Shown one piece after another: positions 1 through 36,053 of a stretch of DNA of 36,053 nucleotides (the stretch's first letter is position 1; every line of letters begins with the position of its first letter). The translations under genes and the position numbers were made by a program. Source of the stretch: Actinomycetota bacterium (GTDB lineage: Bacteria > Actinomycetota > Actinomycetes > S36-B12); the NCBI GenBank assembly GCA_002737125.1, contig NSHP01000002.1, forward strand, positions 1 to 36,053. Direction: 5' to 3'. The notes below the pieces were generated by a model. That model did no database searches, had not been told where the DNA came from, and saw nothing but the letters and a program-made list of their open reading frames with translations.

Positions 1-1088
1 TGAAAACTCAATTTCGTAAAGCTGGTCTAGGTCTTAGCCTGATCGCAGTGCCCCTACTAGTTGCCTCGTGCAGTAGTGGTAGTTCAGACACCACGGCCTC
101 GCAACCTTCGGTGAGCAGCACACCGCTGACCAGTGCAGCAACGGCCCCCTCCCCCGCCTCCGTGTCACCAAGCCCAACTCCCACCCCAAGCCCGAGCCCA
201 ATTGTTTTGCTCTCCCCACTGACCGGGCTGCCAGAACCAACCCCGAAGCCGGTGCTGGTAGTCAAACTCGATAACACCCGCAATGCGCAACCGCACGCTG
301 GCCTTGGTTCGGCGGATGTGGCCTATATCGAGGAAGTTGAATGGGGCCTAACTCGAATTGCCGCGGTGTTCTCCGCCGCAATTCCAGATCGTATTGGCCC
401 GGTACGATCTGCTCGGATCACCGACATTGATCTGCTCGCCCAGTATGGCAACCCGGCATTTGCCTTCTCGGGTGCACAACAAAAACTTTGGCCCATGCTC
501 GAAGCAGCATCATTTGAAGATGTTTCAGCCAACAAGGGCGGTGAAGGCTACTCGCGCGACGCTAATCGCAGGGCGCCTTACAACTACTTCGCTGATGGCA
601 AGGTAATGCTAGAACGGGCGCCAAAAGCCGCGGTCAGCACCGACATCGGCTTTCTGTTTGCCGAGGCCGCTCCACTTGGTGGCAGGCCTGCCACCAAGGT
701 GACCGCCGAGTGGCCATACTCAAATGCTCGTTTTATTTATGACCCAATTTCCGGACGGTACAACGTGCGTTTAAATGGTGCACCGGCTAAGGGTGAAGAA
801 ATTGAGGGCAGCCAGCAGGCGAGCACCGTGGTGATCCAATACGTGCAGCAAACCGACTCCGGATTCAACGACCACAGTGGCGGCCGGACTCCACTGGCCA
901 AAACCGTTGGCACCGGTAAAGCCTTAGTTTTGCGCGACGGCCAAGTCTGGGATGTCGTCTGGAATCGACCAAGTGAAGAACTCGGAACCACCTTCGCACT
1001 TGCTGATGGCACGCCACTTCCATTTAAGCCCGGCCAAACATGGATCGCGCTCCTGGACCGCGACCGCACGGTGCGAATTATTCCCTGA
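1..1088 (+). CDS. DUF3048-family secreted lipoprotein (start codon probably straddles the left window edge)
   Basis: Frame 3 is open from position 3 and reads KTQFRKAGLGLSLIAVPLLVASC, a signal peptide with lipobox V-A-S-C. Positions 1-2 'tg' could be the end of an ATG. A Ser/Pro/Thr-rich linker follows, then PLTGLP...VVKLDN...AQPHAGL..ADVAYIEEVEWGLTRI, typical of DUF3048. The ORF track starts it at GTG 48. Confidence 0.75.
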   Translation, partial: KTQFRKAGLGLSLIAVPLLVASCSSGSSDTTASQPSVSSTPLTSAATAPSPASVSPSPTPTPSPSPIVLLSPLTGLPEPTPKPVLVVKLDNTRNAQPHAGLGSADVAYIEEVEWGLTRIAAVFSAAIPDRIGPVRSARITDIDLLAQYGNPAFAFSGAQQKLWPMLEAASFEDVSANKGGEGYSRDANRRAPYNYFADGKVMLERAPKAAVSTDIGFLFAEAAPLGGRPATKVTAEWPYSNARFIYDPISGRYNVRLNGAPAKGEEIEGSQQASTVVIQYVQQTDSGFNDHSGGRTPLAKTVGTGKALVLRDGQVWDVVWNRPSEELGTTFALADGTPLPFKPGQTWIALLDRDRTVRIIP

Positions 1089-1617
1089 CAAAGGGATCAT
1101 TAAGCGTGACCGACCAGTTATGCACCACGCTGGTGCGCAAAATGGTGTCTTGGATTGATCGGTTAGTCGGACTAACCACCACCCAGAGTAAGCCAATAGG
1201 AAATACCATCGAGAAAATTGACCTAAGTGCCGAAAGTGACCAGCTTAGGCGTTTACCTTTGTAGTCCACCACTTGTAACCCCATTAGGTGATTACCCAGG
1301 GTGCGCCCTGACAGCGCCCAAGCCGCAGTCCAATAAGCCCAAAGCAGCACAAACCCAGCAAAGAAGAACCAGGACGCTTCTGGCATTTCGAATAAATGGA
1401 TCCGTGCTATCAAAAGTAAGAACAACCAAAGCAGTCCATAATTGATCAGCATCACCACTATGGTGACCGAAATATCGATGGCCACCGCAATAGCTCGCGT
1501 CACAATCCCCGATCGGTGTCCTTGCTTTGATTTAGCCTTTTCGGGAATAGTGACCTGCGCTAGGTCTCTAACTTCACCAGCAGCCAATTGCTGCCGGAAC
1601 TTTCCAAAGCTTGTCAT
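1078..1617 (-). CDS. RDD family membrane protein
   Basis: 179 aa with an N-terminal cytoplasmic segment, then TRAIAVAIDISV..., several hydrophobic helices and GRTLGNHLMGLQVV, an RDD-domain-like pattern. Its ATG (1615-1617) overlaps the TGA of the upstream gene (ATGA). Confidence 0.6.
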   Translation of the reverse strand: MTSFGKFRQQLAAGEVRDLAQVTIPEKAKSKQGHRSGIVTRAIAVAIDISVTIVVMLINYGLLWLFLLLIARIHLFEMPEASWFFFAGFVLLWAYWTAAWALSGRTLGNHLMGLQVVDYKGKRLSWSLSALRSIFSMVFPIGLLWVVVSPTNRSIQDTILRTSVVHNWSVTLNDPFVRE

Positions 1618-2156
1618 GCATCACCTTCGGAATCAGCGCCCGCTGGTGACTCAACTTTTCGCTTCTTGCGCCTAAATATTATTGAGTCCGAAATTTTGTT
1701 AATGAATTCATCAAGCGACAGGGATTGCAATCTCGCCGCGTTGACCGCATCAGTGGCAATACCACCGGTGGACTCACGGATAATTTTCGGCAAATCGATT
1801 TCGTCAATGATGTAATTCGCGATTTCAACCATCGGCACGCGATCGATAATCCCATCCATATTCGCCCTTGCAACGATCGCATCAATGTCAACGCGGTCCA
1901 GCACAATCTGAGTTAGGTCGATGCGGTCAACAACAACGTTCACCGCGATCGGCACCAGCCGGTCAAGAGCGGCGTTCACCCCCGCGATAACCGTGTGGTC
2001 AATTACTGAAGCCACGGCTCCGACGAGACCGGCCGCTAACCCGACTAACCCACTAATTGGGTTATTCGCCCCCGCCCCTGGGCTCGGTACCTGATTGACA
2101 ACTAAGACCACCTCGTGCCCGGTGCCCTCATCGGATTGCTCCCCCAGCGTAGTCAT
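1614..2156 (-). CDS. hypothetical protein with internal (I/V)D-x-(I/V)D repeats; translationally coupled to the RDD gene
   Basis: The ORF-track ORF runs to 2231, but ATG at 2156 (MTTLGEQSDEG...) avoids overlap with the divergent lipase gene. Contains repeated VDRIDL / LDRVDIDAIV / IDRVPMVEI / IDEIDLPKII motifs and a basic C-terminal tail. No family recognised. Confidence 0.5.
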   Translation of the reverse strand: MTTLGEQSDEGTGHEVVLVVNQVPSPGAGANNPISGLVGLAAGLVGAVASVIDHTVIAGVNAALDRLVPIAVNVVVDRIDLTQIVLDRVDIDAIVARANMDGIIDRVPMVEIANYIIDEIDLPKIIRESTGGIATDAVNAARLQSLSLDEFINKISDSIIFRRKKRKVESPAGADSEGDA

Positions 2157-2212
2157 GAAGCAATCATGTCCTAGCCGGTGGCAGGGCTGGAAGTAGGCAC
2201 CGACCATCCACC

Positions 2213-3496
2213 ATGGCGCCCAAGGAGCCACTTAAACCGGATACTGTGCTCCCCATGCGCGCTTTCAAGTGGACCCTGCTCGTGGTCGGCGCGATCGTTT
2301 TTTCGCTGCTGATGGCCCTGATCGCGTCCTATGTTGCCTCGACCCGAGAAACCGACATCACCCAAAGCGGGCTCGATGCTTTCTATACCCCACCTAACCC
2401 AATTCCGGCTAAACCCGGAACTTTGATTCGCAGCGAACCTCTAGCGGTTGACGTTCTTGATGCCACCGCTTACCGGATGCTCTACTCCACGCAGCGCCCG
2501 GATGGAACTCCCGCGGTTTCTGGCGGCATGATGTTCATCCCCGACGGGCCCGCGCCCGCAGGTGGCCGCAAGGTGGTTGCATGGGCGCACGGCACCGTGG
2601 GCCAAGGCGATGCTTGCACTCCATCTCGATCCACTAATCCACTGCAGGACACCACGAACTGGCTCGATCAGATGATGCAGTTTGGCTGGGTGGTTGTCTC
2701 AACCGATTATGCGGGCATGGGTACCCCCGGGCCGAATCTGTACCTGGTAGCACAAGCCGAGGTGCGTGACGTTGTGAACTCGGTTCGCGCGATTCGAGAA
2801 TTCCCCGCAGCGCAGGCCGGTAGCGAATACGTGGTTTGGGGCCATTCCCAAGGCGGGCACTCATCGCTTTGGTCTGGGCAGCTAGCACCGGAGTTAGCGC
2901 CGGAACTAAATTTGATCGGCGTGGCGGCTGCCGCTCCGGCCGGTGAGCTCAGCCTCATCATGGGGGCGCAATGGAACACCGCGGTTGGCTGGGCAATAGG
3001 CCCAGAGATAGTTGAATCCTGGCCGGTGGTTTATCCAGATTTACCACTCGATGGGAACATCTCCCCCAAAGGCCAGGCCAATGGCGCTCGATTGGCAAAT
3101 GAGTGCATCATCGCGGCCGCAATAGAAGGTATGGTTCGAATCGATTTAGGCCAAGAGTTCTTTGTCAATAATCTAACTGACACTGAATGGGGGGTGAGAG
3201 CAGGTGAGCAAACCCCGCCACCACTTCCAGCATCGATGCCAGTATTTATCGGGCAGAGCACGGCTGACGCCGTTGTTCTTCCATGGCCCAATGCGGTGCT
3301 TCAAGAAAAGTGGTGCAAGGCGGGTTCAATGATCGAGATGCTGTGGATCGGCGATGTTAGCCACCAAGACACCGCTACGACTATCGGGCCCGCGGTCGTG
3401 GACTGGATAGCTGACCGATTCGCCGTCCGTGCACCAACGCGCACCTGTGATGTCGCGCCCCCGGTCAGCCCACCCGCCGGCACCCCCATCAGTTAA
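2213..3496 (+). CDS. secretory lipase (LIP) family alpha/beta hydrolase, N-terminal membrane anchor or signal
   Basis: 427 aa. Has an N-terminal TM segment (WTLLVVGAIVFSLLMALIASYV), a G-H-S-Q-G-G nucleophile elbow and overall LIP-family layout (AWAHGTVG...C, STDYAGMG). The exact start is uncertain; an alternative is M15. Confidence 0.7.
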   Translation: MAPKEPLKPDTVLPMRAFKWTLLVVGAIVFSLLMALIASYVASTRETDITQSGLDAFYTPPNPIPAKPGTLIRSEPLAVDVLDATAYRMLYSTQRPDGTPAVSGGMMFIPDGPAPAGGRKVVAWAHGTVGQGDACTPSRSTNPLQDTTNWLDQMMQFGWVVVSTDYAGMGTPGPNLYLVAQAEVRDVVNSVRAIREFPAAQAGSEYVVWGHSQGGHSSLWSGQLAPELAPELNLIGVAAAAPAGELSLIMGAQWNTAVGWAIGPEIVESWPVVYPDLPLDGNISPKGQANGARLANECIIAAAIEGMVRIDLGQEFFVNNLTDTEWGVRAGEQTPPPLPASMPVFIGQSTADAVVLPWPNAVLQEKWCKAGSMIEMLWIGDVSHQDTATTIGPAVVDWIADRFAVRAPTRTCDVAPPVSPPAGTPIS

Positions 3497-3500
3497 CAGA

Positions 3501-4037
3501 TTATGCGGTAAGTGGGCCGGACTTTGCGGCCGGGAAATAATTCTGGCCAATACCCGAAGATCGCTTGGGTACCATTACCGACCGGAACCACGAAACAATT
3601 TCATCGCCATCTTGATTCAAACCTCGTGTCTTCATTCGAATGATGCCAAGTTCGGGTCGCGATGCACTCTCGCGCATCTCTAAGCAGAGAGACTCCGCGT
3701 ACAAGGTGTCGCCGATATAAACCGGATGCGTCAACTTGATATCGGTCCAGCCGAGATTCGCAACGGCATTTTGGCTCATGTCGATTACTGACAGGCCAAG
3801 CACTAACGCCACTGTAAAACCTGAGTTAACAATGACCCGCCCGCCAGTAATCGGGTTGCTCTTGGCGAGGTCGGCGTTGAAATGATTCTGATTTGTATTG
3901 CAAGTCAATAAAGTGAACCAGGTTGAGTCAGCTTCAGAAATGGTGCGTCCAAAGGGATGTTGGTAGGTGGTACCCACCAGAAAATCTTCGAAGAACCGCC
4001 CGAGTACGGCTGGCTGCACGGAATCAGAAGTCGTCAT
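3501..4037 (-). CDS. MaoC-like (hot-dog fold) dehydratase / (R)-specific enoyl-CoA hydratase
   Basis: 178 aa. FEDFLVGTTYQHPFGRTISEADSTWFTLLTCNTNQNHF...GGRVIVNSGFT matches the MaoC dehydratase pattern. Confidence 0.75.
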   Translation of the reverse strand: MTTSDSVQPAVLGRFFEDFLVGTTYQHPFGRTISEADSTWFTLLTCNTNQNHFNADLAKSNPITGGRVIVNSGFTVALVLGLSVIDMSQNAVANLGWTDIKLTHPVYIGDTLYAESLCLEMRESASRPELGIIRMKTRGLNQDGDEIVSWFRSVMVPKRSSGIGQNYFPAAKSGPLTA

Positions 4038-4067
4038 GCAGACAAGTATTGACTACTGACAGACCGA

Positions 4068-4454
4068 CTATTGACCGGGTGTGTCATCACCGCGGTTGCG
4101 CCAGCGGTCTTCCATGCGGTCCATAAATCCATTTGAGGATTTCGCTTTTCGCGGAGTTACTGGCGTATCAGTTTCTTTCGAAACAGTAGCCGGGGCTTTG
4201 AATGCCGAATAAGCGATGAACGCGCTGACCAGCATCAGCGCAAATCCGATGATGCCGAGTGCAATCATCATGGTTGCGACTCCCGCCAAAACCATGCCCA
4301 TGCCCACTAGAACTCCGAGAACTCCCAAGGCGGCGCGACCACGCGAAGTCCGGTTATTGGCAGACCGCAAACTGGTTGCAAATTTCGGGTCCTCGGCGTA
4401 GAGGGCTTTCTCCATTTGCTCCAGGAGGTGCTGCTCATGCTCAGAAAGTGGCAC
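4068..4454 (-). CDS. DUF3040 domain membrane protein
   Basis: PLSEHEQHLLEQMEKALYAEDPKFA is the hallmark DUF3040 N-terminus, followed by two TM helices. GTG at 4454 is preceded by AAAGGAGAA (SD) 3 nt upstream. The TTG at 4481 used by the ORF track is less likely. Confidence 0.8.
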   Translation of the reverse strand: MPLSEHEQHLLEQMEKALYAEDPKFATSLRSANNRTSRGRAALGVLGVLVGMGMVLAGVATMMIALGIIGFALMLVSAFIAYSAFKAPATVSKETDTPVTPRKAKSSNGFMDRMEDRWRNRGDDTPGQ

Positions 4455-4525
4455 GGCTTCTCCTTTCACTATCGGGGCCAAGGTTACCTGCTACGGAACA
4501 GAATAGGCGGCATTGCCCAGAAGCG

Positions 4526-4549
4526 AAACCCAACCACCTCATTGGGTTT
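4526..4549 (-). terminator. weak candidate stem-loop at the end of dinB
   Basis: AAACCCAA / TTGGGTTT 8-bp inverted repeat with an 8-nt loop, overlapping the dinB stop (4539-4541). There is no clear U-tract after it on the minus strand. Confidence 0.25.
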
Positions 4550-5795
4550 GATTTTCGACAGGGTCGGCCCGATCGACCAAGCGGCCCGGGAGTACCGCAT
4601 CGGCCCCAAATCTGGCCCGAAGCGCATCTACCGCAACCTCCGCCTCGCGCCGGCCGTGGTCCGGTGCCCCCAAAACCAACTGCTGGGCAGCCCCATCGGC
4701 GGCCCGCAGCCCTTCCGCCCGCACCCCCACCAGGCGAACCCGGACCCGCTCCAGCCCCATGCTGTCGTACAGGGCCCGGGCGGTTTCATAGATCTCCTGG
4801 GTGACATCGGTCGGGCTGGTCAGGGTGCGCGAACGTGAAACGGTGGTGAAATCAGCAAAGCGGACTTTGATCGCGATGGTGCGGCTGACGTATCCGGCAG
4901 CGCGAACCCGGGTACCCACTTCATTGGCGAGGTGTAAGAGTTTTGCGTGAATCAGTGCTGGGTCATCGATATCTTCGCTGAAAGTTTCCTCGGAGCTAAT
5001 GCTTTTCTCGGGTTCGTGAGGGGTGACTGCGCGGGGGTCAATCCCCCACGCCAAATTGTGTAGGTGGTGGCCGGTGGCTTGACCCAATGCGCGCTGCAAA
5101 GTGGTGATCGGAGTATTAGCAATATCACCCACTGTATAAAGCCCCAGCCGCGTTAGTTGCTCTTCGGTGCGCTCACCAACACCCCACAAGACCGCCACCG
5201 GCAAAGGGTGCAAGAACGCGAGAACCTGATCTGCTGGCACCACCAACACTCCATCTGGTTTACATCTTGCCGACGCAATCTTCGCAACAAACTTGGTGGT
5301 GGCGATGCCAACTGAACAGGTAATACCCTGCTCGTCAACAACTCTTGAACGAATTAATTCGGCAATCGTGGTCGGTGGCCCCAGCCGCCGGATGGTGCCG
5401 GAGATATCCAAAAAAGCTTCATCAAGGCTCAACGGCTCAACAAGTGGCGTAATAGAGTTGAATAAAGCCATTACGTTTCTGCTGACTTCGCTGTAGAGCC
5501 GATGATCGGGGGGAATAATTACCGCTTGCGGAGCAAGGCGCCGCGCCCGTGATATTGGCATCGCCGAGTGCACCCCTAAAGCGCGAGCTTCGTAGGTAGC
5601 CGATAGCACTACCCCTCTGCTGCCGCCGCCAACGATGACCGGCTTGCCATGAAGTTCGGGCCTAGTCCGTAATTCAACGAGTGCGAAGAAGGCGTCCATG
5701 TCTATGTGCAAGATCGGGCACCCGGTGTCGTTGCCATAACCGCGCGAGCTCCGCGGCCCAGGGCCACTTGATCGACGCACCTGACCACGGCTCAT
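4539..5795 (-). CDS. dinB: DNA polymerase IV (Y-family, catalytic residues present)
   Basis: ILHIDMDAFFALVELRTRPELHGKPVIVGG, SLDEAFLD, GITCSVGIATTKFVAKIAS and LWGVGERT are canonical DinB motifs. ATG 5795-5793 overlaps the dnaE2 TGA 5794-5792 (ATGA). A second ATG lies at 5804. The longer ORF-track start (5969) would sit inside dnaE2. Confidence 0.9.
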   Translation of the reverse strand: MSRGQVRRSSGPGPRSSRGYGNDTGCPILHIDMDAFFALVELRTRPELHGKPVIVGGGSRGVVLSATYEARALGVHSAMPISRARRLAPQAVIIPPDHRLYSEVSRNVMALFNSITPLVEPLSLDEAFLDISGTIRRLGPPTTIAELIRSRVVDEQGITCSVGIATTKFVAKIASARCKPDGVLVVPADQVLAFLHPLPVAVLWGVGERTEEQLTRLGLYTVGDIANTPITTLQRALGQATGHHLHNLAWGIDPRAVTPHEPEKSISSEETFSEDIDDPALIHAKLLHLANEVGTRVRAAGYVSRTIAIKVRFADFTTVSRSRTLTSPTDVTQEIYETARALYDSMGLERVRVRLVGVRAEGLRAADGAAQQLVLGAPDHGRREAEVAVDALRARFGADAVLPGRLVDRADPVENQTQ

Positions 5796-8700
5796 GCCGA
5801 CCATCTTCCACCAACAGGAGGGTCGGCCGCTAAAAGTTCGTAAACCGAGCTGGCTCCACCGGTAAGCCAGTGGTCTCGGATGGCACCTAGGCTCCAACAC
5901 CCGGTAGCTCGAATTGAAACACCTCGCGGTCCGGTGCGCCGAACGTGCCCACGAACTAAAACCAGCCAAGAGCTAAAAACAGTGCTCGCATACACATCTT
6001 GCGCATCTTCGAAAAAGGTCGCATCAACCGGCCCGGTACTGTCGTCAACAGTCAAGAAGATCACCCGACGGCCAGAGCGCACCGGTGGTGTCTGGGTAGC
6101 GACTTTAACCCCGGCCACTAGCACCTCCTGCGCTGATCGACAGGATAAAAGATTTTTTGACCTGACAATGCCTAGGGATTTCAGCATCGGGGCGTGGAAG
6201 TCAAGAACATGGCACCGAACATCCATGCTGAGCACATCAAGCTCGGCCCGCACTAACTCGGTAGTTGTCATCTCCGGTAAGCCGGATGGCTCAGTCAACA
6301 TTGGATCATCACCTAAATCTAAGGAGAGCTGCGCAGTGCAGTCTTTGCGCGATTGCTCATTTCGGGCAAGGTCGGCGATATGCAACAAAAGATCGCGCCG
6401 AGTTAGCTGACCTCGACGCTTGGACCCGCTCGCGGGCGCAAATCCGTACATAGTGTCAAAAGCTCCTGAAACGACAATGCGTTCAAGTGTTGGACGTGAC
6501 ATCCCGGCGCGATGCCAGGTATCAGCAAGGGATGAATAAGGCTGACCGGCAATAACGCTCGCACATTCGCTCGTCGAAATCCCTTTGACGTCGGCGAACG
6601 ACACCCTAATAGCGTCTGCCTCAACTCGGTAGGTATCTGACGATGCATTGATATCAAGACCGAGCACCCTAACGCCGTGGTTACGAGCATCATCAAGGAT
6701 TAATCGTTTCGGATACATACCTGGATCATGTGTCAGAACACCCGCATAGAAAGCAGCTGGGTGATGTGTCTTAAGCCATGCCGACTGGTAAGTAGGCAGC
6801 GCAAACGCTGCTGCATGCGCTTTACAAAAACCAAAAGATGCAAATGCCCGAAGTATCTCCCACACTTCTTCAACAACAGTTAATTGATAACCGCGATTCA
6901 AAGCCGCTGGATAAAACCATGCACGCGTATCATCTAGCCCTTCGGCTGAGTTCATGCTGCGCCGGGTTTCATCTGCTTCAGCAAGTGAACAACCAGTCAT
7001 CACCGACAGCACGCGGAGAACTTGCTCATGGAAGACAACTACCCCGTGGGTCTCCGCTAATGCCGGGCGCAAGTCATGGTGCATATAACGTGCCTGGCTC
7101 CACCCTTGCCGGGCCCGCAAGAACGGGGTAATCATGTCGGATTTAACCGGACCAGGGCGAAATAGTGAAATATCAATAATGAGATCACTGAATGTTTCCG
7201 GAGCGAACTTGCCTATTAGTTCGCGTTGCCCTGGTGATTCAATTTGGAAACATCCAAGAGTGCGCGTTGACCTAATAAGGTCGAAAGTCGGTAAATCATC
7301 TAGTGGTTCGGAATCGAGTGCGATCCGAGTACCGGTCGTGCGCTCGACTTCGTCGATGGCATGTGCGATTGACGACTGCATGCGCACCCCTAGTACATCA
7401 AGTTTAAGTAAGCCCATCTCCTCGACATCGTCTTTGTCGAATTGACTCATCGGGTATCCCGCAGCGCTTGGCTCAACCGGGGTGCGATTGAGGAGTGAAA
7501 TATCTGAAAGCAATACCCCGCATGGATGCATCGCCACATTGCGTGGCAGCCCGTCAAGGGCCTCGACTAAGCCCAGGAAGTCATCCAACTCACCACTTTT
7601 CGCCAACCGCCCAAACCCCGACGTCCGCAACTCGGGTAAATCACGTAAAGCCGCGCGAGCATCACGGGCTCTAATATGCGGGAAGGATTTCGCAAATGCG
7701 TCAATCTCTTGTGGCGGTAGCCCACGGGCCGCACCAACATCACGGACCGCATGCCGGACCCGATATGTCTCCATCATTGATACACAGGCGACTCGCTTGG
7801 TACCAAAACGTTCGTAGATCCAGTCATAAACCTCAAGTCTCCGAGCCGATTCGACGTCGATATCAATGTCGGGGAGCACCCGGCGTAGCGGCGATAAGAA
7901 GCGCTCCATCAACAACCCGTATCGAATCGGATCAACACCAGAAATACCAAGTAGATGATTAACTAGGCATCCGGCACCTGAGCCCCTTGCCGCCACCCGG
8001 ACTCCACGCTCTTTGATCATGGAGACAACTTCAGCAACCGTCAAAAAGTAGCCGGCAAAACCTAAGTGCCCAATGACTCGAAGCTCATCAGCGAGCCGAT
8101 CTCGCGCGAGCTGCTGCTCATCACGCGCCACATAGCGCTCCGGGATTTGTTGCTCGCACTGCCACTGCAGTTGGGCCTGTGCGGTCACCTGCTCGACAAC
8201 AGAACCGACCAGTACTTCGCGCTCTGGCACATAAACCTCACCAAGGCCTAGGTCGCGAACTCCATCAATTGCACATGACTCAGCAAGGAAGCGGGTATTG
8301 CGAAGAAGTTCACCGCCACCGCAACCGGCAGCGGTGGCGATATCTTCAGCAATAACATTCATCGCTGCGGTGCTCTTGAAAGCGGCCGAACCATTACCAA
8401 GTTCGATCTGCCGCGAGGTCAAGGGCACCAACTGGCGAGCGGCGTCAAGTACATCGGCAACGCGGCTGTCTTCACTACGCAAGTAGCGAACCGCATTAGT
8501 CAGGACCGGGACGATCTGCTCCTGCACCGCCCAACCCAGCATCCGAGCAGCCGTGGTTTTCGAATACGGGTGGCGACCAGTGCGATGGTGATTAGCTACG
8601 GCAATATGCAAATCGGGGCCGAAGATTTCGCGCCAAGGCCTGATGATGTCTTTGGCTCCGGTAGCACCATGACTAGTGAAATGCCGGCCGAGTTGCGAAT

Positions 8701-9166
8701 CAGGGCCAAGCAGCGCAACGACACCCTCCGAGTTGGCTTGAATTGCCGACCACGACAACCATGGGTTACCTCGATTAAAATGGGCTGCAGAAATCAACCG
8801 ACAAAGCGATGCCCATCCTCGAGCACCGCGGGCAAGGAACACCACCCGCGGGCGCTGCTCATCAACCCAGCCACCACCATGTGCTGGGGTACGCCGCTTA
8901 CTTACTCGACTGTTGCCAGTAGCTGCCTCAACCGCTAGATCAACCGCCAGATCAACCCCAAGAACCGGACTAATACCAACTCGCTGACAAGCCTGCACCC
9001 ACCGCACCGCTCCGTAAACCCCATTGCGATCAGTCAAGCCAACGATGTCGTGGCCAAGTTCAGCCGCGTATTGGGCCAAAGCCGCTGGAGTTGCCGTGCC
9101 GTATTGCAGCGAAAAGCTCGAAGCCACCTGCAGGTGTGCAAAAGCCGCTGCGCCAAAACGTGCCAT
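5792..9166 (-). CDS. dnaE2: error-prone DNA polymerase III alpha-type subunit (DnaE2 / ImuC-like)
   Basis: About 1124 aa from ATG 9166, which has GAGGG 13 nt upstream. Has an N-terminal PHP-like region, the polymerase motif LPDIDIDVES, and GFCKAHAAAFA. Size, SOS-box context and linkage to dinB favour DnaE2 over replicative DnaE1. Confidence 0.85.
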   Translation of the reverse strand: MARFGAAAFAHLQVASSFSLQYGTATPAALAQYAAELGHDIVGLTDRNGVYGAVRWVQACQRVGISPVLGVDLAVDLAVEAATGNSRVSKRRTPAHGGGWVDEQRPRVVFLARGARGWASLCRLISAAHFNRGNPWLSWSAIQANSEGVVALLGPDSQLGRHFTSHGATGAKDIIRPWREIFGPDLHIAVANHHRTGRHPYSKTTAARMLGWAVQEQIVPVLTNAVRYLRSEDSRVADVLDAARQLVPLTSRQIELGNGSAAFKSTAAMNVIAEDIATAAGCGGGELLRNTRFLAESCAIDGVRDLGLGEVYVPEREVLVGSVVEQVTAQAQLQWQCEQQIPERYVARDEQQLARDRLADELRVIGHLGFAGYFLTVAEVVSMIKERGVRVAARGSGAGCLVNHLLGISGVDPIRYGLLMERFLSPLRRVLPDIDIDVESARRLEVYDWIYERFGTKRVACVSMMETYRVRHAVRDVGAARGLPPQEIDAFAKSFPHIRARDARAALRDLPELRTSGFGRLAKSGELDDFLGLVEALDGLPRNVAMHPCGVLLSDISLLNRTPVEPSAAGYPMSQFDKDDVEEMGLLKLDVLGVRMQSSIAHAIDEVERTTGTRIALDSEPLDDLPTFDLIRSTRTLGCFQIESPGQRELIGKFAPETFSDLIIDISLFRPGPVKSDMITPFLRARQGWSQARYMHHDLRPALAETHGVVVFHEQVLRVLSVMTGCSLAEADETRRSMNSAEGLDDTRAWFYPAALNRGYQLTVVEEVWEILRAFASFGFCKAHAAAFALPTYQSAWLKTHHPAAFYAGVLTHDPGMYPKRLILDDARNHGVRVLGLDINASSDTYRVEADAIRVSFADVKGISTSECASVIAGQPYSSLADTWHRAGMSRPTLERIVVSGAFDTMYGFAPASGSKRRGQLTRRDLLLHIADLARNEQSRKDCTAQLSLDLGDDPMLTEPSGLPEMTTTELVRAELDVLSMDVRCHVLDFHAPMLKSLGIVRSKNLLSCRSAQEVLVAGVKVATQTPPVRSGRRVIFLTVDDSTGPVDATFFEDAQDVYASTVFSSWLVLVRGHVRRTGPRGVSIRATGCWSLGAIRDHWLTGGASSVYELLAADPPVGGRWSA

Positions 9167-9199
9167 CAGTAATCGAACCCTCGTGTAGATAGTTTTTAT

Positions 9200-9285
9200 C
9201 AACAGTTGACTTGCCGAAGATTCAGCAGTCGAAGCCCAGCTGGAGACAGGGAACTGGGCTTCGACCGCTGCTGAACCAACTGTTG
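9200..9285 (-). promoter_or_regulatory. long imperfect palindrome (about 28 bp paired) in the HEPN-dnaE2 intercistronic gap
   Basis: Pairings checked by hand: 9200-9208 with 9277-9285 (9 bp), 9221-9228 with 9268-9275 (8 bp), 9229-9239 with 9254-9264 (11 bp), and a 14-nt loop. Confidence 0.5.
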
Positions 9286-9308
9286 GGGGAACAGTCGGTA
9301 CACCTTGG

Positions 9309-9752
9309 TTAGTTCGTACTCAAGATTTCAGCCAGCAACATAGGTTGGTGGGGCAACCCCAAGGACCCGACTATCCGGGCTAGAAAAGTGTCAGCATCAC
9401 GAAGGAGGTCATCGGCCTCGCGCTCAGAAACACAAGCAATCCCGGCTTCGGCCGCGGCTCGTTTGCGCGCACCCGCCGCAAAAAACATCGACCATTCGGT
9501 GAACTCGGCGGCAACCTCAGGAAGCACCACCCAGACACTGCGCACCTGGCGGCGGCGACCAGATGGGCGGCTGCGAGTTGCCAAGACCGCCGCCGCTGCT
9601 CGGAGGGCAGCAAGGTGCGCGGCGGCGTAGCGCGCACTGGGGGACTGCGCCAGCATCGCCTCGGTCAAACTGCGGCGCGCTGACATCACTAAATCAAGGG
9701 CGGCACCGGGAACCGAAGTGTTCGGCAGCCGATGCTCCATCAGGACTGTCAT
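9309..9752 (-). CDS. SAV_6107-like HEPN domain protein (non-catalytic HEPN; no Rx4-6H motif seen)
   Basis: 147 aa. ...ARYAAAHLAALRAAAAVLA...RRRQVRSVWVVLPEVAAEFTEWSMFFAAGARKRAAAEAG...SEREADDLLRDADTFLARI matches my recollection of the actinobacterial SAV_6107 HEPN family. SD GAGGAG lies upstream of ATG 9752. Confidence 0.7.
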   Translation of the reverse strand: MTVLMEHRLPNTSVPGAALDLVMSARRSLTEAMLAQSPSARYAAAHLAALRAAAAVLATRSRPSGRRRQVRSVWVVLPEVAAEFTEWSMFFAAGARKRAAAEAGIACVSEREADDLLRDADTFLARIVGSLGLPHQPMLLAEILSTN

Positions 9753-9771
9753 AACTATCTCCTCACCTTAT

Positions 9772-9787
9772 TCGAACACCTGTTCGA
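9772..9787. promoter_or_regulatory. LexA (SOS) box, perfect TCGAAC-N4-GTTCGA
   Basis: TCGAACACCTGTTCGA at 9772-9787, embedded in a 32-nt palindrome (9764-9795, 14+4+14). It lies 20 nt upstream of the HEPN start codon and just downstream of the predicted -10. Confidence 0.85.
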
Positions 9788-9797
9788 ATAAGGTGCA

Positions 9798-9826
9798 ACT
9801 TAAACCCGCCCCCTGACACTCGTCAA
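9798..9826 (-). promoter_or_regulatory. sigmaA-type promoter for the HEPN-dnaE2-dinB operon
   Basis: On the minus strand: TTGACG (9826-9821), a 17-nt spacer, then TTAAGT (9803-9798). The LexA box covers the expected transcription start region. Confidence 0.5.
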
Positions 9827-9859
9827 CCCGGCCGCCCTTTGGCCCATGAAACAGGCCAA

Positions 9860-9889
9860 TTTCCCAGGGTTTCCCAGGGTTTCCCGGGC
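9860..9889. repeat. 3 x 10-nt tandem repeat TTTCCC(A/G)GG(G/C)
   Basis: tttcccaggg tttcccaggg tttcccgggc, in the divergent intergenic region between the SOS operon and the methyltransferase gene. Confidence 0.8.
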
Positions 9890-9983
9890 TTCGGCCGCGC
9901 AGCCGGAAGCTAAATTTTCGGTATCCCATAAGACTCTGGCCCTACGGTAGGCAAGTGCAGATTAGCCAAAGTGAGGCCGCTAC

Positions 9984-10715
9984 ATGGATTTAACCGGTGA
10001 ACGCACCATCCCGGGAGTGCCCACGGAGTCATATTGGTTTGCACGTCATGAAGTGGTCTACCGATGGGCTGCTGAGCGCTATGCACTGGGACGAATATGC
10101 GGTGACATCGGTAGTGGCGAAGGCTTTGGAACCCGGTTACTGCTGGATGCCGGAGCCCAAAGCGTCTTTGGTATCGAGTTAGACGAAGGTGCCGCATCGC
10201 ACAGCGCGACTACTTACTCAGCAGCCAACTTCATTCGCGCCAATGTGGTGGCACTACCCATTGCTGCCCAGAGCACCGACTTGTTGACCTCCCTCCAAGT
10301 TATTGAACATATCTGGGACGTTGCCGCATACCTTCAGGAGATGCATCGAGTGCTGCGCTTGGGCGGCAGACTCGTTGTTTCAACGCCGAACCGACCAGTT
10401 TTTTCTCCCGGGCTTGAACGCAAGAGTCCCCCGCTAAATCCATTTCATGTTGAGGAGTTTGACGAAGAGCAAGTAAAATTACAGCTAAGCGACTGCGGTT
10501 TCAAGGAAGTCACCATGCACGGCCTGCATCACGGTGCCCGAATCGCAGATTGGGAAGACATAAACGGGCCTATTGTTGCCGCCATGATCACCGCCGGTGC
10601 CACGAACTCGTGGCCATCGAGCCTTCATGAATTCGTCACTACCATTACCGCTAATGACTTCCACATCGGCGATGCAACTGATGCGCACGACCTAATTGCG
10701 GTCGGTATCAAATGA
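9984..10715 (+). CDS. class I SAM-dependent methyltransferase (Rv3030-like context)
   Basis: 243 aa. Motif I is GDIGSGEGFGTRLLLDAGAQSVFGIELD, with a post-I acidic residue and GGRLVVSTPN. SD GTGAGG lies upstream of the ATG. First gene of an MT-GH57 pair. Confidence 0.8.
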   Translation: MDLTGERTIPGVPTESYWFARHEVVYRWAAERYALGRICGDIGSGEGFGTRLLLDAGAQSVFGIELDEGAASHSATTYSAANFIRANVVALPIAAQSTDLLTSLQVIEHIWDVAAYLQEMHRVLRLGGRLVVSTPNRPVFSPGLERKSPPLNPFHVEEFDEEQVKLQLSDCGFKEVTMHGLHHGARIADWEDINGPIVAAMITAGATNSWPSSLHEFVTTITANDFHIGDATDAHDLIAVGIK

Positions 10716-10724
10716 GTGAACTAA

Positions 10725-12272
10725 ATGAGTGAACCAAGCACTAAACCTATCGGCACTTTCTGTCTGGTGCTGCATACCCATCTGCCTTGGCTGGCGCACC
10801 ATGGCTCGTGGCCCGTCGGCGAGGAATGGCTGCATCAAGCCTGGGCCACTTCATATTTGCCGGTAATTAGTCTCCTCGAAACACTCGCGAATGAGGGCCG
10901 AAGCGATGTGTTGACTCTCGGAATTTCACCGGTTCTCGCGGCGCAACTTGATGACCCATATTGCATCAACGAGCAGCGCACGTGGCACGCCAATTGGCAA
11001 CTGCGAGCTCAAGGGATGGCCGGTTCACGGGAGGCATGGCGCCGCGAGGCAGGAACTCGCGAGTTTCAAAGTGCAATCGCCGCACAAAGTGACTTCGACA
11101 CGCGCTGGCAACGTGGAGCCTCACCAATTTTACGCAAACTTTCGGAAAGTGGCGTCATCGAAATTCTTGGTGGACCAGTTACCCACAATTTCCAGCCCCT
11201 AAACCAAACCGCAACTAGGCGGGCCGCACTTAGCATTGGCCAAGACGACAGCCTGCTTCGCCAGGGTAAAAGACCATCTGGCATTTGGGCACCCGAGTGT
11301 GCATACACCCCCGGTCTTGAACTTGATTATGCACAGGCAGGAATTAATCACTTCGTAGTCGATGGCCCGACAATGAATAGCGCGGGCCGATCTACCGGTG
11401 CCGCGTGGCAAGTAGCCGATAGTGATGTAGTTGCATTTGCCCGTGATCTTGAGGTCACCTACCGGGTTTGGTCACCGCGTAAGGGCTACCCGGGGGGCAA
11501 GTGGTACCGCGACTTTCACGCATTTGACCATGAGTGGGGGGTTCGCCCGTTCCGCGTGACAAGTATGTCAACTCCATCCCACGAAAAAGCACCATATGAG
11601 CCCGAGCGCGCCATGCAAGCAGTTGAACGCGATGCCCATGATTTTGTGAACGCAGTGCGCAATCGACTTCTCGAACTCGGTTCAACGATGAAACAGGCTC
11701 CACTTGTAGTTGCCGCCTACGACACTGAACTCTTCGGCCATTGGTGGCATGAGGGCCCCCAGTGGTTAGCCCACGTACTTCGCCTGCTACCCGAAAGTGG
11801 CGTAACAGTGACAACACTCCAAGGCGCAATGGACCTAGGCCAGGTGGCCGGGCGCGTTGATTTAGCAAATGGATCATGGGGTTCGGGTAAGGATTGGCGG
11901 GTTTGGACAGGTGACCTCGTTCAAGATGTAGTCCAAACTAATAGCGGTCTCGAAGTGGAGGCACTTGACACTTTAAGAAAATACTTCGACGATCCGGTGC
12001 ATATTCGTGAACGCAGCATCGCCGCAGATCAACTGGCCCGTGAACTGCTTCTTACCCTCGCAAGTGACTGGGCTTTTATGATTTCCAAAGATTCCGCTGC
12101 CGAATATGCACGGGGGCGCTTAGGAGATCATCTTGCCGCTACCAGAGATCTAATCCGCTTGGTTTCATCAGGAAACACCGCAGCTGCCCATGCCTGCGCA
12201 ATTCAACAGCAACAACGCGATTACGCCTTTGGCCATCTCGATGCTCGCAACTTCGCGCAATTCTTTGGCTAA
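10725..12272 (+). CDS. GH57-family glycoside hydrolase / alpha-glucan branching-type enzyme (Rv3031-like)
   Basis: 515 aa. FCLVLHTHLPWLAHHGSWPVGEEWLHQA...YLPVISLLE..., ...IWAPECAY..., ...YDTELFGHWWHEGPQWL... are GH57/DUF1957 hallmarks. Confidence 0.85.
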   Translation: MSEPSTKPIGTFCLVLHTHLPWLAHHGSWPVGEEWLHQAWATSYLPVISLLETLANEGRSDVLTLGISPVLAAQLDDPYCINEQRTWHANWQLRAQGMAGSREAWRREAGTREFQSAIAAQSDFDTRWQRGASPILRKLSESGVIEILGGPVTHNFQPLNQTATRRAALSIGQDDSLLRQGKRPSGIWAPECAYTPGLELDYAQAGINHFVVDGPTMNSAGRSTGAAWQVADSDVVAFARDLEVTYRVWSPRKGYPGGKWYRDFHAFDHEWGVRPFRVTSMSTPSHEKAPYEPERAMQAVERDAHDFVNAVRNRLLELGSTMKQAPLVVAAYDTELFGHWWHEGPQWLAHVLRLLPESGVTVTTLQGAMDLGQVAGRVDLANGSWGSGKDWRVWTGDLVQDVVQTNSGLEVEALDTLRKYFDDPVHIRERSIAADQLARELLLTLASDWAFMISKDSAAEYARGRLGDHLAATRDLIRLVSSGNTAAAHACAIQQQQRDYAFGHLDARNFAQFFG

Positions 12273-12973
12273 GGAGAAAGTTCTTCCACCGCCCGCTTCG
12301 TCTTACGAGCAATATCTTCAAGTGAGATTCTTCGCATTGCATATTGTGCGTAGATATCACGCCGATCCTTAAGCACGCGGGCCGGCACCCCACCCATAAC
12401 AGAAAATGGCGGGACCTCCCCTCGTACCAAACTGTGGGCCCCAACCACGCTGCCGTTACCAATTGTGGTGCCGCGCAATACGGTCGCCTTGGTGCCTATC
12501 CAAACATCAGGGCCGATTCGAACCGGTGACTTCACGATGCCTTGATCCTTGATAGGACGGTAGATGTCTTCAGTGACATGGTCGAAGTCGCAGACATAAA
12601 CCCAATCAGAAATAATCGATCCAGCGCCTATTTCTATATCTAAATAGACATTCACGGTGTTTTCGCGCCCAAATACGCACTTATCGCCAATCACCAAGGT
12701 GCCCTCGTGACACCGAACTCGATTGTCATCACCAAGATGCACCCAGCGGCCCAAGATCATTCGCCCATAACCTTTGCGAGCATTTACCTCAACATGCTTG
12801 CCGAAGAAAACAAACCCCGTGGTAATGATGTGTGGGTTGCGAACCTTGAAGGCGAGGAACCGCCAGTACCGAATCAGATACCACGGTGACCACGCCCGAT
12901 TTCGGATCACCCATCGGGCAGATGCCATCGTCATGAAGCGCGCTTGTCGCCGATCTCGTGGGCTCACGGCCAC
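12269..12973 (-). CDS. hexapeptide-repeat (LbH) acyl/acetyltransferase (Rv3034c-like)
   Basis: 234 aa. Has a C-terminal left-handed beta-helix pattern (IGPDVWIGTKATVLRGTTIGNGSVVGAHSLV). GTG start at 12973; alternative internal ATGs exist. Its stop overlaps the GH57 stop (CTAA, convergent). Confidence 0.75.
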   Translation of the reverse strand: MAVSPRDRRQARFMTMASARWVIRNRAWSPWYLIRYWRFLAFKVRNPHIITTGFVFFGKHVEVNARKGYGRMILGRWVHLGDDNRVRCHEGTLVIGDKCVFGRENTVNVYLDIEIGAGSIISDWVYVCDFDHVTEDIYRPIKDQGIVKSPVRIGPDVWIGTKATVLRGTTIGNGSVVGAHSLVRGEVPPFSVMGGVPARVLKDRRDIYAQYAMRRISLEDIARKTKRAVEELSP

Positions 12974-12978
12974 GAAGA

Positions 12979-14289
12979 CTACCGAGTCGCTAGCAAACTG
13001 CTCTGGTCAGCCGGTTCCCGGGCAACGGCTCCGGTCAGCAGGTTCCCGGGCAACGGCTCCGGTGGCCCGACCGACCCCGCCAACTTAGCCGCGGGGATTG
13101 TTTGCGGGCGGCTCTCATCAGCTATCGCCTCCCGATAAACCTCGACCGTTTGAGCCGCGATTGCGGGCCAGCCGAAATCACTTCGCACTTTGGTACGTGC
13201 GGCCCGGGCAGCCGCGGCCGCAAGCGGTGAATCAAGTAGCACCTGTACCAGGGCAGCAGCTAATTCAACTGCGTTACCTGGAGTGAAAGTGCGCCCCGTA
13301 ACACCATCTTCAACCAACTCTGCCAATCCACCGGTTCGTGCCACTACAAGCGGCGTGCCAACCGATGCTGCTTCGAGTGCAACTATGCCAAAGGGCTCAT
13401 ATAAGGACGGCACCACCACCGCATCGGCCGCAGCGACAAGCGCATGCAATTGCTCCTCAGGTAGCCAACCCAAAAAGTTCACCGCCTTACCAAGGCGCTT
13501 TGCTTTAACCTGTTCGCGCAATTGCGAGTCGGCGCTCCCCCGGCCCGCAATAACCAGGTGCACACCTGCAACCTGTCGCCGTAGGCGCGGCATCGCGTCA
13601 ATCAAGGTGTGGACACCTTTCTCCCACTCCAAGCGCCCGGTAAAAACAACTAGCGGGGTCTGGTACTGAGCTCGTGCGATTTGCCGCTGCCTGGCAGTTA
13701 CCCGCCAGCGGTCTGGGTCAATCCCATTGGCAATCACCACGGTCTTATCCAGCGGTGGGTCAAAGAGTTGCCCCACCTCCCACCGCATGTGTTCACTGCA
13801 GGCAATCACCCGCCGGGCTTCATAAGTTGACCACCACTCGATGCTGTGAATACTTCGCGAGAGTTCACTTGGTAGCCAACCTTGATGCCGACCAGCCTCG
13901 GTCGCATGCATTGTCGTCACATACGGGACGCGTGCCGCTTCTTTGATTACTGCCGCGGCGTGGGCAACCAGCCAATCATGACCGTGCACTACCTGCGGCT
14001 TCCAGGTGCGCATCAGTCGGATTCCCGCGCGAGCTACCGCGCTATTAAAGCCAGCGACCCAAGCCAGCAGGTGCTCTTCATCAAGGGGCACATACGGTGC
14101 ATCCGGGCTCACCCGCAATACCCGAACCCCGTTTACAACCTCATCAGGGCTGGCGCCATCAGTTGCCTGCGTGATTACCGCGACATCGAGGCCGAGTGCA
14201 GCTTGGGTCTGCGCGATTGCGTGCACGTGACGCCCCAAGCCGCCGTACACCACCGGTGGGTACTCCCACGACAGGTGAAGGATTCGCAC
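12979..14289 (-). CDS. GT4 family alpha-glucosyltransferase (Rv3032-like)
   Basis: (V)RILHLSWEYPPVVYGGLGRHVHAIA... is an N-terminus typical of Rv3032-type GT4 enzymes, with a C-terminal EPFGIVALEA motif. I prefer GTG 14289. The longer start GTG 14340 (MTEEAGL...) is encoded by a repeat unit (see findings). Confidence 0.85.
   Translation of the reverse strand: MRILHLSWEYPPVVYGGLGRHVHAIAQTQAALGLDVAVITQATDGASPDEVVNGVRVLRVSPDAPYVPLDEEHLLAWVAGFNSAVARAGIRLMRTWKPQVVHGHDWLVAHAAAVIKEAARVPYVTTMHATEAGRHQGWLPSELSRSIHSIEWWSTYEARRVIACSEHMRWEVGQLFDPPLDKTVVIANGIDPDRWRVTARQRQIARAQYQTPLVVFTGRLEWEKGVHTLIDAMPRLRRQVAGVHLVIAGRGSADSQLREQVKAKRLGKAVNFLGWLPEEQLHALVAAADAVVVPSLYEPFGIVALEAASVGTPLVVARTGGLAELVEDGVTGRTFTPGNAVELAAALVQVLLDSPLAAAAARAARTKVRSDFGWPAIAAQTVEVYREAIADESRPQTIPAAKLAGSVGPPEPLPGNLLTGAVAREPADQSSLLATR
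13007..13062. repeat. 28-nt tandem duplication (2 copies, 1 mismatch) inside the 3' tail of the GT4 gene
   Basis: tcagccggttcccgggcaacggctccgg (13007-13034) and tcagcaggttcccgggcaacggctccgg (13035-13062). The unit length is not a multiple of 3. Confidence 0.9.
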
Positions 14290-14317
14290 CCCCGCAGCAT
14301 ACGGCCAGCAAGCCCGG

Positions 14318-14440
14318 CCTAAACCTGCTTCTTCCGTCACCTGAGGTCCTTAAACCTGCTTCTTCCGTCACTTTTGTGGTGGATTTTGACGGAACGAGCA
14401 GGCATAAGGTCCGCCCATGACGGAACGAGCAGGCCTAAGG
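14318..14440. repeat. four copies of a 23-nt unit (TGACGGAA-SR-AGCAGG-N3/4-AAGG) as two nested inverted pairs
   Basis: Minus orientation: 14318-14339 and 14348-14370. Plus orientation: 14387-14409 and 14418-14440. The inner pair is separated by the loop cttttgtggtggattt. Confidence 0.9.
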
Positions 14441-14472
14441 CCTGTGGATAGTCATTTGGCACTACGTGATTA

Positions 14473-15438
14473 ATGCTGAACGCTGTCACCATGACATTGG
14501 ACAACTCCAACGACTCAATTTCACTGCCCGAAATCTTCACCATGTCCGAGGCCTTGGCCGCGGGTATGACCGCTGGCCAAGTGCGGCAGCGGGTTCGTTC
14601 AGGGCGCTGGGCGGCACTTGGATCTGGTACCTATTCGAGGAGTTTCCCTCGGGCCGACGATCTTGATCCGTTCGCCCAACGTCGTAATTTGCATGTGCAA
14701 CTAGCCGTTGCCCGGGCGCTGAAAGTCTCGGGCAGTGTCATTGCCTTTGGTTCTGCAGCAATGCTGCATCAGTTGCCACTCATGACTGGCACACCCCGAA
14801 ATGTTGAACTTCTTGTTCCACCTGGGGCATGGACCGGTACTCGCACGGGCACGCGGTACCGATCCGGCGCCTTAGCTCCGACAGAAATATCTCACCTGCC
14901 TGCTCCGGTGACGACCCCATTGCGAACGTGGCTCGATATCGCCCGCATCCATCCCTTCGCCGACGCAATTTGTTGCGGCGATGCGGCACTTCGCTCCGGA
15001 CTATTCACCGTTGCAGCACTCGATGCTGCCCTACCCAGCACGGATATTCGTGGCAGCAGTCGCGTACACCGCGCCGCGCGTCACCTGAGCATGCTTCGAG
15101 AATCGGCTCTAGAGTCACTCTCGTGGGTTAGATTCCTTGACTGGGACATCGAACTTCCGACCTGTCAATTTCAGGTAAGTGATAGCGGTGGGCGATTCGT
15201 CGCGCGGGTGGATTTTTGCTGGGAGGACAAAATGGTAATCGGCGAGGCTGACGGCCGTCTCAAATACACCAACAAAGAGAGTCTGTATCAGGAAAAATTA
15301 CGCGAAGATCGACTACGCGAATTGGGCTTCGTGGTAATCAGGTGGAGTTGGAGCGACTTACAAGAGCCCGCTGCCGTACTCAAGAGGCGCATATCCACTG
15401 CCCTCATACGGTCGCACCACACATTACGTTCGGCCTGA
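14473..15438 (+). CDS. AbiEi_4-like wHTH + PD-(D/E)xK (DUF559-like) endonuclease-fold protein, paralog 1
   Basis: 321 aa. N-terminus FTMSEALAAGMTAGQVRQRVRSGRWAALGSGTY (AbiEi-like wHTH). C-terminus ESLSWVRF...ARVDFCWEDKMVIGEADG...REDRLRELGFVVIRWSWSDL (D...E-x-D-G nuclease core). Clearly homologous to the 27013-27933 product (RTWLD, GD-ALRSGL, ARVD..W....V..E.DG). Confidence 0.75.
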   Translation: MLNAVTMTLDNSNDSISLPEIFTMSEALAAGMTAGQVRQRVRSGRWAALGSGTYSRSFPRADDLDPFAQRRNLHVQLAVARALKVSGSVIAFGSAAMLHQLPLMTGTPRNVELLVPPGAWTGTRTGTRYRSGALAPTEISHLPAPVTTPLRTWLDIARIHPFADAICCGDAALRSGLFTVAALDAALPSTDIRGSSRVHRAARHLSMLRESALESLSWVRFLDWDIELPTCQFQVSDSGGRFVARVDFCWEDKMVIGEADGRLKYTNKESLYQEKLREDRLRELGFVVIRWSWSDLQEPAAVLKRRISTALIRSHHTLRSA

Positions 15439-15494
15439 ACCTGCTGAAACCGTCAAAAAATGCCCAAAAAATGACGGAACGAGCAGGTACAAGG
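15434..15494. repeat. inverted pair of the same 23-nt unit family, downstream of paralog 1
   Basis: cctgaacctgctgaaaccgtca (15434-15455, degenerate), loop aaaaatgcccaaaaaa, then tgacggaacgagcaggtacaagg (15472-15494). The gene's TGA (15436-15438) lies in the left unit. Confidence 0.85.
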
Positions 15495-15556
15495 CCCACC
15501 CGTGACCAGGCGGCTACCGGCACCAAGCCCACCCGTGACCAGGCGGCTACCAGCGC
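15491..15556. repeat. about 33-nt tandem duplication (2 copies)
   Basis: An identical 24-nt core cccacccgtgaccaggcggctacc at 15495-15518 and 15528-15551, directly abutting the hairpin unit. Confidence 0.9.
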
Positions 15557-15562
15557 AAGAGC

Positions 15563-16510
15563 TTACGCGCGGGTACCGGTCACGCAAACGTTGTAAAACA
15601 ACTCATCCGGGATGACCTTTTCGAGGATATGCGCATCAAGCCAAGACAATCCCAGCCAGCTTCGGTAGGCGAACTTGGCCCAATTCCAGCCCAGTGCGCC
15701 AGGCTTGACCGCAGCCTCGAATGTTCGTACCGGCCAGCCAAACCAAGATGCGGTCAACTCTTCGGTGACCGTTTTGACATCAACCGCCCCGGCGCGCAGA
15801 CAAAGGCGCGCGAGCTGGTCAGGGTCAAAGGTGTGCAGATCGACAACTGCTTCCAATTTAGCTTCAGCTGAAGACTGTGCAAGTCCGTCTGCCGGGCGGG
15901 CCCAGCGATCACGCAGTATCGGTAACTGTGTAGCCCGCGATGCCCCCCACCAAGTTAGCCTCGACAATCGGCGCGCGACAACGTCACCATATTTGGTGGG
16001 TTCGCCACAAAAGACGAAACGCCCACCTGGCTTGAGTACCCGCAAGACTTCGCGCATCGCTAACTCAACATTTGGAAGGTGATGGAGCACGGCGTGGCCG
16101 ACGACTAAATCAAATGATTCATCAGGAAACGGGAGTTGTTCAGCGTCAGCGACTTGGCCGTTGACTTCCAGGCCCAGCCGCCGGCCATTTCGAACAGCGA
16201 CATCAACCATGCCCGGTGAAATATCAGTAACTACGCCAGATTTTGCCACCGTGGCTTGCATAAGGTTGAGCAAGAAGAACCCGGTGCCACTACCGAGCTC
16301 AAGAGCCCTGCCGTAGGGCTCCTTAACTACACCGGCAACATGCTCAAATCGACCGCGGGCGTAATCGATGCAGCGCTGATCGTATGAAATATTCCACTTC
16401 TCGTCATACGTTGACGCTTCCCAGTCGTGGTAGAGAACATTCGCCAACTTCGGGTCCGACATGGCACGAGTGATTGGATCACCGACAACAGGATCGTCCA
16501 TACGCGTCAC
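15563..16510 (-). CDS. class I SAM-dependent methyltransferase (Rv3037c-like context)
   Basis: 315 aa. Motif I ALELGSGTGFFLLNL, plus LKPGGRFVFCGEP. The GTG start overlaps the TGA of the upstream enoyl-CoA hydratase gene (GTGA at 16507-16510). Confidence 0.8.
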   Translation of the reverse strand: MTRMDDPVVGDPITRAMSDPKLANVLYHDWEASTYDEKWNISYDQRCIDYARGRFEHVAGVVKEPYGRALELGSGTGFFLLNLMQATVAKSGVVTDISPGMVDVAVRNGRRLGLEVNGQVADAEQLPFPDESFDLVVGHAVLHHLPNVELAMREVLRVLKPGGRFVFCGEPTKYGDVVARRLSRLTWWGASRATQLPILRDRWARPADGLAQSSAEAKLEAVVDLHTFDPDQLARLCLRAGAVDVKTVTEELTASWFGWPVRTFEAAVKPGALGWNWAKFAYRSWLGLSWLDAHILEKVIPDELFYNVCVTGTRA

Positions 16511-17286
16511 CTACCGGTGAACTTCGCCTTGCCCGGACCATTTTCGATAAATGAATTCATGCCGATCATTCGATCATCGGTGGCAAAGAGCCCGGAAAAC
16601 TCACCGCGCTCAATCTCCAGGCCAGTATTTAGATCCACTTCGAGCCCGAAGTTAATGGCCCGCTTTGCCGCGGCAAGTGCCACGGCCGATCCACCGGCAA
16701 ATTGCTCAGCCCAGGCCATCGCTTCGGTGTAAACGTAATCAGGAGCAACAACTCGGTCCACTAAGCCAATGCGCATCGCCTCCTCGGCGCCTACGAAGCG
16801 TCCACTAAAAATTAGATCCTTGGCACGCGATGGGCCAATCAACCGCGACAAACGCTGGGTACCACCAGCGCCCGGGATTATTCCGAGGAGTACTTCAGGT
16901 TGCCCCAGTTTCGCATTGTCGCCAGCAACGCGCAAGTCACAGCAAAGCGCTAACTCACAGCCGCCACCGAGGGCGTAGCCGGTAACCGCAGCAATTGTCG
17001 GTACCGGAATATTGGCAATCGCGGTGAACGCGGACTGGAGATCACCCGACTTCAAGGCCATCTCCTGGTAATCCATTTCGACCATTTCCTTGATGTCGGC
17101 GCCGGCCGCAAACACTTTCGGGCCTCCATAAACAACGACCGCACCAATTTCGCGTCGCGCACTAACCTCGTGGGCCGCCGCGCGTAATTCCTCCTGAACT
17201 TGGCGAGAAAGTGCATTCATCGGCGGGCGCGCCAACACAATGGTCGCGACGTTGCCGGTTACCTCAACCGAGACATATTCACCCAT
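16507..17286 (-). CDS. enoyl-CoA hydratase/isomerase (crotonase) family protein
   Basis: From ATG 17286: MGEYVSVEVTGNVATIVLARPPMNAL..., FAAGADIKEM, and GYALGGGCELALCCDLRVA, the crotonase signature. The longer ORF-track start (17520) overlaps glgX and is rejected. Confidence 0.85.
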   Translation of the reverse strand: MGEYVSVEVTGNVATIVLARPPMNALSRQVQEELRAAAHEVSARREIGAVVVYGGPKVFAAGADIKEMVEMDYQEMALKSGDLQSAFTAIANIPVPTIAAVTGYALGGGCELALCCDLRVAGDNAKLGQPEVLLGIIPGAGGTQRLSRLIGPSRAKDLIFSGRFVGAEEAMRIGLVDRVVAPDYVYTEAMAWAEQFAGGSAVALAAAKRAINFGLEVDLNTGLEIERGEFSGLFATDDRMIGMNSFIENGPGKAKFTGR

Positions 17287-17344
17287 GCGCAGGAGCCTAC
17301 TGACTAGCCGACCGCAAGCTCGGCGGGGCTGTAGCGTGGGGCAG

Positions 17345-19405
17345 ATGAACACCGGTTGGGATCCCCTCGGCGTGATCGCAGATGGGCACGGAGGCGCCAA
17401 TGTGTCTTTATGGGCACAGTCGGCGAGCGCTGTCGACCTGTGTGTGTTTCCTGTAGATGGACCTGAATACCGCATCCCCTTGACCAGCAAAATTTTTAAT
17501 ATCTTCCACGTGCACGTCACCGACCTGCCCGTGGGAACTCGTTACGGATTTCGGGTCGACGGCCCGTGGGATCCAAGTTCTGGGAAGCGCTGGAACCCGA
17601 ACAAGTTGCTACTTGACCCGTATGCGCGCGCGATTGATGGCAAATTTGAGTTGGACTCTGCAGTTTTCGGCCATGCGGGCGACGATGACCTCGCGATTAA
17701 CACGCTCGATTCAGCACCTTTTGTGCCTCGAAGTGTGGTGGCCGATACGTGGTTCGATTGGGGCCACGACACCCATCCAAATACCGCATGGGGCGACACC
17801 CTTATCTACGAGGCTCATGTGCGGGGCCTGACAATGCGCAACCACTATGTGCCAGAACATCAGCGCGGCACCTACGCGGGCCTAGCGCATCCGGCCATCA
17901 TTGATTACTTAAGAAATCTCGGCGCCACCGCGATCGAGTTAATGCCCATTCAGCACTTCGTCGATGAAACCCACCTCCTCGAACTGGGCTTGACCAACTA
18001 TTGGGGTTACAACTCCATCGGCTTCTTTGCTCCGCACTCCCGCTACGCATCGACCGGCACCCGCGGTGAGCAGGTACGTGAGTTCAAGGAGATGGTCAAG
18101 GCACTGCATGCGGGAGGTCTTGAGGTAATTCTCGACGTCGTGTACAACCACACCGCCGAGGGCAACGAATTTGGGCCAACCCTTGCCTTCCGCGGTATTG
18201 GCAATGATGACTACTACCGGCTGCGAGATGGTGGGCGTAGATATACCGACTACACCGGTACCGGTAATACATTTGACGTCTCGCACCCGCACGTGCTTCA
18301 ACTTGTGATGGATTCGCTGCGGTACTGGGTCACTGAGATGCACGTGGATGGCTTCCGCTTCGATCTAGCATCCGCACTCGCGCGTTCACTCCATGACGTC
18401 GACATGCTCGGAAACTTCATGACGACCATCCAGCAGGATCCGGTACTTCGCCGCGTCAAACTCATTGCCGAGCCTTGGGATGTAGGGCCAGGTGGGTATC
18501 AGGTCGGTGAATTTCCGCCGCTCTGGACCGAATGGAATGGCAAGTACCGCGACTGCGTGCGCGACTATTGGCGGGGCGCGGTCGGCATCGGCGAACTTGG
18601 CTGGCGCCTGACCGGTTCGGCAGATCTCTACGCGAGTGAGGGGCGAAGGCCATCGGCGTCGATTAACTTCATCACCGCCCATGACGGTTTCACTATGCGT
18701 GACTTAACTACCTTTGAACATAAACACAATGAGGCAAATCTTGAGGGCAACCGCGACGGAACCGATGACAACAGGTCATGCAATTTCGGTATTGAAGGTG
18801 AAACTGATGACGAAAAAATCAACACACTTCGCCGCAGACAGATACGAAACCTAATGACTACCTTGTTGCTCTCGACCGGTGTTCCAATGTTGACCGCCGG
18901 TGATGAGTTTGGCCGAACCCAAATTGGCAACAACAACGCTTACTGCCAAGACAACGAGATTTCTTGGCTCAACTGGGATTGGGAACCTTGGCAGCAAGAA
19001 CTCCATGCCTTCACTGCGTCATTGGTGCAGTTGCGGCGTGATCACCCGGCCTTTCGCCAGCGTTACTTCTTCGCGGGCCGACCTATCCACGAAGGTGGCC
19101 CAAAAGACCTTTCTTGGATCTCACCAGAAGGGCGCGAGATGACCGTGGACCAATGGAATTCATCGGATTCGCGCACCCTCGGCATGTTCATCGCTGGGAT
19201 AAATGCCGGCGAATCATTTTTAGTCCTGATGCACGCGGGCCGAGAATATCAATCATTCACCTTGCCCGGTGACCCATACGGATCCAGTTACCATCGAGTT
19301 ATCGATACCGAGCAGGATTCTGCAATATCGCGCACCACCGAATTAGCAGGTAGCCGTATAGCGATGGTGCCGCATAGCATGCTCGTGTTCGAAGTCACCG
19401 ACTAA
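17345..19405 (+). CDS. glgX: glycogen debranching enzyme GlgX/TreX (GH13)
   Basis: From ATG 17345: MNTGWDPLGVIADGHGGANVSLWA... Also YNHTAEG, GFRFDLAS, EPWD and FITAHDGFT, the GH13 conserved regions. Confidence 0.9.
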   Translation: MNTGWDPLGVIADGHGGANVSLWAQSASAVDLCVFPVDGPEYRIPLTSKIFNIFHVHVTDLPVGTRYGFRVDGPWDPSSGKRWNPNKLLLDPYARAIDGKFELDSAVFGHAGDDDLAINTLDSAPFVPRSVVADTWFDWGHDTHPNTAWGDTLIYEAHVRGLTMRNHYVPEHQRGTYAGLAHPAIIDYLRNLGATAIELMPIQHFVDETHLLELGLTNYWGYNSIGFFAPHSRYASTGTRGEQVREFKEMVKALHAGGLEVILDVVYNHTAEGNEFGPTLAFRGIGNDDYYRLRDGGRRYTDYTGTGNTFDVSHPHVLQLVMDSLRYWVTEMHVDGFRFDLASALARSLHDVDMLGNFMTTIQQDPVLRRVKLIAEPWDVGPGGYQVGEFPPLWTEWNGKYRDCVRDYWRGAVGIGELGWRLTGSADLYASEGRRPSASINFITAHDGFTMRDLTTFEHKHNEANLEGNRDGTDDNRSCNFGIEGETDDEKINTLRRRQIRNLMTTLLLSTGVPMLTAGDEFGRTQIGNNNAYCQDNEISWLNWDWEPWQQELHAFTASLVQLRRDHPAFRQRYFFAGRPIHEGGPKDLSWISPEGREMTVDQWNSSDSRTLGMFIAGINAGESFLVLMHAGREYQSFTLPGDPYGSSYHRVIDTEQDSAISRTTELAGSRIAMVPHSMLVFEVTD

Positions 19406-19416
19406 AGGCCTCGGGG

Positions 19417-22023
19417 CTAACCCTCAAACTCCTTAGAGTTATTCGCAATGCCTTGAGCAAGTACTTGAAGCCCCAATTCTTCTGGGGTTGCCAATCCGCG
19501 ATGCCTCGGCAGAATCCGGACGGTGTAGCCAAATGGACCGTTTTGCTCCAACGGCAAGTTTATTTGGTACTGCCAGCGATTGCCCTCGTACTGCTCGACG
19601 GGAGTCATTGCAGAATGACGGACTTGCGTAATTTGATCGTCAGCATCAACTCGACCGGACACGACCTGCACAACAACGTCACCGGTCGTCAGATCCGCAA
19701 GTGACACAAATGCCCGAACCATGATTTGGGTACCGAGCAGAACAGCGTCGCCCACGCCATGTGACTCTACGTGATCAACCTTTAACTCGGGCCAGACGGC
19801 GCGGACATGTGTTTTCCAGGATGAGACTTCGGCGGCTAGTGCAAAACTATCCACCCGCATTGCGCGCGATGAGATCGCTGCTGGCGTGTAAAGACGAGTC
19901 ACGTACTCGCGCACCATGCGGCTTGCGAGAACTTTTGGCCCAAGGGTTCCAAGGGTGTGCCGCACCATCGCAATCCAAGTTCGCGGCATACCAAGCGCGT
20001 CGCGATCATAGAAAGTTGCAGCAACCGACTTCTCAATTAGATCATAGAGAGCCGCCGCTTCAATATCGTCTCGGCGATCTGGATCATCAATACCTTCTGC
20101 TGTTGGAATAGCCCAGCCATTTTCTCCATCAAACCATTCATCCCACCAGCCATCAAGAATTGATAAGTTAAGAGCGCCGTTAAGGGCCGCCTTCATGCCC
20201 GAAGTTCCGCTGGCTTCGAGTGGTCTGATCGGATTGTTCAGCCACACATCGCAGCCAGGATACAGCAAGGTAGCCATGCTAATGTCGTAATCGGGCAAGA
20301 ACACGATGCGATGTCGTACATCGACCGCGTCTGCAAATTTTACAAGCTCTTGGATCAACCGCTTACCTCCGTCATCCGCTGGGTGAGACTTACCCGCGAT
20401 CACCAATTGAATAGGTCGGATTGGATCTAGTAGCAGGGCGCGTAACCGCTCGGGGTCACGAAGCATCAACGTCAATCTCTTATAGGAAGGCACCCGACGC
20501 GCAAACCCGATGGTTAGTACATCAGGATTCAATACATCGTCAACCCACTTCAATTCCATCTCACTGGCACCGCGATTTATCCAAGATTCACGTAAACGTT
20601 CGCGCGCCATCACAATCAATTGCTCACGTAATGACCGCTTTATGCCCCACAAATGCTCATCAGTGGTCTGTGCGATAACTTCCCATGCGCTGGCTTCATC
20701 GCCTTGATCTGGGCCGAGCGCGTTGGCCGCAAGATCTAGGATCTCGCGAGCCACCCAAGTAGGTGCATGCACACCGTTAGTAATGGATGCGATGGGCACA
20801 TCATCGCCATCGAAGCCTGGCCACAGCCCAGCAAACATCTCTCGGGACACGCGACCGTGAAGCAAGCTAACACCGTTTGCGCGCTGCCCAAGGCGCAAGC
20901 CCATTACCGCCATATTGAATACATTGGGATCGCCCCCAGGGTATGTCTCGGCGCCCAACGCGATAATTCGCTCGACCGGCAACTTGGATTCACCACCTGC
21001 GCCTCCCAAATACTGGGCGACCAACTCGCGAGGGAATCTGTCAATACCTGCTGGAACCGGCGTGTGGGTCGTAAATACCGTGCCCGCTCGTATCACCTCA
21101 AGGGCTTCATCGAAGCCCATGTCAGAATTTTCAGAAAGTAATTCGCGGATACGCTCGAAACCGAGGAATCCTGCGTGGCCCTCGTTAGTATGAAATACTT
21201 CAGGTACGGTGCGCCCGGTTAGCCGGCAGTAGGCGCGTAGTGCCCTGACCCCACAGATGCCAAGCAGCATCTCCTGCTGCAACCGGTGCTCACCGCCACC
21301 GCCATACAGCCGATCGGTGACATCGCGCTCGGCTGGAGCGTTCTCCTCGACATCGGAGTCGAGCATCAGCAACGGCACGCGCCCGACCTGTGCTATCCAG
21401 ATGCGAGCCCAAATCTTGCGTCCGCCCGGCAAGCCAACCGAAACTTTTACCGAGGTTCCATCGGCTTCACGCAACAGCGACACCGGACTACCGTCTGGGT
21501 CACATAATGGGTACTGCTCCTGTTGCCAGCCATCGGTCGAAAGCGACTGACGAAAATACCCAGCGCGGTAAAACAGGCCGATTGCAATTAGCGGCACGCC
21601 TAGGTCGCTGGCTGCTTTCAAGTGATCGCCGGCCAAGATCCCTAGACCTCCGGAGTACTGAGGAAGCGCCGAAGTGATGCCGTACTCCGGTGAAAAGTAA
21701 GCGATACCAGCAGGGGCATCAGCACCCAGGGTTTGGAACCAGCGGTCAGCGGTGAGGTAATTCTGTAGATCATCCGCCCGCTCGCGCACCCAGCTCACGT
21801 AGCCTTCGTCAGCGGCCAACTCGGCCAATCTCTCAGCTGTTAGCTCACCGAGTAGCCGAACTGGGTCATGACCCAATGACTCCCATAGCTTGGCGTTCAT
21901 AGCCGCAAATAGATCGCGGGTGTCCGGGCTCCAGCACCATCGCAAGTTATGGGCCAAAACCTCAAGGGACACCAAGGATTGCGGAAGTGCGGCCCGGACA
22001 TTGAACCTACGGATCGCTCGCAC
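19417..22023 (-). CDS. glgP: alpha-glucan phosphorylase (GT35, actinobacterial long form)
   Basis: 868 aa. (V)RAIRRFNVRAALPQSL..LAHNLRWCWSP (DUF3417-type N-terminus), GGLGILAGDH, and EASGTSGMKAALNGALNLSILDGWW, the pyridoxal-phosphate region. Confidence 0.9.
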   Translation of the reverse strand: MRAIRRFNVRAALPQSLVSLEVLAHNLRWCWSPDTRDLFAAMNAKLWESLGHDPVRLLGELTAERLAELAADEGYVSWVRERADDLQNYLTADRWFQTLGADAPAGIAYFSPEYGITSALPQYSGGLGILAGDHLKAASDLGVPLIAIGLFYRAGYFRQSLSTDGWQQEQYPLCDPDGSPVSLLREADGTSVKVSVGLPGGRKIWARIWIAQVGRVPLLMLDSDVEENAPAERDVTDRLYGGGGEHRLQQEMLLGICGVRALRAYCRLTGRTVPEVFHTNEGHAGFLGFERIRELLSENSDMGFDEALEVIRAGTVFTTHTPVPAGIDRFPRELVAQYLGGAGGESKLPVERIIALGAETYPGGDPNVFNMAVMGLRLGQRANGVSLLHGRVSREMFAGLWPGFDGDDVPIASITNGVHAPTWVAREILDLAANALGPDQGDEASAWEVIAQTTDEHLWGIKRSLREQLIVMARERLRESWINRGASEMELKWVDDVLNPDVLTIGFARRVPSYKRLTLMLRDPERLRALLLDPIRPIQLVIAGKSHPADDGGKRLIQELVKFADAVDVRHRIVFLPDYDISMATLLYPGCDVWLNNPIRPLEASGTSGMKAALNGALNLSILDGWWDEWFDGENGWAIPTAEGIDDPDRRDDIEAAALYDLIEKSVAATFYDRDALGMPRTWIAMVRHTLGTLGPKVLASRMVREYVTRLYTPAAISSRAMRVDSFALAAEVSSWKTHVRAVWPELKVDHVESHGVGDAVLLGTQIMVRAFVSLADLTTGDVVVQVVSGRVDADDQITQVRHSAMTPVEQYEGNRWQYQINLPLEQNGPFGYTVRILPRHRGLATPEELGLQVLAQGIANNSKEFEG

Positions 22024-22244
22024 CGGTTAAACGTACCGGGTCTGACAGCGTTTGCATTCTTAGCCCTACCAAGTCCATCCCGTGCATCAAGTGCCGGTGA
22101 AAGTTGAGCTACGTTCGGTCCGGGTGTGGTGGGGATAGCGCCATCAATTCTTGAGCCACAAAGCTCATTTCCTTGCATTTACCCCCGAACTGTGTTCTCA
22201 GCGTTATATCCAAATTATCCATCAGATAGGAAACTGTGAGTGCC

Positions 22245-22364
22245 ATGCCAAGTTCAAATATTGTGGTTCCTGTGAGTTCAGCGCCGACTGATCGGTTGGT
22301 ACTTGGTGTCGGTTGGGTGCGCCCCGGTGCAGGCAGCAACTCCACAAGCTTCATTGAGTGGTGA
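22245..22364 (+). other. copy A of a duplicated module; intact 39-codon ORF on + (MPSSNIVVPVSSAPTDRLVLGVGWVRPGAGSNSTSFIEW)
   Basis: Homologous to 22463-22555, with 81 percent identity over the 64-nt core by hand alignment. The last codons and the stop come from palindromic element E1. Coding status is unproven; the antisense frame is equally compatible. Confidence 0.35.
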
Positions 22365-22412
22365 GTTGTTACAAGAAAAATACAAACTTATTTGTGTCAA
22401 CTCACCACTCAA
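22354..22412. repeat. degenerate copy (E1) of the GTTGAGTGGTGAG...CTCACCACTCAAC palindromic element
   Basis: ttgagtggtgagttg (22354-22368) pairs perfectly with caactcaccactcaa (22398-22412). The inner part is decayed relative to E2 and E3. Confidence 0.85.
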
Positions 22413-22462
22413 CGAAGAAGTTCTCACCTATAAAGATCACAACGAGAAGATTTGAGCACTAA

Positions 22463-22639
22463 ATGCCAAGTACCGACGTTAATTAACCAGTTAGTTCAGC
22501 GCCGATCGATCGGCTCGCACTCAGTGTTGGTTGGGTCCGCCCGGGTGCAGCCGGTATCGGCGGCACGCTAAACCCGCTTACCTGGATCGTCGGACAACTA
22601 CTACCGCCATGCGGCTGCTTTGAGGGTAATGAGGAGTAG
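22463..22639 (+). other. copy B of the duplicated module; same frame is interrupted by TAA at 22484-22486, then open to TAG 22637-22639
   Basis: ATGCCAAGT is shared with copy A. After the in-frame TAA it reads PVSSAPIDRLALSVGWVRPGAAG..., parallel to copy A. Confidence 0.3.
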
Positions 22640-22771
22640 AACTCTTCCTGAACACTAGATTTCGTGTTGGAACAGTGTTGCCGGGCAGCGGGCCTTAGCG
22701 CTGACCGAAAAGTACGGCATTGCCCCGCTACCAATAAAAGCTTTGTTATGCCGAGGTAGTCTTAACCCATT

Positions 22772-24766
22772 ATGGCTGCGGCGCCGAGGGATCCGACCTT
22801 AAATTTTGGCTTACCACCGCTATTAACGGGCCGATTGGCCATCACTGAAGTCAGCCCGTCCGTACTAAGTGGCCGGCGACCGGCCGCGGCGGCAGTTGAT
22901 GAGGCTGTTCGGGTTCGCGCCACCTGCTTTCGCGAGGGCCACGACACCCTTGGACTGGCCGCAGTACTGCACCGCCCAGATGGCAGCGAATACTCACGGG
23001 TATCTCTGACTCCTGATGGGGTAGACGCTTGGGCCGGCATCATCCGCCCAAATGAGATCGGCCACTGGACTTTCACAATTGAAGCTTGGGGTGATCCTTG
23101 GCGCACTTGGCTCCGGCGCGCAAATATCAAAATACCTGCTGGACTAGACATTGAACTCGAGTTCGCTGAAGGTGCCTTGCTTTTGAACCAGGTACTTTCA
23201 TTCGATCGGCTGGCGGCAACTAAACCACTTCTGATTTCCGCAATTACCGCGATGCGAAATACCTCACTACCACCATCGGTTCGCCTAGCCGCCGCGGTAG
23301 ACGCGAAAGTGAGCACAGTTATTACCGAAAACCCCATCCGCGTGCAATTGACCACGAGCGGCCCGTGGCCACTTAATGTGCAAAGACGTCGCGCCCTCTT
23401 TGGTGCCTGGTATGAGTTTTTCCCGCGCAGCGAAGGGGCTCTGCTTGATCCCCCCACCTCCGGCACCTTCCCTTCGGCAGCCAAACGGCTAGCTCCCATC
23501 GCCGACATGGGTTTCGATGTCGTTTACCTGCCGCCGGTACATCCAATTGGGGTGACAAATCGAAAAGGGCCAAATAACACTCTGATAGCAACTGACTCAG
23601 ACCCCGGATCCCCTTGGGCAATTGGATCGGCCGCCGGCGGTCATGATGCGATTCATCCAGACCTTGGCACAATTAAGGACTTCGATGACTTTGTCGCAGT
23701 AACCAACGCTCTCGGCATGGAGATTGCCCTTGATCTTGCACTACAGGCATCACCAGACCACCCTTGGGTTAAGACACACCCGCAGTGGTTCACCGCTCGC
23801 GCTGACGGGTCGATTGCCTACGCCGAGAATCCGCCAAAGAAGTACCAAGACATCTACCCACTGAATTTTGATAATGACCCCGAAGGTCTTTACGCCGAAA
23901 TTGAACGCATCGTCCGCTTTTGGATCTCACATAGAGTGCGAATCTTCCGGGTTGATAACCCACATACCAAACCCATCTGGTTTTGGGATCGACTCATAGC
24001 GTCAATAAATGCAGACAATCCAGATGTCATCTTCTTGGCCGAAGCTTTCACAAGTCGCTCAATGATGCAGGCGCTTGCCGAGGTCGGTTTCCAGCAGAGT
24101 TATACCTACTTCACCTGGCGCAACAGTAAGCAGGAGCTTGAGGAGTACGGGAGAGAGATTGCTGGGCCGGCCGCCGCCTACATGCGCCCTAATTTTTTCA
24201 CAAACACTCCAGACATTCTCCACAGTTATCTGCAGCACGGAGGGCCTGGCGCCTTCGCAATTCGCGCCGTCCTGGCTTCAACCCTGTCACCTACCTTCGG
24301 CGTGTATAGCGGTTTCGAGTTATACGAACACGTGGGTCTTCATCCCGGTAGCGAGGAGTACCTCGATACCGAAAAGTTTCAATATCGACCGCGCGATTGG
24401 GACGCGGCTATAAGGCAGGGTCGTAGTCTGGCTCCCCTATTAACACTCATCAATAACATTCGGAGGAAACACAAAGCTTTGCAGGACTTACGTTCACTGT
24501 ATTTCCACCAGTGCGATAACCCAAACATTATTGCTTTTTCAAAACAAGATGGAGACGACACCGTGCTAGTGGTGTGCACTCTTGACCCGCACCATACGCA
24601 GGAAACCACCGTGTGGTGGAACCTAGACGCCATCGGGATCGACGCACAATCCTTATTCATTGCCCATGATCTAGTAACCGACACCACTTGGACCTGGGGT
24701 CAGAGCGCCTACGTGCGTTTGACACCATGGGAACAAGTCGCTCACATCGTGCATGTGCGGCAATAG
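22772..24766 (+). CDS. glgE: alpha-1,4-glucan:maltose-1-phosphate maltosyltransferase
   Basis: 664 aa. [49 protein letters not shown] and FLAEAFT match GlgE. Confidence 0.9.
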
Positions 24767-26961
24767 TGGGTAAGACGCCGAAGGTAAACAAAATACCCGT
24801 GGCAATTGGAGACCTTGATCGACTTGTCGATGGTTGGCACCCCAATCCACATGAAATTCTGGGACCGCATCTATCCAACGGAGCGGTTACTGTTCGGGTA
24901 TTACGCCCCATGGCCGATTCGGTAACTGTGGTAACTGAAAATTCTTCGATCCAACTTGACCATGAATTCCGCGGAGTTTGGTGCGGAGTCATCCCGATGC
25001 CGAACGTGCCTAATTACTCAATCGAAGTTCAGTACGGTGACCAAATCGTGTCTGCAGAAGACCCGTACCGATTCTTACCGACCATTGGCGAAATCGATTT
25101 GCACTTAATCCACGAGGGACGCCACGAACAGCTCTGGGAAGTACTCGGTGCGCATACCCGCAGCTACCCAACCCCACAAGGTGAGGTAACCGGAGTTTCA
25201 TTTGCGGTATGGGCACCCAATGCGCGTGGGATTCGCCTCGCCGGCGACTTTAACTTTTGGGATGGCACCGCACATCCGATGCGCAGCCTGGGGGTGTCGG
25301 GTATTTGGGAGTTGTTCGTCCCGAATGTTACGGACGGCAACAAATATAAATTCCAAATCTTAGGAAGCGATGGGATCTGGAGGCACAAGGCCGACCCATG
25401 CGCCTTCGCAACCGAAATTCCACCCGCCAACGGTTCGGTTGTCTTTACTTCTAATTACGTCTGGCAAGACTCATTATGGATAGCCAAGCGCGCGAATATG
25501 GACGTACTTGCCGCTCCGATGAGTATCTATGAAGTCCACCTAGGCTCTTGGCGCGCCGAGCTAAAGTATCGCCAGCTCGCCGAGGAGCTAGTCGACTATC
25601 TCATCGACACTGGCTTCACCCATGTTGAGTTTCTCCCCGTCGCCGAGCACCCCTACGGACCATCCTGGGGTTACCAAGTCACTTCTTATTTCGCACCCAC
25701 CTCACGTTTTGGCTCACCCGATGACCTTCGCTATCTCATTGACCGCCTCCATCAATCCGGAATTGGCGTTTTAGTTGATTGGGTTCCGGCTCACTTCCCT
25801 AAAGATGAGTGGGCCCTGGCCCGCTTCGATGGCACCGCACTATATGAACACCCAGACCCAAAACGTGGCGAGCACCCAGACTGGGGCACCCATGTCTTTC
25901 ACTTCGGTCGCGTTGAAGTCCGAAACTTTCTAGTTGCAAATGCGCTCTACTGGTTCGAGGAGTTTCACGTCGATGGCCTGCGCGTTGATGCAGTGGCTTC
26001 AATGCTTTATCTCGATTACTCGCGGGGGCCAGGTGAGTGGGAGCCCAATCAATACGGAGGCCGCGAGAATCTCGATGCCGTTGCTTTCTTACAAGAAGTA
26101 AATGCAACGGTCTATAAGCGGGTGCCTGGAGTTGTGATGGTCGCCGAGGAATCAACCGCCTGGCCTGGTGTCACCCAGTCGACCCAATTAGGCGGATTAG
26201 GTTTTGGGCTCAAGTGGAATATGGGCTGGATGCACGATGCCCTCGGCTACATTCAGCATGAACCAATTCACCGTCAATACCACCATGATGAAATAACATT
26301 TTCCATGGTCTACGCCTATAGCGAGCACTTTGTTTTACCGGTATCTCACGACGAAGTTGTGCATGGCAAAGGCTCACTTATCGGGCGAATGCCCGGTGAC
26401 CGCTGGCAGCAACTTGCGAATCTACGAGCCTTCTTGGCCTTCATGTGGGCGCACCCCGGAAAAAAGTTGCTCTTCATGGGTTCGGAGTTTGCCCAATCTG
26501 GTGAATGGGCCAGCCAGCGCAGTCTGGATTGGTCGTTACTTCAACTTGCCGAACACGCAGGCGTCTTACTCACGGTGACTGATCTAAATAACGTTTATCG
26601 AGCGACTCCAGCGCTCTGGCAACGCGACGACGACCCAGGCGGCTTCGAGTGGATCGACGCCGGTGATGCTCCCGGAAATATTTTCACCTGGCTCCGTTGG
26701 GATAAAGCTGGCCAGCCCCTTGCCTGTGCCGTCAACTTCTCCCCCACCCCGCATACGGGTTACCGCATTGGGTTGCCGCTAAGTGGCAGTTGGACCGAAG
26801 TAATTAACACCGATGCCGACGTTTACGGTGGCAGCGGGGTCGGAAATCTTGGCGGCGTAACTGCTGTCGACGTTCCTTGGCAGGGCCGCCCAGCGTCTGC
26901 TCTGGTGGTGCTGCCGCCATTGGCCGCTATCTACCTGCGCTATGACCCAACCCCCCGTTGA
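24766..26961 (+). CDS. glgB: 1,4-alpha-glucan branching enzyme
   Basis: GTG 24766 overlaps the glgE TAG by 1 nt (TAGTG), giving 731 aa. Has [35 protein letters not shown] and SHDEVVHGK. The longer ORF-track start lies inside glgE. Confidence 0.9.
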
Positions 26962-27020
26962 GTGGTGAGGCGTTGCAACTTTTTTTGAAAAAAAGTTGCA
27001 ACGCCTCACCACTCAACGGG
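26954..27020. repeat. 67-nt perfect palindrome E2 (33+1+33)
   Basis: cccgttgagtggtgaggcgttgcaacttttttt g aaaaaaagttgcaacgcctcaccactcaacggg, centred on 26987. It contains the glgB TGA (26959-26961) in the left arm and the TGA of the convergent gene (27013-27015, minus) in the right arm. Confidence 0.95.
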
Positions 27021-27933
27021 GCCGGTTGACAGCTGGAATGCGCGAACGGCTGCGAAGTGCCGAATCAACTAATGCCACCATCCCCCAAGGTCGGATCAAG
27101 TCATTTGCCGTGAAGACAATCACCATCCAGCCTTGATCTTGCAAAAGGTTTCGCCTGGTGGCATCGTGACGGCGCTGTTTATCCTCCGCGTGCACTATTC
27201 CGTCGTACTCCGCGACAACTCTTTGCTCAGACCACGCCAAATCTACTCGTGCGATCCATTCGCCATCACTGACTATTTCCAGGTTGCACTGCGGCCTAGG
27301 TATCCCAGCCAGTACCAGGTGCGCACGCGTGATTGACTCCCCCGGTGATTCTGATTTGGGATCTAGTAGCGAAATTACTCGGCGAGCGTTTGTCACCCCG
27401 CGACGCCGATGCGCCCAGTGCACCAGCGACTCCAACTCCGCAAGCGAGGTGAGGCCGGAGCGAAGAGCGAAATCCCCCATTGCGACTAGGTGCTCGATCG
27501 GCACCAACGCTGCACAGTCAAGCCATGTGCGCGCCGCAGTCGTGACTTTAAGTCTGTGTATTTGAGTTAGGTGATCGTCGGGCATCATTAGCCGGCGACC
27601 GCGCACCCCGCGCCGCTGGGGCCGAACCCCACCCGCGGCTACCGCAACTGTGTCGGTCTGAGTGCCTTCGAGGACGGCTAGCCATGGCGGTAGCGGTAAC
27701 CCCCACAATCTAGCTGCCGAGACATCAGCTAAAACTGCTTTCGGCCCACAGACCAAACTGGCCGCAGACGCTATTGCCAATCCCCGATCGGCGACCGATA
27801 CCGCATAGCGAACCCCCCGCGACGGCGAGATCAACTTCCTCGTGCGCCCTTCGGCAAGCGTCAAGGCGTCGGGCCGCAATGTCGAAACCAAGCTGGCGCC
27901 GTTTACAACAAACTCCAGTGGAATCTTTGACAT
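27013..27933 (-). CDS. AbiEi-like/PD-(D/E)xK (DUF559-like) endonuclease-fold protein, paralog 2
   Basis: 306 aa. ...TAARTWLDCA...MGDFALRSGL...SESPGESITRAHLVLAGIPRPQCNLEI...ARVDLAWSEQRVVAEYDGIVH...RRNLLQDQGWMVIVFTANDL. Homologous to 14473-15438. The upstream 140 bp is conspicuously AT-rich. Confidence 0.75.
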   Translation of the reverse strand: MSKIPLEFVVNGASLVSTLRPDALTLAEGRTRKLISPSRGVRYAVSVADRGLAIASAASLVCGPKAVLADVSAARLWGLPLPPWLAVLEGTQTDTVAVAAGGVRPQRRGVRGRRLMMPDDHLTQIHRLKVTTAARTWLDCAALVPIEHLVAMGDFALRSGLTSLAELESLVHWAHRRRGVTNARRVISLLDPKSESPGESITRAHLVLAGIPRPQCNLEIVSDGEWIARVDLAWSEQRVVAEYDGIVHAEDKQRRHDATRRNLLQDQGWMVIVFTANDLIRPWGMVALVDSALRSRSRIPAVNRPR

Positions 27934-28075
27934 GTACTAATTACAGCTACTTAGCATTTGTGCTTCAAAATGAAAATTGATCCTGTGCGTGCCGGTCCAA
28001 CGTTGGTAGCCTTGGGGATAACTTTTAAACGTGCCCTGGATTTGGGTAGGCCAGCACAAAGTACCCGAGCACAGA

Positions 28076-28142
28076 TCCGTTGAGTGGTGAGTTGTTACAA
28101 CGTTTTTTGAAAAAAAGTTGTAACAACTCACCACTCAACGGA
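28076..28142. repeat. 67-nt palindrome E3 (one central mismatch)
   Basis: tccgttgagtggtgagttgttacaacgtttttt g aaaaaaagttgtaacaactcaccactcaacgga, centred on 28109. It differs from E2 at three stem positions, each changed on both arms so that pairing is kept. Confidence 0.95.
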
Positions 28143-28189
28143 GAAGGCCAACGGAGAAAGCCAACGGACATCGGGATGAGCGGCTCAGG

Positions 28190-29155
28190 CTAGAAAAGGG
28201 CGTTGGCTAATGCAGTGCGTGCACCGGCGACTGCAGGGTCCTCGCCTGCAAGGATAAACAACTCGAGCATCCGCGCCCGCACCAAATCCCGATCCGCCCC
28301 CGATGAAGCTCTCACGCAGACAACAAGTCGATCGAATGCTAGCGACCAGCGACCAGCGAGTGCGTCAAAGTCGGCGGTGGCGCATTGCACCCGCACATCA
28401 CTTGCAGCATCGATTTGCTCAGCTATGGCGCGCAATTCCCCCTCGTCTTCACCTTGGGTGCGCCGATACAAGCCCACCATCGCCAGCCCTGCCTGCGCAT
28501 CGCGATCAGCAGGGTCAGCGTCAAGAATCAACCGATAGGCTGCCGCGGCCGCATCCCAATCACCGGCTTCAATAGCATCGAATGCCGCGTCAAACCTTGG
28601 ATCCGCTGCAGGCTCGGTAGTTGCTTCCATCGTTGTCGCCTCAGTTGTCGGTTGGCTTGGGTCAGTAGTTAAAGTCCCGGTGACTCCCTGCTCGGCTGCC
28701 ACCTTCAATAACTCGTCCAGAATTTGCCTAATCTGCGGCTCCGGATAGGCGCCTTGGAAAAGTGGAACCGGCTGCCCCTTAATCACCGCGAAAACCGACG
28801 GAATCGACTGCACCTGGAATGCAGCTGCCACCCGCTTTTCAGCGTCAACATCAACTTTGGCAAGGATCCAGAGACCGCCATCCTCAGCAGCCAATTTCTC
28901 CAAGATCGGCGACAGTTGTTTACACGGCCCACACCACTCGGCCCAAAGGTCAAGTACCACGGGCACGGTCATCGAGCGATCAATCACTTCCGTCTGGAAA
29001 CTGGCCTCGGTGACATCGATTACCACCCCGGCCGGGGCATTTGCCAAAGCTGCGGCGGCCTGCTGTTGGTTTTGACGCGCCGAAGCAAGGGCACCGAGAT
29101 CAATGGCACCGCGGCCAGAAAATGGAGTTGAAGTCACCCCCCTATCTTCCACCAT
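28190..29155 (-). CDS. thioredoxin-domain protein with C-terminal TPR-like region (YbbN/Rv1324-like)
   Basis: 321 aa. Has a WCGPC active site (LWAEWCGPCKQL), then an Ala/Asp-rich helical C-terminal half. Confidence 0.85.
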   Translation of the reverse strand: MVEDRGVTSTPFSGRGAIDLGALASARQNQQQAAAALANAPAGVVIDVTEASFQTEVIDRSMTVPVVLDLWAEWCGPCKQLSPILEKLAAEDGGLWILAKVDVDAEKRVAAAFQVQSIPSVFAVIKGQPVPLFQGAYPEPQIRQILDELLKVAAEQGVTGTLTTDPSQPTTEATTMEATTEPAADPRFDAAFDAIEAGDWDAAAAAYRLILDADPADRDAQAGLAMVGLYRRTQGEDEGELRAIAEQIDAASDVRVQCATADFDALAGRWSLAFDRLVVCVRASSGADRDLVRARMLELFILAGEDPAVAGARTALANALF

Positions 29156-29199
29156 GGGGGTCTTTGCCCCGCCCGACCCCTATCAAGGACACTAAGCGG

Positions 29200-29673
29200 G
29201 TGCATATTTCGGCCAAGGCAGACTATGGGATGCGCGCACTCCTCGAACTCACTGTCGCATACGTCGTGGACCCAAAACATTTGGTCAAGGGTGAAGCCAT
29301 CGCCACTACCCAAGGCATCCCGCTGAAATTCCTCGAAGGGATTCTGCGGCAGTTACGTCAAACCGGAATTGTTGCAAGTCAGCGTGGAGCCGATGGCGGC
29401 TACCGACTTGACCGCGGCCCAACTCAGGTCACCATCGCCGATGTAGTTCGCGCACTTGACGGGCCCCTTGCCGCCGTTCGAGGCCAACGACCCGAAGATG
29501 TTGAGTATGTGGGGGCCGCGGAGCACTTGTCCGAGGTCTGGATTGCTGTACGCGCATCAATGCGCCACGTTCTGGAGAACATCACCCTCGCCGATGTGGC
29601 CTCCAACAAATTACCCGCCGAAGTCACGGTCCTGCTTGCCGAGCCTGGTGCCTGGCAGCGTAGAACTAACTAA
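29200..29673 (+). CDS. Rrf2 family transcriptional regulator
   Basis: From GTG 29200, with AAGGA 11 nt upstream: (V)HISAKADYGMRALLELT...IPLKFLEGILRQLRQTGIVASQRGADGGYRL. The longer ORF-track start would overlap the divergent thioredoxin gene. Confidence 0.85.
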   Translation: MHISAKADYGMRALLELTVAYVVDPKHLVKGEAIATTQGIPLKFLEGILRQLRQTGIVASQRGADGGYRLDRGPTQVTIADVVRALDGPLAAVRGQRPEDVEYVGAAEHLSEVWIAVRASMRHVLENITLADVASNKLPAEVTVLLAEPGAWQRRTN

Positions 29674-30613
29674 GTTGCTCCGCGGCTACATAGGCGTCCA
29701 TGGCGCCATCAAGTACTGCTTCGCTCAGCGAATCTATCTCGGCACCGCGAATCGCTAGGCGCGATTTAGTCTCGCCAATTACCAGCGCGCAGATTTCATC
29801 TTTGATCCGGCGAAGCTTTCGCGCTCTATCTTGCCCACTGCCGATTAGCCAAATGCGATGCTCGTCAATGGCGGCCAGCAGGAAGTCAATGCCGTCGCCA
29901 AGTGATGCGACCGTCTTTAATACCGGTGGCCGCCAACCCTCGTGGTGGCCCAGTGCGATCATGTGCCGTAATTCTCGAACCGTGGTTTCGGCACCCTCGC
30001 GATCGGCCTTATTCACCACAAAGATGTCGCCAATTTCGAGAATGCCGGCTTTAGCCGCTTGGATACTGTCGCCCATCCCGGGAGCGATTAACACGACGGA
30101 AGTATCGGCGGTCGCGGCGACCTCTACTTCTGATTGGCCAACACCAACAGTTTCAATAAGCACCGCAGCAAAACCTGCGGCATCAAGTACCCGAATTACC
30201 TGCGGGGTGGTCGCCGCCAACCCCCCAAGATGCCCACGGGATGCCATTGACCTGATGAAGACGCCCTCATCGGTTGCGTGTTGCTGCATTCGAATTCGAT
30301 CACCCAAGAGTGCGCCACCAGAGAACGGCGAGGATGGGTCTACCGCCAAAACAGCCACCCGATCACCCCGGGCCCGAAACGCCGAAACCAGCGCGGAGGT
30401 AGTGGTGGATTTACCGACCCCGGGTGCCCCCGTGATACCAATTACCTGAGCACGCCCGGCGAACCCAGCCAGTGCCTGCATGGCTTCGCGGGCATCGGCC
30501 GAACCGTCTTCAATGCGGGAAATCAATCGCGCAATATCGCGCTGCTCGCCCGCTTGGGCACCAGCAATCAAACCTAAAACACTCACCCGCTGATCATCTC
30601 GCAACTTCGGCAA
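29666..30613 (-). CDS. meaB: methylmalonyl-CoA mutase-associated G3E GTPase (MeaB/ArgK family)
   Basis: P-loop GAPGVGKSTT, then DPSSPFSGGALLGDRIRM, ETVGVGQSE and VVNKADR. Start is uncertain: TTG 30613 directly abuts the thiolase stop, and GTG 30586 is an alternative. Confidence 0.85.
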   Translation of the reverse strand: MPKLRDDQRVSVLGLIAGAQAGEQRDIARLISRIEDGSADAREAMQALAGFAGRAQVIGITGAPGVGKSTTTSALVSAFRARGDRVAVLAVDPSSPFSGGALLGDRIRMQQHATDEGVFIRSMASRGHLGGLAATTPQVIRVLDAAGFAAVLIETVGVGQSEVEVAATADTSVVLIAPGMGDSIQAAKAGILEIGDIFVVNKADREGAETTVRELRHMIALGHHEGWRPPVLKTVASLGDGIDFLLAAIDEHRIWLIGSGQDRARKLRRIKDEICALVIGETKSRLAIRGAEIDSLSEAVLDGAMDAYVAAEQLS

Positions 30614-31810
30614 TCAGGCTTTAGGCACGCGCACCAGCAGCGCATCACCTTGGCCGCCGCCGCCGCAAAGTGCCGCCGCACCGGTGCCACCGCCGCGTCG
30701 CTGCAGCTCGAGCGCTAGGTGCAACACAATTCTGGCACCTGACATCCCGACGGGGTGACCCATGGAGATCGCGCCGCCGTTGACGTTGACGATTTCTCCG
30801 GACACCCCAAGCGCCTTACTCGAAACCACGCCCACCGCAGCAAACGCCTCATTAATTTCGAGGAGATCAAGATCGCTAACGGCGATACCCTCGCGCCGAC
30901 ATGCTTTCAGGATCGCATTCGCCGGCTGCTCCTGCAATGAGGCATCCGGGCCAGCCACCACCCCGTGGCTGCCGATTTCAGCAAGCCATGTCAGACCAAG
31001 TTCTTCGGCCTTCTTCTTGCTCATGACAACAACCGCGCAGGCCCCATCGGAGATCTGCGATGCACTACCAGCTGTGATGGTGCCGTCTTTGGTGAATGCC
31101 GGTCGTAGCCCCGCCAGAGATTCAGTCGTGGTTTCCGCCCGCACCCCTTCATCAGCACTGAAAATTATTGGATCACCCTTACGCTGCTTGATCTGCACCG
31201 GCGTGATTTCGTTGTCGAAAACGCCACTTAACTGCCCGGCAGCTGCGCGCTGGTGTGACGCAGCCGAGAAAGCGTCCTGCTCCTCGCGAGTTAGGTCATA
31301 TCGGGCATTGTGCTTCTCGGTGCTCTCGCCCATCCCACATTCATCAAATGCGCAGGTCAGCGCGTCATAGGCCATTGAGTCGACCATGGTCCAGTCGCCG
31401 TACTTGGTGCCCTCACGCGAGCCCAATAGGAGGTGGGGCGCGTTGGTCATCGACTCCATGCCGCCGGCCACTATGCAGTCAAACTCGCCGCCGCGGATCA
31501 ACTGATCGGCAAGGGCAATCGCGTCGATCCCCGATAGGCAAACCTTGTTGATCAAAAGTGACGGCACATTCATGCTGATGCCGCCCTTCACCGCTGCCTG
31601 GCGAGCCGGCATTTGGCCGGCGCCGGCCTGCAGCACCTGGCCCATGATCACGTAGTCGACCTGATCTGGTGCCACCCCAGCTCGTTCTAAGGCAGCCTTG
31701 ATAGCCATGCCCCCGAGGTCGGTGCTGCTAAAGGACTTCAAAGACCCCAACAGGCGCCCGATCGGAGTCCGGGCTCCGGCAACAATCACTGAACCATTGT
31801 CGAACGACAT
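30614..31810 (-). CDS. acetyl-CoA C-acetyltransferase (thiolase II)
   Basis: 398 aa. [12 protein letters not shown] (active-site Cys), [20 protein letters not shown] and [14 protein letters not shown] are thiolase signatures. Confidence 0.9.
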
Positions 31811-31870
31811 GCGGGCTCCTTAGTGTCCACTTGACTACCGGTTTGGCCTTGACAATGCGACCATAGGGCT

Positions 31871-32341
31871 ATGACGACACATTCTACGAATTCAGCCACC
31901 CCCTTGCATTCGACCCCAGTTGGTGGCTCCGAGGCGCTGCTCACCCAACTGGACCATGTCGGGTTCGCGGTGCCAGATCTTGAAGTGGCCAAGGAGTTCT
32001 ACGGACGAGTTTTTGGCCTCAAGGTTGTGCACGAGGAGGTCAACGAGGCCCAAGGGGTCCGCGAGGCGATGCTCGGTGTCGGCGATTCCTGTATCCAATT
32101 ACTCGCCCCCCTAGGCCCAGAATCGACAATCGCGAAGTTCATCGACCGATCTGGCCCCGGTATCCAACAGGTGGCCTATCGGGTTACCGATATTAGGGCG
32201 GTCGCCGCCACTTTGCGCGAGCGTGGGATCCGAGTGCTCTACGACGAGCCCAAAATCGGCACCGCAGGATCACTGGTGAACTTCGCCCATCCAAAGGACT
32301 GCGGCGGGGTGCTGATCGAGCTCGTCCAACCCGCGAACTAA
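31871..32341 (+). CDS. mce: methylmalonyl-CoA epimerase (VOC family)
   Basis: 156 aa. LDHVGFAVPDLEVAKEFY...IQLLAPLGPESTIAKFIDRSGPGIQQVAYRVTDI...GGVLIELVQ. Confidence 0.85.
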   Translation: MTTHSTNSATPLHSTPVGGSEALLTQLDHVGFAVPDLEVAKEFYGRVFGLKVVHEEVNEAQGVREAMLGVGDSCIQLLAPLGPESTIAKFIDRSGPGIQQVAYRVTDIRAVAATLRERGIRVLYDEPKIGTAGSLVNFAHPKDCGGVLIELVQPAN

Positions 32342-32568
32342 TGGAACTCACGAACCTCGAGATTGCCGGCTGGGGCGCCACCCCAGAACAACTCCAGGCC
32401 GCGGCTGCGATCACCATCGGGATTTTTGGGGCCATCGTGGTCATCCTCATCATCCGCCGGGCCACCAAATTGCTCACCATCACCCTCATCGGGGTCGTCA
32501 TAATCGTGGGCTGGTGGGGGGTCCGCAACGGACTTCTGACATCATTCCTTGATGCAAACCCTCATTGA
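32341..32568 (+). CDS. small (75 aa) two-TM membrane protein, translationally coupled between mce and ccr
   Basis: ATG 32341 overlaps the mce TAA (TAATG). It has two hydrophobic helices (AAAITIGIFGAIVVILII; LTITLIGVVIIVGWWGV). Its 3' end overlaps the ccr start by 20 nt. No family recognised. Confidence 0.45.
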   Translation: MELTNLEIAGWGATPEQLQAAAAITIGIFGAIVVILIIRRATKLLTITLIGVVIIVGWWGVRNGLLTSFLDANPH

Positions 32569-33889
32569 TGCCGTAGCCGCCGGCGCTGATAACGCTGATT
32601 TCGCTTCACTCGCACTACCGGAGTCCTATCGTGCAGTCACAGTCCACAAGGACGAAGCCAGCATGTTCGATGGCATGGCGTCGCGCGATAAAGACCCACG
32701 ACGCTCACTGCATCTAGATGACGTACCGGTTCCTGAGCTCGCTCCAGGTGAGGCATTGATCGCCGTCATGGCCTCAAGTATTAATTACAATACGGTTTGG
32801 ACTTCAATATTTGAGCCGGTTTCTACATTTGGGTTCCTGGAGCGCTACGGCAAGTTGAACCCCCATGCGAAACGTCACGACCTGCCCTATCACATCATCG
32901 GCTCGGACGCGTCCGGAGTAGTGCTGCGCACCGGACCTGGAGTTCACCTTTGGAAGCCCGGTGACGAAGTTGTCGCGCACTGCCTAAGTGTGGAGCTGGA
33001 ATCCCCGCTCGGCCATAACGACACCATGCTTGATCCTGAGCAGCGCATCTGGGGCTTTGAAACCAACTTCGGCGGCTTGGCCCAACTTGCCATCGTCAAA
33101 TCAAATCAGTTGCTGCAAAAGCCCGCGCATCTTACTTGGGAAGAAGCCGCAAGTCCGGGCCTCGTTAATTCCACGGCATACCGTCAACTGGTTTCACGCA
33201 ATGGTGCCGGGATGAAGCAGGGCGATGTCGTGCTCATCTGGGGTGCTTCCGGTGGCCTTGGTTCATACGCCACGCAATACGCCCTCAATGGTGGTGCCAC
33301 CCCGGTCTGCATGGTTTCAAGCCCGCAGAAGGCGCAGATCTGCCGAGACCTCGGTGCGGAGTTGATCATCGATCGCAATGCTGAGGATTACCGATTCTGG
33401 AAGGACGAGAACACTCAGGACCCAAAGGAGTGGCAACGTCTGGGTAAAAAGATTCGTGAATTGACCGGTGGCGACGATGTCGACATCGTCTTTGAGCATC
33501 CAGGCCGAGAAACGTTTGGCGCCAGTGTCTACGTAGCACGCAAGGGCGGCACCATCGTGACCTGCGCCTCGACTTCCGGCTACATGCATGAATATGACAA
33601 TCGCTATTTGTGGATGAATCTCAAGCGTATTATTGGTAGCCATTTCGCCAACTACCGCGAGGCGTACGAGGCCAATCGCATGGTTGCGCGCGGCATGATT
33701 CACCCGACACTCTCGAAGACATTTAACTTGGAAAATGCCGGTGAGGCCGCATTCGAAGTCCATCACAACCTGCATCAGGGCAAGGTCGGAGTACTTTGCC
33801 TAGCTCCACATGAGGGCTTGGGGGTACGTGACCATGAATTACGTGCGAAGCACCTAACCGACATCAACCGCTTTCGAGATTCCAACTGA
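32549..33889 (+). CDS. ccr: crotonyl-CoA carboxylase/reductase
   Basis: 446 aa. ADFASLALPESYRAVTVHKDEASMFDG...RDKDPRRSLHLDDVPVPELAPGEALIAVMASSINYNTVWTSIFEPVSTFGFLERYG closely follows the Ccr N-terminal pattern. Confidence 0.9.
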   Translation: MMQTLIDAVAAGADNADFASLALPESYRAVTVHKDEASMFDGMASRDKDPRRSLHLDDVPVPELAPGEALIAVMASSINYNTVWTSIFEPVSTFGFLERYGKLNPHAKRHDLPYHIIGSDASGVVLRTGPGVHLWKPGDEVVAHCLSVELESPLGHNDTMLDPEQRIWGFETNFGGLAQLAIVKSNQLLQKPAHLTWEEAASPGLVNSTAYRQLVSRNGAGMKQGDVVLIWGASGGLGSYATQYALNGGATPVCMVSSPQKAQICRDLGAELIIDRNAEDYRFWKDENTQDPKEWQRLGKKIRELTGGDDVDIVFEHPGRETFGASVYVARKGGTIVTCASTSGYMHEYDNRYLWMNLKRIIGSHFANYREAYEANRMVARGMIHPTLSKTFNLENAGEAAFEVHHNLHQGKVGVLCLAPHEGLGVRDHELRAKHLTDINRFRDSN

Positions 33890-33909
33890 TTAACACTTAA
33901 CATCAGCAC

Positions 33910-35814
33910 ATGAGCAACGCCGTGACTCCTGCGATGCCTTGGCAGGTGGGCCGAGCCGGCTTGCCCTTGGGTTACCTGCCGGGTCTTGATGGCATTCGTG
34001 CGTTAGCGGTCATCGGTGTACTTCTTTATCACGGTGATGTCGGCGGGCTCCAGGGTGGATTTCTCGGTGTCGACGTCTTCTTCGTCCTCAGCGGATTCCT
34101 GATTACTTCAATCATCCTCGAGGAGTTCGACAAGTTCGGGCGCATTGACTTTAAACAGTTTTATCTAGGACGCGCTCGACGACTCCTGCCGGCTTTGGTA
34201 CTGATGTTGCTTGTCGTAGGTGTAGCCACTGCCATCTTCTACCGTGATGCAGCGCACCAATTTGCAAGTGATGCACTTGCCTCCATCTTCTACGTAAACA
34301 ACTGGTGGTACATCTTCGCCGACCAGTCATACTTTGCGTTCACCGGACGGCCGCCATTTCTAAAGCACCTCTGGTCACTTTCGGTCGAAGAGCAGTTCTA
34401 TTTGATTTGGCCGGCAATCGCCTACCTGTGCGTGCGAAAGTTCGGACGTCGCGGCGTCGCGCTACTCGCTGCAGTTGTTGCGGTCATGTCGACCGCGTGG
34501 ATGCTCTACCTAACTGTCGCAAATGGTTACCCCGATTTCGCTGATCCCAGCCGCGCCTACTTCGGTACCGACTCACACATCTCAGGACTACTAGTCGGAG
34601 CGCTGCTTGCCACCTGCTGGCGCCCGGCCCGATTGACAGCAGTAATTCCAAGGAGAGCTCGCATCCTCGGTACCACAGTTGGCGCTTTCGCCGGCCTGGC
34701 AATCATCACTATTTTCTTGCGGGCTGGCGAGTTCAGCCCTTGGCTCTACCGGGGTGGGTTCTTAGGGATCGCCCTTGTCACCGCGGTTCTCATTGCCAGT
34801 GCAACCCACCCGGGGTTACCGCTCGGCCGCTGGATCGGCTCCCAACCTTGGCGCTATATCGGACAGCGCTCCTACGGCCTTTATCTTTGGCATTGGCCGA
34901 TCTTCATGGTTACCCGACCAATGCTTGATATCGAATTGGACCCCTTAGCGCTTCTAGCCTTGAGATTGGCTTTGACATTTACGATCGCCGAGGCCAGCTT
35001 TAGATTCATCGAGTTGCCCATTCGGCGCGAGGTGATTGATCGATGGGTGCAGTCTTGGCGAGAGTCCGCCGGTGCTGATCGACAACGTCAGACTCGAATC
35101 GGCGTTCGGGTGGCCGTGTGGTCATCGGTTGGCGTGGTGGCCCTTGGCGCCGCCTTGGTTACCACCGAAGTCGCAATCGCCCCAGATGTTGTGGCGGCCA
35201 TCGAGGATGGGCGGCCGGGCACTACCGAAGTCACCCTTGACGAATATCCAATTCCGGTAGCCAGTGCGATTCCGGCCGCCAGTGCAACTTCATCCCCAGC
35301 GCCTACCTCGTCACAGCTGCCGTCCGCAACAATTACTCCCACATTTGATCCCGGCCTGGCCAGCGCCATCGGTGACTCCGTGCTGCTTGGTGCCCGTAAC
35401 GCAGTCAAAGCTGCGATACCGGGGATTCGAGTCGACGCATCGGTAGCCCGGATGCCTGGTGCATTTATCGACGATATTCGGAAGTTAATTGTGGATGACA
35501 AACTCGCACCTATTGTGGTTATTCACCCCGGCACCAACGGGGTACTTACCGAGAATATGTTGAGAAATATGCTTGACCAGCTCGTCGACTACCCCAGGGT
35601 CGTAGTGGTAAATACCGATGTACCGCGGGTTTGGCGCGACCCCAATAACGAAGTTGTTGCCCAGGTGGTGCCCGACTATCCAAATGCCGTCATCGCCGAC
35701 TGGTACACCGTCAGCACCGGTAAGCGCGACTACTTCGCCTCTGATGGGGTACACCTAACGGCTAAAGGAGCCGCAGCGTACGCCAAGGTTATTAAGGAAG
35801 CGACCGGTCTCTAG
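33910..35814 (+). CDS. acyltransferase-3 (OafA/OatA-like) membrane protein with C-terminal SGNH hydrolase-like domain
   Basis: 634 aa. LDGIRALAVIGVLLYH, FFVLSGFLIT, HLWSLSVEEQFY and about 10 TM helices. A Ser/Pro/Ala linker follows, then the C-terminal domain GDSVLLG...HPGTNG...DGVHLT. Confidence 0.85.
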   Translation: MSNAVTPAMPWQVGRAGLPLGYLPGLDGIRALAVIGVLLYHGDVGGLQGGFLGVDVFFVLSGFLITSIILEEFDKFGRIDFKQFYLGRARRLLPALVLMLLVVGVATAIFYRDAAHQFASDALASIFYVNNWWYIFADQSYFAFTGRPPFLKHLWSLSVEEQFYLIWPAIAYLCVRKFGRRGVALLAAVVAVMSTAWMLYLTVANGYPDFADPSRAYFGTDSHISGLLVGALLATCWRPARLTAVIPRRARILGTTVGAFAGLAIITIFLRAGEFSPWLYRGGFLGIALVTAVLIASATHPGLPLGRWIGSQPWRYIGQRSYGLYLWHWPIFMVTRPMLDIELDPLALLALRLALTFTIAEASFRFIELPIRREVIDRWVQSWRESAGADRQRQTRIGVRVAVWSSVGVVALGAALVTTEVAIAPDVVAAIEDGRPGTTEVTLDEYPIPVASAIPAASATSSPAPTSSQLPSATITPTFDPGLASAIGDSVLLGARNAVKAAIPGIRVDASVARMPGAFIDDIRKLIVDDKLAPIVVIHPGTNGVLTENMLRNMLDQLVDYPRVVVVNTDVPRVWRDPNNEVVAQVVPDYPNAVIADWYTVSTGKRDYFASDGVHLTAKGAAAYAKVIKEATGL

Positions 35815-35870
35815 CGAACCGAGCGTATTTGGGCGCACAGTTTGGGTCAGCTAGTTTTTGGGGGTTGGTG

Positions 35871-36053
35871 GTGGGTAGGCGGTTGCGGGTATTGGCGGAC
35901 GAGCATTGTCATCATGTGACTGTGCGTTGTAATAATCGGGATTTTTTGCTGCACCGCAGTCAGTGTCGTGATGTGCTACTCGGGGCGGTGTTTCGGGCCA
36001 AGGCCAGGTATCACTTTGACGTGTATGGGGTGTGTGTGATGAGTAATCATGTG
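35871..36053 (+). mobile_element. 5' part of an HUH Y1 transposase gene (RAYT / IS200-like, COG1943 type), runs off the window
   Basis: An open frame with no stop to the window end: (V)GRRLRVLADEHCHHVTVRCNNRDFLLHRSQCRDVLLGAVFRAKARYHFDVYGVCVMSNHV. It matches the HHVTxRxNxRxxxF ... YCxMxNHVH (HUH) pattern. Candidate starts are TTG 35865, GTG 35868 and GTG 35871. Confidence 0.7.

What the first reader, a model, noticed from the sequence alone, without database searches (positions are those of the whole stretch)
14318..15556. Second paralogous AbiEi/DUF559-like gene bracketed by six copies of a different 23-nt unit in nested inverted pairs
The unit TGACGGAA(C/G)(G/A)AGCAGG-N3/4-AAGG occurs at 14318-14339 (-), 14348-14370 (-), 14387-14409 (+), 14418-14440 (+), 15434-15455 (-, degenerate) and 15472-15494 (+). 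Upstream of the gene the four copies form two nested hairpins. Downstream there is one hairpin plus an adjoining 33-nt tandem duplication. The three plus-orientation copies share an identical 16-nt core. The gene (14473-15438) is a clear paralog of 27013-27933. It interrupts an otherwise Rv3030-Rv3039c-like cluster between the GT4 gene and the second methyltransferase. So two paralogous nuclease-fold genes each sit inside a conserved glucan locus, each flanked by hairpin repeats of different sequence families. This suggests these genes travel as hairpin-bounded cassettes, or that they attract REP-like elements.
Basis: partly seen in the sequence, partly recalled or inferred. Interest (0 to 1): 0.65.

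Follow-up and report, generated by a model that had tools for sequence, protein, structure and literature searches.

The report
Nuclease gene cassette framed by cognate repeats
A 1.24-kb piece of DNA inserted into a sugar-polymer gene cluster carries one gene for a DNA-binding nuclease. It is framed by arrays of a 23-bp site that looks like that protein's own binding site and is also scattered through the genome, an arrangement found in no paper searched.

Summary
They form inverted pairs with an invariant 16-bp spacer, plus tandem copies every 31 bp.

The gene (14473-15438) encodes an AbiEi-type DNA-binding module fused to a Vsr/EDxHD-type nuclease domain. The catalytic residues are conserved and dN/dS is about 0.16.

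Gene plus repeats is an insertion:
- One same-genus genome and three other genera have the methyltransferase and glycosyltransferase genes directly adjacent.
- In one genome the cassette alone is a foreign allele (dS 0.16 against 1.2-2.0 in the flanks).
- Another genome keeps a remnant of the cassette's 5' end at a different site.

The unit family also sits at other intergenic loci, including in genomes that lack the gene. The paralog at 27013-27933 is framed by a second repeat family.

Across 74 named relatives, the upstream and downstream flanks share a word of 13 nt or more in 54% (4.5% in controls). A DnaA-box-like motif precedes the gene in 74% of 77 relatives.

Best reading (about 0.5): a selfish or semi-domesticated nuclease-and-repeat cassette, similar in layout to REP/RAYT systems but built on an unrelated enzyme. 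Binding and cutting are inferred, not shown.

The parts
12979..14289 (-). GT4 glycosyltransferase gene, left neighbour of the insert. The start is GTG at 14289-14287.
   Evidence: Pfam Glycos_transf_1 and Glyco_transf_4. The start codon position is conserved in relatives, and homology with the empty-site genome ends at 14306.
14307..15545 (.). Inserted cassette of about 1.24 kb: repeat array, DnaA-box-like motif, gene, repeat array. The right edge is approximate.
   Evidence: The segment is absent from the MT-GT4 junction of G004 and of three other genera, where the spacer is about 27-90 bp. In G008 it was replaced as a unit. No target-site duplication is discernible.
14318..14339 (-). Unit 1 (core TGACGGAAGAAGCAGG), outer tandem copy of the left arm.
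   Evidence: It lies 31 bp from unit 2.
14348..14370 (-). Unit 2, left half of the central upstream inverted pair.
14371..14386 (.). 16-bp spacer CTTTTGTGGTGGATTT of the upstream pair. It is the candidate cleavage or bending site.
   Evidence: The spacer is exactly 16 bp in 39 of 39 pairs. Its ends are A/T-rich and its centre G/C-rich, and its sequence varies between loci.
14387..14409 (+). Unit 3 (core TGACGGAACGAGCAGG), right half of the central upstream pair.
14418..14440 (+). Unit 4, tandem copy 31 bp after unit 3.
   Evidence: The number of copies varies among orthologous loci.
14443..14451 (+). DnaA-box-like motif TGTGGATAG between the array and the start codon.
   Evidence: TGTGGAYR lies within -130 to +30 of the start in 57 of 77 relatives, against 0.037 expected per 160 nt. 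The consensus is cCTGTGGAYRAc.
14473..15438 (+). Gene p1 (321 aa): AbiEi-type winged helix plus AbiEi C-domain (about residues 20-200), fused to a Vsr/EDxHD/DUF559-type nuclease domain (about residues 205-305).
   Evidence: Pfam AbiEi_4 and DUF559, both just under their cut-offs. PADLOC AbiEi E = 4e-10 over residues 21-195. AF2 model pLDDT 91.4. Foldseek matches 6y8q and 1zel (AbiEi, Rv2827c) and 3r3p (I-Bth0305I, TM 0.77). Invariant D247, E258, G261 and near-invariant D260, K264. dN/dS about 0.16.
15434..15455 (-). Unit 5 (core TGACGGTTTCAGCAGG). It overlaps the stop codon of p1.
15456..15471 (.). 16-bp spacer AAAAATGCCCAAAAAA of the downstream pair.
15472..15494 (+). Unit 6 (core TGACGGAACGAGCAGG).
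15486..15551 (+). Two 33-nt tandem copies, probably decayed units. This junction is unstable among relatives.
   Evidence: 91% identity. Relatives carry different duplications here, including a 54-nt duplication (2.1 copies) of the methyltransferase 3' end.
15563..16510 (-). Class I SAM methyltransferase gene, right neighbour. In empty-site genomes it lies directly upstream of GT4 on the same strand.
   Evidence: Pfam Methyltransf_11. Synteny.
26953..28142 (-). Second cassette: paralog p2 (27013-27933) framed by 67-69-nt near-perfect palindromes of a different family (26953-27021 and 28076-28142).
   Evidence: Family 2 occurs at five loci in the assembly, and two of them frame p2.
35871..36053 (+). 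5' part of a Y1 (IS200/RAYT-like) transposase gene, cut by the contig end. It is a rival mobiliser, not part of the cassette.
   Evidence: PF01797 orthologs are present in 5 of 12 genus genomes. None has family-1 or family-2 units or any hairpin within about 1.5 kb.

Best explanation
Window 14307 to about 15545 is an inserted single-gene cassette. Its product joins an AbiEi-type DNA-binding module to a Vsr/EDxHD-type nuclease domain.

The 23-bp units that frame the gene are most likely the protein's own binding sites, one monomer per unit, as shown for AbiEi and Rv2827c on their 23-bp inverted repeats. The proposed steps are:
1. Upstream, binding overlaps the promoter region and auto-represses the gene. 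The conserved DnaA-box-like motif would tie expression to replication status.
2. At an inverted pair, two monomers face each other across the invariant 16-bp spacer. This would let the two nuclease domains nick or cut there.
3. Breaks or protein roadblocks at these sites promote recombination. That recombination copies or replaces the cassette between related chromosomes, seeds and preserves solitary copies, and produces the local tandem duplications seen next to the arrays.

Shown: the insertion, the cassette-limited foreign allele, the second-site remnant, purifying selection, the fold and conserved catalytic residues, the site geometry, and family-wide flank matching.

Inferred: binding, autoregulation, cutting, and that the nuclease itself drives mobility.
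For: **Insertion.**
- The MT-GT4 junction is empty in G004 and in three other genera.
- Six genus genomes carry the cassette or a remnant of it at this junction.

**Separate history of the cassette.**
- G008 and G003 are sisters in the flanks (93-98% identity, dS 0.14-0.20) but differ in the cassette (75% identity, dS 1.12).
- The G008 cassette matches G000 and G009 (dS 0.16 and 0.065), while its flanks are at dS 1.2-2.0 from G000.
- The breakpoints fall in the leftmost unit and a few codons inside the methyltransferase 3' end.

**Second site.** G004 C25 carries pair, cassette-specific spacer, DnaA box and ATG (86-92% identity over about 100 nt) between unrelated genes. Relatives in the same protein clade sit in at least two further chromosomal contexts.

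**Function retained.**
- dN/dS is about 0.16.
- D247, E258, D260 and K264 are conserved across 43 homologs.
- The confident model has an AbiEi-like N-terminal part and an I-Bth0305I-like C-terminal part.

**Site geometry fits a double-stranded binding site.**
- The spacer is 16 bp in 39 of 39 pairs, and tandem spacing is 31 bp in 44 of 46 cases.
- The two hexamers start 10 bp apart, and the central 4 nt are complementary in only 5 of 39 pairs.
- AbiEi and Rv2827c bind 23-bp inverted repeats 3 or 13 bp apart (PMC7319586).

**Gene-repeat link.**
- 2 of 6 family-1 loci frame p1 and 2 of 5 family-2 loci frame p2.
- In genus G022, 2 of 3 loci of a different unit (TGACGCCACCTGCAGG) frame the 41%-identical homolog.
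- In 74 named relatives the two flanks share a word of 13 nt or more in 40 cases, against 12 of 267 shifted controls.
- The closest homologs keep the same theme, CCTGC-N4-6-CGTCA.

**Instability next to arrays.** Unrelated tandem duplications abut the unit arrays at 8 of 26 loci.
Against: - No binding or cleavage has been tested.
- The unit family persists in G004 (13 units, 96% complete, no intact homolog). Unit counts do not track gene presence across the genus.
- Several solitary loci sit at orthologous positions across lineages that differ by 17-28% in nucleotides in the flanking sequence. Most copies are therefore old and static.
- The one clear new solitary copy, in G004, is a 167-nt segmental duplication that includes non-unit sequence. 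That does not look like precise transposition.
- The empty site holds no unit, so simple homing into a pre-existing site does not explain the first insertion.
- G003 lacks the downstream pair.
- All genus genomes are metagenome bins. The G008 mosaic could in principle be an assembly chimera joined at repeats.
- p1 has K264 where p2 and classical DUF559 proteins have His.
Confidence: 0.5

Rival explanations
1. p1 is an autoregulated stand-alone defence or addiction gene: an AbiEi-like repressor fused to a toxic or anti-phage nuclease. It rides on a small island moved by ordinary homologous recombination. The units are only operators. Solitary copies are footprints of decayed cassettes or extra regulatory sites, and the nuclease does not act on the units.
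For: - The AbiEi fold and HMM matches cover both AbiEi domains.
- The operator-like layout of four 23-bp units within about 155 bp of the start resembles the Rv2827c promoter.
- G004 site D shows that a solitary pair can be a cassette remnant.
- The G008 breakpoints lie in or next to conserved stretches that ordinary homologous recombination could use.
Against: - It does not explain why a second pair regularly follows the stop codon.
- It does not explain why solitary loci keep intact units while their spacers drift.
- No partner toxin (AbiEii/DUF1814) is adjacent.
- Solitary loci other than site D carry no promoter or DnaA-box remnant.
Confidence: 0.22
2. The units are REP/MITE-like elements moved by another enzyme, for example the Y1 (RAYT/IS200-like) transposase at the window edge. 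They merely accumulate in the non-essential DNA around a horizontally acquired gene.
For: - A Y1 transposase gene starts at 35871.
- Units occur at ordinary intergenic sites and in genomes without p1.
Against: - Y1 orthologs in five genus genomes have no family-1 or family-2 units and no hairpins within about 1.5 kb.
- G004 has 13 units but no Y1 gene, while G001 and G005 have the Y1 gene but only 2 and 1 units.
- The units lack the GTAG tag of RAYT-associated REPs.
- Each paralog, and each homolog in other genera, is framed by its own family. Related proteins have related units, which random accumulation does not predict.
Confidence: 0.08
3. The repeat arrays are structural or regulatory insulators with no specific link to the protein. 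Examples would be bidirectional terminators, mRNA stabilisers or supercoiling barriers, selected to shield the interrupted MT-GT4 operon and other operons.
For: - The cassette splits an operon in antisense orientation.
- The single strands can fold (z from -4.6 to -5.9).
- The other loci lie between genes.
Against: - No terminator-like site is predicted at the arrays.
- The loops are 16 nt, and the central bubbles are non-complementary in 34 of 39 pairs.
- The family-wide co-occurrence with this gene family and the conserved sequence theme among close homologs remain unexplained.
Confidence: 0.08

Closest known systems
REP/REPIN-RAYT systems (REP-associated tyrosine transposases; PMC2817692, PMC3733652)
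   Same: - A single-copy gene is framed on both sides by its cognate short repeat.
- The same repeat is dispersed as inverted doublets in intergenic DNA.
- Different paralogs go with different repeat families.
- Repeats can outlive the gene.
   Different: - The enzyme is unrelated: an AbiEi winged helix plus a Vsr-like PD-(D/E)xK nuclease, not a Y1 HUH transposase.
- There is no GTAG tag.
- Pairs have a fixed 16-bp spacer, non-complementary centres and 31-bp tandem phasing, which suggests recognition of double-stranded DNA.
- Copy number is low (1-39 units per genome).
- A DnaA-box-like motif precedes the gene.
AbiEi / Rv2827c antitoxin-repressors of type IV AbiE toxin-antitoxin systems and their operators (PMC7319586)
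   Same: - The N-terminal about 200 residues have the AbiEi fold (6y8q, 1zel).
- The upstream region carries several 23-bp inverted repeats with a fixed gap, as in the abiE and rv2827c promoters.
   Different: - No AbiEii/DUF1814 toxin gene is adjacent, and a nuclease domain is fused instead.
- Repeats also follow the gene and are dispersed in the genome.
- The gap is 16 bp rather than 3 or 13 bp.
EDxHD / Vsr-like homing endonucleases (I-Bth0305I, PDB 3r3p) and DUF559 proteins (PDB 3hrl)
   Same: - The C-terminal about 100 residues superpose on the I-Bth0305I catalytic domain (TM 0.77, rmsd 3.0 A).
- Acidic catalytic residues are conserved.
- The gene behaves as a mobile cassette with allele replacement limited to the element.
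   Different: - It is not inside an intron or intein.
- The site is regenerated on both sides rather than destroyed.
- The empty site holds no recognisable target.
- Lys264 stands where the His of the motif is expected.
CGTC-tagged REPs without a dedicated transposase (Di Nocera et al. 2013, PMC3733652)
   Same: - They are short palindromic repeats carrying a CGTC/GACG motif, often in inverted doublets.
- No associated transposase is known.
   Different: - They were described mainly in Alphaproteobacteria, and Actinobacteria are not mentioned in the paper.
- No sequence relationship was tested. The resemblance is a lead only.

Membership tests
AbiE type IV toxin-antitoxin system (AbiEi antitoxin) | AbiEi two-domain fold (N-terminal winged helix plus C-terminal domain). 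| tested here: met
   Foldseek 6y8q_A E = 1.2e-5 and 1zel_A E = 1.4e-5. PADLOC AbiEi E = 4e-10 over residues 21-195. Pfam AbiEi_4 scores 23.4 bits, just under its cut-off of 25.
AbiE type IV toxin-antitoxin system (AbiEi antitoxin) | Adjacent AbiEii (DUF1814 nucleotidyltransferase) toxin gene in a bicistronic operon. | tested here: not met
   The neighbours are a GT4 glycosyltransferase and a SAM methyltransferase. The cassette holds a single ORF.
AbiE type IV toxin-antitoxin system (AbiEi antitoxin) | 23-bp inverted repeats in the promoter, bound by the protein for autoregulation. | tested here: inconclusive
   Four 23-nt units lie 33-155 bp upstream with fixed spacing, matching the published layout. 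Binding was not testable.
REP/REPIN-RAYT | The gene encodes a Y1 HUH (IS200-like) transposase. | tested here: not met
   p1 gives no Y1_Tnp hit, and its fold is AbiEi plus Vsr-like.
REP/REPIN-RAYT | The gene is framed by its cognate repeat, which is also dispersed as inverted doublets. | tested here: met
   2 of 6 loci frame p1 and 2 of 5 frame p2. The same holds in G022 and in 40 of 74 relatives against 12 of 267 controls.
REP/REPIN-RAYT | REP hairpin with a conserved 5' GTAG tetranucleotide, recognised as single-stranded DNA. | tested here: not met
   The units start with TGACGG and carry no GTAG. The central 4 nt are complementary in only 5 of 39 pairs.
Vsr-like / EDxHD homing endonucleases | Vsr-type PD-(D/E)xK catalytic fold. 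| tested here: met
   3r3p TM 0.77 and rmsd 3.0 A over 101 columns, 3hrl TM 0.68. The profile hits 3hrl at E = 4.5e-4.
Vsr-like / EDxHD homing endonucleases | Full catalytic motif (E, D, H, D). | tested here: inconclusive
   D247, E258 and D260 are conserved. K264-Y265 replace the His seen in p2 (EYDGIVH).
Vsr-like / EDxHD homing endonucleases | The gene resides in an intron or intein and homes into a cognate empty allele. | tested here: not met
   The gene is free-standing between genes, and the empty allele carries no unit. Cassette-limited allele replacement was seen once.
Pfam DUF559 (PF04480) | Score above the gathering threshold. | tested here: inconclusive
   p1 scores 20.0 bits against a cut-off of 20.6. 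p2 scores 30.8 bits and passes.
Classical insertion sequence or transposon | Recognised transposase domain, terminal inverted repeats and target-site duplication. | tested here: not met
   There is no transposase domain. No duplication is discernible when filled and empty sites are compared. The ends are full inverted pairs, not single terminal repeats.

The most novel reading that the evidence does not exclude
AbiEi-Vsr proteins are the dedicated enzymes of a previously unrecognised class of actinobacterial nuclease-and-repeat elements.
- Each paralog binds its own 23-bp sites as phased arrays and cuts or nicks in the 16-bp spacer of inverted pairs.
- It thereby drives homing-like replacement of its cassette between related chromosomes.
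- It also seeds and preserves solitary copies, with expression gated by DnaA.

This would be a second, independently evolved counterpart of REP/RAYT systems, acting on double-stranded DNA.
Probability: 0.3. Interest if true: 0.85.

Novelty: new variant of a known kind. Interest (0 to 1): 0.68.

Why it matters
**Size of the family.** One phmmer pass finds 8,664 representatives at the 50%-identity level with E up to 1e-3, and 3,014 with E up to 1e-10. The family is annotated only as 'DUF559', 'AbiEi-domain' or 'very-short-patch-repair endonuclease'.

**If the proteins act on the repeats that frame them.** Actinomycetota would then have their own nuclease-and-repeat partnership, parallel to REP/RAYT but working on double-stranded sites. 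It would be a new source of operon disruption, local duplication and gene-sized horizontal replacement.

**What this locus adds.**
- It gives unusually clear handles for a test. The repeat is a modular 23-bp site with fixed 16-bp and 31-bp spacings that matches the known AbiEi operator logic.
- Natural empty, filled, replaced and decayed alleles all exist within one genus.

**Annotation.** Such genes next to AbiEi-like domains should not be called antitoxins or Vsr repair enzymes.

Tried and rejected
- **Y1/RAYT transposase as mobiliser.** Its orthologs carry no units or hairpins nearby, and its presence does not track unit counts.
- **Hairpin or terminator function.** No terminator-like site is predicted at the arrays, and the central tetranucleotides are mostly non-complementary.
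- **Canonical AbiE toxin-antitoxin pair.** There is no AbiEii neighbour.
- **Classical transposon.** No transposase domain and no target-site duplication were found.
- **Dependence of the units on the gene.** Unit counts per genome do not follow presence of p1. I therefore do not claim that the gene is needed to keep the units.
- **Scatter of solitary loci.**
  - Three G000 loci are at orthologous positions in other genus genomes.
  - Presence/absence differences exist: site B occurs only in G004, and site E is absent in G001 and G005.
  - The one clear gain is a 167-nt segmental duplication, not a clean doublet insertion.
- **Public metagenome contigs laid on the locus.** They break at the repeats. 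The only joint has 20 nt on one side, which is not usable as evidence of excision.
- **Literature.** No paper holds both 'DUF559' and 'AbiEi', and none holds REPIN, RAYT and Actinobacteria together. DUF559 appears only as a table row among predicted inversion targets in PMC9881135.
- **NCBIfam.** It gave no family for p1.
Full report
**What is in the sequence**

Each unit is TGACGG-N4-AGCAGG followed by TTnAAGG.

Upstream of the gene the order is (-)(-)(+)(+). Downstream it is (-)(+), followed by two 33-nt copies that look like decayed units.

Two corrections are needed:
- Comparison with relatives puts the GT4 start at GTG 14289-14287, so no unit lies in coding sequence.
- The 'degenerate' downstream copy has both hexamers intact and differs only in the central four bases.

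**Geometry of the repeat**

I measured spacing in the window's assembly and in 25 loci from six other genomes of the same genus.
- All 39 inverted pairs have a start-to-start distance of 32 nt, which means a spacer of exactly 16 bp.
- 44 of 46 tandem neighbours are exactly 31 bp apart.
- The two conserved hexamers start 10 bp apart.
- The spacer varies in sequence but keeps A/T-rich ends and a G/C-rich centre.
- The central tetranucleotides of the two arms are complementary in only 5 of 39 pairs.

The strands can fold in silico. Even so, fixed spacing without conserved pairing is what one expects of phased protein-binding sites on double-stranded DNA, not of a selected hairpin.

**The protein**

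p1 (321 aa) scores just under threshold for Pfam AbiEi_4 and DUF559.
- PADLOC AbiEi models match residues 21-195 (E = 4e-10).
- An AlphaFold2 model built on 43 homologs is confident (pLDDT 91.4).
- Its N-terminal two thirds match the AbiEi antitoxin (6y8q) and Rv2827c (1zel).
- Its C-terminal 100 residues match the catalytic domain of the Vsr-like homing endonuclease I-Bth0305I (3r3p, TM 0.77) and a DUF559 protein (3hrl) (sequence-profile support).
- D247, E258 and G261 are invariant, and D260, K264 and Y265 nearly so.
- dN/dS between orthologs is 0.15-0.19 in seven of the eight pairs compared, at both small and large divergence (0.35 in the eighth), so the gene is maintained.

There is no AbiEii toxin gene. 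The neighbours are a GT4 glycosyltransferase and a SAM methyltransferase.

Published work shows that AbiEi binds two 23-bp inverted repeats 3 bp apart. It also shows that Rv2827c binds four 23-bp repeats with 13-bp gaps within 131 bp of its start codon, one protein per repeat (PMC7319586). The four 23-nt units lying 33-155 bp upstream of p1 are a close formal match. That p1 binds them is an inference from this homology.

**It is an insertion**

The genome is a 57%-complete freshwater actinobacterial bin. Its nearest named relative is 'Actinomycetes bacterium ELA321'.

| Genome(s) | State of the MT-GT4 junction |
|---|---|
| G003, G007, G008, G009, G011 | Ortholog of p1 present, with different numbers of 31-bp copies; G003 lacks the downstream pair |
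| G010 | Only the last ~45 nt of the gene and the downstream pair remain, next to what looks like an insertion-sequence fragment (read by eye from L011, not tested) |
| G004 (96% complete) | Methyltransferase stop and GT4 start about 45 bp apart, with no unit |
| G013, G014, G022 (other genera) | Also empty |

The ancestral state is therefore an uninterrupted MT-GT4 pair. The cassette was inserted into its spacer in antisense orientation. I see no target-site duplication.

**The cassette has its own history**

G003 and G008 are sister genomes in the flanks: 93-98% identity, dS 0.14 for GT4 and 0.20 for the methyltransferase. Between about 14320 and 15570 they are only about 75% identical (p1 dS 1.12).

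In that same interval G008 is 94% identical to G000 (dS 0.16) and closer still to G009 (dS 0.065). Its flanks differ from G000 at dS 1.2-2.0.

The switch occurs inside the leftmost unit on one side and a few codons into the methyltransferase 3' end on the other. This is a cassette-sized horizontal replacement.

There is a caveat. All these genomes are metagenome bins, and an assembler could join two strains at repeats. The shared stretches at the breakpoints are only about 20 nt, which makes this unlikely but not excluded.

**A second site**

G004 has the empty MT-GT4 junction and no detectable homolog of p1 or p2. Between a probable cytochrome P450 gene and a probable lipoprotein gene (both judged by eye from their translations, not tested) it nevertheless carries a (-)(+) pair with the cassette-specific spacer (TTTTTGTGGTGGTTTA).
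- This pair is followed by GTGGATAGTCATTTGGCA...ATGCTGGAC, which is the DnaA-box-like motif, the leader and the first codons of p1.
- After that the similarity ends (86-92% identity over about 100 nt).
- The sister lineages have other sequence in that spacer.

The cassette has therefore occupied at least two sites in the genus and has decayed at one of them. Homologs at 41-46% identity in other genera sit in yet other contexts, for example next to a HAD-type (SerB-like) hydrolase gene, named by eye from the translation.

**The repeat family beyond the gene**

In the window's assembly the family occupies six loci. Two frame p1. The other four lie in ordinary intergenic DNA: trmI-mpa, a quinone oxidoreductase gene next to a glycoside hydrolase gene, an epimerase gene, and a hydrolase gene next to cpaF.

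Three of these four loci are at orthologous positions in other genus genomes. One is shared with the G004 lineage, whose flanks at that locus are 72-84% identical to G000. The units are conserved there while the spacer drifts.

Unit counts per genome are as follows.

| Genome | p1 ortholog | Units (forward + reverse) |
|---|---|---|
| G000 | yes | 16 |
| G007 | yes | 39 |
| G009 | yes | 37 |
| G011 | yes | 38 |
| G008 | yes | 13 |
| G003 | yes | 5 |
| G010 | remnant only | 19 |
| G002 | no | 29 |
| G006 | no | 20 |
| G004 | no | 13 |
| G001 | no | 2 |
| G005 | no | 1 |

The units therefore do not need the gene to persist.

Presence/absence differences exist. One locus is found only in G004, and another is absent in G001 and G005. 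The one clear gain is a 167-nt segmental duplication that includes non-unit sequence.

Next to the arrays, unrelated tandem duplications of host sequence are frequent: nine tandem repeats at 8 of the 26 loci scanned, with periods of 10-61 nt. They include a duplication of the methyltransferase 3' end. These loci are hot spots of local rearrangement.

**Is the gene-repeat link more than chance?**

Several independent lines say it is.
- p2 is framed by two near-perfect 67-69-nt palindromes of a second family. That family has five loci in the assembly.
- In genus G022 the 41%-identical homolog is framed by inverted pairs of TGACGCCACCTGCAGG, a unit with only three loci in that genome.
- Of 23 homolog loci from relatives, about ten have sequence-matched long inverted repeats on both sides.
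- In 74 named genomes from across Actinomycetota, the upstream and downstream flanks share an exact word of 13 nt or more in 40 cases. Intervals shifted within the same loci do so in 12 of 267 cases. For words of 15 nt or more the figures are 26 of 74 and 4 of 267.
- The closest homologs keep a common theme, CCTGC-N4-6-CGTCA, while more distant ones have unrelated sequences. This is what co-divergence of a protein and its site would give.

**A second conserved element**

In 57 of 77 loci, TGTGGAYR lies within -130 to +30 of the start, in either orientation. The expectation is 0.037 per 160 nt. The consensus cCTGTGGAYRAc equals the actinobacterial DnaA box TTGTCCACA read on the other strand.

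In the window it is TGTGGATAG at 14443-14451. The motif is constant while the framing repeats vary, so a conserved host factor, presumably DnaA, is the likely reader. This is an inference.

**Rivals**

- A Y1 (RAYT/IS200-like) transposase gene begins at 35871.
  - Its orthologs in five genus genomes have no units or hairpins nearby.
  - Its distribution does not follow unit counts.
- A purely regulatory reading, with the units as operators of a defence or addiction gene, remains viable. It does not explain the pair after the stop codon or the conservation of solitary units.
- A terminator or insulator role finds no support.

**Relation to what is known**

The layout is that of REP/RAYT units, but the enzyme, the tag and the likely DNA form differ. 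The N-terminal module and the site logic are those of AbiEi/Rv2827c, but there is no toxin partner. The nuclease domain is that of Vsr-like homing endonucleases, but the gene is free-standing and its sites are regenerated.

I found no paper describing the arrangement. The nearest is a table row listing DUF559 proteins as enriched among predicted inversion targets (PMC9881135).

Earlier notes of this scan report the same pattern in many genomes. I used them as leads and re-tested the points listed under earlier findings.

**Verdict**

The mechanism I favour (confidence 0.5) is that the protein binds the units as phased arrays, represses itself, and nicks or cuts at inverted pairs. This would promote cassette replacement and local rearrangement. 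That mechanism rests on homology and comparative patterns and needs biochemistry.

The dependence of dispersed units on the gene is not supported by the genus data and should not be assumed.

Noticed in passing
window 26953-28142: The paralog p2 is framed by 67-69-nt near-perfect palindromes of a second family (GTTGAGTGGTGAG...). Further copies lie at window 22353-22413 and on contigs C9 and C10. The left palindrome overlaps the 3' end of p2. TGTGGAYR was not found upstream of p2.
   Followed up: partly
window 35871-36053: The 5' part of a Y1 (IS200/RAYT-like) transposase gene is cut by the contig end. In G008 the contig also ends inside this gene, which suggests a multi-copy or repeat-bounded element. 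Orthologs have no hairpins within 1.5 kb.
   Followed up: partly
L011 (G010:C257) about 215-1360: At the same junction, p1 has been replaced by about 1.1 kb. By eye this holds an insertion-sequence (integrase-core-like) fragment on the minus strand and a small ORF; neither was tested. Only the last 45 nt of p1 and the downstream pair remain.
   Followed up: no
L053 1333-1530, L054 1009-1103, L056 1555-1637, L059 1146-1244 and 1504-1551, L002 2559-2671: Tandem repeats of unrelated host sequence (periods 10-61 nt, up to about 10 copies) directly abut unit arrays at several loci. They include duplicated 3' ends of neighbouring genes. Unit loci look like hot spots of local duplication.
   Followed up: partly
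L031 (G010:C105) 632-700 and 1880-1956: A third paralog in the genus (30% identical to p1) is framed by yet another palindrome family (TGAGTGCGCACGATTTGGTCGTGAAA).
   Followed up: no
L044 1164-1330 versus L048 1068-1234 (both G004): A 167-nt segment is duplicated at 92% identity between two intergenic sites. It comprises a unit array plus about 23 nt on one side and 65 nt on the other. The second site is empty in G001, G002, G007 and G011.
   Followed up: partly
window 14371-14386 and the equivalent spacers genus-wide: The 16-bp spacers share a composition pattern (A/T runs at both ends, G/C-rich centre, for example AAAATCGGCCGAAATT) although their sequences differ. Some are themselves short palindromes.
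   Followed up: no
window 14290-14472: After the insertion, GT4 is cut off from the methyltransferase gene. It now diverges from p1 across a 183-bp region filled by the four units, so its transcription probably depends on a promoter inside or next to the array. The sigma-70 consensus scan found none.
   Followed up: partly

What the first reader, a model, noticed from the sequence alone, without database searches (positions are those of the whole stretch)
26954..28142. Nuclease-fold gene bracketed by two 67-nt palindromes that co-vary on both arms and donate stop codons to both neighbours
E2 (26954-27020) is a perfect 33+1+33 palindrome. E3 (28076-28142) is the same element with a single mismatch. 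They differ at three stem positions (GC..G versus TT..A in the left arm), and each difference is mirrored in the right arm, so pairing is preserved. This is direct evidence that hairpin or cruciform structure is maintained or copied. The arm sequence GTTGAG / CTCAAC supplies the TGA of glgB on the plus strand and the TGA of the convergent AbiEi/DUF559-like gene on the minus strand. Together the two elements bracket a 1.19-kb unit carrying only that gene and an AT-rich upstream region. The unit sits at a junction (glgB | thioredoxin) that is otherwise syntenic with Mycobacterium Rv1326c/Rv1324. The architecture (subterminal hairpins, single cargo gene) resembles IS200/IS605-like or REP/BIME-bounded units rather than a TIR transposon. 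A Y1 HUH transposase gene begins at 35871.
Basis: partly seen in the sequence, partly recalled or inferred. Interest (0 to 1): 0.7.

Follow-up and report, generated by a model that had tools for sequence, protein, structure and literature searches.

The report
Nuclease gene bracketed by cognate palindromes
Two near-perfect 67-bp DNA palindromes bracket a Vsr-fold nuclease gene as a 1.19-kb unit inserted between glgB and a thioredoxin gene, and the same layout, each gene with its own palindrome sequence, recurs across Actinomycetota, an arrangement I found described in no paper.

Summary
E2 (26953-27021) is a perfect 34+1+34 palindrome. E3 (28076-28142) is 33+1+33 with one mismatch. They differ at three stem positions, each mirrored on the other arm. 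E2 supplies the TGA of both glgB and the cargo gene. A third copy, E1, lies at 22349-22417.

The 1.19-kb unit is a real insertion. Relatives with 83% thioredoxin identity have an empty 26-nt glgB|trx junction. An 88% relative has a solitary 37-nt mini-palindrome there. A 96% relative has the full unit.

The palindromes belong to the gene they bracket, not to the Y1 transposase at 35871. Homologues of the 306-aa cargo protein (an N-terminal AbiEi-like region plus a DUF559/Vsr-fold nuclease) are bracketed by two palindromes at seven further chromosomal sites, plus a paralogue in this window. The recognition box co-varies with the protein. The best solved-structure match is the homing endonuclease I-Bth0305I.

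Solitary copies abut gene 3' ends, mostly between convergent genes. The system resembles REPIN/RAYT but has a PD-(D/E)xK-type nuclease in place of the HUH enzyme. Binding, cleavage and the mode of spread are inferred, not shown. No description was found in the literature searched.

The parts
26953..27021 (.). E2: perfect 34+1+34 palindrome. The outer box is CGTTGAGTGGTGAG and the inner stem is GC..G type. It supplies the TGA of glgB (26959-26961, + strand) and the TGA of the cargo gene (27013-27015, - strand).
   Evidence: 76.7 bits; -44 kcal/mol, z -14
27013..27933 (-). Cargo gene, 306 aa. It has an N-terminal region with weak AbiEi-like matches and a C-terminal DUF559/Vsr-fold (PD-(D/E)xK-type) nuclease. 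D231, E242 and D244 are invariant and H248 is nearly so. The C-terminal ..RPR* is encoded by CCCCGTTGA of E2.
   Evidence: pLDDT 89.5; 3r3p, TM 0.77
27934..28075 (-). A 142-nt upstream region of the cargo gene with 46.5% G+C. It is the presumed promoter and 5' UTR, and it is conserved in the 96% relative. No sigma-70-type consensus was found.
28076..28142 (.). E3: 33+1+33 palindrome with one mismatch. It has the same outer box as E2, and its inner stem is TT..A type.
   Evidence: 75.5 bits; -35 kcal/mol, z -12
28136..28168 (+). A 13-nt tandem repeat (2.5 copies) that reiterates the right terminus of E3: CAACGGAGAAGGC / CAACGGAGAAAGC / CAACGGACATCGG.
   Evidence: unexplained
22349..22417 (.). 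E1: a solitary member of the same palindrome family between glgP and glgE. It has 26-nt arms and a 17-nt non-palindromic apex. It is absent from this intergenic region in the 83% relatives.
   Evidence: (58.8 bits)
14322..15488 (+). A second unit of the same architecture. It holds a paralogous DUF559 gene (14473-15438, 31% identity to the cargo). An unrelated hairpin family brackets it: CCTGCTTCTTCCGTCA / TGACGGAACGAGCAGG, doubled upstream at 14322-14452 and single downstream at 15439-15488, directly after the stop codon.
   Evidence: (D2)
35871..36053 (+). The 5' part of a Y1 HUH (IS200/RAYT-like) gene, cut off by the end of the window. My evidence does not tie it to E2/E3.

Best explanation
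E2 and E3 are two copies of a 60-70-bp DNA palindrome family that is the cognate partner of the gene they bracket. That gene encodes a two-domain protein: an N-terminal AbiEi-like region that presumably binds DNA, and a C-terminal Vsr/DUF559-fold nuclease. The palindrome-gene-palindrome module is a selfish, or possibly domesticated, genetic unit that was inserted between glgB and the thioredoxin gene in this lineage.

Most likely mechanism (inferred): the protein binds the two conserved outer boxes as a dimer and nicks or cuts the palindrome. Repair copied from another palindrome copy (gene conversion) then keeps the two arms and the different copies identical. The same process seeds solitary palindromes at tolerated sites, mainly the 3' ends of genes. 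Occasionally it copies the whole module into a site that already carries a solitary palindrome. In form this is a REPIN/RAYT-like system whose flanked, low-copy gene is a PD-(D/E)xK-type nuclease rather than a Y1 HUH transposase, and it has the logic of a free-standing homing endonuclease.

Shown:
- the palindromes and their DNA-level covariation;
- the insertion polymorphism;
- the recurrent bracketed architecture, with the box changing together with the protein;
- the predicted nuclease fold and conserved catalytic residues.

Inferred:
- binding of the palindrome by the protein;
- cleavage;
- the repair-based mode of spread.

The confidence of 0.6 is a blend. I put about 0.85 on the claim that gene and palindromes form one cognate, inserted module, and about 0.4-0.5 on the specific mechanism of nuclease cutting followed by gene conversion.
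For: 1. **The module recurs.** It is found at seven further chromosomal sites and in a second unit in this window.
   - L125/L159/L164 and L181: the pepN..DUF5130-malQ site.
   - L178 and L194: the LytR|GT2 site.
   - L180: DUF3071|thymidine kinase, in the same 3.68-Mb genome as L181.
   - Arthrobacter L189 and L190, and Tsukamurella L192.
   - The window paralogue at 14473-15438.
2. **The box co-varies with the protein, on both arms and in both flanking copies.** The boxes are GTTGAGTGGTGAG (window, L125), GTTGAGTGGCCAG (L178), GTTGAGCGGCGG (L181) and CGAGCGGTGAG (L180). Arthrobacter, Tsukamurella and the window paralogue have unrelated boxes.
3. **The site is polymorphic among relatives.** The 83% relatives have an empty junction, the 88% relative has a solitary mini-palindrome, and the 96% relative has the full unit.
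4. **The symmetry acts on DNA, not RNA.** Stem positions 19-24 show 44 double compensatory changes and no G-U intermediates. In the inner stem, G.T pairs (11) are not enriched over A.C pairs (20). The GC/GC state of E2 on both arms arose after the split from the 96% strain.
5. **Copies are homogeneous within a genome.** Palindromes in one assembly share near-identical inner stems, and these differ between assemblies.
6. **The protein looks like an active nuclease.** D231, E242 and D244 are invariant. The structure model has pLDDT 89.5. The best PDB match is the catalytic domain of the homing endonuclease I-Bth0305I, with TM 0.77. That enzyme is a homodimer that footprints about 60 bp (PMC3239194).
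7. **Assemblies break at the palindromes.** Homologues mostly sit on contigs of about 1.1 kb that end in the palindromes.
8. **The stop codon lies in the palindrome across the family.** 68% of close full-length homologues end in Arg, which fits CGT-TGA within CGTTGAG.
Against: - No biochemical evidence shows that the protein binds or cuts the palindrome.
- Copy number per genome could not be measured. The one genome-collection scan was wasted on a pattern that was too short.
- The low-G+C relatives carry palindromes with the identical box, next to relics of the Y1 gene. No cargo orthologue above 58% identity was found for them.
- At two sites the unit is orthologous across deeply diverged genomes. 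That fits a stably inherited, possibly regulatory, gene as well as a mobile one.
- No target-site duplication or cleavage site could be defined.
- Homology arms of about 30 bp are short for the proposed repair-mediated copying.
- The Nonomuraea homologue (L193) shows no flanking palindromes.
Confidence: 0.6

Rival explanations
1. The palindromes are regulatory parts of the gene rather than mobile DNA. The upstream copy would be an operator bound by the AbiEi-like N-terminal domain for autoregulation, as in AbiEi antitoxins. The downstream copy would be a bidirectional terminator or insulator. Solitary copies would be relics left when recombination between the two flanking copies deleted the gene, or decoy operators.
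For: - PADLOC gives AbiEi matches to residues 57-207.
- The spacing is constant: the upstream palindrome lies about 100-143 nt before the start codon, and the downstream one overlaps the stop codon.
- The unit is inherited vertically at the pepN-malQ and LytR-GT2 sites.
- Solitary copies sit where terminators sit.
Against: - This reading does not explain why solitary copies within a genome stay nearly identical to the flanking ones.
- It does not explain why the whole apex is kept palindromic at the DNA level.
- Relic-by-deletion still requires the unit to have been at ten or more different sites, so it still requires mobility.
- No AbiEii toxin gene lies next to the cargo gene.
- No T-run follows the stem.
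Confidence: 0.2
2. The palindromes are REPINs mobilised by the Y1 RAYT-like transposase (35871 onward). The DUF559 gene would be a passenger trapped between two of them.
For: - The Y1 protein scores better against NCBIfam REP_Tyr_transpos (63 bits) than against IS200 (17.7 bits).
- Relics of the Y1 gene lie about 1 kb from E1-type palindromes in L157, L173 and L132.
- E1 abuts the same ~250-nt unit that follows the Y1 gene in L179.
Against: - The 63-bit score is below the 80-bit cut-off.
- The nearest homologues outside this species are cyanobacterial, at 55-60% identity.
- No palindrome lies within 57 nt upstream of the Y1 gene in the window, within about 780 nt upstream or 40 nt downstream in L179, or within about 500 nt downstream in L183.
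- The 83% relatives have the Y1 gene but none of the palindromes in 16 kb.
- The high-G+C, Arthrobacter and Tsukamurella units have no Y1 homologue in the fetched loci.
- A passenger gene would not show a box that co-varies with its own sequence.
Confidence: 0.1
3. The unit is a true cut-and-paste insertion sequence. The palindromes would be its ends and the DUF559 nuclease its transposase. Solitary palindromes would be excision footprints or MITE-like derivatives.
For: - The unit is discrete and shows presence/absence polymorphism.
- The two ends are identical.
- PD-(D/E)xK nucleases do take part in transposition, for example TnsA of Tn7 (a weak fold-search hit at rank 26).
Against: - No target-site duplication is visible.
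- There are one or two gene copies per genome rather than many.
- The unit occupies orthologous positions across deep divergence.
- No strand-transfer (DDE, HUH or recombinase) activity is predicted. A nuclease alone cannot integrate DNA.
Confidence: 0.08
4. The palindromes are ordinary intrinsic bidirectional terminators that merely happen to look alike.
For: They lie at gene 3' ends, about half of them between convergent genes.
Against: - A box of 12 or more bases (12 were fixed by the scan pattern), a constant length of 59-60 nt, and two further unconstrained stem pairs recur at dozens of non-orthologous loci from metagenome assemblies of very different G+C content.
- There is no T-run after the stem.
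- Other convergent junctions in the same loci carry unrelated hairpins.
- The junction is empty in relatives.
Confidence: 0.02

Closest known systems
REPIN/RAYT systems (REP doublets and REP-associated tyrosine transposases; Bertels & Rainey, PMC3116915, PMC3337134)
   Same: - Both have dispersed extragenic palindromes that form long hairpins and are kept paired by compensatory change.
- Both show genome-specific sequence families.
- In both, a low-copy, vertically inherited gene is flanked on both sides by its cognate repeats.
- Several orthogonal gene/repeat pairs can coexist in one genome (L180 and L181).
   Different: - The flanked gene here is a DUF559/Vsr-fold nuclease with an N-terminal AbiEi-like region, not a Y1 HUH enzyme.
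- The palindromes are near-perfect through the apex.
- There is no GTAG-like head.
- The known copy number is modest: three in 36 kb here, and about ten or more loci in single metagenome populations.
Free-standing or EDxHD (Vsr-like) homing endonucleases, prototype I-Bth0305I (PMC3239194; PDB 3r3p)
   Same: - The Vsr-like catalytic domain is the best structural match (TM 0.77).
- Both have a multidomain architecture.
- I-Bth0305I is a homodimer that footprints about 60 bp on a pseudo-palindromic target, which matches the size and symmetry of these palindromes.
- The gene shows presence/absence polymorphism at a fixed site among relatives.
   Different: - The gene is not in an intron or intein, and it is not in a phage.
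- Two complete copies of the putative target bracket the gene, rather than the gene disrupting a single target.
- Sequence identity to 3r3p is only 15%.
IS200/IS605 family
   Same: There are hairpins at both ends and no terminal inverted repeats. The element is small, with a single gene.
   Different: - The gene is not a Y1 transposase.
- The two ends are the same perfect palindrome rather than distinct imperfect left-end and right-end hairpins.
- The neighbouring Y1 gene shows no consistent link to the palindromes.
AbiEi antitoxins (type IV TA / abortive infection AbiE)
   Same: There are weak AbiEi matches in the N-terminal half. AbiEi proteins bind inverted repeats in their own promoters.
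   Different: There is no AbiEii nucleotidyltransferase partner. The C-terminal domain is a nuclease. Palindromes lie on both sides of the gene and elsewhere in the genome.

Membership tests
REPIN/RAYT system | Short palindromic repeats dispersed in extragenic positions, as a family | tested here: met
   There are three copies in the window. A metagenome scan returned 51 loci, most with the conserved box and constant length, and nearly all of those examined abut gene 3' ends. Copy number per genome was not measured.
REPIN/RAYT system | Two inverted half-sites form a long hairpin that is maintained by compensatory change | tested here: met
   19 pairs carry double changes, and 0 of 500 shuffles reached the observed covariation. 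One search agrees.
REPIN/RAYT system | The cognate flanked gene is a Y1 HUH (RAYT) transposase | tested here: not met
   The flanked gene is DUF559/Vsr-fold. The Y1 gene of the window has no palindrome in the 57 nt upstream of it. Its relatives L179 and L183 have none within 0.5-0.8 kb.
IS200/IS605 | A Y1 TnpA (with or without TnpB) encoded between distinct subterminal left-end and right-end hairpins | tested here: not met
   The only ORF in the unit is DUF559. The two ends are the same palindrome.
Homing endonuclease (EDxHD/Vsr-like, free-standing) | Vsr-like catalytic fold with conserved acidic and His residues | tested here: met
   3r3p with TM 0.77 and rmsd 2.9 over 99 columns. D231, E242 and D244 are invariant and H248 is at least 90% conserved.
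Homing endonuclease (EDxHD/Vsr-like, free-standing) | Presence/absence polymorphism of the gene at one locus among close relatives | tested here: met
   The junction is empty in L182-L185, holds a solitary palindrome in L186-L188, and is filled in the window and L174.
Homing endonuclease (EDxHD/Vsr-like, free-standing) | The enzyme cleaves the gene-less allele, and repair copies the gene in | not testable with these tools
   This needs cleavage assays and crosses.
Integron gene cassette (attC) | attC polarity 5'-RYYYAAC...GTTRRRY-3', with an IntI integrase and attI nearby | tested here: not met
   GTTGAGT and ACTCAAC fit the R-box consensus, but the polarity is reversed (GTTRRRY at the 5' end). 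None of the eight ORFs flanking the unit that were scanned against Pfam is an integrase. The attC consensus is from established knowledge.
AbiE (AbiEi/AbiEii) toxin-antitoxin | An AbiEi wHTH antitoxin paired with an adjacent AbiEii nucleotidyltransferase toxin | tested here: not met
   There are only weak AbiEi matches (E 4e-7). There is no second gene inside the unit or next to it.
Intrinsic (rho-independent) terminator | A G+C-rich stem followed by a T-run, with sequence not conserved between loci | tested here: not met
   The terminator scan found nothing at E2 or E3. The box sequence is conserved across dozens of unrelated loci.
TIR transposon / MITE | Terminal inverted repeats with a target-site duplication | tested here: inconclusive
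   Comparing the empty and filled sites shows no clear duplication. At most, a CG dinucleotide lies at both palindrome ends.

The most novel reading that the evidence does not exclude
This is a previously unrecognised class of REPIN-like mobile palindromes whose mobilising or maintaining enzyme is a sequence-specific Vsr-fold (PD-(D/E)xK-type) nuclease rather than an HUH transposase. It would be widespread in Actinomycetota. The protein family has thousands of subfamilies, and each subfamily checked here has a private palindrome 'code' that co-evolves with its N-terminal half. Such systems would shape intergenic regions and gene 3' ends. They would also offer a natural library of orthogonal protein/DNA-site pairs.
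Probability: 0.4. Interest if true: 0.85.

Novelty: new variant of a known kind. Interest (0 to 1): 0.78.

Why it matters
- **Function for a large unannotated family.** If the nuclease and the palindromes are a functional pair, a large family of 'DUF559 / AbiEi-domain' proteins gains a concrete, testable function. The family has 2,297 clusters at 50% identity with E <= 1e-30 and 18,476 with E <= 1e-10.
- **A REP-like repeat system in Actinomycetota.** The phylum would gain a REP/REPIN-type system driven by an enzyme class not previously tied to such repeats.
- **Practical annotation issues.** It would explain recurrent assembly breaks that leave gene-sized contigs of about 1.1 kb. It would explain altered C-termini of neighbouring genes: here glgB has lost its own TAG and ends at a TGA inside the palindrome.
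- **DNA-recognition resource.** Each subfamily checked here has its own 12-24-bp box, so the family may hold many matched protein/DNA-site pairs.
- **Ready test material.** The three states found at the glgB|trx junction (empty, solitary palindrome, full unit) give a ready-made natural experiment.

Tried and rejected
- **Rfam.** The gathering-threshold search found nothing. The E-value search found only spurious miRNA-precursor hairpin matches. This is not a known RNA family.
- **tRNA scan.** It found nothing, so there is no tRNA-linked integration.
- **Viral contigs.** There were no matches, so the family is not phage-borne.
- **attC analogy.** The R-box consensus fits, but the polarity is reversed and no integrase was found among the flanking genes scanned.
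- **E. coli YcjD.** This DUF559-only protein has no annotated repeat beside it. The analogy does not extend to it.
- **Nonomuraea homologue L193.** It is a partial match with no flanking palindromes.
- **Promoter scan upstream of the cargo gene.** No sigma-70-type match was found.
- **Weak model hit at 9215-9281.** It is an unrelated hairpin.
- **Literature.** No paper links DUF559 or Vsr-like genes to flanking palindromes.


Full report
**1. The observation**

- E2 is a perfect 34+1+34 palindrome at 26953-27021.
- E3 is 33+1+33 at 28076-28142 with a single mismatch.
- The two differ at three stem positions. The left arm reads GAG-GC-GTT-G-CAAC in E2 and GAG-TT-GTT-A-CAAC in E3. Each difference is mirrored in the right arm.
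- The TGA of glgB (26959-26961) lies in the left arm of E2. The TGA of the convergent 306-aa gene (27013-27015, minus strand) lies in the right arm. The thioredoxin gene keeps its own TAG.
- The half-site GTTGAGTGGTGAG occurs six times against 0.71 expected.
- The DNA folds are 12-14 standard deviations below shuffled sequence.
- A third member, E1 (22349-22417), lies between glgP and glgE. It has the same boxes and the same total length but a non-palindromic apex.
- A covariance model built from the family finds exactly these three copies in the 36 kb.

**2. A dispersed, structured DNA family**

One metagenome scan for the two outer boxes, allowing any 20-50 nt between them, returned 51 loci.
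- Most hits have a constant core of 59-60 nt and the outer stem CGTTGAGTGGTGAG. A few short or irregular ones look like chance or degenerate matches.
- Their inner stems differ completely between assemblies but remain almost perfectly self-complementary.
- On a 36-sequence alignment, 19 of 32 pairs carry changes on both sides. None of 500 shuffles reaches the observed covariation. Sliding the partner column by one drops pairing from 84% to 35-38%.
- At stem positions 19-24 there are 44 double changes and not one G-U intermediate.
- Across the inner stems, G.T pairs (11) are no more frequent than A.C pairs (20).

The constraint therefore acts on both strands, that is, on DNA rather than on one transcript. 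Rfam has no matching family.

**3. The unit is an insertion**
- Relatives whose thioredoxin protein is 83% identical (L182-L185) are collinear from the acyltransferase gene to glgP. Their glgB and thioredoxin genes are separated by 26 nt, with no palindrome and no extra gene.
- A relative at 88% (L186-L188) has, at exactly this junction, a solitary 37-nt mini-palindrome, CGTTGAGTGATGAGTTG-TTG-CAACTCACCACTCAACG, and no gene.
- A strain whose cargo protein is 96% identical (L174) has the complete unit at the same place.
- In the relatives glgB ends ...DPNP-TAG. In the window that TAG is gone and the reading frame runs on to the TGA of the palindrome.
- In the 96% strain the E2 equivalent is of the TT type, with an A/G mismatch between the arms. 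The GC/GC state of the window's E2 on both arms is therefore recent. That is better explained by copying (arm to arm, or from another copy) than by four independent substitutions.

**4. The palindromes belong to the gene they bracket**

The cargo protein matches DUF559 at its C-terminus and, weakly, AbiEi in its N-terminal half. Its homologues (272 with E < 1e-10, typically 50-58% identical) are mostly unnamed proteins of Actinomycetota and 'Candidatus Nanopelagicales' MAGs. A striking share of them sit on contigs of 1.0-1.5 kb. Two such contigs, L176 and L177, start just after the upstream palindrome and stop inside the downstream one.

Wherever longer DNA was available, the gene is bracketed by two palindromes:

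| Locus | Site | Box |
|---|---|---|
| L125/L159, L164 | pepN .. DUF5130-malQ | GTTGAGTGGTGAG |
| L181 | same site (neighbours 73-75% identical, cargo only about 52%) | GTTGAGCGGCGG |
| L180 | DUF3071 / thymidine kinase, same 3.68-Mb genome as L181 (the two proteins are 54% identical) | CGAGCGGTGAG |
| L178 | LytR / GT2 | GTTGAGTGGCCAG |
| L194 | LytR / GT2 (proteins 62% identical to L178) | GTTGAGCGGCC... / GATGAGCGGCCAG, more degenerate |

- Within each unit both arms and both copies carry the same variant.
- More distant homologues (31-37% identical) in cultured bacteria show the same architecture with unrelated palindromes of 57-65 nt. These are Arthrobacter sp. ERGS1:01 (CCGTTGAGGGCCCAGATAATCC, with the stop codon again inside CGTTGA), Arthrobacter sp. 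StoSoilB13 (CGAGATGGCATTTGATGACAATCC) and Tsukamurella tyrosinosolvens (ACATCTTTCGAAGCGTTCTG...).
- The window itself holds a second case. A paralogue at 14473-15438 (31% identical) is bracketed by CCTGCT....CCGTCA / TGACGG....AGCAGG hairpins, and the downstream one starts at its stop codon.
- 68% of close full-length homologues end in Arg, as expected if CGT-TGA of the palindrome closes the frame.
- A profile search counts 2,297 clusters at 50% identity with E <= 1e-30.

**5. What the protein looks like**
- An AlphaFold model from 34 sequences is confident (pLDDT 89.5, pTM 0.87).
- Its best match among solved structures is the catalytic domain of the homing endonuclease I-Bth0305I. The match has probability 1.0, TM 0.77 on the target and rmsd 2.9 over 99 columns, although the whole-query E-value is weak (0.02) and identity is 15%.
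- A profile search of PDB sequences finds the DUF559 protein 3hrl.
- D231, E242 and D244 are invariant and H248 is nearly so.
- I-Bth0305I is a multidomain homodimer that footprints about 60 bp on a pseudo-palindromic site (PMC3239194). That matches the size and symmetry of these palindromes. This parallel is an inference, not a test.

**6. Where the solitary copies sit**

I assigned coding frames by GC3 in the high-G+C loci.
- Of about 23 solitary palindromes, about 12 lie between convergent genes, about 6 between tandem genes and 1-2 between divergent genes.
- Nearly all abut a stop codon.
- In several, the neighbour's stop codon is the palindrome's own TGA.
- Within one assembly the copies share nearly identical inner stems. 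Examples are at least six solitary loci plus the unit in VFQT/VFQS, and about nine loci in the Ga01815xx salt-marsh set.
- Other convergent junctions in the same loci carry unrelated hairpins. This family is therefore not simply 'the terminator' of these genomes.

**7. The Y1 gene**
- The gene at 35871 is a Y1 HUH protein. It matches PF01797, and it scores 63 bits against REP_Tyr_transpos (cut-off 80) and 17.7 bits against IS200.
- Outside its own species, its nearest relatives are cyanobacterial 'transposases' at 55-60% identity.
- In a strain with a 97% identical protein it sits in another context, after a tRNA gene.
- The 83% relatives carry it next to the same acyltransferase gene but have none of the palindromes in 16 kb.
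- No Y1 homologue is present in the fetched loci that hold the other units.
- There is a local association of another kind. E1-type palindromes in low-G+C relatives lie beside a ~250-nt unit that also follows the Y1 gene and forms tandem arrays, and relics of the Y1 gene lie about 1 kb away. I could not resolve what builds those arrays.
- I rate the Y1 enzyme as an unlikely general partner of the palindromes. I cannot exclude a role for it in this low-G+C lineage.

**8. Most likely mechanism, and its status**

I commit to this model. The protein recognises the two outer boxes, cuts the palindrome, and repair templated by other copies homogenises arms and copies. The same repair seeds solitary palindromes and occasionally copies the gene into a site that already has a palindrome.

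The model accounts for:
- the bracketed architecture;
- the box co-variation with the protein;
- the DNA-level symmetry;
- the three states found at the glgB|trx junction;
- the homogeneity of copies within a genome;
- the structural kinship with a homing endonuclease.

The weak points are:
- no binding or cleavage data;
- very short homology arms of about 30 bp;
- long vertical persistence at two sites, which fits domestication or regulation as well as mobility;
- the unidentified cognate protein for palindromes in the low-G+C relatives.

The main rival is a regulatory reading: an operator plus an insulating terminator of an autoregulated nuclease gene, with the solitary copies as relics.

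**9. Comparison with known systems, and novelty**
- In form, the closest known system is REPIN/RAYT. It shares dispersed hairpin repeats with compensatory maintenance, a low-copy cognate gene flanked by them, vertical persistence, and several orthogonal pairs per genome. It fails the defining test that the flanked gene be a Y1 transposase.
- In enzyme, the closest is the EDxHD/Vsr-like homing endonuclease family. That family, however, lives in phage introns and is not bracketed by two whole targets.
- IS200/IS605, integron attC, AbiE and intrinsic terminators each fail a defining feature (see the membership table).
- Six full-text literature searches found no paper describing DUF559-type genes flanked by palindromes.
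- I class this as a new variant of a known kind, a REP-like repeat system with a different enzyme. There is a fair chance that it is a new class of mobile or self-maintaining element.

**10. Limits**
Copy numbers per genome and a gene/palindrome co-occurrence profile are therefore missing.
- The organism is known only as an unnamed actinobacterial MAG lineage (GCA_009694585.1, GCA_945861355.1).
It rests on general knowledge and was not tested here.

Noticed in passing
window 14322-15551: A second DUF559 gene (14473-15438, 31% identical to the cargo) is bracketed by a different hairpin family, CCTGCTTCTTCCGTCA / TGACGGAACGAGCAGG. The hairpin is doubled and nested upstream and single downstream, starting at the stop codon. 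Two 33-nt tandem repeats follow at 15486-15551.
   Followed up: partly
window 22238-22700; L140 75-2300; L132; L157 1117-1756: E1 abuts a ~250-nt non-coding unit. The unit has a core of about 64 nt, repeated at 22269-22332 and 22487-22550, and the end motif TGCTTTGAGGGTAATGA(A/G)GAGTAG. The same unit forms tandem arrays (period 248) in related metagenome contigs. Each array junction carries the last 9 nt of the palindrome (CACTCAACG). Rfam has no match.
   Followed up: partly
window 22640-22700; L179 1600-1691: The sequence after the array-unit motif matches the reverse complement of the 3' end of the Y1 gene. A Y1 copy therefore probably once lay between glgP and glgE. The same motif follows the intact Y1 gene in L179.
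   Followed up: partly
window 35871-36053; L122 5380-5991; L179 779-1651: The nearest homologues of the Y1 (IS200/RAYT-like) protein are cyanobacterial at 55-60% identity. In a strain with a 97% identical protein the gene sits in a different context, after a tRNA gene. This suggests horizontal acquisition and recent movement.
   Followed up: partly
window 28136-28168: A 13-nt tandem repeat (2.5 copies) reiterates the right terminus of E3 (CAACGGAGAAxGC). A similar reiterated CTCAAC(G) follows the palindromes in L157 and L166.
   Followed up: no
L125, L164, L181 (pepN..DUF5130-malQ site): At this orthologous site the neighbouring proteins are 73-75% identical (pepN, malQ) or 51-53% (DUF5130). 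The bracketed nuclease proteins are only about 52% identical. This points to fast evolution or allele replacement at a palindrome-marked site.
   Followed up: partly
L182 13492-14781; L183 13008-14297: An IS256-type transposase gene (PF00872) is inserted in the glgP-glgE intergenic region of some 83% relatives. The same region holds E1 in the window, so it appears to be a recurrent landing zone.
   Followed up: no
window 9215-9281: An unrelated 22-bp-stem hairpin (DNA fold z -5.8) lies in the gap between ORFs 5792-9202 and 9309-9752. It is probably an ordinary terminator.
   Followed up: partly
window 12996-13063: A 28-nt tandem repeat (2.4 copies, 92% matches) lies inside the 453-aa ORF 12979-14340 on the minus strand.
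   Followed up: no
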